NCBI GenBank assembly: GCA_013239625.1
Contig: MU056243.1
Span: forward strand, 3,856,225 to 3,920,224
DNA: 64,000 nucleotides
Source of the DNA: Lama guanicoe
Taxonomy: Eukaryota
Direction: 5' to 3'
The stretch's first letter is position 1. Every line of letters starts with the position of its first letter. Both the position numbers and the translations under genes were made by a program. The notes under the pieces are model-generated. The model worked only from the letters and a program-made list of their open reading frames with translations. It searched no databases and was not told the DNA's origin. Of this stretch, positions 1 through 64,000 are shown piece by piece.

Positions 1-255
1 TTGGTGCTTGGTCATCTTGGTGGTGGTGAGCCACTCGTCAACTCCTTTTTCTTGGCAGAAAGTGACAAAGTGGATTAAGAAGATCTCATTGAGAGTGTTT
101 GGAGCTGGGCAGAGATTGCCCAGGGTGTCTTCAAATCCAAGATACTCCTTCAGTTTCTGAGCTGCATGGACTATAGCTCCACTGACCAGCTCACAGATGC
201 TGAGAACCTCTTCACTGTCCTTCAGAGTCATCTGTTGCGATGGTTTTTGCCCCAT
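1..255 (-). CDS. REP15: Rab15 effector protein, N-terminal 85 codons (runs off the window edge)
   Basis: Reverse complement from ATG at 255 reads [85 protein letters not shown] with no stop. It matches recalled human REP15, which lies immediately downstream of PPFIBP1. Confidence 0.93.
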
Positions 256-793
256 TTTCTCTGCACCCACTCAACACTACTTCCAAAATTCAACCATGTG
301 AACCTCGTGCAGAATGACTCCTGTTTTAGCGTAATTTTTTGCAGTGAAATCCCATCTGTCACCGCGGTCCCGGTTTTCTGCCTCTACAGGTAAGCACATA
401 TATATACACACAGCTAAACAAACACGTGAGGTCTTGCTGTTTGCCAACTGGGTGTGTTGTCCTTGTAGATTCCTGCTGGTTTATTAAATTAAAGATACTA
501 ACTTTCACAAAAACCATCTGTTCCCTAGTTATAGTCACTCTACTGTTAATATTTGGTAACCTCTTCCAAGACCTGTTTCCTCTTTTCAAATTTTAGTTTA
601 ATTCAAAATAACATTTAGTTCTTTAAAGAGTCAGACATAATTAACTACTTCTTTCTACAACTCACTTCTTCCAATCAGTAGGCACGTCATTTCCCTTTGC
701 TTTTCCGACACCCCAATGCCAAGATTCCTTATCTCCCAACTCAGCTGCCTGTGGTTCCTTTCATACAAAAGTTTCTCAAGCAAAGGCTCTGTT

Positions 794-925
794 GGGCGAG
801 GGCACAGCTCAGTGGTAAGAGTGTGAGCTTTGCATGCACAAGGTCCCGGGTTCAATCCTCAATATCTCTGTTAAATAAACAAACCTAATTACCTTCCCCC
901 CTAAAAAAAACTAAAAATTAAAAAA
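794..925 (+). mobile_element. tRNA-derived SINE (camelid vic-1-like)
   Basis: A box agctcagtgg, B box gggttcaatcc, then aaataaacaaacctaattac and an A-rich tail. Confidence 0.85.
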
Positions 926-1079
926 TTTCTATCTGTTGATACATGTATGAGCCCCACTTAAACAAATTTATGAGGGTTTGTGAATTGTAAAGAGTGGGTG
1001 TTCTTATTCTCTAGATCAGAAATAAAGCCTACTGGCTATTCCAAGCAAAGGAAAATAAGGTAACAGACAAAAAAAAAAA

Positions 1080-2850
1080 GTGGCAGTTATCAATTGACTT
1101 TATTCCTTTTCATACGGTAATACCAACAGTGTATAATATTTTGTAAATAAAATATATATCATCAAAAAAACTTAACCTTATCACACATCATCAGTGATGT
1201 TACAATGTCCTGAATAAAGGATGTTTGGCATCTATAAGTCTCCTGGTGCTTTTAACCAGGTTCGAGTAACAAATCGTTTTTCAAATGGTGACATATATTC
1301 ACATTAAAATAAAACACAAATGCAGTATGAGTCCGATACAGTTACCAAATAATGAATGGTAGGGAGCAAAGGTTTATTATTGGCATCAAATCATTTTAGT
1401 TAGGAATAAATAGTAATTTAGTATCACAGGTTCCTTGATGCAAAGCTTCATAACTTGCTGCTGACTTGAAAGATCATACCACCAACACTCAAATACAGTT
1501 TATGAAGTAAGTCCCCTGCATATACGGAGCTGCCCACCTCTCTGCCACTTTGTGAAAACCTGTCTTTACCTCCATTGGCTATCATGAGTAATGACGTGGT
1601 ACTGAATTAAAAAACAGAATATATTTTCTAATACCTCTAGAAAACAATAAACAGTAACTTTTTTTTTGTTGGGGTTTTTCTATTTTCTTCATAAAGAATA
1701 TTTGGGCCCCGTGCTACAGAAAGCCATAAACTTCATTTTAGTATCACGTTATAGCCATTGTGAAACTAGCTTTGCAGCCTCAGAGTTACTGAACTCTGAT
1801 GGAGACAAATATTCAGCTTAGAAAAAAAAAATCCCATTTGCTGAGAGCCTGAGAAATGGGCACATATTAATAACGTCAGGCAGACTGTTAGTATTTCGAT
1901 GTAATGAGATCATTAGCAAAGAGAAAACTAAGAAGCTTAATACTGTAAAGGCTTTTGTTTTGGTGTGGTTTCTTTGGAAATTATTTCTACAAATTTGTGG
2001 GGCGTTTCTGAATGCATTCAAGTTAGTGGTATTTAAATGTCCCTCAAGTTCTTCCTTAGGAGGTAACAAGATCCAAGATTAAGACTGAAATTCTTACAAA
2101 GGTATTCAACAATTTTGCGATGTGTCATCAAAGAAGGGGTATTTCATATACACTAACTGGGTCTGAATGATCAACATCATTAAAATTCCCTTGTGGACAA
2201 AGAAAGATCATCCTGACCTCCCCAGGAACTGGCTGGTATATGAAGACTTTGATCACTGGCTGTTTTTAATGTGATCTTTTCCCCATCTTCTTTATGTCAC
2301 AAAATAAAAGTTCCATTTTCTATGTACGAAGTATATACACATATTTAGAAAAATATATAAAAACAGGGCACTAAGAGGCCAGTGGAGGCGTGGCTGGCAT
2401 TTAGCGGGCACACTGAAAGCTGACAGAAATTGCACATGTTGACTTTGTGAGCATATAGTGTCCTGCTTCCACGGTGGCAGTGCTGGCACACTGACGTGAC
2501 AAAACCATTCACATGCTGGTTGCTACCTCCCAAACCCTCTACACTGTTAACGCGAATGGAAACACTAGGATAAAGTATTCATCAAACGCATCACTTTAAA
2601 TAGAATATATCACAGATTTTTACATTAAATAGAGGAAGAACAATTACACTCTCATTCACCAGTGTCTCAGTTTTCGTGGCAACTTTAGAATAGGCATCTA
2701 GCCCCTGCATTTCGTTTCCACTTCTAAAGGAGACGTTGGAACCATAAATGAACGATATGCAATCTGTTGCTTGTTGCGGATCCCGTGAGGGTTTGAGAAA
2801 TAAAGCCGAAGAAGGATGCGGGGCTCCCGGCGCTGGTCCAGGCGCCGCGG
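1080..2850 (-). other. PPFIBP1: PPFIBP1 3'UTR (approximate)
   Basis: AT-rich stretch without obvious repeats between the stop codon and the poly(A) signal. Confidence 0.7.
1099..1104 (-). terminator. PPFIBP1: Poly(A) signal AATAAA of PPFIBP1
   Basis: tttatt on + strand. On the minus strand it is followed ~20 nt later by a U-rich/GU element (1069-1079 A-run on +). An alternative AATAAA lies at 1373-1378. Confidence 0.7.
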
Positions 2851-2937
2851 TCAGACGTTGGAGTCTTCGTCGGTAATGCTGGCGCTGGGGGAGCGGGCGG
2901 CGAAATCTTTAAACATGTCGTCTTCCTTTAACATGTG
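2851..2937 (-). CDS. PPFIBP1: PPFIBP1 last coding exon (29): HMLKEDDMFKDFAARSPSASITDEDSNV*
   Basis: Acceptor ccag|CAC; TGA at 2851-2853; 87 nt. Confidence 0.96.
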   Translation of the reverse strand, partial: HMLKEDDMFKDFAARSPSASITDEDSNV

Positions 2938-3062
2938 CTGGAAGACAAGGAGACGGGGTCACACACACCGAGAAGCAGACCTCAGCGCCTCGCACCCTCC
3001 ACCACACACGCGGTCCTTTGGGGTCATTTTCAAAGGCGTTTTCAGTTCGTTTTACAACTTAC

Positions 3063-3128
3063 AGTTAGATTGTTGATGCCTTCGGAGAACGCACCTATCT
3101 GCCTCACTGTCCCTTCTGAATCTTCCAT
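3063..3128 (-). CDS. PPFIBP1: PPFIBP1 coding exon 28: MEDSEGTVRQIGAFSEGINNLT
   Basis: tgcag|ATG ... ACT|gtaagt; 66 nt. Confidence 0.96.
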
Positions 3129-3464
3129 CTGCAATGAACGTACCATGACATGACATCCCCATTTGCATAATTTCAAGGAAGGGACGGCGAAATGAACATG
3201 AGTCTCACAGAAGAAATCATGCAAGTGGGCACTGAACGGAGTGGGAGCAACAGAACACTTCTGGTGGCATCTCCTCTCCCTGCTGCAACTGGACGTTAAA
3301 AATGAGAGCAGACACTTTGCCGGCACATCTGACCTCACGCTCGGACATTGCCAATGGCACCAAAGGATTGTTAATGGGAAGGCAATGCTCTGTGATCTCA
3401 TACTGAAAAGGCTAAGCAGTATGAGCTGTCCACGCCTGCCTTGTTTTATACATACATTTCATAC

Positions 3465-3720
3465 CGAGACACAGGTAAAGAGCACATGCTGTGAAGCCAG
3501 CCTGGCAGGTTGGAATCCCAGCCATCTTACCAGCTCTTCTATCTTGGGTAAGTTACCTAACCATCTGGTGCCTCAGTTTCCTTATCTCTGAAATGACGCT
3601 AACAATACTCCCTGTGTTTTAGGATTACCCTGAACGTTTCCGTATGTTAAGTGCTTAGGGTAGTGCCTGGAATGGAGTGAGCCATCTGTCAGTGCTCATA
3701 GTTATTACCTTATTATTACC
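3465..3720 (+). mobile_element. MIR SINE
   Basis: Core ttgggtaagttacctaaccatctggtgcctcagtttccttatct. Confidence 0.65.
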
Positions 3721-3837
3721 TCTAGTCTTAGGTACTTGAAGAAAATTTCTTTGGTTAGTAGCCGTAAGGCACAAAGTTTTCATTTAGTGCTTCAGTCTTG
3801 GAAGAACTTGAAAAGAGGCACACAGTGCTACGTTTAC

Positions 3838-4014
3838 CTGCTCCAACCGGTCCAGGTCATCCTCGTCATACAGGCGCATGTCCAGACCTGGCTTAAATCC
3901 TTTCTTGGTACCTCCTGATGCCTGTCCCAGTTCCATTGGGCAAACATACTCTTCCCCATCTTCCTGTTTCTTCTTTCTCAGATTCCCAAAATTGCTGAAG
4001 GTGAGTTTCTTTGG
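3838..4014 (-). CDS. PPFIBP1: PPFIBP1 coding exon 27: PKKLTFSNFGNLRKKKQ...DDLDRLEQ
   Basis: aaag|CCA ... CAG|gtaaac; 177 nt. Confidence 0.95.
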
Positions 4015-5254
4015 CTTTTAAAAGAAAAGCAAACACAAATGTGCAAGGACTTGATAAAATTCGTATGACAACCAACCAATAACATGTATAATTTAATTAT
4101 TGACACTATCTGTAGAGAAGAGCGATTGGATAATTAAACGGGTGTAACAAAAACAAAGGCATCTGAGGCACGTGAACGATGTATCCAAATACGATAAATC
4201 ATCCTTATTATGAATCTCAGAAGATCAGTCTTGTTCTCCTTATTCAAACCAACTAGCTGAGGAGTCACTGTGAATAGCAAAGTATGCCAAGAGCCTTAGT
4301 TTTGATAAACAGAACTTAACGCAATGAGATGTCTCAGGGCTGAGTCCAATTTTGCAAGGTTTTCCAAGCTAAGATGGGCAGAAAATGGCCTTTACAATAC
4401 TTTCTTTTTGGGTGAGGCTATGATTGCCTTGCATTCCCGTTATGCTCCCACAGCAGGGCTGGTGACTTAGTGCTAAAAGAATTCCGCTCTTTTGAAGAGA
4501 GAACTTCCAGTGACGGAAGAGCAGCTCCATCTTAGTCACTGGATAGTCCCTGAGACCAAATGTCAGGGAGATAGCCATCGGGCTGATGCTGAGAATTTAA
4601 GAACAGAATCTCCCAGAGGTTTCAAACCTGGCACATCTTTTAAGGGAGAAAGGGAGCTAAAGAGAAAGTGTCAGGCAGGTAGAGAGGGTTAAAAAAAAAA
4701 AAAAAACTTTGTACGTTTTAGTGGAGGAGCCAAGAAACTCTACCTCCCCATTAAGTTAGTTGAGATAACAGAGTCAGAGAGCTCACCAAGGAATGACTTA
4801 AAGAAGAAAACGTGATCTGAATTTGGTATGATCCAAATTCTAGGTAGATCTGGAAATATCCACTCTCTGCTGGTCTACCTTGAATCATTTCTTAAATATC
4901 TTTTCGTAATTTGCAAGGTGGTTAATTACGAGAAGAAATCCTCCTTATGCTTGATTTATCTGTAGGATAATTGCAATCAAAGTGGGCCCAAGTCGTGGGC
5001 CTTCTGCATCGGCAGTACATCAACCGTAGAAGCCAACGTCATGCTGTTTACTACTGTTAACGCTAATCAAATAAACGATTTGAGTGAAGATTCCCCCAGA
5101 AGGAAACCTTCAAAAATGCATTTTCCTCATTACCTTAAAGATGCATTTACCTTCAACCCATCCACAACACTTAGTAAACCTCAGAAAATGGGACAGCCAG
5201 GTAACAGTCCAAAACCAAGCCTCTGCTTCATCAACGGGATGAGCTTGAACCAAC

Positions 5255-5443
5255 CTTCACTTTGGCAGTAGCTGTTAAAAGCACATAATCTGGCAACTCC
5301 ATGGCATCACGCTTCTGGTGTTGGGCCTCAGCTCCGACCAGAAGGTTGAAATGAGTGGCCAAGTGTCTTCGCAACAGGGTCTTACTTGGTGGGATGTTCA
5401 ATAACTGAGCCATTGTTTCTACATTAAAACGAGGTTCTAGAAC
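5255..5443 (-). CDS. PPFIBP1: PPFIBP1 coding exon 26 (SAM3): VLEPRFNVETMAQLL...TATAKVK
   Basis: tatag|GTT ... AAG|gttggt; 189 nt. Confidence 0.96.
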
Positions 5444-6031
5444 CTATAAGAAAAATTAAGATTGTTTGAGGCACCATGTAGCATCTTTCCGCACTGTGCT
5501 TTATAATTTGCAAAGCTGCTTCATTATCTCCAATGACCTCTCAACAGCCCAGTGGGATAGACAGACTATGGACTTTGATCTTCAATTTAAAATCTTTTGT
5601 TTTGTTTTGCCCAAGCGAGTGAGAAGCAGAGCTGGCCCTGACATCCAGGTGTTACGAAGCTGGGGCTTCCACCTCTCTGAAGTGGTCCCTTTGGGGGCCA
5701 ACTCCTTATGCAACATCAATGTGCAGAACTATAGTCTTTACCTTTGCAGAGGTTTTAAAACATGATCGCTGGAAAGCCAGTGGCCAGACGTTATCCAACG
5801 TACAAGAGGACAGTAGAGGAGAAATGGGTCTAAATCCAACCGAGAGTTACACAATATAAATTTTAAAAAATGGGAAAGAATACTCTGAAAGCAAAGACTA
5901 ACTAGAAATAGTGCAGGAGGGTTCAGATGACTTTAGGATTATGATGAGCAAACTGATTACATCCTCCTCATTTGACTAATGGAAACAAAATGGTAAGAAG
6001 TCCGTTTTGAGAGTGATTTATTTATTTAGGG

Positions 6032-6164
6032 TTTTTTTTTGGGGGGAGGGGGAAGTAATCGGGTTTACTCGTATCTTTTTATTTTTAGAGGATACTGGGG
6101 ATTGAACCCACGACCTCGTGCATGCTAAGCATGCACTCTACCACTTGAGCTCTATCCTCTCCCC
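6032..6164 (-). mobile_element. tRNA-derived SINE (vic-1-like)
   Basis: Reverse complement of the same A/B box family. Confidence 0.85.
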
Positions 6165-6200
6165 GTAAGAAGTCCATTTTAAATTACAACAGAGTATTAC

Positions 6201-6326
6201 CATGAGCCCGCCGTGGACACCACTGCCTCTGAGGTTGGGGGCGTATTCCGCCAGGTCCACGGAGCGCAGCCACTCCATCACGCGATGGTTGGTCCACTGC
6301 TGGACTTCTGATGGGGTGACGCTGTT
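6201..6326 (-). CDS. PPFIBP1: PPFIBP1 coding exon 25 (SAM3): NSVTPSEVQQWTNHRVMEWLRSVDLAEYAPNLRGSGVHGGLM
   Basis: catag|AAC ... ATG|gtaata; 126 nt. Confidence 0.96.
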
Positions 6327-6839
6327 CTATGGGAACAGACAACCACCCAGAGCTTCAGTCACTGACAACTGGGGCTCTAAATGCTCTTTCTAAAGAGTCT
6401 GCTCCATGCGGCCAGAGTTACTCAGACATTCCATTAAATGTTTAGAGAAAAGGTCAAAAGGTGTTCGCTAATTTGAATTCTCTTGAGTTTCTGGCTTTTT
6501 TACACGCAAATAAAGCTTTAGGAAAGGAAGTCTTTATGGTGATATTTAACTATGTGGCTTAAGGAGGCAGGAAAATAAAATACACCCAAGAAAGGAGGGA
6601 TGGCAGCTAAAGCACAATCCTGGGCTTCTGTCACGCAGGTAGAACCATCACTGGGGGCGAAAGGAAGGGATTTAGGAACACAAAGCCTAAGAAGTAAACG
6701 AGGCTGGATGTGAGGCTGTGAGGGAGCCAGGAACCTTCCTTTCCCGCAGGCTCCAACGGGAAACGGGGCTCAGTTTTCACACATGGACAGGCACACGCAC
6801 GGAAAGTGCAGGCTGTGTGAACCTCCACCTCGGTGCTAC

Positions 6840-6962
6840 CTCGTCAGATGGCCGCCTCCGTAGACAGTTTGGTTCAAAGTTATTGATCCTCAGGACCTGG
6901 ATGGCCCTTTTGATGCTGAGATGGTGGAGCACACTCACAACCTTCAAAGACAGCAAGTCGTC
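6840..6962 (-). CDS. PPFIBP1: PPFIBP1 coding exon 24 (SAM2): DDLLSLKVVSVLHHLSIKRAIQVLRINNFEPNCLRRRPSDE
   Basis: tgcag|GAC ... GAG|gtagca; 123 nt. Confidence 0.96.
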
Positions 6963-7035
6963 CTGCAAAACAAGGCAAACAAAAAGAAGAGCACAGCGAG
7001 CTGACCTAGAGCCGGAGAACCTTCTCAGGGCAGAC

Positions 7036-7135
7036 GGGGAACGTATACCTCAGTGGTGGAGCGCATGCTTAGCATGGGTTCAAGCCCCAGCACCTTCTCC
7101 AAAAATAAATAAATAAACCTAATTACCCCCCCATA
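7036..7135 (+). mobile_element. tRNA-derived SINE (vic-1-like, internal deletion)
   Basis: A/B boxes plus aaataaacctaattacc tail. Confidence 0.8.
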
Positions 7136-7940
7136 ATTTTTTTTTTAAAAAAAGAAGAGCCTCTCTCCCAATAGGACCCAAGAGCGTGTCAGTCCCAGAA
7201 CCCTTCCTCCTGTTCTGAAAAGAATTTTCTCCCGGACCCCAGCATATAAGAAAACTAAAATTCATGTTGTCTCTACTGAAGCTGACTTCCACCTGTTTCT
7301 CTCTCTGCCAGACATTCTAAGACAGGACTGCAGGACCAAATGGCTCTGAAAAACACAGCTGGAAAAGCGCTTGCTGGGTCACAACGAAAGCTGACCCGCT
7401 TCGACTTGATCTGGTAAAGCAGTTAACTGAGGGCCAGCGACGTTCACTGATGACTGAGAGGCGGCTTTCTGAGCGAAGGCACATCACGGTTTTGGGGAAA
7501 ACTGGCAGAGTGATCCTGTTACAGAATCTCCCCAGCCTCAAGAAATCTCTGCTTTTAGATTATTGTGCTTTATCTAGTAGGCATTGTGAACAGTTTTGGA
7601 AAAAAATTATGTCAGTGAATACAAAGGTTTTGGTGAGGGCAAAGGAGAGAAGAGAGATGAAGTTACGAGCTGCAATATACCACCATGGGATCCCTTTAAG
7701 GAATAACTTTCACCAGGTGTCTGTGGCTACTGGGAACTTTTCACACACACCAAACACACCCAAACAAATTACTTTCAAAGAAGGTGATTTAGGGGGCAGT
7801 GTCAAGATAAGCACCAGTCTACTTCCAAACACACCCAGAAAATAAACAAGGAAAGCATCCATTTTAGGCACACCTTCCTGATAACACATTTCTTGTGGGG
7901 GGAAAAATTAATCTATTATAGAAATATTTTAAAAATACGA

Positions 7941-8005
7941 TTATGCACTGGAATTTGATACAACATTGTAAAATGACTATAACTCAATAAAAAATGTTAA
8001 AAAAT
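7941..8005 (+). mobile_element. Very short L1 3'-end insertion
   Basis: gaatttgatacaacattgtaaaatgactataactcaataaaaaatgtt + A tail, shared with the copies at ~20 kb and ~37 kb; flanked by aaaaata(c/a)gattat. Confidence 0.75.
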
Positions 8006-9815
8006 AAGATTATAAAACATTTTACATTCTTAAGGCTACTAACTGAGCAAGATTATTTCCTCAATTTTTTCTAGATTTATTTCCTTTAAGCAGTGCCTTA
8101 TAAGTTAGAAGGGGCATTTAGCCGGTTTTAATCTAAGACTGAGATACCCATTCAGTGGGCTATTTTCAACAAAGTCTGCCAGATAAAAAAAAAAAATTAA
8201 AATGCATAATGTTTACAAAGTAAATGAAATGTTAATCATTTTAGTTTAAGGGATTTTAAAAGTAAGGGCCATATTCTTTTAAATCAAAATACTCTTTTGG
8301 GGAGGATTTAAAAAAATCTTTTATTTTTAGATTTACAGAAGAGCTGTCAAAGGCATTACAGCGTCCCACAGACCCTTCACGAGGCTTCCTCTAGTGCTGA
8401 CATCTTACATTATTACCATGATATTCAGCAAAACGAAGAAATTAACAGAAACAAAAATACAATTCAACTGAAACCCCAGACTCCAATCAGCTGTCACCAG
8501 GTTTTCCACCAGGTCCTTCTTCTGACCCAGGAGCCAGGCCAGGGGACCGTACTGAAGTGGACTTTTTGTGATTTAGGGTTTCTGGGGTCAAATCTTCCAC
8601 GGTAGTGTGTTCTCTGACCGTGACAAAGTTGTATGTTTGTCTTTTGTGATTTTCAGCCTGAATTTGGTCACATTCCCACACGATGTACTCACTCCCAGAC
8701 AGGCAGGCGAGAGGCACAGTTGCTCTATAACTTTCTACTACTTTTTAAGAACTGCTTTCTACAGCGGGAACTTGGCTAAGGTACCTCATTTCTCAATTCT
8801 TTCGTTTCCCCATCGAAAAGCTGAGGATGGGAAGAAGCCAGCTCAAGGATGGCTGAGATCTGAGTATGTATTATGCGAAAGTGTTTGAAAGAGCGCCTGA
8901 AACACAGTAAGTGTGCAACACACCACAAGCTAGTGTTCTTTTAACCCGTGGTTTACATGACGTGTCCCCCACGGTTCAGACTTTGGTTCAGTGAAGGAGA
9001 AGAAAACAAATCCCATGGGCCGAATCCCAAATTTCTTTGATACTGAAAAATTCCTAGTAAGTTGGCTATTTGACACCTTCAACTTATTTAGAAACGTATC
9101 TGTGGTAGCCGGTTCTGCAGCCCAGCCCGGGAAAGGCCATTTACATAAAAGTAATCTTATCTTCGGTAGAAGGCTCCTGGTACCGTGGAATTCAGAACCG
9201 GTTCTCCTGGAACCCACCTCTCCCCACTGCTGTGAAGCAGGGAAGAGCCCTGCGACCCGCTGGGTGGAAGCCCCGGAATACGAAGTGGTAATGAAGGATT
9301 CGGAGTCCAGGTCTACCTTTCCCCAGAGACTCCAGCAGGACTGGGCTGAAGTGAGAAGGGTCAGGGGACTTCAGGGAACAGCTCTCCAAAGCAGCAGGGA
9401 AGGGAGAAGAAAGTCCAAAGGCATGACAGGTCAGAGGGCAGCCTCTCCTATGGATATGTCAATTAGAAACTGCCAGGGCTGCAAAACTCTACATTCTGTT
9501 TTAAACATTTTTATGAGCTTTAATTCACGTACCATAAAATTCACCCGAAGTGTACCCTTCAGTGTCAACATTGTGCACAAATATAAAATCAACTTTCTAG
9601 ATAGTTTAGTTTACATGAGGTTTCATGGAGCTTAAACCAGGGTTTCAAAACTTCCCAAGGCTGCTGCCATGACCAAAGCCTACAACTTCAACTTATCGGG
9701 AAAATATGCCTGCCCCTGGTGGAATCACCATGGAAACATTAAGCTCACTCTCTTTCTGTGTTTCTCAGAGAAGAACAATTTCAACCCCTTCCAACCACAG
9801 GAGTGAGGCACTTAC

Positions 9816-9904
9816 AACCGTCATGTAGTGGAGCATCCGACCGTCAACCCGTCCTTCATCAAACTGGGTCTTGTACTGGGGGAGGCCAATGTCATCCAAC
9901 CATC
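9816..9904 (-). CDS. PPFIBP1: PPFIBP1 coding exon 23 (SAM2): (R)WLDDIGLPQYKTQFDEGRVDGRMLHYMTV
   Basis: cctag|GA ... GTT|gtaagt; 89 nt. Confidence 0.96.
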
Positions 9905-10053
9905 CTAGGGGTAGAAATCAGTGTCGTTACTGAGCCACAGAACACCTGTTCTAGTGATGAAAAAGGGAAAGCAGCTGTGCGTGTATAAATATAAATATAT
10001 ATATATATAAAATTCATGTATTCATTCACTCATAAATTAAAACCTCTTCTTAC

Positions 10054-10165
10054 TAGTGACCCAGTTGAAATCCAGCTTTCCATGATTGGTTTCTTCTTCG
10101 GATCCCAGGGCTTGCAGTGCCAGCTGGAGTTTCTTTCGATGGAGCGAATGCTTGATTCCAAGTTC
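10054..10165 (-). CDS. PPFIBP1: PPFIBP1 coding exon 22 (SAM1/2): ELGIKHSLHRKKLQLALQALGSEEETNHGKLDFNWVT
   Basis: ttcag|GAA ... A|gtaaga; 112 nt. Confidence 0.96.
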
Positions 10166-10888
10166 CTGAAATAATAAACAGAAACACTGGCTTTACAGCT
10201 CTGTCAACAGGGGCTGGACGCCACTAGCAAAGGATACAAATTCCTCTAAAATGAAGCTACCAGCATTGAAGACCCAACAATTACATTAAGTCAGAATGCT
10301 ACCCTGGGCTCTGAAATGTTGCTGAACCAAAGGCCCACAGGAAGCCAAGACCCCTGTGGCTGGTTTACTGGTACGTTAGGTATTTCTCACTAAGCTCCTG
10401 CCTTTGCAAGACTGGAAGGGCAGCAGGCAGAACAGGAATTCTACTCTCATCTTACACTAAATGTTAAACAATTGGGAAGAAATGTTACATAACGGGACAT
10501 AAAGTTTGGGGCTCTTCTTTCCCCTCCCTTTTGTAAAATGAAATTGAGTTGCGTATCTTTCATTAAGAAGATGGGTCAATGATAAAGCCACAGAACGATT
10601 CTGAAAAATATGAGCTGAAAGTGTACTGTGATGGTCATACAAATTATTTTTCACTAAAATGCCCAGTGGCATAAGTGTTTTATAAGGAGTCATTAAGACC
10701 AGGTTCTTCCTTTGAAGTCCATGGGCTAAAACAGGCATTGAAGCAGGAAACCCAAACTTTCCCCAGAGTGCTCACAGGCTCTACCCACCCCCCACCCCCG
10801 TTTCTGGAGGAAAAAAAAGCTCTACGTTCATGTCCTCTCTCTCTCTCTCTCTGTCTCCATTGTGTAAACAAAATAGAGAAGTAGTCAC

Positions 10889-11039
10889 CTTCTCTAGATC
10901 TTGCTGAGAAGCCTGCAGAAGTGTTTGGCCAGATGAAATCCAGTGCTTGCCAGAATTCAGGTAGGACCCCAAGCCCTGTTCCACAAGCCAACTGCAAACC
11001 TGCTCCTTGGTCCACTTGGCAAATGGCATATCCAGGTCA
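10889..11039 (-). CDS. PPFIBP1: PPFIBP1 coding exon 21 (SAM1): DLDMPFAKWTKEQVCSWL...QQDLEK
   Basis: tgcag|T ... AAG|gtgact; 151 nt. Confidence 0.96.
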
Positions 11040-12183
11040 CTGCAGGAAAATGAACGACTGCATGAAACACAATTCAAAGCCAGTCCTGCAACTTATCACC
11101 AGGGTTGAACAACTGCATATTCAACAGATAATGCAAATTCCCTGGTGATACATATTTGACAATGAAAAGCCTAATTTTTAGTACGTATTTGGGGGAGGAA
11201 GTGGTACTGGAGATGAAAGCTACCTTGTAAGGCCACAGTCTTCATTTCAAACAAAACCACTAAAGATTTAATATGATTTAACAAGAACACGTTCTATAGA
11301 AGGAGACTGAGTTAAACCAACAAGTCAAGTTACTACACTAGTTTCAACCAATGTTGAATGTTGAAGGTTGAATTTCCAAACCGAAAATACTAGGTCAGAG
11401 TCAAAGAAACTCGAGTCAAACTTGAATTAACTTTAGTAGAATTATTGTTTCCGTCCAGATGGTATTCAGTAAGAGGGCCATATGCCATCACTGAGTATGA
11501 GACAGTGCAATCAAAGCAAATTTCTGTTTTCTTTTATTTGGGCGCACAAATAGTGTCCACGTTTGGGGGAAAAAACATGGAGATGAACAAAACTTTTTTT
11601 TTTTAAACAGCACAAGAAGGTCTTCTACTGTGGACAAAGAGAACATACGGCAAACGAGACTGCGGGGTAATTGAAGAAGGCCGAGGAGAGGAGAGTTTCC
11701 TCCTTGGCAAAACTTGTGCCCAGCCTTCCACCTGGCTGGGAGGGACCATGTGTGAAAGGTGTCTAGCCCAGGTCATTTTAAAAGGTGCAGTATCCATGAT
11801 TTGTGCTGTGTTTGCCAACTCCATCTGTTCGTGTTTACCAGTCAGTGCAGCAGTGCCCAACTGGCCCTAAACTGTGATAAGGGTGTCGGAAAAGTTCTTA
11901 ATAGAGAAAACATTCCACAGTTCTGATAAATTTAACAATTCTGATAGACTGTATGTCTTTAAGCGCTTTCACAGACTCCATCAATTGCTAATGCTCACTG
12001 AACAGATATTATTTGCCAGATACTTAATACACATTAACTCATTTAGTTATTACAATCTCCTTCTGGGTAAGTACTCGTTAACACTATGGGAAACGGAGGC
12101 ACAGAGCACGAAAGTGGTTGCTCAAGGTTACTTGGCTTGTAGGAAGCAGTAAGATCCAAGCAGTCTGCCTCCAGAATCTTTCT

Positions 12184-12310
12184 TTTTTGGAGGGGTGGAG
12201 GAAGGGTAATTAGGTTCGTTTATTCATTTTTAATGGAGGTGCTGGGGATGGAACCCAGGACCTCGTGCACACTAGGCACGTGCTCCACCACTGAGCTGTA
12301 CCCTTCCCCC
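12184..12310 (-). mobile_element. tRNA-derived SINE (vic-1-like)
   Basis: Reverse-complement A/B boxes. Confidence 0.85.
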
Positions 12311-12666
12311 ACCAGAACCCCTTCTTAACCACTTTGCTGTCTCGTCTTCCCAGAGCTATGCTTTAGAGTATTTACAATTATTTTCTATGTAAAATCAAGT
12401 CCAAGAGCTTCTAGTACAGATGTTGCTGACACTTTGGCTCTGGTTCCTTGCTGAGCTCACACAGTCCTCATCTTCTGTATAGTTTCTCACCAACCACTGC
12501 CAAATTGCACTGCTCTAAAGATGACGGCCTGTCCCTCCCACTAGGCACAGAAGTAAGCAATGGATTTGATTGGTCAACCCAGGGTCCATCCTAACCCTGC
12601 AGGTGCTCACGAGATCCTGGTGCCTGGACAGAGATGCAAAAGTCCACCCGTTTGGGCTGTTCTCAC

Positions 12667-12795
12667 CTGTTAGATTGTCCCAAGTCTCGAGACCAACCCA
12701 GTCGGGGCCCTGCAGTCGCCCTTGTCCCTCCTCTTTTGAATTCAGGCTCAGACATGTCATCTGGGTTGAATGTAGTTGATTGACTTCTCCTCAGT
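12667..12795 (-). CDS. PPFIBP1: PPFIBP1 coding exon 20: LRRSQSTTFNPDDMSEPEFKRGGTRATAGPRLGWSRDLGQSN
   Basis: ttcag|A ... AG|gtgaga; 129 nt. Confidence 0.96.
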
Positions 12796-13093
12796 CTGAA
12801 GAGAAGACACAACACACGTCGCCTTGCGTGAGACCCGAGGAAGCCTTCGACTTTAAGGTTAATCAGAACATTTTGAACTGATGCATGTTATATATGGTAA
12901 GAAGAGACATTTGGATTCAAGCTTGAACTGAGACTCAATGAATGAATGAATCTCAAGTCATAATCTTCCTTCCATAAAAGGAACACAAAAGCCTTACAAT
13001 TTCATAACCATTTTCAGCCAGTTTTCCATTTATTTCTCCATTTGAGCAACATATAAGACAAAGGCCACTCCATTTGTCTGCCCTGCTACTTAC

Positions 13094-13244
13094 TTGCCAA
13101 AGAGCTTCATGATCCCCCTGGATTTCTTTTTGGAATCCGGCGAGGGTGGAGACACCTGGAAGGGACTGCTCGCCTGTGAATCTTTTGGCCGAGAAGACAC
13201 ACCAGCCAGATCTAAGTGCTCAGGTGTCTCCTTTTCTGTTTCAG
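13094..13244 (-). CDS. PPFIBP1: PPFIBP1 coding exon 19: AETEKETPEHLDL...KKKSRGIMKLFGK
   Basis: aacag|CT ... AA|gtaagt; 151 nt. Confidence 0.95.
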
Positions 13245-15321
13245 CTGTTCCAAGAACAGAAGACAAACTTGATGAAGTTTAAAATATGGAATGAACATGA
13301 CTAGATGTTAACCTCCTTGGTTTAAGCAACTGTCAAGAATTCCTCTTCTGTTGGCCTATCAATCAGTGACTTACAAAAAGCATCCTACAAATGTTAAAAA
13401 TGGAACACGAATCTGTGTTCTACTCTACCGTCTATTCTATGGTGCATCAAGTTCATTAACTCACAAATTACCACCTCTTGGAGATGCAAAGGTGTGACAG
13501 GGTTACCATATTCTCTCCTTGACTGGGTCTGAATTCATAACGAACTGATTCTCAGTCTTGCTGCAGCACATGGTATGGTAGACTACCTTCTGCAAAACCA
13601 CCATCTCCCTTAGCTTCTTGTCACACACGCTCCTGCACCTGTCATCTGCTAGTTCCTTGGCTGTGGCACCCATTTTCGCTTCCTCGCCCACTCCAAGATT
13701 CCGTCCTGGGCTTCCTCTGCAGGATCTTTTGACCAGCTCACCCACTCTGTGCTCAGCACTGGTGATGGCTTCACTCATTCATAGCCTGGTCTCTCTCCCC
13801 AGCCTCAGTATCTGAATGTCTGTGGATATCCCCAATTCGACGTGCCAGGGAATGGAACCTAACAAACCCACCCAACTTCCCTGAGAGTCTTCTTGCATTT
13901 TCTTATTTCACAGCTCATCACAACTAGTTAACAGTCTCCCTGTTACTCCAGTCTGGACTCTCATTTTCTTTGCATTCCTTCCTCTTCTTTGGCATTTACA
14001 TCAAATTGGTTACCAAGTTCTGGCAATTCCTTAAGAAATTTATTCCTGTTTATGACCTGCGATGTTCTAGGCACCAAGAGAAGAATGAACTGGATATGCA
14101 CACATTTTTCTTTTGATATAAAATTAGTGCCTGTCGATTTTTGCCTTGCCTTAAAAGAGTAACAGCCACATCTGCTACTCCCAGACCTCCCAGCATCAAA
14201 TATCCTAGTTCTCTCAGCTGTCCCTTCACGGGTGACCCCACGCTAGCAAACACACGGGATGCTGCTTCCTCAATGTGAGACTGTGCGCTTTCAGAGCAAA
14301 GTAACAGCTGTACAGTAATCACAGGGGCAGTGTTTCAGCAAGATCTGAAAGCTGCAGAGGCTGACTTTTCTATGAAGCAGAGCTGTGATTATGGGTTATA
14401 GTAAGCAGCATTTGCCTAAGATTGTCAATTATATTGACAATATGTTTCTTCTAAGAAAGATGCAAAAACATTCGAAAACAGTTATCTGAATTATCATTTT
14501 TATCCACCCTGTGTTCATTCTGGACATTCAAGGCTACAGAGAAAGTCACCTTTGCAGATGCATGTGAACAGATACGTGAATACCTACACGAGGTAACAGA
14601 ACCTACTGGGAAGACCCACGGGGACCTTTCCATTCGAAACCTACAGCCACGATGGGTACAGGTGTCCCTGAAAACGCTGCCCAGCCCACCCTCATTTAAA
14701 AAGCATCCTGTTTTTATTTTTTGTTTTGAGGATTTTTTTCACCTACTGTACTCTGCCCTTTCAAGAGGAAAACTGAGCTTTCCCCCATCCTAAAATTGCT
14801 TTCAGGGTGACTCCTCAGGTGCCGCATAAAGTTACCTCTGTCGACATTAAACGTTACCTCCATCTTCAAAAGGCAAGAGTGTGTCAGAAGAATGTTCCTC
14901 TAAGGGAAGTAAGTCTAAAACGATCATTTCCAATGTCTTCCACAGACCTCTCTTCTCTATTTGGCTAAACTAACCATTTCTTTCTGGAGGCTGGGGGAAA
15001 TGTAACCATGGAGAAGGAACCTGGGAGTTAGTGTGAGATGCTCTGCGCTTCGGGGTGATGGAGCAGGACTTGTGACGCCAGGACGGTCCCGCCCTGCCCG
15101 CAGAGCTACTCGCGACGTGTCATTAGCATTGGTTACAACAGTGTTTAGGCTTGGAAGCAAAGGCTCTACAGAGAGGGTGGGAGGAACAGCCTGGAGTCAA
15201 GAACTCCGCTTTCTTTCAGAGGCTTGGCAGCTCGCTTTGTAGAGATCAGAGACGCCGAGAGCGGGGATTAGCTCGGTTGGGAGCGCAGCGCTGGCGAAGG
15301 CGGGCATGCAGGGTACGGTAC

Positions 15322-15354
15322 CTAGGGTGGGTGCACTGGCACTTCGTTTACGAT
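15322..15354 (-). CDS. PPFIBP1: PPFIBP1 coding exon 18, 33-nt cassette: DRKRSASAPTL
   Basis: tgaag|AT ... G|gtaccg; symmetric phase 1; peptide matches a recalled human isoform. Confidence 0.88.
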   Translation of the reverse strand: MVNEVPVHPP

Positions 15355-15831
15355 CTTCAGATATCCCACCAACGCACACAATCACACGCAGCCCAGTGGA
15401 GAGAACATAGGGGAATGACAAAATGAAACACGGATCAAACGCCTGCTCACAAAGTACACACGGTGCGAGGGAAGGCAGCCTCCCACGCCGCACACAGACT
15501 CCACCAGCAGCGTCAGTGTGGGTTAATCTACCCGCTTTCAAGACGGATGGGAAGTTGTTGATGATGAAGTCAGAGAGGATCACGGTGTTTGGGCTTGCCT
15601 CCACGGTTACACCCCGGAACAGGGCAGGATGAGCGGCCGCATCGAGCTAACTCTACCTCTGAATTAAGCCCACAGAATTTTTTTTTTTTGGCTGACCTTC
15701 CCCCACCCAAGTCATTCACCTTCATTTCTGAGAAAGAGAAATGTACAAACAAGATGAATAAGGGAAGGGAAGAGATTGCTCTTTTCCTCATTCACAAAAA
15801 ATTAAGGCAAAGGCACTTTGGCCCCACGTAC

Positions 15832-16003
15832 CCAAGTTCGGTGCGCTTGCTGTCCTCTTGTTACTTTTAATTTTAAAAAAGCCACGACCAAAGGAAGACC
15901 TGGCTTTTCGAGTGCCGAAGGGATTGTCATCCACCGAGGCGTCGTGTCCTGGGGCTTTGGGAGGGAGGCTCCCAAACGGACTGCTTTCTACCGGGGCTTT
16001 ATC
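15832..16003 (-). CDS. PPFIBP1: PPFIBP1 coding exon 17: DKAPVESSPFGSLPP...KRTASAPNL
   Basis: ctcag|GAT ... G|gtacgt; 172 nt. Confidence 0.95.
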
Positions 16004-16518
16004 CTGAGAGAGAAGCCACAATACATGCAACACAGCACAAATGTGCATAATTATTAGTACATGACTGACGCAGTACTAAATATGCTACACGCGTGATTTT
16101 ATTGAAAATAACTGAACAAACTGATTATGAATGTCAAATGCCACATCAGAAGTTAAGAAAGTCAATTCTGAAAACTACTGAAGGAACAACGAAACATGTC
16201 ATCACTAATCTTAACCCATGTATTTGGGACTTCAAATATTTAGGATAGATATAGAAATTCTCAAGTGTTATCTTAATTTTATTTGCCTCATTCCCACCAA
16301 GACATGGAGATTAAATATTACATAACTAGATAAGCAGTAGATTTCTTACTTTTCTAACAATTATGACACAGATTTGGCTATGATATAGTTCACGGTCTTT
16401 ATAACTACATCGGTAGTAGCCCAATTTAATGTAATTATTCTACAAAGTAGGCGTTAGTCCCAAGCTTCTATACCAGCAGTATGAGTTTCTACTCCAGTCA
16501 TTTTAAATATTCCTTGCA

Positions 16519-16605
16519 GGGGAGGGTGTAGCTCAGTGGTTGAGCATGTGCCTAGCATACAGAGGTCCTGGGTTCAGTCCCCAGTACCACCATTAAATAA
16601 ATTAA
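16519..16605 (+). mobile_element. tRNA-derived SINE (vic-1-like, short)
   Basis: ggggagggtgtagctcagtgg...gggttcagtccccagtacc. Confidence 0.85.
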
Positions 16606-16888
16606 TCAAATATTCTTCCTTAAAGAATCAGCAATAAAATGAAGGCCCAATCAGTAACTTAAAAACTTTTTTTTTTTAAAAATGGGATTCTGGGTTAAAC
16701 TCACTCTTGCCCAAGAGTTATGAAACATGGACTCACCAATTTTCAAAGACTGTGATACGTTCAGATACTCTTATTAAGACTAAATGCTCCAAAATTAAAA
16801 TTTTCTTAGTTGACTTATTAGAAGCCACTTTAGATCTTGACAATATTTCAGAATCTGTATCAAGAACTTCAATTGTGATTTTAAAATA

Positions 16889-17384
16889 TAGGCATACTTC
16901 ATTTTATTGGGCTCTGCTTTATTATGCCACATAGATACTGTGTTTTTTTTCACAAATTGAAAGTCTGTGGCAACCCTCCACTGGCACCGGTTTTCCAACA
17001 TCATTTGCTCACTTTGTGTCTCTGTGTCACATTTTGGTATTCTCACCATATTTCAAACGTTTCCATTATTATTCTATTCATTATGGTGACCTGTGACCAA
17101 TGATCTTAGATGTTACTCTTGCAAAAAGATTACAGCTTGCTGAAGGCTCAGATGATGCTTAGCATTTCTCAGCAATAAAGAACTCTGTAATGAAGGTATG
17201 TACTTTTTTTTTTAGACATAATGCTCTTGCATGTGTAATAGGCTACAGCATAGTGCAAACATAGTTTTATATGCACTGGGAAACCAAAAAGTTTGTGTGA
17301 CTCATTTCATTGCAATATTTACTTTATTGTAATATTTGCTTTATTGTGGTGGCCTGGATCGAACCTGTAATACAGGTATGCCTG
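16889..17384 (+). mobile_element. Tigger1-like DNA transposon, internal-deletion derivative
   Basis: Terminal inverted repeats (t/c)aggcatac...gtatgcctg with flanking TA. Confidence 0.8.
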
Positions 17385-17749
17385 TAGCTGATTTTTGAGC
17401 TTTCTGGTTATCTGAATGGGCAATTACAGTAACATGGTCTCTCGTACAGTTTTAGTATCACCCACGGATTCTTTAGTTTGCACGTTCTTGTTTCTCGGAC
17501 ATCTCTTGCCCTTTCTTTCTTTTTTGCAGAAGTGGAGAGAAGGAAGAGGAAACAGACTTTGAAGGTGGTTATTTTACTTTACATATCTACCATTCATAGT
17601 AATCAAAAATTTACAGATGCCACAATTTAGTGGTACTATTGTCTATGTCTCAATGCTGATGTCAAACTCATTTCACCATTTATTGAATTAGCAAGACCAA
17701 AAGAACAGACAACGCTTTAATGATCGAAAATCAGAAGAAAGAAGAACCA

Positions 17750-17912
17750 AGGAGGGAGGTTATAGCTCAGGCAGTAAGAGTGCATGCTTAGCATGCATAA
17801 GGTCCTGGGTTCAATCCCCAGCACCTCCTCTAAAAATAAATAAGTAAATAAACCTAATTACCTACCTCTGCCAAGAATAAAAAAGAATTTTTTTTTAAAA
17901 GAAAAAAAAAAA
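17750..17912 (+). mobile_element. tRNA-derived SINE (vic-1-like)
   Basis: A/B boxes and an A-rich tail. Confidence 0.85.
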
Positions 17913-18109
17913 AGGACCAGAGCCCATGTTGGTAATGCCTTTAAAAATACCAAAATGTCTGCTATAGTTGGACAGTGGTTATAGAAAATAAACTGCTGGT
18001 ACCCCATCTAAGAAGGGCTTTCTGTGAAGCCTAAGGAAGCCCAGTTATGGTCATCATGGTCATCAAATTGCACGACTGAGAGTTTGGGGTTTTGTTTTTG
18101 TTTTTTCAA

Positions 18110-18420
18110 TTACTTACTGAGGGGAAAGTCGTATAACATAAAAGTAACTACTTTAAAGTGAGCGACTCGGTAGCATTTAGTACATTCACCCTGTTGTGTA
18201 ACTAAGGCCTCTATCTAGTTCTAAAACATTTCCATCATTCTACAGTAAACCTCCTTCATTGAGCAGTTTCTCCCCATCCCTCTCTCCTCCACCCCTGGCC
18301 ACCATCCAATCTGTGCTCTGTCCCTGTGGATTTATCTGTTCTGGGTATTTCACATAAATAAAACCATATGGGATCTTTGGTGTTTGGCTTCGTTCCTTTG
18401 GCATATTTTGTAGGTTCTGA
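18110..18420 (-). mobile_element. Old L1 (L1M) 3' fragment
   Basis: Typical antisense L1M 3'UTR text (gcatttagtacattcac...ctgtccctgtggattta). Confidence 0.6.
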
Positions 18421-18528
18421 GACTTTCGGTTTACTGGAGACATTTAAGCAGTCTTAAGTATTAGACGTCTACTACATGTATTAGAAGTCTCAAACATTTT
18501 TATATTATAATCTAGACATAAAAATTAC

Positions 18529-18558
18529 CTCTGAAGGCCTCGGAATAGACTCCTTTTC
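18529..18558 (-). CDS. PPFIBP1: PPFIBP1 coding exon 16, 30 nt: EKESIPRPSE
   Basis: aacag|GAA ... GAG|gtaatt; corresponds to recalled human EKETIQKTSE. Confidence 0.87.
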
Positions 18559-18911
18559 CTGTTCAAAACAACAACAATATTTAAGATTGTTATAGGAATC
18601 CTTTATCTATTCAGAATTTGTCACATATAATTCAACAAATTAAAATAAATTTACATCTATTTCTAAGCTACAAAAATCTCAATTTCATTTATTTCCTATA
18701 ACATTTTATTAAAGTCTCCATTTCCAGTTCTACATACTAATTTCAATCCTTTATATTTATATCTTACTGTTTATCATTAACCGTGCTATTCGTCATTTTC
18801 CGTTATCAAAACCACGAGCTCTTAAGAGTTTTATTTGCAAAATGGGAAAAGATGAAGATCCCTAAATATTTTCTTCTCAGGGTAACAGACGGAAAAAAAC
18901 ACAGAACCAAC

Positions 18912-18972
18912 CCCATCTGATGACTCTTTCTTCAGATTGCCCAGGCTGCTAGACTTTTGCAGACTTGAAGTT
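18912..18972 (-). CDS. PPFIBP1: PPFIBP1 coding exon 15: TSSLQKSSSLGNLKKESSDG
   Basis: tttag|A ... GGG|gttggt; 61 nt. Confidence 0.94.
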
Positions 18973-19993
18973 CTAAAAATAATAAGAAGAAGAATTACGA
19001 TTAATAATAAGTGGCCCTGGTGCCACTGGTTCTAAGTAGAATACCTTGGAAAGAAATGAAAATTGTATGTGAGTGGAATCCTGGTAATTAAAGAAAATCT
19101 GGATTCAGACAGTCACTTATGTGCTTAACTAAATTATAACGTTTAGTTCTTTTAAAAGCAGGGCTGGTTAACTGTTCTGCCAATAACTCTGAATGCCTCG
19201 CACACGTTAGAATAGCTGGAAACACACTTAGGACTACCCTGTGATGTCGATATTTGAAAATAAAACAGTGTTTTCCACGGACTAGTGGTGCACCCTTTGC
19301 ATATATACATTTACACCAGGAACTTAAAAAATACTCAGGTACTATTTATATATAATTCTCCTAATTAAAGTGAAGGATAAGAGTTTTGCTTTCCAATTCA
19401 CAAAGGAATCAATCTTCTGAGTCTGGCAAAGCACTTCACTTTGTATTTCTAATCAAGGAAAACAGAGGAACCCCTACTGCTGCCTAGAATAATTCCTTTG
19501 CTGTCCTGCTGAAGGTACAATGACAATGTAAATAAACATCTGGAAAGCATTTCTCTTTCACGTAAGTAGCATTCAATTACATAGAGCTGGTGTTACTCAA
19601 ACACGGAAAGTGACCAGTTTGAAAATGAGAAAAAAAAAAAGTAACATCTTTGCTCTAAGAAACAGAATAACATAATACGTTAACAAACGTTTAAAAGGCA
19701 TTTCTCATCTATTTGTCTGTAAATAAGCTGCTCGAAAGGTCCATTACCAAATAAAGTCAAAGATAACGAAGAGAAGAGAGAAGATCTCATCTTTGAGTAC
19801 TGCTCTGAAAATAGATTTTCCTAATTTAATACAGACTTTAACTTGGATAAACTTAGATATTAGGTCAGCTTATTAAACTGAAAATGGAAAACACTGCTGG
19901 CAGGCTTACCAGCCATCACATCATTCTCTGTGATGCTTTTCTGTTAGACTTATATTCAAAACGTAAGTTCAAAAATGAAATTAAAGGCACTGA

Positions 19994-20103
19994 GATAGAC
20001 TGGGATTTCAAAATTGTAGAATAGATAAACAAGATTATACTGTATAGCACAGGGAAATATATACAAGATCTTATGGTAGGTCACAGAGAAAGGAATGTGA
20101 CAA

Positions 20104-20137
<34 letters not shown>

Positions 20138-20227
20138 CATGTATAATTGAAAAATTGTGCTCTACGCTGGAATTTGACATAACATTGTAAAATGATTATA
20201 ATCAATAAAAAATGTTAAAAAAAAATA
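19994..20227 (+). mobile_element. 5'-truncated L1 3' end with TSD taaaggcactga and internal (TA)n
   Basis: L1-type 3'UTR, AATAAA, A tail and TSD. Confidence 0.8.
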
Positions 20228-20489
20228 AAGGCACTGAACTTCAAATAAAAACTGACAAAGGAAGGCCAAAGACTGGCAGAAAGTTGGCATGAGATAATGG
20301 TAAAAGAGCAAGTATTTATTTGTTAATTTTCAACCCCTACCCCACCCCCACCCAGTCATTTTAGCTGCATCAATTCATTCAGACCTCAGGCCATTTGCTT
20401 GTAACACTGGTTATTGTTAGTGTACCAGAAGCTTCCTCTCCCCAAGTGTCAATCACATTTTTCACATTCACATTTCAAATATAACTTAC

Positions 20490-20546
20490 AAAAGACCATC
20501 ACATGATTGGGTCTCAGCAGCAGAACCAAGGATTATTTTTCCATCA
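20490..20546 (-). CDS. PPFIBP1: PPFIBP1 coding exon 14, 57 nt: (N)DGKIILGSAAETQSCDGL(L)
   Basis: tttag|T ... TT|gtaagt; symmetric phase 2; corresponds to recalled human DGNIILGATVDTQLCDKLL. Confidence 0.88.
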
Positions 20547-21125
20547 CTAAAATACAAAAAAAAAAAAAAAAGGTATTTATGAGCTTTATTTTAAAAAAGA
20601 AAAAAGGCCATATATATTCCAAGCGAACAGAACTGCCAAAACTAAAAAACTGTGCGAAGAAAGCTATTTTTCTTTCTTTCAATATTCCATTGTACTTAAT
20701 TTTATGTGATCTAATTATAAGACAAGGCCATTAATTTGAGAATATGTTGCTTACAGAAAAACTACCGTATCTCTGTCCTGTCTCCTTCACAGTCATCTTC
20801 CAAACAGCCTGGACATGTGACTGTCACTATCTTGCCTGCAACACTTTGATGGCCACCCATGACCTAGGACATAAAATCCAAGTTCCCCAACCCCTGCCTA
20901 AGCTGACCAGCGCACTTCCCCAGCCTCATCTCCAGGTACTCCCTGCTTCACACCTTTTATTTTAATACTACAGAACCACTAGCCGGTTCCCTGGCACGCG
21001 TCTCACTGTTTCTTGCTTCTCTGGGTAAAACATTCTGTCTGTAAATAAACGCAGTGAACTCTTGCTTTTGGTGGATTTATTTTTTGGAGCATTTATACTG
21101 CAGTGTTAGGCCATAAATGACATAC

Positions 21126-21241
21126 TTCTCCTCCAATGAAGTCTCGGGCTTAGGAGGCAATTTCGCTTTTTCCGAAGTTTCCAAGCCTTTAGATGCTGGC
21201 AATGATGAAGGGATTGAAACTTGCAAGATGCTGGTGTGAAA
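21126..21241 (-). CDS. PPFIBP1: PPFIBP1 coding exon 13: FHTSILQVSIPSSLPASKGLETSEKAKLPPKPETSLEE
   Basis: tccag|TTT ... AA|gtatgt; 116 nt. Confidence 0.92.
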
Positions 21242-22389
21242 CTGGAATATAATGATAGAGAGCCAAAAATCAATCCATCAAACAAACAAAACACACGCCA
21301 CAGAGTAACACAAAATAAATAAGACAATTAAATGGCCTATTGATAAAATTTCATATACCTGTGCTTAGAATTCTGTTCTTATATTTATAAAATGCTTTCA
21401 GGATACAAACATCTAGAAGTGTTACACAGAGAAAATATTCTGGCAGAAGGCAATTCCTGAACTTGGTTCTGAAGATAACATCACATGTTGAAAATAAGAC
21501 ATAATAAATTAAGTTAATAGTAGAACCTACCAACCTTAAGCCTTGGTTGAAATCTTGGCTCTGATGCACTTGCCTAAGTGACCCTCTTGACCTTAGGCAA
21601 GTCACTTAACTGGGCATCAGTTTTCTCCCCCGTCAATTAACAACGACAATGCCTACCTTATAGGACTGCAATGGTTTTAGATGAGATTTTGGTTAAGACC
21701 AATCGGCACTTTCTGCTAAGCACTAGTTACCAAACCCGGCACCGTTTTCACTTTAACTTCTGCCCCTAGTCTGACACAGAACATCGGTCAGGCCAGTTAA
21801 CTGTTATTCTATTTATGAACAAGTTGACCAACTTCATTTACAGAATTGATGCAAAGTGAAATTAAACGATAAGTCACATTATTCTAAAATAGGAGATTAT
21901 TTCACTATCATTTTTTCCAGTCTGCGTCTTTATGATCCATCCTGGGCAGTTTACGGAGCCACCATCCCCGTTTCCTGCGGCTCATGCATCTCCATGGGTT
22001 CCCCACCACTGGGAGAAGTTGCAACACCAGCAGGCTGGCCCACCCTCCTGATTTCCTTTCACACTCTAGGGCTTTAACTCCAACCTCAAATTGCCCTCCT
22101 GGCTTTTCTTTCCAAACGTGGGTGAACACTCTGCATCCTCCTCAAATCAATCTTGTTCCAAACTAAAAATATGTCATTAAACTACAATTCACAGAGCAAA
22201 GACTTTTTTTCGGTAACGATGTGAGATTATCTGGCTGTATCCTATATGGCACAACGGTCTCCCTCTATAAATGCAGCACGTGCACCTGGCTGTCAGATGT
22301 TACTTTTCGCCTTCGGTATAAATATTCAATAATTCGGGGATTTTTCCCTCTAAAATAGTTCTTATTCCTTAACTAACTCCTTGGTTTTT

Positions 22390-22720
22390 TTCTTTCAGCT
22401 TCACTGAGATAAAATTGACATAGAGCTACTGTGTAAGTTTTAGGCGTACAGCCTCATGACTTGACTTACATACATTGTGATATGATTACCGTAGTTAAGT
22501 TTAGTCAACATCTATCACCTCATGCAGATACCAAAAAAAAAAAAGGAAATATTTTTTTCCTTGTAATAAGAACTTTTAGGATCTACTCTCTCAGGAACTT
22601 TCAAATACACAACACAGCAGTGCTAGCTACAGTCATCACACTGGGCATTATACCCCCAGTACTTACAGCTGGAAGTCTGGACCTTTAGACTAACTGCCTT
22701 CATCTAATTGCCCCTCCCAC
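22390..22720 (-). mobile_element. Old L1 (L1M) 3' fragment
   Basis: ttgacttacatacattgtgatatgattacc...aggatctactctctcagg. Confidence 0.6.
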
Positions 22721-23069
22721 TCATTGCTTGTTAATGACACACGTTAGCCCTCTCTTACGTTTAAAAGAGAAACGTTGTTTTCTCCTTGAGTTCATTTTCA
22801 TTCAATTCAAATTTCATATTCTCATTATGTCATTATGAGCAACAGAGATAAAAAGGAAAGATGTCATTTGATTTCTTCTCACTTCTTATAATAAAATGTT
22901 AGAAGACAGATGACCAGAGAAGGAATTGATAAATATAAGGGAGCCAACATTGTTCTGTTCAAGAAGGGGTCCTTGCAGAGGGGATGAATGTATTTTCCAC
23001 AGGGGAGGAACGTATATTGTTGTAACCAAGGAGGGGAGGAGCAGACTGCATTTTTCAAATATGGTTTGC

Positions 23070-23550
23070 ACCAATATATCCCGTCCCACGTGTTCTTCTT
23101 ATAATGTGATTCTGTCACTTGTCCATCAAGAAGTAGGGTCTACATTCCCTCTCCTTGAATCTGGGTGGGCCTGTGACTACAGAAGAGATTCTATATGACC
23201 TCTGGGATATGTCTCAAAGGTGATCCCGTCTGTCTGGTCCCCTTCTCAGGACGCTTGTCCTTAAGAGCCAGCCACCATACTGTGAGGAAGCCAAGCAGGG
23301 ACATGTAGTTGCTCTGGCCAGAGCCTCAGCTGAGGTCCCAGCCGACAGACAGCCTCTACCACCAGACGCATGAATGAGTAGCCTTCAGATGACTTAAGAC
23401 CCCAGCCTTCCCGCCATCCCAGCTGAAGCTGAGTGGAGGAGAGATGAGACGTCCCTGCACAGCCTTGATCAAAGTGCAGACTCATCAAGCAAAATGAATG
23501 TTGTCATTCAAGCCACAGAGTTTGGGGGTGGTGTGCAACAGGTAACAAAA
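23070..23550 (+). mobile_element. MaLR (MLT1-type) solo LTR, approximate
   Basis: Motifs ccttgaatctgggtgggcctgtgact, agccagccaccatactgtgaggaagcc and agccacagagtttggggg. Confidence 0.6.
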
Positions 23551-24479
23551 ACAGATTTTAGTGCCAGTTTGAAGTGAAAGCCTCAAATCTTACGAGTTTA
23601 AGACTGTTCATTCCCCTCCAGTTCCTTTTTACAAGTTAAGCAAAATCAGGGGGAAATTTTCTTCCCTCATCTTTTTAAAAAGAATTTGAAAGCAGTCATT
23701 GTTTATTAACCAACCAGATTACAAAAATAATCATGGTAGACATCTTAGTTCATCCTTCTAATAGACCTGTTGATCTGGTCTACCCTGTTGCCAGCACCTC
23801 CATCTTCTACAAAATCAGTGGTCTTTTCTTCATCCCACCTGGTGAAGATAATTTGAAGGGGCACAGGCAGGTGTTTGCCTCTTTGAAGCATTTCCCAACA
23901 CTACAGATCTCGTGAATCAGATTCTCCATGAAGATGACACCATCTTCACCAGGAGACCAAGCGTCAGTGTGTTAGCTGTCAGGGCAATTTGCTTCGTGTT
24001 GTTTTACCATAACTACACTTGTAGATCAGTTCCTTTGCTGACCTCACGTTTGGGTACCCCCATGTAACAAATGGCTCTACAATCCCCAGCATGTTAACTG
24101 AAGTCCATCACCGTTCAGAGTTACCATCACAAGTGACTAAAATCAATTTATCCTCACTGTACCCTCACTTTACATATTCCCTACATACTCTTTAATAAGG
24201 AGATTATAATCTCATATTGAAGATGACATCCATCTTAAAAGGGAGATGGATGTTTTCATATGTTTTTCCTGAATTATATAAGCAGGTGACATTACCTAAG
24301 TTTATTTATTAAAGAGAGGAGGCGAAAATCACACATTTCAAATAAAGACCTGGAGATCACAAAAACTGCCAGGGCAAAGCAGGTCAGTAATCCAACTGAG
24401 AAGAGAACCCATGTCTTGGATGTTATCAATAGCCTGTTAACTTTCAATGACGGTCTAACATGAAAAAACTGTTAAATAC

Positions 24480-24634
24480 CTCTTCTGTAACACTTGTGTT
24501 AAGCGGGTCATGGCTGGGAGATCCCGTTCCTGGCGTAGGCGACAGACTTTTCTCCAGATCACTAAAACTCTGCGCGTCCAGCAAAGTGGAGATGGAACCG
24601 GAAGGGAGCAGATCTTCAAAGTCGCCGTCTTGGC
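24480..24634 (-). CDS. PPFIBP1: PPFIBP1 coding exon 12: GQDGDFEDLLPSGSISTLLDAQ...PLNTSVTEE
   Basis: cctag|GC ... GAG|gtattt; 155 nt. Confidence 0.93.
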
Positions 24635-26057
24635 CTAGGGAGCGACAAAGCAGAAAGTGGACAACGGCAGCTTTTCATTTTTTTCTTTGACTCCCAATTA
24701 GATTGAACATAAAAAATTTTTCTGATCCTCAAAAATCAAAGAGTCAATTACTGGCATCACTTGAAGAACAACAACATGGGACCTAGGACGCAACATCTTA
24801 AACTGTGAGCGCCTCAGGCCCAGGGGCTCTTGGGCCATGTGGGTATCCAGCGGTGGTATTAACAGAGGTATTGATAATGGTTTAACAGACGCAGTCACAG
24901 ACTCACAGCACTGACATTAAAAGTTAATTTAGTTCAACAACCCTCCTGTAATTTTGTGTCCACATTCGGGGCTTTACAAATTTCAGTTCAGAAATAACCC
25001 AGCTGAGAAATACCAGTGGTACAACAAAAGGGATTCTGAACAGAAATCAGAAAAACAGAAATGACTTTGTAGTCACTGTTTAAACAACTTCATTTCCATC
25101 ACTACTGAGCTCTTGAGAGAAAACACAGAAAGGAGAAAAGGAACAGAAAAAAAAATAGATGAACTTTTGATCCCTTAAGAGGATCTTTTTACGCCATTCA
25201 TTTCATTTTAAAGCATAAAGAATGGCCTGATGGAGAAAAGCGACAACAGAACCAGCAAAGCAGCAACTTGGAGAATTTTTTACATCTCAAGAAATGAAAA
25301 GGATCAAGTGCTTTTGGAATTAAGGATTAGGTACCAGATACTCTTTTTTAAAAACAGAAAGAATAGTCCTTCCAACTATTTTCTGAATAATACAAAATGT
25401 CAGATACTTGTTTAAAGATATGAACCAGACACAGCTTCTTAAGTTTTATTAGATTTTTACTTTAATTTTATTAGAATTCAGGTATTCTTAGAATTGCCCA
25501 AGGATTATCTGAATACATACAAACCCCTGGTGAGTAGTCACTATTTATATAACTCTTCATTAGAACAGGATATAATTTTCAATGGTTTATGAAAATATCT
25601 GATGTACATAGTTTAAAACTCTCTCTTTTAACTACACGTTTGTATGTATAGAAAAAAAGGCTAGAATTACATGAAAGTACTGGTAATGATCATGTCAGTA
25701 CAATTATGTGTTATTTTTACCCCTTTCTCTATTTTTTAAATGTTTTACATTGTAGTCTCATGACAGCAATTAATCTGCTCTTTTTTGATTTTTAAACATA
25801 AGATTTACTGGGTTGAGATTCCATAAAATCAAACAATATTTTAGATGCTGTAACTATGAAAAAATCAATTACTTGAGAATTTATAATACTGTTTACAAAG
25901 AGAGGCTCTTTTGAAGGCATAGAAAATGCTGAGTGATAGGAATTGCAGAAGTCAACACTGAGAATCAGAGGTTTGTTTGCTCATTTGGATATTTATAAAG
26001 TCTTACTATATGCCAGGCCCTATGGACAAAAAGATGAAGATGAGTTGTTTTTTTCCC

Positions 26058-26179
26058 CAAAGATCCCAGCCCAAAGTAAGATTTTCTTTCTCCGTAAACC
26101 CATCAAGATTAAAATTTCAAAATTCCTCAAAGATCCTAGCCCAAAGTAAGATTTTCTTTCTCTGTAAACCGATCAAAAT
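26058..26179 (+). repeat. Local direct duplication of ~52 bp, period 70
   Basis: caaagatcc(c/t)agcccaaagtaagattttctttctc(c/t)gtaaacc at 26058 and 26128. Confidence 0.9.
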
Positions 26180-27190
26180 CTGAGTGTCCCACAAGGACCT
26201 TCCAAAAGACTTATTTCCAGTGCTTACTTTCAGAGCACATGACCTATGCAGCGCTAATGAACAAGAGGGCTTTCAAAGTTCTTAACATTTCTGTTTGTTC
26301 TGAATGACCCCCAAAGCTTTGCCACACTTGAGAATGGCCAACTGGCCCACTGGCAGATAGAACACCAACAAATACAACAAAATGTGTACTATCTTTACTT
26401 AGATGTTTTACAGGTGTTTTTTTTTTTTAAACACTTTCAAAGCTAGAAACAATCCCCCTCAACTATTCCAATGTTCCTTCTCTGGGCTTCTCCCCGTTGG
26501 TAAATGGAACCATCATCTGCTAGTTGCTTTAGTCAGAAACGTTGACCTTTCTTGATTCTTTCCTATTCTTCACTCTCCTAATTCATCAGACTATTAGGTT
26601 GATTCTAACAGCAAAATATATTTCCAATCAGTACCATCAGATCTTCCCACTTGGAACACTGCAAGAGTCTCTTGACTGGCTTCCCCTCCTCCCAACACTG
26701 CTGCGACAGGCCCAGCAGTTCATAGCCCCGCTGGGGTCCATTGGTCACAAAGACCATGTCGCTCACTTGTTAAGCCTCAAACTCTTCACCTTGTGTGACC
26801 AGGTCGCTGCTCACCTCCATTAACTCATCTCATCTCATGCACCCTCTGCTCACTACCTTCCAGTCACCCTCATCTCCTTTTGAGTCTTAAACACACCAAA
26901 GTCTTTTTCCTCCCGAGGCTCTTGCACGTGCGGTTGGTCCCTCTCTCTAGAATGCCATCCAATCAACTCCTTGGAGAGCCTTCTCCCTGAGCAACCAACC
27001 AACAGTATACTCATCAGCCTACACACTTCCTGGCAGAGAATAGATGCCTACTAATATGGCTGAACAAATGAATAGGTTATCTGAATTTGAAGTAATGGAT
27101 ATACTTCATGGAAGAAATTGAAGCCAAATATAAAGGTTCTTAGGCCACTTAAAATCCAGGAAAGCAGGAAAGCATTTAGGACCATGCCAC

Positions 27191-27275
27191 CTTTTTTACC
27201 TTGGGCCAGTGCTGCTGTATCTTGCAGTTTCTTGTACCTGTTCAGGCACTGTCGAAGGTCTTCTATTTTCCGATC
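27191..27275 (-). CDS. PPFIBP1: PPFIBP1 coding exon 11: DRKIEDLRQCLNRYKKLQDTAALAQ(GKK); alternative donor ends the exon at 27200
   Basis: aatag|GAT; donors G|gtaaaa (27200) and G|gtggca (27191). Confidence 0.93.
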
Positions 27276-27949
27276 CTATTAATGAAATAAAATGATCATC
27301 TTTAATATTATGATTTTAAAACAATAAAAGTAACTGTGACACAAAGAATAAGCAGACGTGAATTATCTACATTATTCAAGGAATATTTCTAAACTTTAGT
27401 AAAATTGGTAATGTCTAGAGTATTTTTCCTACATACATCAGAGAGATAGAAAAAGTACCTCTAAATTTAGAGATTCTATCCTTCAGCTGCCATCTTTAAA
27501 AAACAAAAACAAAACAAGGTAATAAGATACAAAACAAAGAAAAACAACCCAAGAAATAATTCAACATTAATTACTCTCCTCCCTAATATAAATCAGAGCT
27601 TGAAAGAAAGATCTACACTTGTTATCTTTATCGGCTGGCAATAATCATCACCTGGCTTTTTCCTTCTCAAAACGCTCCACCAAAGTTGCTTCAATGAATC
27701 ATCAATGACCTTCTCTTTACTAAAAACAAAAGACACTTTTCATCTTCTTTTTTTCCAATTTGACCTCCAGGTGGCATTTCACTGACTCCATTCTTTTCTT
27801 CTCTCTCTTTTCTCTGTTTTGATTTTTTTAATCCCTTGACCAGATAAATATTCTATTTACATAACCCCTACCACCTTCCCAACCCAGAATATAAAATGTT
27901 AGAAAATTCAAGGTTTTGTCCTTTACCTTCTTCTGTTTTCCCATGCCCT

Positions 27950-28380
27950 CAGTGTGGCAGATTAGCTCCCTAGCTCCCCCAACATGGATTTTGGGCTTGG
28001 CTGTGTGACTGGCTTTGGCCATTGATACATCAACCAATGTGGTTCACAGCAAAGGCTTGAAAAGTATTTGCACATTGGGACTTGCCCTCTCTCACTGCTC
28101 TCGGGAACCCTGGGGCCACTACGTGAAGAGGCACAGGCTAGTCTGCCAGAGGAGGGGAGACCATTTAGAGGAGAGACACCCCACCTGGGGCCAACCTAGA
28201 CCAGTCTGTCAACCACCTGACATGTGAGTTACACCACGCTAAACCATCCAACCCCATCCCAGCCACTGGCTAACAGCAGAGATCAGCAAAGCCAGCCCAG
28301 ACTAGAACAGTTGAGCCAACCTACAGAAGTATGAAAAATAATAAATGTGATTATCATGGAGCAAAAGCTAACCAATATGT
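27950..28380 (+). mobile_element. MaLR (MLT1-type) solo LTR, approximate
   Basis: tgtggcag start, ttgggcttggctgtgtgactggctttggcc, late aataaa. Confidence 0.55.
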
Positions 28381-30307
28381 CAACTACAGTTTTGTCTCCA
28401 GATCTATAATTCTACGTTATTCCTAAAATTTAGATTCATTTCTATAAGAATCCAACTTTCATGAGAAATCTCCTTTTTATGTCCTGTGAACACACCAAAT
28501 TCAGTATCTAAAATGAAGCTCCCAGGACGTGAGCCTCTGTTTGGATTCCCTTAACTCTTTTATAGGTGCCATCATTCACCATGCTGCCCAAACTGGCAAA
28601 GATTCTCCCAAATCCCAAAGATTCTAAAACCTTGTCAATCTATGAATTGTTCTGTATTCCCTTCCCTTCTTACCACTTCACTGCCATCGCCTTATTTCAA
28701 CCCCTCATTTCTCACCTGGACTATTTTAACAGCCTCTTAACTGTTCTGTCTTCATTCTCTCTTACCTGTTCTTGCTTCCATTCTGCCACCAGAGCTAGCG
28801 TTCTAAAATGGCAACTTAATTATGTCACCGTCCAAGGTCTCTGAGCTGAGACCCCAAGTCATTAAACCATTAGCCTCACCTCACACACCCATGCCCTCCA
28901 CCTGCATCTCATGCTCCAGAACTTTCCCAGCAGGCACTGGCTGTTTCAAGCGTTGGTTTTGAGACATGTTTTTGCTCAGGGATCCTTTGCCCAGATTCCT
29001 TCATTTTCCTAATGAATGACTCTTGCTCTCCCTTGGAATTTGCCCAAATACATCCTCTTTGAAGGCTTCTTGGAACCACCAAGAAGTCACGCCACTCTTG
29101 GTGCTCCTACAGAAAAGTCTGAGCACCTAGTAAGCCCTCACTCAACATTGGGAGTTTTGCTTTTATTTTTCCTTATTGAGGGAGAGAAATGGAAACAAAT
29201 TGAATTTCAGTGATTTTTTTTCCAAATTAAATGTGTATGGGCAGCTTGGTAATGACTTTCCTTTTTATTTGACATAGGAAAGGCTAGCAAAAAGAAACAT
29301 ATATATGGGTGGGTGGGTAGGAGAATGTATTTCTATGGAATAAAGAACAAAGAGAATGAAAGGCAAACATAAGTAAATAGATAAATGAACAGAGTGAAAC
29401 AGAGTAGGCAAGAATTAATAGAAAGAAACTTCCTCATCAGGGGAAAAGATCAAGACAGAGATCTTGGGCATTTTCTTGGGTTTTACTTCCTTGAAGTTAC
29501 TCTTTCCTCGGGAAAGCGTCTCCTTGTTCTAGTTACTCAGAGACACAAGAGGAGAGTGGTTCTGATGATCGGAGTTGAACCTGACCGTTGTTGCCTGCTG
29601 GATATGTGGCTGGTCAGGGAAGCCATGAAGAAATGCATTTCCTTAGTCAGGTCACTGCATCCCTGCTCTGAGCAGGTTGAACTAAGGAGAAGCAACAGCT
29701 GGAGGAAAAGCACTCCTGGAGAACTAGGCATTGGACCAGTGTAGCGAAAACAAAACCCAGCGCCATCTTTGATTTCACGATGCCTGTGCCTGGATCCTGC
29801 TATCTCACCACTCAGGAGAGCAGAGTCAGCCCCACATGCAAAAGAGGCGAGGAGCGTGAAGGAAATAACATGCTTACAGAGAAGAAAATCAACATGATCA
29901 TCAAGCTAAAGTTGCCACGGCTCCCTCCTCCAGCATTCCTGCAGTAGCCCAGAATTTCCAGGGACCACAGGAAGGATGTATCATGCATGGACTGTATTCT
30001 TTCTCTCATTTGTCAGTTGAATATAGAGAGCTGATCTGACAGCCTGAACATTTTCTAAATTCAAGGTGGTGGGGGGTGGGATTCTCAGGGGAGTCAGTGC
30101 CACTGGTCTCCATCCTTGTGCACGACAGGAATATGTCCGCGACCCCCGGGAGCAGGCGCTCTTGGGCAGGAAGGGAGAATGCTTGCCCCTTAATATCAGA
30201 AGTGTTTAGGGGTTCTTTCAAACAGGGATTATCCAGAGAAAATGCATGAAATGACCCAAATGATGTTATGACACATCCACATCAATGCTTAAATTTCATC
30301 TAGATAC

Positions 30308-30369
30308 CTTTTCTTCATTTGCTGCCATCAAAGATTCCACAGCCTTTTTCAGTTTTTGTACTTCAATAT
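30308..30369 (-). CDS. PPFIBP1: PPFIBP1 coding exon 10: IEVQKLKKAVESLMAANEEK
   Basis: ttcag|AT ... AAG|gtatct; 62 nt. Confidence 0.95.
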
Positions 30370-31135
30370 CTGAAAACATCACAACATCAAATCAGAAGTC
30401 AGTTTAGTTCACACACATGACAAGGACAAGAATGGAAACGTTTGAAGGGAAAGATGTTCATCATTTATTCTGTTTGTTTCTCAAGGCACATGTACCATTC
30501 ATTTTTCTCATTTAGGGGATACCTGAGGAATGAACACCTCCTCTCTCACCTCAACAGTCATCATTCCAGAAAGAGAACAACTACCCTCCCTCAGAGGAGG
30601 AACAAAACCCCCATGAGACCACCGCACGTGAAATTTCAGCACCACAACAGTAAAAGCACGGCGTTTTCAAAAAAGAAACCCATGAAGCAGGTGAAAGCAG
30701 TGAACGGTTTATCTCTAACAAAAGCAGAGGAAATGATGTTCAGTTATAACCAAGATGGAGACACGGATGGTCAGAGCCTGATGGAACGTGAGGTTTACGT
30801 GAGTGTCATGCTAAGCTGCTGGCTGTCGGCTCCATACGGAGGGAGAATGAGTAACACTTTGCTTCATCTATAAACTTCATTTCCAGGACTACTGTACAAC
30901 ATAAAGGCCCAAGCAAGCTGACTGGGATTCTCCTTAAAATTTGATCATTTAAATACAAAAGCATGTTACTTGAATAATAATAATAATAAACCAAATATTT
31001 TAAACATGGAAAGTGAATCTAAAATGAAATCACAAATTTGAAAAATTGAAAGAGAGAAAAAAATTCAGCTCAAGTTGTCTGCTTTTAAGAAGAAAAAAAA
31101 AACTACTGCAGGTAAACTTTAAAATGGTACATCAG

Positions 31136-31270
31136 GAGGAGGGTGTAGCTCAAGCAGCAGAGTGCATGCTTGGTATGCATGAGGTCCTGGGTTCAATTTC
31201 CAGTGCCTCCTCTAAAAATAAGTCAACCTAATTACTTCCCCGCCCCTGCCAAAATAAAATAAATAATACA
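31136..31270 (+). mobile_element. tRNA-derived SINE (vic-1-like)
   Basis: A/B boxes and an A-rich tail. Confidence 0.85.
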
Positions 31271-31985
31271 ACAATAAATTTTAAAAATACAAAAAATACA
31301 ATGTTAAAAGTAAAAAAATAAAACAAAACGGTACATCATTCAGCAGTGATGTAACACTTTCAATTAAGGTATACTCTACAGGAACTGCTTTTTTTTTTTT
31401 TTCTTTTTAAGACAAATTCCCTTAAGAACTCAACGGTCTGGAGGAAAGAGCCCGCTAAGGCTTTATTTTCACACTGCACTAAACAATCCAGGCTCTGTCA
31501 GTCGGCCTGGGCACGACTTCTTTTGTTAGCACAGAGGGCATGTTTGCAGAAGCCCCTCATATAGATGTCAGTGAAAAAGTGGGTTACAAAACATTGGAAA
31601 GCCAAAGGAAGCTCAAAACGGTCTCCAGCTGTGGTAAACCTCAAACACAGCAGGTTTCCATAGGCGTATAAACGTTATTTTCTCCTCTGACCCCCCGTAT
31701 CTCCCGGAGAAAGCTTCCTCGCCTCCATCGCTCTGGGTGCCCCTGCTGGATCCTATGGAGCAAAAGGGCTGAATCAGATAACAACCTGCAAAACAGCCTT
31801 TTACTCCTTGTTTCTACTGTTTGTTTACCGTCTAGTTTTGTCCTCTGAGAAGAAATGGGCAGCTTATTGATGAAGCAACTTTCCATCTTTGGTGAGAGGG
31901 ATGTTTTAAAAACACATGCAAAGAACAGCCCAAGTAGTACTTTTGGTGAATGTAGAGGCTGATGGAAATACACCAGAAACCTTAC

Positions 31986-32018
31986 TTTTGTCTTTGAGCT
32001 TCTTTTTAAAATTTTCAT
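31986..32018 (-). CDS. PPFIBP1: PPFIBP1 coding exon 9, 33-nt cassette: DENFKKKLKDK(N)
   Basis: cacag|AT ... A|gtaagg; symmetric phase 1. Confidence 0.9.
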
Positions 32019-33733
32019 CTGTGCAGGAAAACCCATCAGATTGGAAGTTAGCACACATTACAACAATAAGTAATATATAAGCGCTACTGTTTAGTCTCTT
32101 TTTACCTAAACCTCGTACCGACTGAATATTAAGTGCTGTTTTATGACTTTGGGACTGGTTCTACAATACAATATGCTCTCTGTGAGGTTAGAAAGAGATG
32201 CAACAATTAATCAGAAGACCTAAATTGAAGTTACCGTCTCTGTGATTTCATTTTTCTGAACCTTGATTTTCTTGTATTCACACTGGGCTTTTGGAGCACA
32301 AGTGCTTCTTACACTAACAGTGATGAAAAACCAGCTGGTGATGCACTGGTTGTTTTTTTTTTTTTTTTACATTTCCATTACAGGCCAACATATGGCCGCA
32401 TGAACGGGATGATGACACTGTTTAGGTCACATTTATCTCACCACTCAAGTGCAACAACACTGAAATGCTCTATCTCCTGTTCAATGAGGTGAGTCTGCTG
32501 ATCACACAGTTAGATGTTATGTCAACATCAGATTCCATGAAGTTTTTAAACACTTGCCCTCAGTACCTGTATTCATCTGGCTGTGTCCTGCTAACAAGCA
32601 CTTCACAGACCAGAGCTAGTCCTCAGATCTGACTCTGGGTGGCATTACACGAACACGTCCTTTAGCCTACAAGTCCTAAAATTCCATTTTTTTCCCCTTA
32701 AAAATCCTGAAAGCATGAGCTGCTTGTGAATGTCCTTTAAGAACAAGCATTCCACATATGCCAGAACAGAAGGGGATAAAAGCCCCTTCCCTCAATGTTT
32801 GATGAACTGAGTTTTCGGACAGAGAGGCAATTGTGACCCTGCAGCCAGGGTATTCTACGGCCAAGAAGACTTCAGAAGTAACCCAACCCAAGTCCCTCAC
32901 TGTACAGACAATAATGTTACCAGTGTTCACCTAATAGATAAAAAATGTACCAAAGCTATACCAACTGGAACTTGCTCTGTTTTGCATGAGTCAGAAGTTG
33001 CTTCTGCCACATCACTTGTAATAACAAAGAAAGGTTAAATCTGACTTAGTGTTGTCAGATGTTCCTGGCATTTATACTTCCAAATCTAATTCAAAAAACA
33101 CATTACATTCAAGTTATTTTCTATCAGGTATAACCAACACTATTAGAAATTATTGCCCATATAATATCCAGGATAAACCTCCATTTATGATTTTTTAAAA
33201 ATAAAATCATACACTTTTCCCCAAACCAGAATTAACTTATTTTTGCTTCCTAGAAGGTTGAGGGCTCACTGCGTGGTAAGACACGTTCATTAATTCTCCA
33301 GGGATACAGAGCCTTCCCTCTCTCCTCAAAAAGGCAGGCAAGGTTCTGACATGTCTTACTTTATGTTGTCTCAGGTTCAGTTCAGAGGGAAATAATCTTG
33401 GGACATAGTTCTGGTTCCTTTTAATTCTTTTTGACACTTTCTTGGGTTGCAGTTTGGACAGGAACTCTCTCCTGATGGGACTTTACCATACAGTAACCTA
33501 AAATAAACACCCAGGAGGCACAGAGGTGCCCTTCTCCAGCTGCTGAAGAGGGGTCTCACGGACGCCCAGGGACAGCACAGAGCCTCGGAGGAGTTCCTGG
33601 GGCCCTGGGCCCAGTGGCTTCTGCTCCTCTTCTCTCTCTTTGATGCTAATATTACATATTATCCAATGTCAGTTTCTTTTATAGACCTTGGACAATTTTA
33701 ATAAAATAGCAAACGTCAAATCTATAGTCTTAC

Positions 33734-33848
33734 CTCGATCAAGAATTTCAATCCCTTCCCCTTTCATCTTGCAAACCAGTTTTTCTTGTAGCCTTTTTAC
33801 TTCAGATTCCTTCTCTTCCAGCTGTTCTTTCAGCAATGCCAGTTCCTC
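33734..33848 (-). CDS. PPFIBP1: PPFIBP1 coding exon 8: EELALLKEQLEEKESEVKRLQEKLVCKMKGEGIEILDR
   Basis: tatag|GAG ... G|gtaaga; 115 nt. Confidence 0.95.
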
Positions 33849-35236
33849 CTATAGATGATAAATTCATTTAAAAGGAGTAGATTAGGGACTAAAAGAGAAT
33901 ACTCAAAGAGTCTGTTAACTCTTCAGTCAATAATTAGTTTTTGTGAATGAAACAAAAAGCTACAAGAACTGAGACGCAAATGTCAGAAATCAGATGGTGG
34001 CGATTGACAAGCAGGAAGCGAGACGACTAATGAAAGTCCACGTTACAATAACTGAGGTATAATTATTTCATGTTCCTTCGTGACCAAGTTAAAAATAAAT
34101 CTTTGAAAGTGTAATTAGGACTAGGGGAGCCCTAAGGTTTAAATCTTACGTTAAATAAAAAATGTGACCAAGTTAATCAAGGAAGATAATCCACTTAGAA
34201 GCTTAGTGTCATAAAAGCAAAACAAAATGCAGATTGGAAACTATATTTTAAGACTTGCTTGGTATTTATTCAGCATTTCAAGGTGGCACTCAGGTTCCCT
34301 GGACAGGACGGAGCTTAATTAGTGGGGAAGACAGCAGGTGGTGAACAACTTTTGCCAAATCATGGGACTAAATAATTCATCCTCATCACTAAGGTAAAAG
34401 AACAGAGTCTCCTACAACAATGGGAAAAAAAATTTAGAAGACAGATTTAAGGTCTTTTTTTTTTTTTTAACTACACAGCTATTTAAGACCCCACGTCCAA
34501 CATTCTATTTACTAATGTCTCTTTCAGTTTCATCTTGGTAAAGAACTAGCTTTGGCAAATTTCAGTTTTGCTGGCAGTATTTAACACAGAAAAGAAAGCT
34601 GTCCAGTGCTAATTCAGTGCACTTTTATTTTCACTAACACATTTTACGTTCAGTCTCTACAGATATGTATTATGCTTAGTATTACGAGAAAACGTAGCTC
34701 TCCAACGGAGCTAAGACGTTAGCTGAACAGCTTTTACCCATACTAGGAATGGGTAGCACATATGAGAGATTTTCAGTAGCTCTGGAAGAAATGCTGCCCT
34801 GTTCTCGCTGTGCTTCTCCTAAGCAGTGATTCCTAGTCACTGCCACGACCGTTAACTGCTCTACACATTTACCTTCAAGAACGTCCCGAAGGAAGAAAAC
34901 AGTGTCTCTTACTGATACCAAACAGAGTTCCTGCACAGATGAACTTCAGTTATTTCATCATGCTTGGACCTCAGTCTAAGAGAGTGAGATTTAAACGATA
35001 AACTAACACTTTTATGTTACCTGTTTGTTGTTTTTCACCCTTTCACATGTTTCTGAAAACACTATTAGGGGTCACATGGTCCCTTTAATCAGCTTTGAAC
35101 GTACTTTCAAAAAACAGGTGACACACACACACACACACAAAATGAATGCACACGCCACTGAAAACACCATCACAGCAAAACGACACAAGCCAGAAAGCCA
35201 CAGGTCATGGACCCCATTACCCAAGGTCTACTACAC

Positions 35237-35329
35237 CTTCAGGNNNNNNNNNNNNNNNNNNNNNNNNNNNNNNNNNNNNNNNNNNNNNNNNNNNNNNNNN
35301 NNNNNNNNNNNNNNNNNNNNNNNNNNNNN
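35237..35329 (-). CDS. PPFIBP1: PPFIBP1 coding exon 7, 93-nt cassette (...SLK), mostly hidden in an N gap; 5' end inferred
   Basis: Only C CTG AAG|gtgtag is visible at the gap edge, matching the end of recalled human SLMAKLSSMKIKVGQMQYEKQRMEQKWESLK. Confidence 0.6.
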
Positions 35330-35398
35330 NNNNNNNNNNNNNNNNNNNNNNNNNNNNNNNNNNNNNNNNNNNNNNNNNNNNNNNNNNNNNNNNNNNNN
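35244..35398. other. Assembly gap, 155 N
   Basis: N run. Confidence 1.
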
Positions 35399-35663
35399 AG
35401 TTATCAGTTTGTAAAGGAGGTTAGACAATCAAGAGAAATGACATAGGTTACATTCTATCAGATTAGTGACACCCTGATTTTTATTCAGAATAGCAGTGTT
35501 TAAATTCAAGACGGTCTCCAACTTGGGGAAAAACTTCATTCGCTTGTAAAATATATTCTTCTGTACCATGTACTAAGCAGAAAACGTATTTTATTTATAT
35601 TATCGATCATAGAGAAGCAGTGGAGCCATTTGTTCGAAAATTTCTGCCATTGAGAAAACTTAC

Positions 35664-35756
35664 TTTGGTAGATTTCAGCTTTTTTTCATACTGCAGTCTT
35701 TCACTGTCCATTTCACTGACTCTTAACCTCAGATCATTGATTTCCTGCATTAGGCC
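35664..35756 (-). CDS. PPFIBP1: PPFIBP1 coding exon 6: GLMQEINDLRLRVSEMDSERLQYEKKLKSTK
   Basis: gacag|GGC ... AAA|gtaagt; 93 nt. Confidence 0.95.
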
Positions 35757-37000
35757 CTGTCCAGAAGAAACAAGGAGATACATTGGGAGAGCTGAACACA
35801 CTGATGTACACCAAAACAGCAGCTTGGAAATCTTGAGTCAATAGTTCCTGGATTAAAGTTGCACAAATTAGATCAGACAAATGGAAATGCATGTGTCTCC
35901 TTGGAAACCAAAGCTTCTTTCCATTTAAAACACTGCTTTAAATTCCCGATGCCCCTGCCCTAAAGTGATGGGATTATAAAAATGAAAGGTCACTGTCGTT
36001 TTAATTAAGAAAGGTAGATAATCACCTACTATTGATCAAATATTGATCAAATATTTTTAGACTAAACAAAATCACTATATAAACAAACCGGGGAAATTTT
36101 CTTTAGTAAATCCATTTATTTTTAGAGACTTTTTAGTGATATATGGATAATTACAAAAATATTTTCGTAATCTCATTTGTCTATAAAAATATAGATTGTT
36201 CATCACCCCAATCTGGGAGCATGGAATGAAATTTAAATGCTTTAAGCCAAGGGTTCTCAACTGGAGTGTGGATGAAGGCCCTGCTATTTGCAAATATATT
36301 CAGTATCATAAAACAATTTTCTATTTGGAAAATAAAAAAGAAAGCAACCCTAATGTTTTCATAATACATAATGCTTACTACTTCCCACTTTTAAAAAAAA
36401 CTAATATTTTGTAAAATTTGTCTGTTCTGCGCAATAGTGACCTATTTTTGTCCAGCGTCCAGAGAGTAGGAAAAAGTAATCAGAATGCTCAACAGTATCA
36501 ACTCTTCCAAAAGAAGGGCTCAAGTACTCTGTGAAACCTTTTCCCCGACAAGCCCTGAAGGTCCCAGTAATGGTTAATGTGTTTTTATTTCTCTCTTTTC
36601 AAGACATCTATTCCTGAGTCACAAATTCTTAGACAAAAGAACAGAATTATACAAAAAACCCATTAAAAACAAATGGATTAATGCTATCAGAAATAAAACT
36701 TTGCTAATGAGGTTTTATTTTAAACTCCTAAGTGTCAGGATTCAACCTCACAAAGGCCAGGAGAAAGGGATGCTGTAGTGAAACACACTTCCCAGAAAAC
36801 CCACAGGCTTTTAAATTGTGGTTTCTTGTAAAACAAGGAAGAGTGCTACCTAGCATTATTATATAATAATTACTTATAAATTTAACTATAATAACTATTA
36901 TTAATACAATGTTTCAATAAGATGTCTATTTTCTCCTTTTATGAATGAGGTAAGTAACTGTTTGACATCATTTAATAACTTTGGTTGTGATTCCTTATCA

Positions 37001-37254
37001 ACAAGTTAATGGTTGCCAAGAGGGCGGGGGGGGGTGGGAAGGGACAGACTGGGATTTCAAAATGTAGAATAGATAAGATTATACTGCATAGCACAGGGAA
37101 ATATATACAAGATCTTGTGCTAGCTCACAGCGAAAAAAAAAATGTGACAATGAATATATGTATGTTCATGTATAACTGAAAAATTGTGCTCTCCACTGAA
37201 ATTTGACACAACATTGTAAAATGACTATTACTCAATAAAAAGTTGAAAAAAAAG
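37001..37254 (+). mobile_element. 5'-truncated L1 3' end (same family as 19994-20227)
   Basis: Near-identical to the 20 kb copy, plus a G-rich tract. Confidence 0.8.
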
Positions 37255-39680
37255 TTCAAAATTCAAGTTCGAGGGAAAAGTTTCTCCCATTTATTTAGCT
37301 CCCATTTATTATCCATCCTTGTGTGTGTTCTTAGTAATCTTTCTTCATCAATTTGGTCTTTCTTATATATATTTCCACTTTCTTGTTAAGAAACAGCTTT
37401 GAATTCCTATTTGGATTACTCTATTTTACCACTTTCTTTAGAAATAGTGGCAATTTGCAAAGAAGAAACAATTGAAGAAAACAGAATTATAAATTGGTGT
37501 CATTTTCCTATTAAAAAAAAACTATCCAGTTATTCTTTGTGGCAACACTATAAATACGAACGTAAATTTATAATCTGAAAGAAGTCCTATCTTCTTATGA
37601 TAACTCAAGTTGGAAAGTCTAGAAGTAGCTCCTTAGTATGAAACTTCTAAAAATGGAATACAAATTATTTCCAACTACTTTCTCATCTGAAGTTCAGTAC
37701 TTTTTAAAAAGAAAATCCCCGTTACCTTTCCCTATTCCCTTTCAGAGAATGCTTCAGGGCTCAACAGAACTCAGTTTCTGATACCTGTGCTCTCACCAGA
37801 AGGGGGCACTGTTGATCGATGCTAACCACCCACCAGCAACTCCTGGGACAGGCAAGCCCTCAGTCTTCCAAGGTTTTAAGACTTCTACCCCCATCTTTTA
37901 GAAGTGCCTTTACTTCTTCCCCAATCCAATGTTTTCTTAGAAATTAATCTCCAAATAATCTACAGTTCTGAGACAAAGTTAAAAGAATTCTGGCTTTACG
38001 AAACAGTCAGAGAAACATTTCAATTAAGGGGGAAAAATAGGAAAATGAGCATTTCAACTTTAATTTTTTTTTTTTAGTTTCAACTTTGAAGAATACTTTA
38101 ATTCTTTTTACTTATAATAAAGTTTATCAAATATCCTATAATCTCTGAGTATGTGCATATTATATTTTACCAATGGTATTGAGTTATTTATTAGAAAATT
38201 ATCAGGGATTGAGTTAACTAGAAGTTGGATGACAAGATCACCTTGCATATGACTGAGTGGATGCACAAGTGAAGCAAGGAAGCACCAAAAAAAGGTTTTA
38301 CAAAAAATGCAGATAAACTTGAGAGATGCATATACTGCTCTGGGGTCTTAACAGAAAAAAAAAATCATAAAACATCGACTTCAATTTAGTCCCAGCGTTT
38401 GGTTAACATCTCGTATCCAAATTAACCACAGTTGTGCAGGTTACGGCTGTTGCCTAAACTTTGTGTATTTAATGTAGAAGGCCACCTCTTGATCCCCTAA
38501 AACCATAAACTTCTTTTCCAACACCAGCGTTAGCTCCACGGCCATGCTATCCATCTGTTGGCCGAACTCTATTGCTGTGTTATACAGCAACTGTGGAGTC
38601 AGGGAAAGACAGAAAGGGAAAAGAGGAAATATCCAATCCGATTTTTTAAAGAAAGTACAAGAGCAAGAATTTTTAAAAAACTGGGTTAACTTTCTAAGTT
38701 TTATTTTAAGAGCCCCAGTCTCAATCAAATGAGAAACATGCTTATACAGGTCACTGACAGAGACCTTCAAGATTAAAACATGAACCAGGTTGGGGATTTC
38801 CTTTTTGCCGCTGAGGAAGCAACACATATACCACGACTTTCCATTAATAGTTACGTCTTTGACAGAACATTTAATTTGAAAAACAGTGATGCAGGAAACC
38901 TTATTAAAGTCAGCTCTATGAAGGACTTCAACATGATGGACAAGAAATGTATCTCACATCACGACAGCGTGTAGTCGGCATAAAATAAATATTTGAAATA
39001 AATCTAGTATGACGCCTCTCCACGTGCCAGTCAAGGAAAGAAAAAAGAAAAAAGAAGAGATAGCCCTAGGGGAAAACAAAATTCTGCAGCTCTTTGTATT
39101 TCTTTTCAAATGAATCGATTTCCTATGGATATGCTCTGTATCCCCACCAACACCACAAAAAGCAATGAACAAACTAGAAGACCTGGATTAACAATAAAAT
39201 CGGTTGAACAAACAAGAAAGCATGTTTAGCCAGGAAAATGGGTGCTTCAGGTTGAATTTCACAAAAGGATAGTGGGCTGTATTTAACTGGTGTGATTTAC
39301 ATGTGGAATAGACCAAAAGTAGAAGGCCAAATTAAATGACCTCTAAAAACCTGTGATTTTAATATTATACAATAAAAGCATGTTCTCTACACATGGTTTA
39401 AAATCCACCTATTATATAGTAAATAAACAGTATGCCAAAATAAGAACTACTAGTAAAGTCATGCACTTAAACCGATTTATTTCCACAATGAAGAAATCAG
39501 TATGGATGAACAGATGGACAGATGGATGCATGGATGGCTAGACCGACAGACAGAAGCTCCAAAATGTCCTAAAGTCAAAAGTACTTCTAAAGGCTAATGA
39601 AAGGATTAACAGGTGAGTCTTGGCTCAGCCCTGAATGAAGTGCTCTTCGCCCAGCAACACCAGGGACTACCGCATGGAGT

Positions 39681-39895
39681 GCCTACCTGAGCAGAGGGGA
39701 GCCGCTGACCCAAAGGAAGAGAAAGAGGAAATCTCTCTACCTGAGGAAAGGGAGGACATTGACCCAAAGGAAGAGGAAGAAGAAATCTCTCCACCTGAGG
39801 AGAGGGAGGACAATGGCTTAAAGGAAGAGGGAGAGGAAATCTCTGCCTGAGGAAAGGGAAGACACTGCTTTGGAGGAGGAAGAGGAGGAACAGGA
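39681..39895 (+). repeat. 4 x 54-nt coding-type tandem repeat (LPEEREDIDPKEEEEEIS-like)
   Basis: cctgag anchors at 39686, 39740, 39794 and 39846 (spacing 54, 54, 52). Confidence 0.9.
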
Positions 39896-39987
39896 TGAGA
39901 CTTTTGAAATGAAGGATGGAGAAGCCTTATCCTTCAAGCCTAAGGAACAGACAGAGACCTTTGAAGCAGTGGAAGAACTAATAAGCA

Positions 39988-40127
39988 TGTTTCCCCCTCC
40001 AAATGTGGTTCCTCCTCCCAATGCAATTTCCCCTCACTCAGTGTTTCCCCCTCCAACAGAACTCACCCCTCACTCTGTGTTTCCCGCTCCAACAGAACTC
40101 ACCCCTCACTCTGTTTCCCCCTCCAAA
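39988..40127 (+). repeat. 36-nt Pro-rich tandem repeat (VFPPPTELTPHS-like) with degenerate flanking units
   Basis: Near-identical units start at 40041 and 40077, with partial units on either side. Confidence 0.88.
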
Positions 40128-40522
40128 TGAATAAAGAGAGTTTTCAATATTTATTTCCTTAAATTTTGTCTCCTCCTCAAACTTTTACTGTAGGAAGGTA
40201 TCTGTTCTGATATGCTCTCTCTTGCTTTGGCTCCTTGTAGCATTTAATAATTTACATTAAAAGCAAGACTAAATTAAAAAAAAAAGGATTAACATTTCAT
40301 ATCTGACGCCTCAAAAAAAATTGCCATTACCATTTAGTGATTAAAAAGTCAACGTAATTAAAGTTTATCCTTAAAAAGCAGCATGGATAATGAGGGCATA
40401 CAGTAATTAACTGCCTTCCTTCCACACGTCCAGGGAATTTCAGCTTGCTCTAGGAACGTGTGTGAGATAAATACGTATGTATATATGAACATGTGGATAA
40501 AGAGAGAAAGGGTATCACTTAC

Positions 40523-40654
40523 CTCNNNNNNNNNNNNNNNNNNNNNNNNNNNNNNNNNNNNNNNNNNNNNNNNNNNNNNNNNNNNNNNNNNNNNNNNNNN
40601 NNNNNNNNNNNNNNNNNNNNNNNNNNNNNNNNNNNNNNNNNNNNNNNNNNNNNN
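40523..40654 (-). CDS. PPFIBP1: PPFIBP1 coding exon 5 (ELLSRTS...RDTE in human), hidden in an N gap; inferred
   Basis: GAG|gtaagt is visible at the left gap edge and a pyrimidine-rich tract at the right edge. The expected 132-nt exon plus its acceptor fits the 132-N gap. Confidence 0.8.
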
Positions 40655-40657
40655 NNN
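40526..40657. other. Assembly gap, 132 N
   Basis: N run. Confidence 1.
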
Positions 40658-40734
40658 TTAGAATTTAAGAGAGACATTCAAAAGTTGTTTTTATTATAAA
40701 CAGCTACACATGGATGTGTCTCACTTATTTCTTG

Positions 40735-40856
40735 TTTGGGGTGGGGGGAGGTAATAAGGTTTATTTATTTATTTTTAGAGGAGGTACTGGGGATTGAACC
40801 CAGCACCTTGTGTGTGCTAAGCACGTGCTCTACCACTTGAGCTATACCCTCCCCCC
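40735..40856 (-). mobile_element. tRNA-derived SINE (vic-1-like) with flanking duplication tggatgtgtctcactta
   Basis: Reverse-complement A/B boxes; direct repeat at ~40711-40727 and ~40859-40875. Confidence 0.88.
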
Positions 40857-41074
40857 ACTGGATGTGTCTCACTTACGACTTACAAAGCAGTAACTATTAA
40901 GTACAGGATGTGCAGATGAACTACCAAATAGATACATGCTTTAGTTAGCCTTCAACTCAGCCGAACTAATGCTCAATAAACAGCTCATGTCTGCTTACTG
41001 GGGAGACACAGATGGGTCCTCACATATATAAACCTTACGTATTCTTAAGCCTGATGAGAATGCGGAGGATGACA

Positions 41075-41290
41075 TTCTGTTTGCCATGTGCCAGGCACTG
41101 TGCCTACACATACTAAGTGGTTCAGTCCTCAGAATAACCTTATGAGACAAACTCACAAGGATAATGTGGGAATTATTACCCTTATTCAACAGACGAGGGA
41201 ACTAAGGAACCCTAAGGCTAAGAACTTGCACAAAGTCACAGAGCAAGGAAACGGCAAAGCAGGGACTCCAGCTAAACAGCCTTGCTCCAG
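41075..41290 (-). mobile_element. MIR SINE
   Basis: acagacgagggaactaagg...aacttgcacaaagtcacagagc. Confidence 0.6.
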
Positions 41291-41693
41291 TGTGTGGTCC
41301 ATGCTGTATTCCAGGGCCTCTTGTGGATGAGAACCCTACGTGCTGCCTACGTATATAACAGATTTTTTCCAATAAAGGTCATATAAGGCACTTAACTTTT
41401 TTCTCAATCATAAAATATACACTCATGGCTGGAAATCAGGGAACCATATCAGAGCATAAAGAAGAAAATTTAAATTATCTACAAGCCTACTCATATTTCA
41501 CTCTAGACTCTAAATGCAACGAGCACTTTCTGTTGTGTTTTGAGACCTGCTACTCTAGATTCTGGCGTAACATATGCCAGTTTAAGTGAATCACAAAATT
41601 TACCACGGCATCGGAGCAAACACGGCATACAAACGCAGCATCTCTCACTGCCCAGCAGGAGGAGCCCGCCTCGGTGCCGGCTCCCGCACGTAC

Positions 41694-41807
41694 CTGCTGC
41701 AGCATCTCTTCCGTGGCGTTCAGCTTCTCTCTGTGCTCTTCGAGGCAAAACTCCAAATCTCGAATCTTCTCCCCCTGAGCCTCTACCTGGTCTGTTAACA
41801 CACTTAC
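41694..41807 (-). CDS. PPFIBP1: PPFIBP1 coding exon 4: VSVLTDQVEAQGEKIRDLEFCLEEHREKLNATEEMLQQ
   Basis: tacag|GTA ... CAG|gtacgt; 114 nt. Confidence 0.96.
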
Positions 41808-42871
41808 CTGTATTTAGAGCAAAATACTGTAAATGGATGAGGAAGAATGTGGGTGCCACTGCAAACGTGGTTTCTCTACATGGAACAGAAACTGGGATGA
41901 TGGCACCACTCACTGGGTTGTAAAGGAAGAAATCTGAGAAGTAATAAGATGTCCTTTGCACTCTTATGTGATACTTATTGGTCTGAAGACTCCTATTTAA
42001 TTTTTAAGAAAGTTAGGGCTGTTTGGGGATGCATTACACTTTACAGGGTAAAACCACTTCAACTGTTTATGAGAAAGAGCATGTACACGAATTATCTTTT
42101 TTGCGGAGTGTGGAGTGGGAGGTAGTATTAGAGACTGAGAGGAAATGGAGTTACTATTTGAAAGAGAAGTTATCAAGGACTTTTCAAGTTTGCCACTTCA
42201 CAAAGAATAAAGAAAAGAACTCAGGGAATCCAAATTCCATGAGATCTTTCATGGAAAGTTGCACAAATGTGGTCAAAAACCCAAGAGGAGCCAATGGTTG
42301 GTCCTTCATCCTCAGTAAGTATGCTTTGGTCCTTTTAGCTCAAAACACCCAAGTGAAAATATGTGTCAAGGATTTAAAACATCATGAAGAAGAAAGCTCA
42401 AATTTAGCCTACAAATAGGACTTCACTACACATTCTGTGGGTTTTTTTTTTAGCCCATGGTATCATTTTTAAAATTGAAAAATTAAATATATATTCAGAT
42501 TCAGAAATACATATTACTTTTTATGGAATCGATATATGAACATATTTATAGAGAGAGTATAAAATCAGAATTCATGCTGTGTATTTTTTAAAAACCTGAT
42601 TATCAGAAGGTCAGGTGACATTGTGCCTGTCACAGGACTGGCCCTTGAAGAGCTGAGGCTGCCTAAGGGTGGCTCACTCTAGACTGGGTATGGACACCCT
42701 TGTTCTGCCACAGTCCCCACCACTCCCTAGTGTGCACAGACAGCCTACAGTGCTTATTTCCATTAGCAGTCCAGCTCCCGTAAGAATCTGAATTTGCCAT
42801 CCCAATTTAAAATGGTCTCTGTAAGTATGTCGTAAGGAAAAAAACCCAGCATTTTAAAAAAAATCACTTGC

Positions 42872-42958
42872 CTGAAGAATGAGAGATTCTTTGTCATTTT
42901 CTAAACGTGCTAGCCTTTCTTGATACACATCTCCGTTCCCGGGTAGGTGTCCATTCGT
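42872..42958 (-). CDS. PPFIBP1: PPFIBP1 coding exon 3: TNGHLPGNGDVYQERLARLENDKESLILQ (GC donor)
   Basis: ttcag|ACG ... CAG|gcaagt; 87 nt. Confidence 0.95.
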
Positions 42959-45900
42959 CTGAAAAAGAAATAACATGGGTATAGGCCAACCCTCTTTAAA
43001 ACGGAACTCCGGTAGGTAAATAAAACGTGCATGTGTTTTTACTCCCAGGAACCTGCACTGAATTCAGCCCAGCCATGTCTGCCACTGACAGGCAATATGA
43101 GTGTGCAACGTGGTTCAGTTACCTGACAACGGGTAAGGCAGGCACATTTGGCATTTAGGTATGTTTTCACCAAAATAAACAACTTCTCATCAAGCAGAAA
43201 ATAACGACCCAGGAGCAACAGTGGCCACTGATAGTCACTGACAGCGGATGCACACCTGGCACCTGCCAAGCTTTGCGAGTGTGTAGTTGGACACAAACCT
43301 GCTATGTACCCCTGAGTGTCACTGATTCTGGGTGGGGACAGGCGGAATGACCTGGGAGGCCCTTCCATTCCTCCTCTCTCCTCCAAAGTCCCAAATCCAG
43401 GGCTGCAAATGCCTGCCTTTAAATGGGAGGCAGCAGGGGCATCTTACCCACCCTGCCCCTTCCTGCTACTCAATCTCCAAATCACAGGACGGATCTTCCC
43501 TTCCTCTCTGAAGCCTTTCTCTTTTCCCACCAATGCTTTAAGCCCTCAATCCGCAACGACTCCCCCTCACAGCAGTGATGAGCCATGCTCCTCAGCGATG
43601 TATCACTTTTGGTCCTGAATTCATTAACGTCTTGTGAGTTTGTCTGCTTATCTACCAGGACGCTGAGCTTCCAGGAAGAGACTGAGAATGGGTGTCACCC
43701 TGCACCCTCCCCCACTGCCGGCCCAGCACCCTGCTTAGACTGCTGCTCACTCTTCCTTCTCCTCCCTTCTGCCCCTCTTTTATCAGACTTGGGTTTCTTT
43801 ACAGATGGTACAAATGCCAAAGGAAGCACAGATTAGGAAAGGAAGTGCAGATTTTTTTTCTCAGCCGTCTTATATACTCAAGTGACTAAGGGAGGCAGTG
43901 AAAAGGCTCACAGAGCAAACAACATAAAAACGTCATTTTGAAATTGAGTGGTATACATGATGTGTCTCGTCTCAATTTAAATAGTTCATAATCACATAAT
44001 ATGTAATCCCAGTAGAATTTCCCAATTCCTCATTCAAATACAACAGAAATGAGAGCCAGTGGAGCCCAAAATGGTCAGACGGGGCCACCCAGAGTTCAAC
44101 CCAGGGAGCAAATCACCGCCTCGGATTTGACACCAGAGAGAAAACACGCTGCACAGCCTCGCCGCCCAGGAGGCATGTGACGTGACAGCGATTATTGTTC
44201 CAGGATGAACTGCTTTTACTATTCCACCTTTCCAATTAAGGCAGTTTCTAGGATAAATTCTGGGAATAACAAAAGTCGTGGGTGGGGAAGGAAACGAAAA
44301 CAAACAAAAACGGAACTTAAACAAAAAAGAAAATTGCAGGATGTTTCTCGTAAAAACGCAGGCATGCTGGATACATTTCCCATGAGGCCACAAAAGACTG
44401 TGAAACTTATTTAGTAAGCACGTGACTGTGTATTCAGGGTGGATAAAATTTGGAACATCAGCTCTTGGGCCACATACCTGTACAATTACCACAGCAGAAT
44501 CCCATCCCTGTTGTAAACTGAAGTGCCCAGAATTAAATCACAAGCATCGGGGGAGTCTGATGGAGTGGCCGGGACGACTTCCATCCCCGAGGACTGCCAC
44601 GGAATCAAAATTTACGTAACTGTTCTTGAGGACAGTTTTTTGGGAAAGCGCCAGGATTGTGTAACGCACGTTCTCAATCTAAGAAAGTGCTGGGACTGGC
44701 CCTGCAGGGTTTAAATTCCTCACTTGATTATGAACATTAAAGGGCATCTGCTTTTAAAACTACGCAAGCGATGCTTGATAAATAGGCACATTTCATTGGG
44801 TAGGAAAAAAAAAAGCTTTCTGCTCAGGGAAGGGCAAAAAGTAAAAGCCCTCTTTCTTCTGCCTGCAGGAAATTACAGCAAGATTAGACGTATTTCATGA
44901 AGCCACTGTTTATGAGATGAAAATAAACTGTCCTAAAACCAGTTCTGAAAAATTATATTCTTAAAAAAATACTAAAAATTGATCACAGTGAGCATGCTCA
45001 CATTTCTCAACACTGTATTGAGATTTACAAGCAATCATAACATTCAGGAGTGGTTTATTTTTAAACACTGAAAGTCACTACGGGAACATAAAGCAGAAGA
45101 CCCACCACTGGAATAGTTACACACTTTTGAAAGCATCGTGCTGACTTAAGTAGGTAAAGATCTATTCATTCCACATGTTCATTTCTGTTTCTGCTAATTG
45201 GGTTACCTCAAAAATGTTAGAAAGAGGTAAATTCCATTAGGCAAATAGCCTACAGCTTCTATTCTTCTCCATCTCCTGGTCTGTATACCAGACCGCCTCA
45301 AACCTCCCCAAACCCAGCACGCTCCCCCACACTAATTCTACTCCTGCAGACTCTGCTTCCTGCCCTTCCCTTCTTGCTCCTCATTCCATAAGGTCCACCT
45401 CGCCTGGGGCTCGGTCCGTACAGTCTTCCTTGAATCACCTGTTCACTCATAAGTCAGTGAGGAAACTTATCCAGAGGAAACTTCATTACAGCAGGCATCA
45501 CACTGAATGGACTAGGCTGGACTTGGCCACGTACATGTCTCTCCCAGTAGACTCTGCATCCGGTGTGATACATTCCCTGTTTCCCTCTGACACACAGTGG
45601 GTGCTGAGTGAAGGAACAATGACAGGTGTTCAGTAACCATCAGATGAATAAAAGAGGAAGGAATGTTTCGTTTGAACCTGGCCTCCTTGCTTCTCAGTAA
45701 GACTTTTTCTCACGATGTTTCCTCTACCACCTGGTGCGCACTCCCTGGTCAACCTCTAGACTAGCCCCTTTCCCCTCAAGCCTGCACTCCCTCTCTCTTC
45801 CTGCCACGTTTAAGAGGTGACCTCAGAGCCTTTTTAAAGGACAATAATTGAGGCCCTCTTGCATGAACTCCTTCATACACTTTCTTCTTCAATGCACAAT

Positions 45901-46539
45901 ATCACATATTGCCTCCCACATCTTCCCTGTCTTTCTTCCTGCCAGTCTCGGGGGGAACTCAATCTTAACTTCTTCCTAAAAGCGTACCATCCCCTGTCTA
46001 CTTATTTCACTTGGGTCCAACACCACAATAAGGCATCTCACGCTCTGCTGTCCAAAGAGTCAAAGAACACGATGCTAATAACATCGGAAATCAAGCCACT
46101 GGGCAGAGGCAGTGCCCTGCTCCCAGTCCTCTCATTTGACGTGGTGTAATTAGGGTGGTGAGGCCATCCATTATCCTTGTGCTGTAAATAATTATTGCAG
46201 GGCAACACTGCTACCATTCTGGGCCATTGGAGCATCCTTCTAACTGGCCAGTGTCCCTATGTCCTACAGCACCTCTGAGTCTGGGTCAGTCTTGCAAACA
46301 GCCCACGTATTTTCCCTCCTAAATATCCACTGCTGTTCAAAAGAGGAAATTTGACGCCAAGGCAACAAGAACAACCTCTTCAAGAAGCCTTCTGTTTATC
46401 CCAAGATCTCATCATCTCTGCTCACTAAGAAACCAAAAGGGAAATAAATCTCAGGTACGTTTCCTTACACCCAAAAAGCCCAATCCTGACCTTCTCCTAG
46501 AAAGACATCAGTTTATTCGGTGTTGTCAGAAAGTGCATC

Positions 46540-46750
46540 ATTAACAACTATACATACAAATAGATAAAAAACAAAGTTCTTCTGTACAGTACAGGAAACT
46601 ATATTCAATATCTTGTAATAACCTTTAATGAAAAAAGAGTATGAAAACGAGTATGTGTATGTATATGTATGACTAGGACATTGTGCTGTGCACCAGAAAT
46701 TGACACATTGTAAATGACTGTACTTCAATTAAACAAGAAAAAAAAAAAGT
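46540..46750 (+). mobile_element. Older L1 3'-end fragment
   Basis: Diverged relative of the same 3'UTR with an A tail. Confidence 0.7.
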
Positions 46751-49094
46751 AAGTGCATCAAAGACTGAAACTCAGAAAAGTATATACTATCCTTTCCAAG
46801 TCAAGATGACAGATGTGGTCAAGATCAGACTCTGGCTTTTGGACTTTGTTTTTCTGGGTTTTCATTTTCTCAGGGCTTGTTTTCCAGAGACAGAAAGCAT
46901 CTTCGTCACTGAACAGCCAAATGGAGCAAAAACAAGTGATCCAGAGCAAGAGAAACCACAGCAGTAGGATGGCCTCTAAGATTCACGTCTCCAAAAATGG
47001 AACGTCACCCGAAATGCTGGTGAGAGCAGCAGACACCATGTGCTTCCATCCGCCAGTCTTCCTAGAAATACTGGGAGGGAGATTCCCTTGGAGTACTGGT
47101 GCCAAATTAAAACATTTATTGCCAAGATACAGTGGCTCTCCTGTTAGACAGCTAACGCATGGCCAGCACCTCCTCACTTGTGCATCCACGGCCAGCACAG
47201 GGCGAGGCAGCAGACTGCTCTAGTGTCTCCTGGAAGGTTCCTTCGACACCTGTCTTGAGCAGGGAAGATGGGCTCCAGCCCCTCTTCGTCTTATCTCCAT
47301 GCACATCACCATGCTCCCCAAAGCTTCTGTGGAGGGGAGAGGGGTGTCTGTTGAGACTGCCGCATTATCCTGGTCACAGGTATCCTCCAACATCCCCTGA
47401 GTTACTGAAGGCCCCTGGAAGCTAAGGCCCAGCTCCTATTCTGAGAGCACCACAATCATTCATTCATTATTTATTCATTAAGTCCAGCTCTGTGACAGGA
47501 TGAGCAAAAGAATCTCTTCCACTTTAGGAAGGGTTTCTTGAGAACAAGAGAAAAACAAATGTCCCTATTTTTCCTACTATTTATTCCTTCTTAACTCACT
47601 TCCATAAAAGAACAGAGAAATCTTTATTCCGTCCCAACGACTCCCGGTAGCCTGGGTTTCCACCGGAAGTGCCCCTCTCGACTGAGAATTCTGCTGACTT
47701 GGTCCATCTGCTTCCCTGTTTCTGTGGACCCTTTACACGGGAGTTTCCCAGAGGCCTGAGGGCAAAACAGGTTGAACTTCAGCCAGGACGTCTCAGTGAG
47801 ACGCAGCCTCACCCAGATACTTATGACCGCATGCAGGGTACAATCTTAAGATGGACCTTGTTTGCCAAGGCTTGAAGAAACATTCCCTGGAGGCACACAT
47901 GAAAAGAGAAGCTGTCAGAGAGCAGCGGGGATCAGGGAGGGGCTGTGTGGCTGAGAGTCAGGGACACGGGGAAAGCAGCCAGCAGCCCCGGAAAGACCGT
48001 GCCCTGTGTCTGAACTCGACATAAATTATGAGCACTGTTATTTTTACAGCAACGTTTCAAAGAGGTCCATGTACCTCATGGGCTATGATGGCAGTTACCA
48101 CTTCCAGGATTTCCATTCACTTTGTTGAAACCAGTATTTTTGTAATTTCTGCCGATTTTGAGATTGCTTCGTAACTAAAACTGCCAAATAATCAGACATT
48201 TTAGGATTTCCTGCCCTGGTCAAGGTCACCATTCCCAGCTTCGACTACTGCAAAAAGCATTGTAAAAATGTTTTAGGGCAGCTCATCAAGTTAGATCTAA
48301 AGTAAACAAAAGCTACTTGCTTGGCTCAAACAGACATATTTTCCAATTTGCCCTCTTAAACTTTGAGCTTGATAAAGAATGTAATTCTCCACTATCAATA
48401 TTTGTATTGACACATGACATATCTCAATAAAAACCGAGAATTATACCTCAGTAATTGAACAAATGTACCATATGCAATAGATTCATCTTTTTTTTTTTTT
48501 AACCACAGGAGATAAACTTTTGAGTCTTAAAAGAAACCTGTTAATTTCTAGAAGGCTACAGGTGTAACTCACCGGATTAAACAGGCTGCTAGTGTTATGA
48601 TTTTCTTTTTTTTAATCCAACTTCCGGTCACATGAAATAACGAAACAGGCAGCAGAAATCAGTAGTGAAGGGATAGCCTACACCCTGTGGGAAACCGGGG
48701 GAATCTTCCTGGCTGGGCAAAATAATAATGAGAACCGCAAATGCCCAGTTGCACTAACGGGAAGATTAGTATCAGCCAGTCTGAAGGACGTGCACCCTCA
48801 AGTCCACCATTAAACACGAATGAGACCTTAATTATGTAACTAGTATCACTGAAAGGTTTTTCTAAAATATTGTGGAAGCTCCTCCATCATCTGAGAAATG
48901 TCTGTACTCTTTTGTCAAAGTGAAGCGAGTATGAATAATTTGCAACGTAGCCCCCCTTGTAACTGGAAGCAAGCCCTTGTTTCCCTCACTGCAAAGGGTT
49001 CTGTTCATTTCTTTCCCTCTACCCTCTACAATCCATTGTCCAACGTTACCTTTTTGACAAACCATCCGCCAGGCTCACTGCTTAGCCCTCAACA

Positions 49095-49300
49095 TACATT
49101 AGCTCCTGGGATCCTCACGACCCTGTGTGGCAGAAACCCTCATCCCCATTTTTACGGATGAGGAAACTGAGACCAACAACTTAACAGAATCTCCCCAATC
49201 CCACAAGCTTCTAAGAGTCAGAGCCAACATTACAGTTCGCGTCTCCAGAGCCGGCATTCGTAACTGCCAAGACACAATCCTGCCTCCGTCAGCATCCACT
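49095..49300 (-). mobile_element. MIR SINE
   Basis: ccccatttttacggatgaggaaactgag. Confidence 0.6.
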
Positions 49301-49449
49301 GCTTTTAACAGCAGGATGTCCTTCATTCATTAGTTTGATGATTTCCCTGTGTACGGCACAACTTGTAGGAGTCTGCATTTCTTCCATTCTAAGATGCCAT
49401 CAAATTTTATCAAATTATTAATTCTAAAATTTTTGTTGGAGTAAAACAC

Positions 49450-49665
49450 ACATAAAGTTGTTTTTTTTTTACCACCTTGACCACTTGGAAGTGTACAGTT
49501 TAGTGGTGTTAGGTACACACACTACTGAGCAATCGTCACGGTCAGCCATCTGCATGATTGAAGCTCTGCACCCATTAAATATTAACCCCCCGTTCCTCCC
49601 TCCCCTCAGCTCATGGCAACCACCATTCCACCTTCTGTCTCTGTGAATTTGACTACTCTTGGTAC
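49450..49665 (-). mobile_element. Old L1 (L1M) 3' fragment
   Basis: ggcaaccaccattccaccttctgtctctgtgaatttgact. Confidence 0.6.
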
Positions 49666-50186
49666 CTTACTATTAAAAAAAAAATCCCATCTAAAAACGT
49701 GTATATTATAATGAGAGAAAGCAATATTACCAGCAAATCATTAAGTTGTTTAAGTGTAAGACTCTCTCCCTTTTGGATTCTTGATGCTGCCTGGGTTCCC
49801 TCTGGTTCTAAAATTTAAGTCGGCCACAGGCTTGGCTCTGACTCCTCATGTCACGCCTAAGCCTTTATTATTCCCAACACTCATTCCCACTCTCCCCTTC
49901 TCACTTTGCCCTTTGCCATTTTCCCTCTTTTATTCTCTCATTTTTTAAGTGCTTGAGAAAAGATACAGAATTTGGAAGGACTGGGATCAAGATGAGGGGA
50001 CAGAAATAATATAGTTGGGTAGATATACATAAGTTCAACCCAAAAAACTTACCTCTCTGGACCCACATCTAGTTAATGTTTTTACTATGTTGTTTTTTTT
50101 TTTGATGAAAACTGAATCTTCATATGGTGTAAAGCATTTGTCATTTTGTGGATATTTAACTTTAAAATGTCATATATTAAGATCAA

Positions 50187-50315
50187 GGGGGGAGGGTGTA
50201 GCTCAGTGGTAGAGTGTGTGCCTAGCATGCATGAGGTCCTGGGTTCAATCCTCAGTACCTCCTTTAAAGATAAATAAATTTTAAAAATTACTTTCCCCCT
50301 AAAATTAAAAAAAAT
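50187..50315 (+). mobile_element. tRNA-derived SINE (vic-1-like)
   Basis: A/B boxes and an A-rich tail. Confidence 0.85.
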
Positions 50316-50554
50316 ATATTTTTAAATAAATTATTAAAAAGTTGATTGGATGATAAACAGAACTTTAAATATACAGTTTTAAAAGGCTTAACAGTCACCA
50401 AGAGAGGAATTTTAAAAAACAAAGATTGAGAGCAACCAAAAACACAAATTAACCAGCCATTACCCATGCAAGGAATAAACTGAACACAATAAATAACTTC
50501 AGTTCACTCAAATGTATGTATCACTTTACCATTCCTAGAGCATCTTTCATCACA

Positions 50555-51065
50555 AATATTGTTGTTGACCACCTACTACATGCCAAGTATTGTTCTAGGC
50601 ACCATGGATACAGTGGTTTGGTTTGGTTTTGTTAAAATAGGCATAAATCTCTGATTCATGATGCTTCCATTCCAGTTGGAGAGAGAGAAAATACATATAA
50701 AAATGGCAGATACAAAGTATGTAAGAAAGTGGGGAGTTCTAAGAAAAAACAAAGCAGGGAGATGTACTATGAAGAATACATATGTGAAATGCTAGATAGG
50801 GTGGCCAGGGAAGGCCTCACTGACAGCACAACTTTTAATACAAGGAGAATGTGAGAAAGCCTAGCCATGCAGATATCTGTCCAGGCAGAGTGAACAGCCA
50901 GTGCAAAGGCCCTGAGGCCAGTTTCCCAAGCATGTTTGAGACTCAGTGGGGGAAGCCCAAGCACCTGACGTGGGAGGAAAGAGGAGAAGTACAAGGAGAC
51001 ACGAGGTCAGAAAGCAATGAGGAGCATGTCCTAAAGACCAGGCAATCCGTGGAGCACTGTGGCTT
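50555..51065 (-). mobile_element. L2 fragment
   Basis: ccaggcagagtgaacagccagtgcaaaggccctgagg and cacctactacatgccaagtattgttctaggc. Confidence 0.6.
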
Positions 51066-52117
51066 CCATCGCTCAGAGAGCTGTGACTATCCCTGGAAGG
51101 CTCAGACAAGACTAAACAACACGAGTTATGTTCAAGTACCATCATCACCACTTTTAATCTGCTCCAGATATACTTTAACAGAAGAGGCTGAGCATATATT
51201 TAATGGAAATGTTTTGGACACGAGTAAAAAACTCCCACCACAGTACCCTCAAGCCATGGCTGCTACTGGCTGCCTCTGCATGCGGGCTTGGAATGGATTC
51301 TTCTACCAGGGGTAAGTCCCTTTCTTACTACGTGCTGAATGGTCAGAAAAAATACAGAGTGAAGAAGGGGTGAGAGAGGAAACAGCCTAAGGAACACGCT
51401 AGGACATGTCTGCTCTCAGAGCATGAAGCAGCTCCCCAAAGAAATCAGCAAACCTGGATACCTACACCTCTGTAGAGAAGAAGCTTGCAGAGCAACTATA
51501 AAGCACAATAATGAGGCATCGTGTATTATAAAAAGTAAAATATCTCTAACTGTCAAGGTTGCATAACTACATCACCACTAGACGATGGAACGTACTGTCC
51601 ACACCTAGAAAAGGGAGGGATGCTGGCTGGGAACGTAAGAACAGTTAGCCCAGGACTGGCTGGACCACCAGTATTTCTGTCACATCACACTGTTTTAGCT
51701 GTACGATGTACTGTTAAGGTTCCCAAAGCAAACAGCTTACGTTTCCACCGCAGACCAAAAAACTAGATCTTGGTTCTTTCATGCAATTTTCACTAGCTTT
51801 TATATAAACATAATTAATTAATAAGCTTATTAATGCATCTTCCTGAAAACTTGAGCATCCTTTAAAATACTTACAAAATAAACATATTTTTCTGTCTTTT
51901 TCTTTTGAATATTTTTATAACATTCTTTAGATTTTATGTGTACACATACTAAAAGCATAGTATTTACTATCGTGTTCAGGGAAAGGGCAGATCTGCCAAG
52001 CCGTCAATTTTCAAGAAGGATGCCTAGAAAGAGGCTCATTGTTCAGTGAATAAGAGCACCATTTAAAGCCCAATCCACAGCTTAGCTCGTGCACTGGAAT
52101 TGAAATGACTGCCACAA

Positions 52118-52131
52118 CCACTAGATGGCGC
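52118..52131 (+). promoter_or_regulatory. CTCF core motif
   Basis: CCACTAGATGGCGC matches the consensus CCASYAGRKGGCRS. Confidence 0.6.
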
Positions 52132-52559
52132 TTGATATCAAATACTGCTACCAACCTCCTTTGCTATTAGAAGCATCTACTATTCACTGTACTTCCTATT
52201 TCAAATTGCTACTGGGTCCTTTTACAGTAACCTTCCCAGTATTACCGGGGAAGCATCTATTAAGTACAAGGCTCTTTCCCTTACAGGACTATATGTTTTA
52301 AGACACAGCAGGTCATTCAAGCACAACTGAAAAGTTAGTCTACTTTTATGGGTAAAATCAGGTGACCAGTTGACACTCATGAAATGTATAATATGAAATG
52401 CACAATGAAAGTGTCGTAACAATGCTTTTTAAGAAAACTATCCTTAGAGTCAAAGGGGAATCAGGATCTCTTAAGGGATAAAATCAGGGCATACTTGTTG
52501 CCCTATAACTGATTTTTCCTGTTCTGATCAACTACGCTATGTTCTAAATTTTGGAACAA

Positions 52560-52805
52560 GATTCACCATAGAACGTACAACATCAAGAGTCAACCCTAAT
52601 GTAAACTATGGACTTTGGTTGATAATAATGTGCCCATGTTGGTTCATCGATTGTACCAAATATGCCACACGGATGAGGGATGTTGAGGGTAAGGGAGTGT
52701 ATATGTGTGGGTGGGGAGGGCTGTGTGTGAACTCTATTTTCTGCTCAATTCTGCTGTGAACCTGAAACTGCTCTAAAAAAAATTAAGTCTATTAAAAAAA
52801 AAAAA
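52560..52805 (+). mobile_element. Old L1 (L1M) 3' fragment with A tail
   Basis: accctaatgtaaactatggactttggttgataataatgtg. Confidence 0.6.
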
Positions 52806-52854
52806 GAAGAACAGAATATTCATGGCATGGCACTGGTAACGTGCAGACATCTAC

Positions 52855-53060
52855 CATATGACTCTGGAGCCATTCGATGAGCGTTTCTGCCGTCGAGTCG
52901 GGGATCTGGCACCTCAAGCCTTCCTTCTCATCTGTTTCCATCACCTCCAACACTCCGCGCAGGTCTTCCACGAGGTGCAGAGCTCGCAAGCTTCCCATGA
53001 ATGGGGACGTGGGAGACTGGCAGTCGAAAATCCCATTGGAATATTCCAGGGCCTTAGAAC
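52855..53060 (-). CDS. PPFIBP1: PPFIBP1 coding exon 2: GSKALEYSNGIFDCQSPTSPFMGSLRALHL...EWLQSHM
   Basis: cctag|GT ... ATG|gtagat; 206 nt. Confidence 0.96.
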
Positions 53061-55406
53061 CTAGGTTTACAAAAATTCACAGAGAGAGCAACGGAATTTA
53101 TGTCAGATGATACACCAAAGCTGAAGGTGGCAAGCAAGTCTAGTCATCTAGTCACAGCGAGGAATGACCAAACAAGGAACAGGGAAAAGAGAGTTCAATC
53201 ATGCACACCTCTCCAAGGCATAGTTATTTGGTGCAAAAATAAAAAACTATATACTTGATAAATATCAGAGGTCAAATACCTAACAGGGAGGCCAGCTGTG
53301 TGGTCTAGTAAGAGGACGGTGGGCTTTGGTGCAGGACGTGCTGACCTCAAAGGAACAAACGCTAAGAAGGCAGCACATCCAATTGGGTGGAGCCATGTAT
53401 TCCTCAAAGCACAAATTTTAGAAATCATAAAGTTTTTAAATTCCCCCTAAAGAAGATGCACATTGATTTACAAACTGCATGGCATAATTTCAAAGTGAAG
53501 AGGGCCAGCTCCCAGGTAACTTACCAGAATTTAATCTCTTAAGAAGCTCAACAAACTGCACATGTACATTTGTGTATGTATGTGTGAGCGTGTGTATGTA
53601 AACAGTTTCCACCACGGTTCTGTTTGCAGCCTAGCATCAAATGCCCCTGCTAATGTTTGCTTTAAAAAATAGCCTTATGGCCATTTTTGTTTTCTATTAC
53701 TTATGGATAGTAAGCATCAAATATGCATACTAACTCTTTATACTTAAATTTCAGTACTTATGACACTTAGGCCGTCACCTCCTAAATCTGAAGGTCTCAC
53801 AGCTGGATGAGACCTGCGAACCAACATGTAAGTTCTCTCTCCAGTTGGCCACGTGACAGGATCAATGCTAACAATGGGGAAAGGAATTCTCTTTCAGCTA
53901 GCTCATTCCACTGACATTCCTGATGCTGGACCCAACAATCTGAACCAAACATCTACCAAACTGTGACAGTGTGAACCACTGACACGCTACACTCAGTGCT
54001 AAGTGCCAACTGAGTCACGTAAACCATCTGAATCAACCCTCGCAGGAAACTCTGTAAAGCTGAGATGGGAACTCAGAAAAACATAAAGTGAGGAGAGTTA
54101 TGTCAGGAGGCGGGAGGAACAGAAAAGCAGTAAAATCCAGGCAGACTCTGCTGTCTTCTTCCAGCAGTTTTAAGTATTAGGATTATCCGATGATGTCGCT
54201 GAAAGTGCACAAGCCCATGGTAACCCTCTACCCCGTTCAATCTCCATCAAAACAAAGTGGCGAGAGGGGAGTCATGTGCATTTAGAAAACTGCCCCAACG
54301 CCTGTAGTCAGTTCTCCTTCTCTGCCTCTTAACTCAGCTGGAGAATTACTGATGGCAATTTGGAAATGTAACTCTTCCCACAAAGCTACTGGTCAAATTT
54401 ATGACCAGGAAAGCTAAGCAGTTGGGCCAGGACAGCCACACCCCGACCCGGTAGCTGGTAGAGGCCAACTGTGTGCTGACCCCGACCATCAGGTTCCTGC
54501 GTGACAACTCCACTCGACAGCCCATTCAGCCATCTCCTCACTGTAATGGGCTCCGAAAAACACTCTGGAGACAAAACACACACTGGGACCTGAGACCTTA
54601 GGTAGCCACCACTCCTGGGAGATGGTGAGGGAGTGAACGGGCTCACCTACATGAGTCAGTCACCTCGGCCATGGAGACAAAACCAGGAAGGGATGGTCTG
54701 TTGCACTGCTGAAGATTCTTAATAAGGAAGTAAGATGATCAGATTGGGGCTTTGGAAAAAAGATTCTGGTGGTGTGGAAAAGGATGGAGCAGAGTGGGAA
54801 AGCAGGCGTGTCGGGGACAGCGCGTGAGAGGGTTATTTAAATAAAGCAAGACGGTGGTGGCAAAGACAGGACAGACTTGAGAGAGAAAAAAAAGGAATGG
54901 CAGCATTTGGTAGGAGGTAGAATTGACTGAATTTGCTTAACTAAATGGGGAACATGTGGGACAGAAGTGTCTAGAATGGCTTACACTTCTGTTTTAGGAA
55001 ACTGTATGGATGGAGGACTATGAAATTAGCCAAGATAAAGAACACTAGAGGGGCTTCCGAGGAAAGTTAATGAGCTCAGTGTTTTAAAGGGTGACACTGA
55101 TGCATCTGTAGGACATTTCAGGGGCGATATCTGGTTGGCTGTTAGAGACAGGGACCTGAAGCTTAGCAAAGAACTGGAAAAATAAACAGATATGAGAGTC
55201 ATTGGTGGGAAGGTGAATGTTGAGGCCAGCAGAACAGACTAGAGTGTTCCTGGATACTGGGAGAGCAGTGTCCCTCATAGTGCCATCCACAGACAAGCTG
55301 CACCAGAATTCACCTGACATGCAGATTCTGTATCCTTGATCAGAAGCCTAGGACGGTACTGGAATTTTTGACATTTTGAAATAAAATTTAAGAATAATTC
55401 TGATAG

Positions 55407-55515
55407 AGGGGGTGGGTATAGCTTAGTGGTAGAGCACATGCTTAGCATGCATGATGAGGTCCTGGGTTCAATCGCCAGTACGGCCATTAAAAAGAAAAGA
55501 AAAGAAAGAAAAAAT
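55407..55515 (+). mobile_element. tRNA-derived SINE (vic-1-like) with TSD aataattctgataga
   Basis: A/B boxes, (aaaag)n tail and a flanking direct repeat. Confidence 0.88.
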
Positions 55516-55695
55516 AATTCTGATAGAAACTGAAGAAGAGAGACAAAGATGAAGCCATGGGGAACCTAAAGCCGTTGGAGAGAGCCAATAAATGAAAACA
55601 TTAAAGTGGACACGTAGTAAAAGAGTTGTAATGAAAAAGCCAAGAGAGCAAAGTAAATGTCACGATTGCATCTTTTAGAGGATGCAGATTACTAC

Positions 55696-55759
55696 CTGCT
55701 ATAATACCATCCATCTGCTCCAACGCCGCAGCCAACATGTCACTTGCATCACTCATCAT
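55696..55759 (-). CDS. PPFIBP1: PPFIBP1 first coding exon: MMSDASDMLAAALEQMDGIIA (exon begins at 55794)
   Basis: Acceptor ttcag at 55795; AAAATGATG start; G|gtagta donor. Confidence 0.96.
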
Positions 55760-57377
55760 TTTGCTATTTGTCAAGGGCAAATTCCAACCTCGATCTGAAA
55801 AAAATAACGATGTTATCATCACATCCTTTAGACAACACATGCTTGCTGGCAGGTATGATAACTCAGCGTCAAGTTATGACTCCACCTAGCAGTCAAACAA
55901 ATATGGAGAATTTCTGAAGTCTTAGAGCTGAATTAACTGAGTCATTGAGAAGCTGTGGCCAACCGTCGTCTGGCTACTGTGCTGCAGGACCATATGCCAT
56001 GCCGGGTTAGTTAACAGAATAAGTGTGATTCAGTCCCTGCACCCGGGGTTTCGGCCCCAGGAGAATGGTTTCCATGCTGCACTCTGTACAGCTCCAGGTC
56101 TCTGTGAGGGCATCGGGGCGGTGTGGAACCATGCTGAGGGCCACGAGGGATCTGAAGTATACAAGACTTCCTGCTTCTCTGCACCAGCCCCACCCGATCT
56201 CTGCTCTCTTCATTTTGCCTTTATTTTTTTTTCTTTTCTCAATAAGGACTTACTGGAAGATTTGTCTAGGAAAATGGTGCAGGAACATTTATACTAAGCA
56301 CACACACATCTGCTCACATTTTGCAGTGTAACTGAGTGCCTACAGTGGTTCCTGCACATTTACATCAATTATCCATAACCCTTTATCATGACGGCAACTC
56401 TATAAAATGTATAAATTCATCTCCATTTTGTAAAGGAGAGCAAAGATGTCTGTTGATCTTTTTGCCTGTAAAGACAGCAAGTAAATATGACAAAAACCAG
56501 TTTACAAAGACCAGTTTTAAACCTAGACCTGTCTGATTTCTGCTATTCTATTGAATTTCTGTTTATCTGATCCTATCTGAAAGATGGGTTTATGCTGAAA
56601 TTGTGTCACAATCTACTCACTCTTTTACCAGTTAAAAAATAAATTGAAATGATCCTTGCCAAAAAAAAAATTTTGGTCATTAACAGGAAAAAGTCAAATC
56701 ATGTGATTTTCAATATTAATGAATACATTTTAGGTACCAGCTAAGCCCCCCCATAAATTCTCCCAACAGGCCCAAATAAAGCTACTTTGCAGATACTACA
56801 GTAGCAAATATCTGGGAACTAAAGGGTATGCTGTTTAACAGAAACCTTTGTCCTCTGTTTCTAAGCAACCAGATCTCACCACTTTATTTTTACAAACATA
56901 TTTACAGTTCTGATAAACGACTTCTTGGATCAGCTCTTCACTGTGTGTCCACTCTAACAGAATGCCATTTAATCATTGCAAAATCTTACTTTGATTTTAT
57001 AGTTTTCACAGATTTCATCTGAGAACTTCCCAGAACTTTTCTCCCTTCAGAAGGTATAAAATAGCATTACCATTTTATGTAGAAATACTACAGCACAAAA
57101 ATAACCAGGGCTTGTATTTACAGTCACCTAGAAAGCAGGGGGTTAACAAGCTAGGTTATGAACCTAGGAGTTCACAAAAATTTACTTGCACATTTAGCCA
57201 GTATACAGTCCAGAGAGCTGGGGCACACATTTAATAAGCACACTTCAGGCTGAAAAACTCAAAACATGAAAACTGAGGACATAAAGGATTAAGCGAAAGA
57301 GTATTCAGTCCTTGAATTTTATATAATTAAGTGGCTTGAATTCCCCTTCATTTTAAAAGTTGCACTTCAAAGAGCTC

Positions 57378-57548
57378 TAGATAGATGTTAATATACATAT
57401 ATAAGACAGATGTGTATATTATATACAAGATAGAGGCATATATATATTTTAAGATAGAGATATATTATAAGATAAAGGCATACATAAGATAAAGGCACAT
57501 GTAAGATAGAAGCATATATATTATAAGATAGATGCATATATATATGTA
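57378..57548 (+). repeat. Degenerate AT-rich minisatellite (ataagatagaggcat-like units)
   Basis: Recurrent taagatag/taagataaaggca units separated by (TA)n. Confidence 0.7.
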
Positions 57549-58249
57549 TGGGGGAAGGCAGAGATACATGCCAGGCTTAGCTATAAACATGGGGAATGCT
57601 AATAAAATAATGCTCACATTAGAAAAACTCATCACCTCACTAAATGAAAAAAACAAATAATCCTCTTCGTTAGCAACTGTATTTTGTATAGAGCATGAAC
57701 ACGTTTTCAAGAAAGAAAGGTAGTTATCTATTTCTTCTCTGTTCTGTTCAATGAACCTTTCAAATGCTATGACATGGAGGTATGAAAACCTAGGCTCTGC
57801 TTTTCAAAGTGTTGGTGAAGAATCAGTTTTTTTAAAAATTTACAGTTTGTTAGACACCAAGTCTTTGTTAAACATAATAAAAATATGATGATATTAAATT
57901 GTTACGAAAGTTTATAAATACTTACTCTGGACCCCTATACGTATCACATAGTAGCCTACGCGTAACAGTAAGGAGAGAGAGACGGCAAACCAATGAACAA
58001 GTGTGAATATCAATATGGCGCACGTGGTAGGTGCTAAGGGAGAAAAACTGAGCAGGATGAAGGGGTCAAGAATTTGACAGGGCTGCAAATTCAACAGGGA
58101 GGTCAGGGAGGATGACGGATTCAAAGGCCAAAGATCTCTTTAATAAATTAAAAGTAGTTAAATACAGGTGGTAGTTCAGTGGTATTCCAAGTATAGAATT
58201 CTCACAAATCGATTAAAAAAAAAGGGAGGGGTGAAGATACAGACAGACA

Positions 58250-60075
58250 TGTAACAGAAGAGGAATCATTTTGAAGAGATGCTTAATGTTATTAATAGCC
58301 AAGGAATTTAAGACAACCATGGGATGTCATTTTATACCTACTCAGTTGGCCAAAAAAACTGATACTACCAAGTATTGTAAAAGGATGTGAATTCACAGAA
58401 TCTCTTACAGAGTGGTAATGGGAATGTAAAATGGGCTAAAATTAAACATTCACATTCATTTTCAATCTAGCAATATTTACACCAAGGTATATTACCATGA
58501 GAAATATACAAATGTTCATAGCAGGACTTGCCACAAGGACAAAAATGTGGAAACAACCCAAATGTTCATCAACGTTAGAGGACATAAATAAACAGGAATG
58601 TTTATGCAATGCAATTACAATTTTCAAAACAAATTAAAGCAATATATGTGTAGTATGGACAAATCTATGCAATATAATAGCACATAAAACAGAAAGTCTC
58701 TGGTAAATTCAGCAAGACTTTTTGTTAAGTTAGAACAATTAAATAGAAATATATAAATACACATAATATGTATTAGAAATACATATAGATTCAATGTAAC
58801 TATACAAAAAGAAAAAGGGAATGATAATACGAAATTCAGGATGATGGTTGCCCCAAGCCAGGGATGCAGGAGGATAGACTAGGAAAGAAAGGAAGCACAT
58901 TGTAAACCTGGGAAAGAAGGAGTGGCTTAATTAATACAAGAAAAATAATTTCCAATCAAGAAGTGTTACCAGAAAGAAAGAGGGATTATTTTATAATGAT
59001 AAGAGTCAATTCACCAGGAAGTCCTGACAATCACAAATGTTTCTGCAACTAATAACAGAGTTTCAAATTACATGAAGCAAAAACTGACACAATTAAGGGA
59101 GAATTACACAAATTTAGTCCGTTTATATTTAATGTAATAGTTGATATGGACAGATTTAAGTCTACTGTCCTGCCATTTTGTTTGTTTGTCTTATATACCA
59201 TTTGTCCTCCTTTTCAACCTTTTTTTTGGAATGCCAACATATGGAAAAATCCAGTAATAATATAGACTTGAGCAACACTATAACCATCTTGACCTAATTC
59301 AATTTATAGAACAAAACGTCTAAATGTAGAATTTCGATCTCTTTTCAATCCACATTTACCAGGATACACCATGCAGATAGGCAAGGCCACAAAATAAGTC
59401 ATAGTAAATTCCAAATGGGCGTTAAAAGAGTACACAGAAGAAAAGGCAGCCCAAAGTGGTAAAGTACTAATTTTAAGAATAGAATTTCCATATGTGTTAA
59501 AAGTCTGACTTGCCCCTGGCTTGAGCTGTTTAAGAGGCAGCCTTACTTCGTGAACATCTGTGTTGATGAGGCTATATGTCAATTTTCATGGCTGGATGAA
59601 AGTATTTTTTAAAATAGAAAGGCTAAATGAGAAGGTTTCAGAAAATCCCATGCTCTGTAAAGATTTTCCTGTATCCTCAAAAACCTTTCTGAGAGGAAGA
59701 TTCCCCTGGGCCACTTCACATACTTAATACAATGGAATATTATTCCAAGACAATGGAATTATTACTCCACAGTAAGAAAAAAAAATTGATACAGACGATA
59801 ATATTATGCTGAGCCAAAGAAGACGGACATAAATGACTACGTACTGTGTGATTCCTTTTATTTGAAATTCAATAAAAAGTATGTATGTGACAGAAAGTGG
59901 AACAATAATTACTTGCAGAAAGTGGTGAATAATTGAAGGAGATACTGGGAACTTTCTGCTCAATATTTTGATGGAGGCGTTGGTTATACCAGTTTATACA
60001 TTTGTCGAAACTCATTAAATTGTGCATTTAAGATGTGTATATTTCACGGTGTATAAATTTCATCTCAAATTTTAA
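58250..60075 (+). mobile_element. Cluster of degraded ancient L1 fragments
   Basis: A-rich, with L1 ORF2/3'UTR-like motifs (tggaaacaacccaaatgttcatcaa; gattcctttta tttgaaattc). Confidence 0.5.
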
Positions 60076-60871
60076 AAATTAGGATTGAAAATGGTTGTTA
60101 GAAATCAGAAATGAAACAGTATTTTTAAATGAGCTAAATAAATAAATGGATGGATATAAGTAGGATATACAGGGCCTTAAAATAATATATTGTGAATAAA
60201 GGATAATAAATAATCCAATTATATGCGCCTGGGGTCCAAAATGATACTCAGAATATCCAGCTTCCTTTGTTCTAATTCTTTGCTTACCCAGAAACCTACC
60301 AATTACAATTTCATCTTCTGGGTGGATAAAACCATTTAGAAAATTAAAACTTTAACATCCAGTAATTCTCACAAGATACCAAATGTATTTCTGCCTTCTA
60401 AGTACTTAATGTATACTTCTTTGAATGACTTGCCAAAGGAAAAGTCACCAGAAAATATACAACAGAGGATTTGAGTTCAAAGTCATAGTTCAAACTGGAC
60501 AAACCCCTTATTTGTTGAGTGATATAAACAAGAGATCAGTTCTGCCTGCAAGAGTCCTCAGTCTCGTGGTTTCCTATTCCAATGGTTTATAAAAATAAGT
60601 TCAGAAAAGTTCTAGGAAAACAATCTCCTGGGGATAACATTCATATATTAAAGTAAGGTCAAACAAACAAACAAACAAAAATACCAAGTAAAGCATGTTT
60701 GGGGTGTATTTCAAACTTGGTAAGGACTCGTTTAGAACAGATTTGAATATGGTAAAACATCAGGGAAAGTTCCAGCAACGGGTGTGGTGGCTACAGGGCT
60801 GGCAGAAAACCACACTTTTTACAGGATTGCTGACTAACTGATGTTTTAGGTCAGGCCAGCTGCCCAACCTC

Positions 60872-61096
60872 NNNNNNNNNNNNNNNNNNNNNNNNNNNNN
60901 NNNNNNNNNNNNNNNNNNNNNNNNNNNNNNNNNNNNNNNNNNNNNNNNNNNNNNNNNNNNNNNNNNNNNNNNNNNNNNNNNNNNNNNNNNNNNNNNNNNN
61001 NNNNNNNNNNNNNNNNNNNNNNNNNNNNNNNNNNNNNNNNNNNNNNNNNNNNNNNNNNNNNNNNNNNNNNNNNNNNNNNNNNNNNNNNNNNNNNNN
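60872..61096. other. Assembly gap, 225 N
   Basis: N run. Confidence 1.
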
Positions 61097-61479
61097 TAGA
61101 AAGTCTGTTTCTAAACATTGGTGAAAATGACTTTTGTTCTAGCTTTCTCAGCTTTCCTTGGGTAAAATGTTTAGGTTTGAAAGGGAATTTCTAATTTCGT
61201 GAGGTGTGCTAAGACATTTAAAAGAAGAAATCCCTCCTGTGGAAGACAGGGTTTTTACATACATTCAACCAATCAACCAAGGTGGCGGCGGGGGGGCGGG
61301 TGCCATGTGGTCATTTTGAAAACAATACAGTTTCATATAAATTACCCACAGATCTCTCACCAATTTCTTCCCCCCAGGAAGCTCGCTAGGGATGTCAGTG
61401 CAAAATAATTTCCCATGGAGGCAGCAATACAATCGTAACAAAGAAACGTCTTAAAAAACTGGAGGAGGAAGGAGTATTG

Positions 61480-61650
61480 AGTGGTTCTCCAGGTGAGGGG
61501 CCTGGCCAGCAGCGGCATCAGCATCTCACCTATGAGCTCGGCTAGATCTAAATCCTTGGGCCAACACCTTCTGAATCAGAAACCTGGGGCCCCTGGGTTT
61601 TAATGAGCTGCCGGGCGACTCTGAGGTGCACACCGCCCGGTGCTGGCGCA
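61480..61650. mobile_element. MER5A-like hAT element
   Basis: agtggttctc start, cagcagcggcatcagcatc and tgaatcagaaac. Confidence 0.5.
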
Positions 61651-62519
61651 CAGGAGGCCCTCCTTCCCCTGGGACAAGCCCCGCCCAGGTGAGGTGGGAC
61701 CGGCTACCAAAGCAAACAAGGGCAGAGCTCCTCTCCCCAGCTCCGACTTCTTACTTCGCATCCAAAAGTAACAGCTCTGAAGAGGCAACTCAGATTTTAA
61801 CCCAAAAAATCTCTCCCTTTAAACTTCAACTAAGTCGGGATGTCTGCAACATTTTAAGATTCTTATGCAACCCTCCTTCCTGGTTCTCTGCTATGTATCT
61901 GTCATCACGTATTTCCTCCTCTCCACTATGTTAGTCCAAATCCTTTTGCCTCCAGTCTCCTCTGACATCCCTAGAAAATTAATCCAGGATCACTTGACAA
62001 GGGCAACATGGAAAGAAGTGGGGGTCGAGGGGTGGGGCAGGGGAGGTGCTGAGAGCAGTAGGGGTGGGGACCCTGGCAGCAGGGGTGATAGCCACGGTTA
62101 CAACACACGTGGTTACAACACACATGTAGGAAGTTTGTCAAACTGTAAAAGTAAGTATAACATTGGTGATACAACTGGAAATTTGAACATTGTGCATGTG
62201 ACAATATTAAGGAATTATTTTACATTTTATGTTATAATAGTTGTCTTTTTCTTAAAGGGTTCTTATTTTCTAGAGATGAGCAAAATATTCACGGATGAAA
62301 TGATATGACATCTGGAATTAGCTTTAAAATGATAAAGGAGAAGAGTTAATAAGGGTAAAGATAGAGATGAAACAAGCTAAGCCACAATTTGGTCATTGTT
62401 GAAGAGGGCGGATAAGCACATGGGCCAATATTACACTATTCTATCTACATTTTTATCTATTTGAGCATTTCCATTATAAAACATTTAAAAATCTTCATCC
62501 ATATCTTCAGCTTTGTCTT

Positions 62520-62756
62520 TTATTTTTTTTTTCGAGGGAGGGTAATTAGGTTTTATTTTTATTTATTTATTTTAATGGAGGTACTGGGGATTGAACCCAT
62601 GACCTCATACATGCTAAGCACGTGCTCTGTCACTGAGCTATATGATTCCCTCCTAAATTAGGTTTATTTATTTTTGGAGGAGGTACTGGGTATCGAACCC
62701 AGGACCTTGTGCATGCTAAGCATGCACTCTACCACTTGAGCTGTACCCTCCCCCCC
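62520..62756 (-). mobile_element. Two tandem tRNA-derived SINEs (vic-1-like)
   Basis: Two consecutive reverse-complement A/B box units. Confidence 0.85.
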
Positions 62757-64000
62757 GAATCTTCAGACAACAGGACTTTCAAACAGCCTTGAGCAATATA
62801 TAATTGTCTTGAATATTTTTCTATCATAACCTTAAGCATATGAAGGGCTCCCCAAATATTTACAAACCAAATAAGAAAATACTTGTTATTTTAACCACCT
62901 GCAAAAACATAAACACATACTCAGAAAATGGAATAGCCTCTCACAGACGGAGAGCTGTTAAGACAGAGCATAAAAGAGGGCATACTCATGACTGCATATT
63001 AGTAGAAGTTCCTTCCCTCGCTTACTAAAATGGAAAGCCACAAAAGGTGGCAAGCATTCAAATAAATGAAGCAGCAAGGAAAACTGGAAAAAAAAAATAA
63101 AGAGAAATGAACCTTTCGGCTCTATGCTATTAATACTTAGGAATGGTAACGAAAAGGGAGTTGATTTTAAGAAGTTCATTACCATAAGCCACGATCATCT
63201 ACTTCTTGAATAAAATGATGCTGCTGCTATTTGAAAAACTGATGTGCATGAAATGTCAGTAAACCTGAAGATGCTGGGATAAACTGAAAGAACGTCACAC
63301 TTCTCTCTACTATTATTAGCTACTGATACAACTGCACAAAATTATGGATTTGCCTAAGGTCACTCAAGAAGGGAGTCCCAAACCCAAGTATACCTCTCAA
63401 CAGGTTTTTATCAAACCGCTGGTGTGCCCTGGCTAGGGTCACCACCCTTGACCTACCTCACACACTTCTAGTCCAAATTACATACTACCTCCAGGTCACC
63501 CACCCCTGCCTGCCTCTTATGCTGGACGACATACCCTTCTCTGAGCACACTCTGCTCCCTCACCTCTGGCTGTTGCTTCCCTCCTGGTACCACCCCTCCG
63601 AAGCCCTGGGACACACACTTTCAAGACCCAGCTCAGGCATCCTTTCCTCCAAGGCCCTGGTTACCCCTCCCAGGGCATCCTGGGCATGCTTCGCAAGAGC
63701 CCTAATTTTACACTGTCTCCTTGACTATGCTGTGAGCTCCTTGAAAACGGAGACTGTATTTCTGATCTCTGCATCCCCATTATCTCATGTGATAGACAGC
63801 AAATGCTTACGGTACAAATGCGTATGCCCCAGGGGTTCCTCAAACATGCACGCTTTCACGTCATAACCACTCCACCTCCTGCACGCTCTGTTCTGGCTAA
63901 TAGTGTGAGCTTCCTCTTGGCTGCACAGGTCAGAAACCCATCTTCTCACCTTAACTTTAAGATAAATTTGGATAAATTTGATCATTGCCATCACCCTCGC

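What the first reader, a model, noticed from the sequence alone, without database searches (positions are those of the whole stretch)
39600..40294. Intronic retrocopy of an unrecognised Glu-rich/Pro-rich repeat-protein mRNA
Seen: a ~670-nt insert antisense to PPFIBP1, bounded by an exact 12-bp duplication (aaaggattaaca at 39600-39611 and 40283-40294). It ends in ATTAAA, 14 nt and an A10 tail. It holds four 54-nt acidic repeats and 36-nt Pro-rich repeats, both multiples of 3. The fourth acidic unit is 2 nt short. Restoring those bases gives one ~165-aa ORF: MKCSSPSNTRDYRMECLPEQRGAADPKEEKEEIS-[LPEEREDIDPKEEEEEIS]n...MFPPPNVVPPPNAISPHS-[VFPPPTELTPHS]n-VSPSK. Established: TSD plus poly(A) marks L1-mediated retroposition of a germline or early-embryo mRNA. 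Inference: an intact parent gene for a disordered acidic repeat protein exists elsewhere. I do not recognise it; it may be a lineage-specific germline gene family. The perfect TSD suggests a fairly recent insertion.
Basis: partly seen in the sequence, partly recalled or inferred. Interest (0 to 1): 0.85.

Follow-up and report, generated by a model that had tools for sequence, protein, structure and literature searches.

The report
Dead retrocopy of unnamed FPPP-repeat gene
A 671-base processed pseudogene sits backwards in an intron of the liprin-beta-1 gene; it is an ordinary kind of object, but it was copied from the mRNA of a small acidic, proline-repeat gene family found in several mammalian orders, and I found no name or study for that family.

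Summary
An exact 12-bp duplication (39600-39611 and 40283-40294) brackets a 671-nt insert. The insert ends in ATTAAA, 14 nt and an A-run. It holds four 54-nt acidic units and 36-nt Pro-rich units. A 2-nt loss at about 39843 splits an ORF of about 165 codons.

Three corrections:
- The last 3 of the 10 A's belong to the duplication.
- A second 2-nt gap at about 40113 changes the C-terminus.
- The conserved start is probably Met14 (ATG at 39674).

It is an L1-type processed retrocopy, antisense to the minus-strand host gene, and it is broken.

The source is not lineage-specific. Both ORF pieces are colinear with a pig-cluster ORF (65-68% identity). Relatives exist in pig, deer, yak and rabbit, plus unnamed ORFs of unknown species. 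All are "uncharacterized" or carry chance names such as WDR44-like and CPSF7-like. There is no Pfam, PDB or paper match. The family shares an acidic N-half, a conserved core and 3-6 FPPP motifs spaced 12 residues apart, and it is predicted to be disordered.

RNA runs labelled "reproductive system" hold 37-51% of the insert's words. I could not show whether they come from a parent gene.

Not done: finding a camelid parent, counting copies, finding an empty site, a Dfam check.

The parts
39600..39611 (+). 5' copy of the target-site duplication AAAGGATTAACA. It is preceded by TG, so the target reads TG|AAAG.
39612..40282 (+). Retroposed insert (671 nt): leader, broken ORF, 3'UTR and A tail.
   Evidence: GC is 46% against 36-42% in the flanks. 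There is no second copy in the window.
39612..39673 (+). Probable 5' leader. It contains an ATG at 39635, directly preceded by an in-frame TGA. Read in another frame (39613-39690), it matches the part of the deer gene model just upstream of the conserved ME start.
39674..39850 (+). ORF piece 1, from the conserved start (Met14, sequence MECLPEQR) to the premature TGA created by the first frameshift.
   Evidence: 68% identity to residues 1-56 of P0016, a member of a pig-containing cluster.
39683..39896 (+). Four 54-nt (18-codon) acidic units.
39843..39845 (+). Frameshift 1: one CT lost from a TCTCTCT run at the junction of units 3 and 4.
39840..40130 (+). ORF piece 2 in the shifted frame: the last acidic unit, the conserved core (DGEALSFKPKEQ ... 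ELISMFPPP), the FPPP units and the stop.
39993..40131 (+). 36-nt (12-codon) Pro-rich units.
40113..40114 (+). Frameshift 2: one TG lost from CTCTGTG in the last Pro-rich unit. The ungapped frame ends VFPPPNE-TAA (stop at 40132-40134).
40131..40275 (+). 3'UTR. It is homologous to the read-through tails of the pig ORFs P0014 and P0016. An unused AATAAA lies at 40130-40135.
40256..40261 (+). Poly(A) signal ATTAAA, 14 nt before the A-run.
40276..40282 (+). A tail. The A-run continues to 40285, into the duplication.
40283..40294 (+). 3' copy of the target-site duplication.

Best explanation
This is a processed pseudogene. An mRNA of roughly 0.65 kb, or the last 0.65 kb of a longer one, was reverse-transcribed by the L1 machinery at a nick in TG|AAAG. 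It was inserted into an intron of the minus-strand liprin-beta-1 (PPFIBP1) gene, in the opposite orientation, and the insertion duplicated 12 bp of target.

The copy has no evident promoter of its own, though no eukaryotic promoter scan was run. It carries two 2-nt slippage deletions in dinucleotide runs that break the reading frame, so it is most likely inert.

The source mRNA belongs to a small, fast-evolving family present in several mammalian orders. I found no name for it. The family encodes proteins of about 130-210 residues that are predicted to be disordered. They have an acidic N-terminal half (18-residue units in the camelid, pig and ruminant members), a conserved core (DGxEALSFxPKEQ ... 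EEPISMFPPP) and 3-6 FPPP motifs at strict 12-residue spacing.

Shown: the anatomy of the insert, the strand of the host gene, colinear homology of both ORF pieces to the family, and the absence of any named relative.

Inferred:
- L1 was the agent.
- The source was expressed in the germline or early embryo.
- A parent gene exists elsewhere in this genome.
- The parent protein works as a flexible poly-proline ligand in reproductive tissue. This last point is a low-confidence guess.
For: - Duplication, signal, tail and repeat units. Chance expectation of the duplication is 1.8e-4 per kb.
- A 5'-truncated L1 3' end elsewhere in the window has the same kind of 12-bp duplication.
- Host exons on the minus strand flank the site.
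- Piece 2 finds 7 proteins among 1.84 billion. The best is a pig-cluster ORF with E 7e-19 and 62% identity.
- Pieces 1 and 2 align colinearly to P0016 with E 4e-17 and 7e-21.
- Names given by sources: pig A0A8D1HV33 'uncharacterized', yak L8ITC1 'hypothetical', deer XP_020747212.2 'WDR44-like', rabbit XP_069934501/2 'CPSF7-like'.
- No Pfam family and no PDB relative. The Atlas model of the pig homologue has pLDDT 0.45 and pTM 0.16.
- FPPP periodicity of 12 residues holds across the family.
- RNA runs labelled 'reproductive system', from two studies, hold 0.37-0.51 of the words.
Against: - No parent copy in this genome was seen, no copy count was made and no empty site was found.
- No Dfam or Repbase check was possible.
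- The RNA signal could come from intronic pre-mRNA of the host gene.
- The protein collection does not contain even this copy's own ORFs, so its silence about a camelid parent means nothing.
- Coding status of the family is not proven. The ORFs are low in complexity. The C-terminal ends differ by frame among the pig-cluster variants. Codon-position counts within the repeats show no third-position excess.
Confidence: 0.85

Rival explanations
1. It is one copy of a multi-copy retroposon that depends on L1 for its spread (a described or undescribed interspersed repeat). It is not a one-off copy of a cellular gene's mRNA.
For: Several distinct variants sit in each of the pig and ruminant clusters, and they differ by frameshifts at the C-terminus. 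Contigs carrying the ORFs are 1-2.3 kb, longer than the insert.
Against: - Only about 20 protein clusters exist among 15 billion proteins. A high-copy element would give many more.
- There is one copy in 64 kb.
- It has no tRNA, 7SL or 5S head.
- The same reading frame is kept across orders.
Confidence: 0.07
2. The copy is not inert. It is transcribed, in reproductive tissue, as a retrogene or non-coding RNA, possibly making the 71-aa and 73- to 86-aa products separately.
For: RNA runs hold 37-51% of its words. Its poly(A) signal is intact.
Against: The frame is broken twice. No upstream promoter was identified. It lies antisense inside an intron, where pre-mRNA reads or reads from a near-identical parent explain the same signal.
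Confidence: 0.07
3. The repeat pair is a chance match, or the frameshifts are assembly artefacts.
For: None, beyond the general risk of dinucleotide-run errors in assemblies.
Against: The duplication is expected 1.8e-4 times per kb. It sits exactly at an A-run that lies 14 nt after ATTAAA. The whole insert is homologous to mRNA-like ORFs of other species.
Confidence: 0.01

Closest known systems
L1-mediated processed pseudogenes (retrocopies) of mammalian mRNAs
   Same: Target-site duplication of 7-20 bp that starts with A's, a poly(A) signal and tail, an intronic location, no evident promoter of its own, and frame decay.
   Different: The source mRNA matches no named gene. The tail is short (7-10 A). 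Loss of introns cannot be shown because no parent gene is in hand.
Predicted proteins: pig A0A8D1HV33 (its cluster also holds P0009, P0014, P0015; P0016 is in a sister cluster), deer XP_020747212.2, yak L8ITC1 (M91_15046), rabbit XP_069934501/2
   Same: Colinear acidic units, the same conserved core and FPPP units. The leader and 3'UTR are also homologous. Identity to the window's pieces is 42-69%.
   Different: They are intact ORFs. The number of units, the N-terminal extensions and the C-terminal frames differ. Their '-like' names come from low-complexity resemblance, and no Pfam domain of WDR44 or CPSF7 is present.
FPPPP repeats of ActA, zyxin and lamellipodin, which bind Ena/VASP EVH1 domains
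   Same: Several F-P-P-P motifs in a disordered, acidic setting.
   Different: The fifth residue is T, N, S or D, not P. None of 35 family sequences fits the class I EVH1 pattern as I recall it from ELM. The strict 12-residue spacing is not a feature of those proteins.

Membership tests
L1-mediated processed pseudogene | Direct target-site duplication flanking the insert | tested here: met
   12/12 bp at 39600-39611 and 40283-40294. Chance expectation is 1.8e-4 per kb.
L1-mediated processed pseudogene | 3' A tail preceded by a poly(A) signal at 10-30 nt | tested here: met
   ATTAAA at 40256-40261, then 14 nt, then an A-run at 40276-40285. The tail is only 7-10 A.
L1-mediated processed pseudogene | Target resembles the L1 endonuclease site TT|AAAA | tested here: inconclusive
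   The site reads TG|AAAG, which is 4 of 6. This is within the known looseness of the site, but it is not diagnostic.
L1-mediated processed pseudogene | Colinear with a spliced mRNA of a gene elsewhere (introns absent) | not testable with these tools
Colinearity with homologous ORFs of other species is shown.
Described interspersed repeat (SINE, LINE, LTR or DNA element) | Match to a Dfam or Repbase consensus, with many dispersed copies | not testable with these tools
   No repeat library was available. Indirect evidence: a single copy in the window, no small-RNA head and few protein clusters.
Class I EVH1 ligands (FPPPP type) | Motif [FYWL]PxPP or [FYWL]PP[ALIVTFY]P. The pattern is recalled from ELM, not fetched. 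| tested here: not met
   0 matches in 35 family sequences and in both window pieces.
WDR44 / CPSF7 (names carried by the deer and rabbit models) | WD40 repeats, or the RRM and other domains of CPSF7 | tested here: not met
   No Pfam family at E up to 1 in P0017, P0025 or P0014. The rabbit model itself was not scanned.

The most novel reading that the evidence does not exclude
The source is a real protein-coding gene family, present in several mammalian orders, that has escaped naming. It would encode small disordered proteins with an acidic half and FPPP motifs at exact 12-residue spacing. It would evolve fast, vary in unit number and be expressed in reproductive tissue. The FPPP array would serve as a multivalent ligand for an unidentified proline-recognition partner.
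Probability: 0.35. Interest if true: 0.5.

Novelty: new member of a known kind. Interest (0 to 1): 0.3.

Why it matters
The retrocopy itself is one of thousands in any mammalian genome and has no evident effect on its host gene.

Its value is as a pointer to the source family. In every record I could see, that family is 'uncharacterized', 'hypothetical' or named by a chance low-complexity match. It has no Pfam family, no solved structure and no paper that my searches could find.

If the family is coding and specific to reproductive tissue, it would be a compact case of a fast-evolving repeat protein with a very regular short-motif array. It would be worth an expression survey and a binding-partner screen.

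The deer and rabbit names (WDR44-like, CPSF7-like) look like annotation errors worth flagging.

Tried and rejected
- Pfam on both pieces and on four relatives: nothing.
- Rfam on 39000-41000: only a tRNA-like SINE outside the insert, plus sub-threshold noise.
- ESM Atlas: no usable hit, and TM below 0.3 for the pig model.
- PDB profile search: no hit.
- Three word-based protein searches and one exhaustive HMMER search: only the small unnamed family.
- Two JGI metagenome scans, one with the family alignment and one with P0023: patterns matched, but no confirmed relative.
- Paper searches for family peptides and for FPPP / testis / repeats: nothing relevant.
- The scan's own notes by sequence and by words: nothing on a parent copy.
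Local whole-window scans did pass over them.
- Codon-position counts in the repeat units gave no coding signal either way.
- EVH1, Homer (PP..F) and WW (PPxY) patterns are not conserved in the family.
- I took no contig for human. No contigs of relatives were fetched at all.

Full report
**What is in the sequence**

AAAGGATTAACA stands at 39600-39611 and again at 40283-40294. These are its only two occurrences in the window, and neither copy can be extended on either side. From base composition this 12-mer is expected 1.8e-4 times per kb.

Between the two copies lie 671 nt with 46% GC. The flanks have 36-42% GC. The insert ends with ATTAAA (40256-40261), 14 nt, and an A-run at 40276-40285. The last three A's of that run are also the first three letters of the duplication, so the tail proper is 7-10 A.

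Inside the insert are four 54-nt units starting at 39683, 39737, 39791 and 39843. The spacings are 54, 54 and 52. There are also 36-nt units across 39993-40131, with the last spacing 34. No second copy of the insert exists in the window.

**Reading frames**

An ATG at 39635, directly preceded by an in-frame TGA, opens a 71-codon frame that stops at 39848-39850. The frame continues in another phase from 39840 to the TGA at 40128-40130.

The first break is the loss of one CT from a TCTCTCT run at the junction of units 3 and 4.

One TG is lost from CTCTGTG at about 40113 in the last Pro-rich unit. In the ungapped frame the end reads VFPPPNE followed by TAA. These are the same eight residues that pig and ruminant relatives carry at that place. 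The printed frame reads VSPSK-stop. So either the copy or the camelid lineage carries two slippage deletions.

**Host gene and mode of insertion**

Translating the minus strand gives exon-sized open stretches at about 42.9, 41.8, 35.7 and 30.3 kb. They contain peptides that I recall from liprin-beta-1, such as LARLENDKESL, VSVLTDQVEAQGEKIRDLE, EINDLRL and LQYEKKLKSTK. The gene name rests on my memory. The strand is shown by the sequence. The insert therefore lies in an intron and is antisense to the host.

The target reads TG|AAAG, a loose form of the L1 endonuclease site. A 5'-truncated L1 3' end at about 19994-20225 carries the same kind of 12-bp duplication. L1-type insertions with this signature therefore occur elsewhere in this region. 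Together these features make a processed retrocopy the best reading by a wide margin.

**What was copied**

Neither ORF piece matches any Pfam family.

An exhaustive HMMER search with piece 2 against 1.84 billion representatives found only seven proteins. The best was P0009, with E 7e-19 and 62% identity. Word-based searches with piece 2 and with two family alignments added about a dozen more clusters.

The names that sources give to these proteins are:
- pig A0A8D1HV33: 'uncharacterized protein';
- yak L8ITC1 / M91_15046: 'hypothetical protein';
- deer XP_020747212.2: 'WD repeat-containing protein 44-like';
- rabbit XP_069934501/2: 'cleavage and polyadenylation specificity factor subunit 7-like'.

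The rest are unnamed ORFs from Logan, ENA and JGI contigs, and I could not learn their species. The two '-like' names are not backed by any Pfam domain in the deer model or the other relatives scanned (the rabbit model itself was not scanned). I take them for low-complexity naming accidents.

Both window pieces align colinearly to P0016, a member of a pig-containing cluster:
- piece 1 residues 14-70 align to P0016 residues 1-56, with 68% identity and E 4e-17;
- piece 2 aligns to P0016 residues 38-106, with 65% identity and E 7e-21.

So the conserved start is the second Met (MECLPEQR, ATG at 39674), and 39612-39673 is probably leader. The leader itself is conserved. Read in another frame (39613-39690), it matches the deer model just upstream of its ME. 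The 3'UTR is conserved as well. The read-through tails of the pig ORFs P0014 and P0016 match two frames of 40131-40200.

**The family**

Alignments show three parts:
- an acidic N-half, built of 18-residue units in the camelid, pig and ruminant members;
- a conserved core, DGxEALSFxPKEQ ... EEPISMFPPP;
- 3-6 FPPP motifs, spaced 12 residues apart in nearly every member.

Non-artiodactyl members also share a C-terminal Cys/Ser/Phe-rich end.

The Atlas model of the pig protein has pLDDT 0.45 and pTM 0.16, which indicates disorder. No solved structure is related. The FPPP motifs do not fit the class I EVH1 pattern, the Homer pattern or the WW pattern. The patterns were recalled from ELM, so this is a lead rather than a formal test.

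Whether the family is truly coding is not settled.
- For coding: the same frame is kept across artiodactyls, rabbit and other, unidentified sources. Unit lengths are multiples of three.
- Against, or neutral: the composition is low in complexity, and other frames on both strands are open too. C-terminal frames differ among the pig-cluster variants. There is no third-position excess within the units.

**Expression**

Of 24 runs listed for the insert, DNA runs of six organism labels hold 0.71-0.81 of its sampled words. RNA-Seq runs labelled 'reproductive system metagenome', from two studies, hold 0.37-0.51.

A share near one half fits a parent mRNA about 2% different, patchy coverage of this copy, or host pre-mRNA. 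I therefore treat reproductive-tissue expression as consistent with the data, not shown.

**Age**

A perfect 12-bp duplication is not strong evidence of youth. At 3% divergence, all 24 bases stay unchanged about half the time. Two frameshifts, a short tail and 4 CpG against 36 expected suggest that the copy is not very young. A CpG-poor parent would also explain the last figure. No number can be given without the parent.

**Verdict**

The retrocopy reading is supported. 'Lineage-specific' is not supported, because the family spans at least artiodactyls and a lagomorph. 'Unrecognised' holds in the sense that no characterised relative, domain, structure or paper turned up. This is weaker than a proof of novelty, because no mammalian genome, transcript or repeat library could be searched here.

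The object itself is ordinary. The source family is a modest lead.

**Limits**

- Both metagenome scans were blank.
- The protein collection lacks even this copy's own ORFs, so its silence on a camelid parent is uninformative.
- The N blocks at 35244-35398, 40526-40657 and 60872-61096 were left as they are.

Noticed in passing
window 19982-20237: A 5'-truncated L1 3' end (about 19994-20225, ending in AATAAAAAATGTTAAAAAAAAA). It is flanked by an exact 12-bp duplication, TAAAGGCACTGA, and has an internal (TA)n run at about 20110-20135.
   Followed up: partly
window 6086-6160(-), 12234-12307(-), 17755-17830(+), 31139-31212(+), 40778-40851(-), 50191-50264(+): Six tRNA-Ala/Thr-like hits from ARAGORN. 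The one at 40779-40851 also scores 42.6 bits against Rfam tRNA. They are most likely heads of tRNA-derived SINE copies rather than tRNA genes.
   Followed up: no
window about 42904-42884, 41798-41751, 35744-35679, 30340-30323 (all minus strand): Exon-sized open stretches that encode coiled-coil peptides I recall from liprin-beta-1 (PPFIBP1). They fix the host gene on the minus strand and place the insert in the intron between the exons at 41.8 kb and 35.7 kb.
   Followed up: partly
window 40130-40135: A canonical AATAAA overlaps the stop codon of the retrocopy's ORF but was not the site used. The source gene may have a proximal and a distal poly(A) site.
   Followed up: no
window 39502-39537: A short (GATG/GACA)n microsatellite about 70 nt upstream of the insertion site.
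   Followed up: no
window 35244-35398, 40526-40657, 60872-61096: Three N blocks. One lies about 230 nt downstream of the insert.
   Followed up: no
proteins P0017 (deer XP_020747212.2), P0025 (yak L8ITC1), P0013/P0020 (rabbit XP_069934502/1): These public gene models of the family carry long N-terminal extensions with no domain, or '-like' names that no domain supports. They are probably annotation artefacts.
   Followed up: partly
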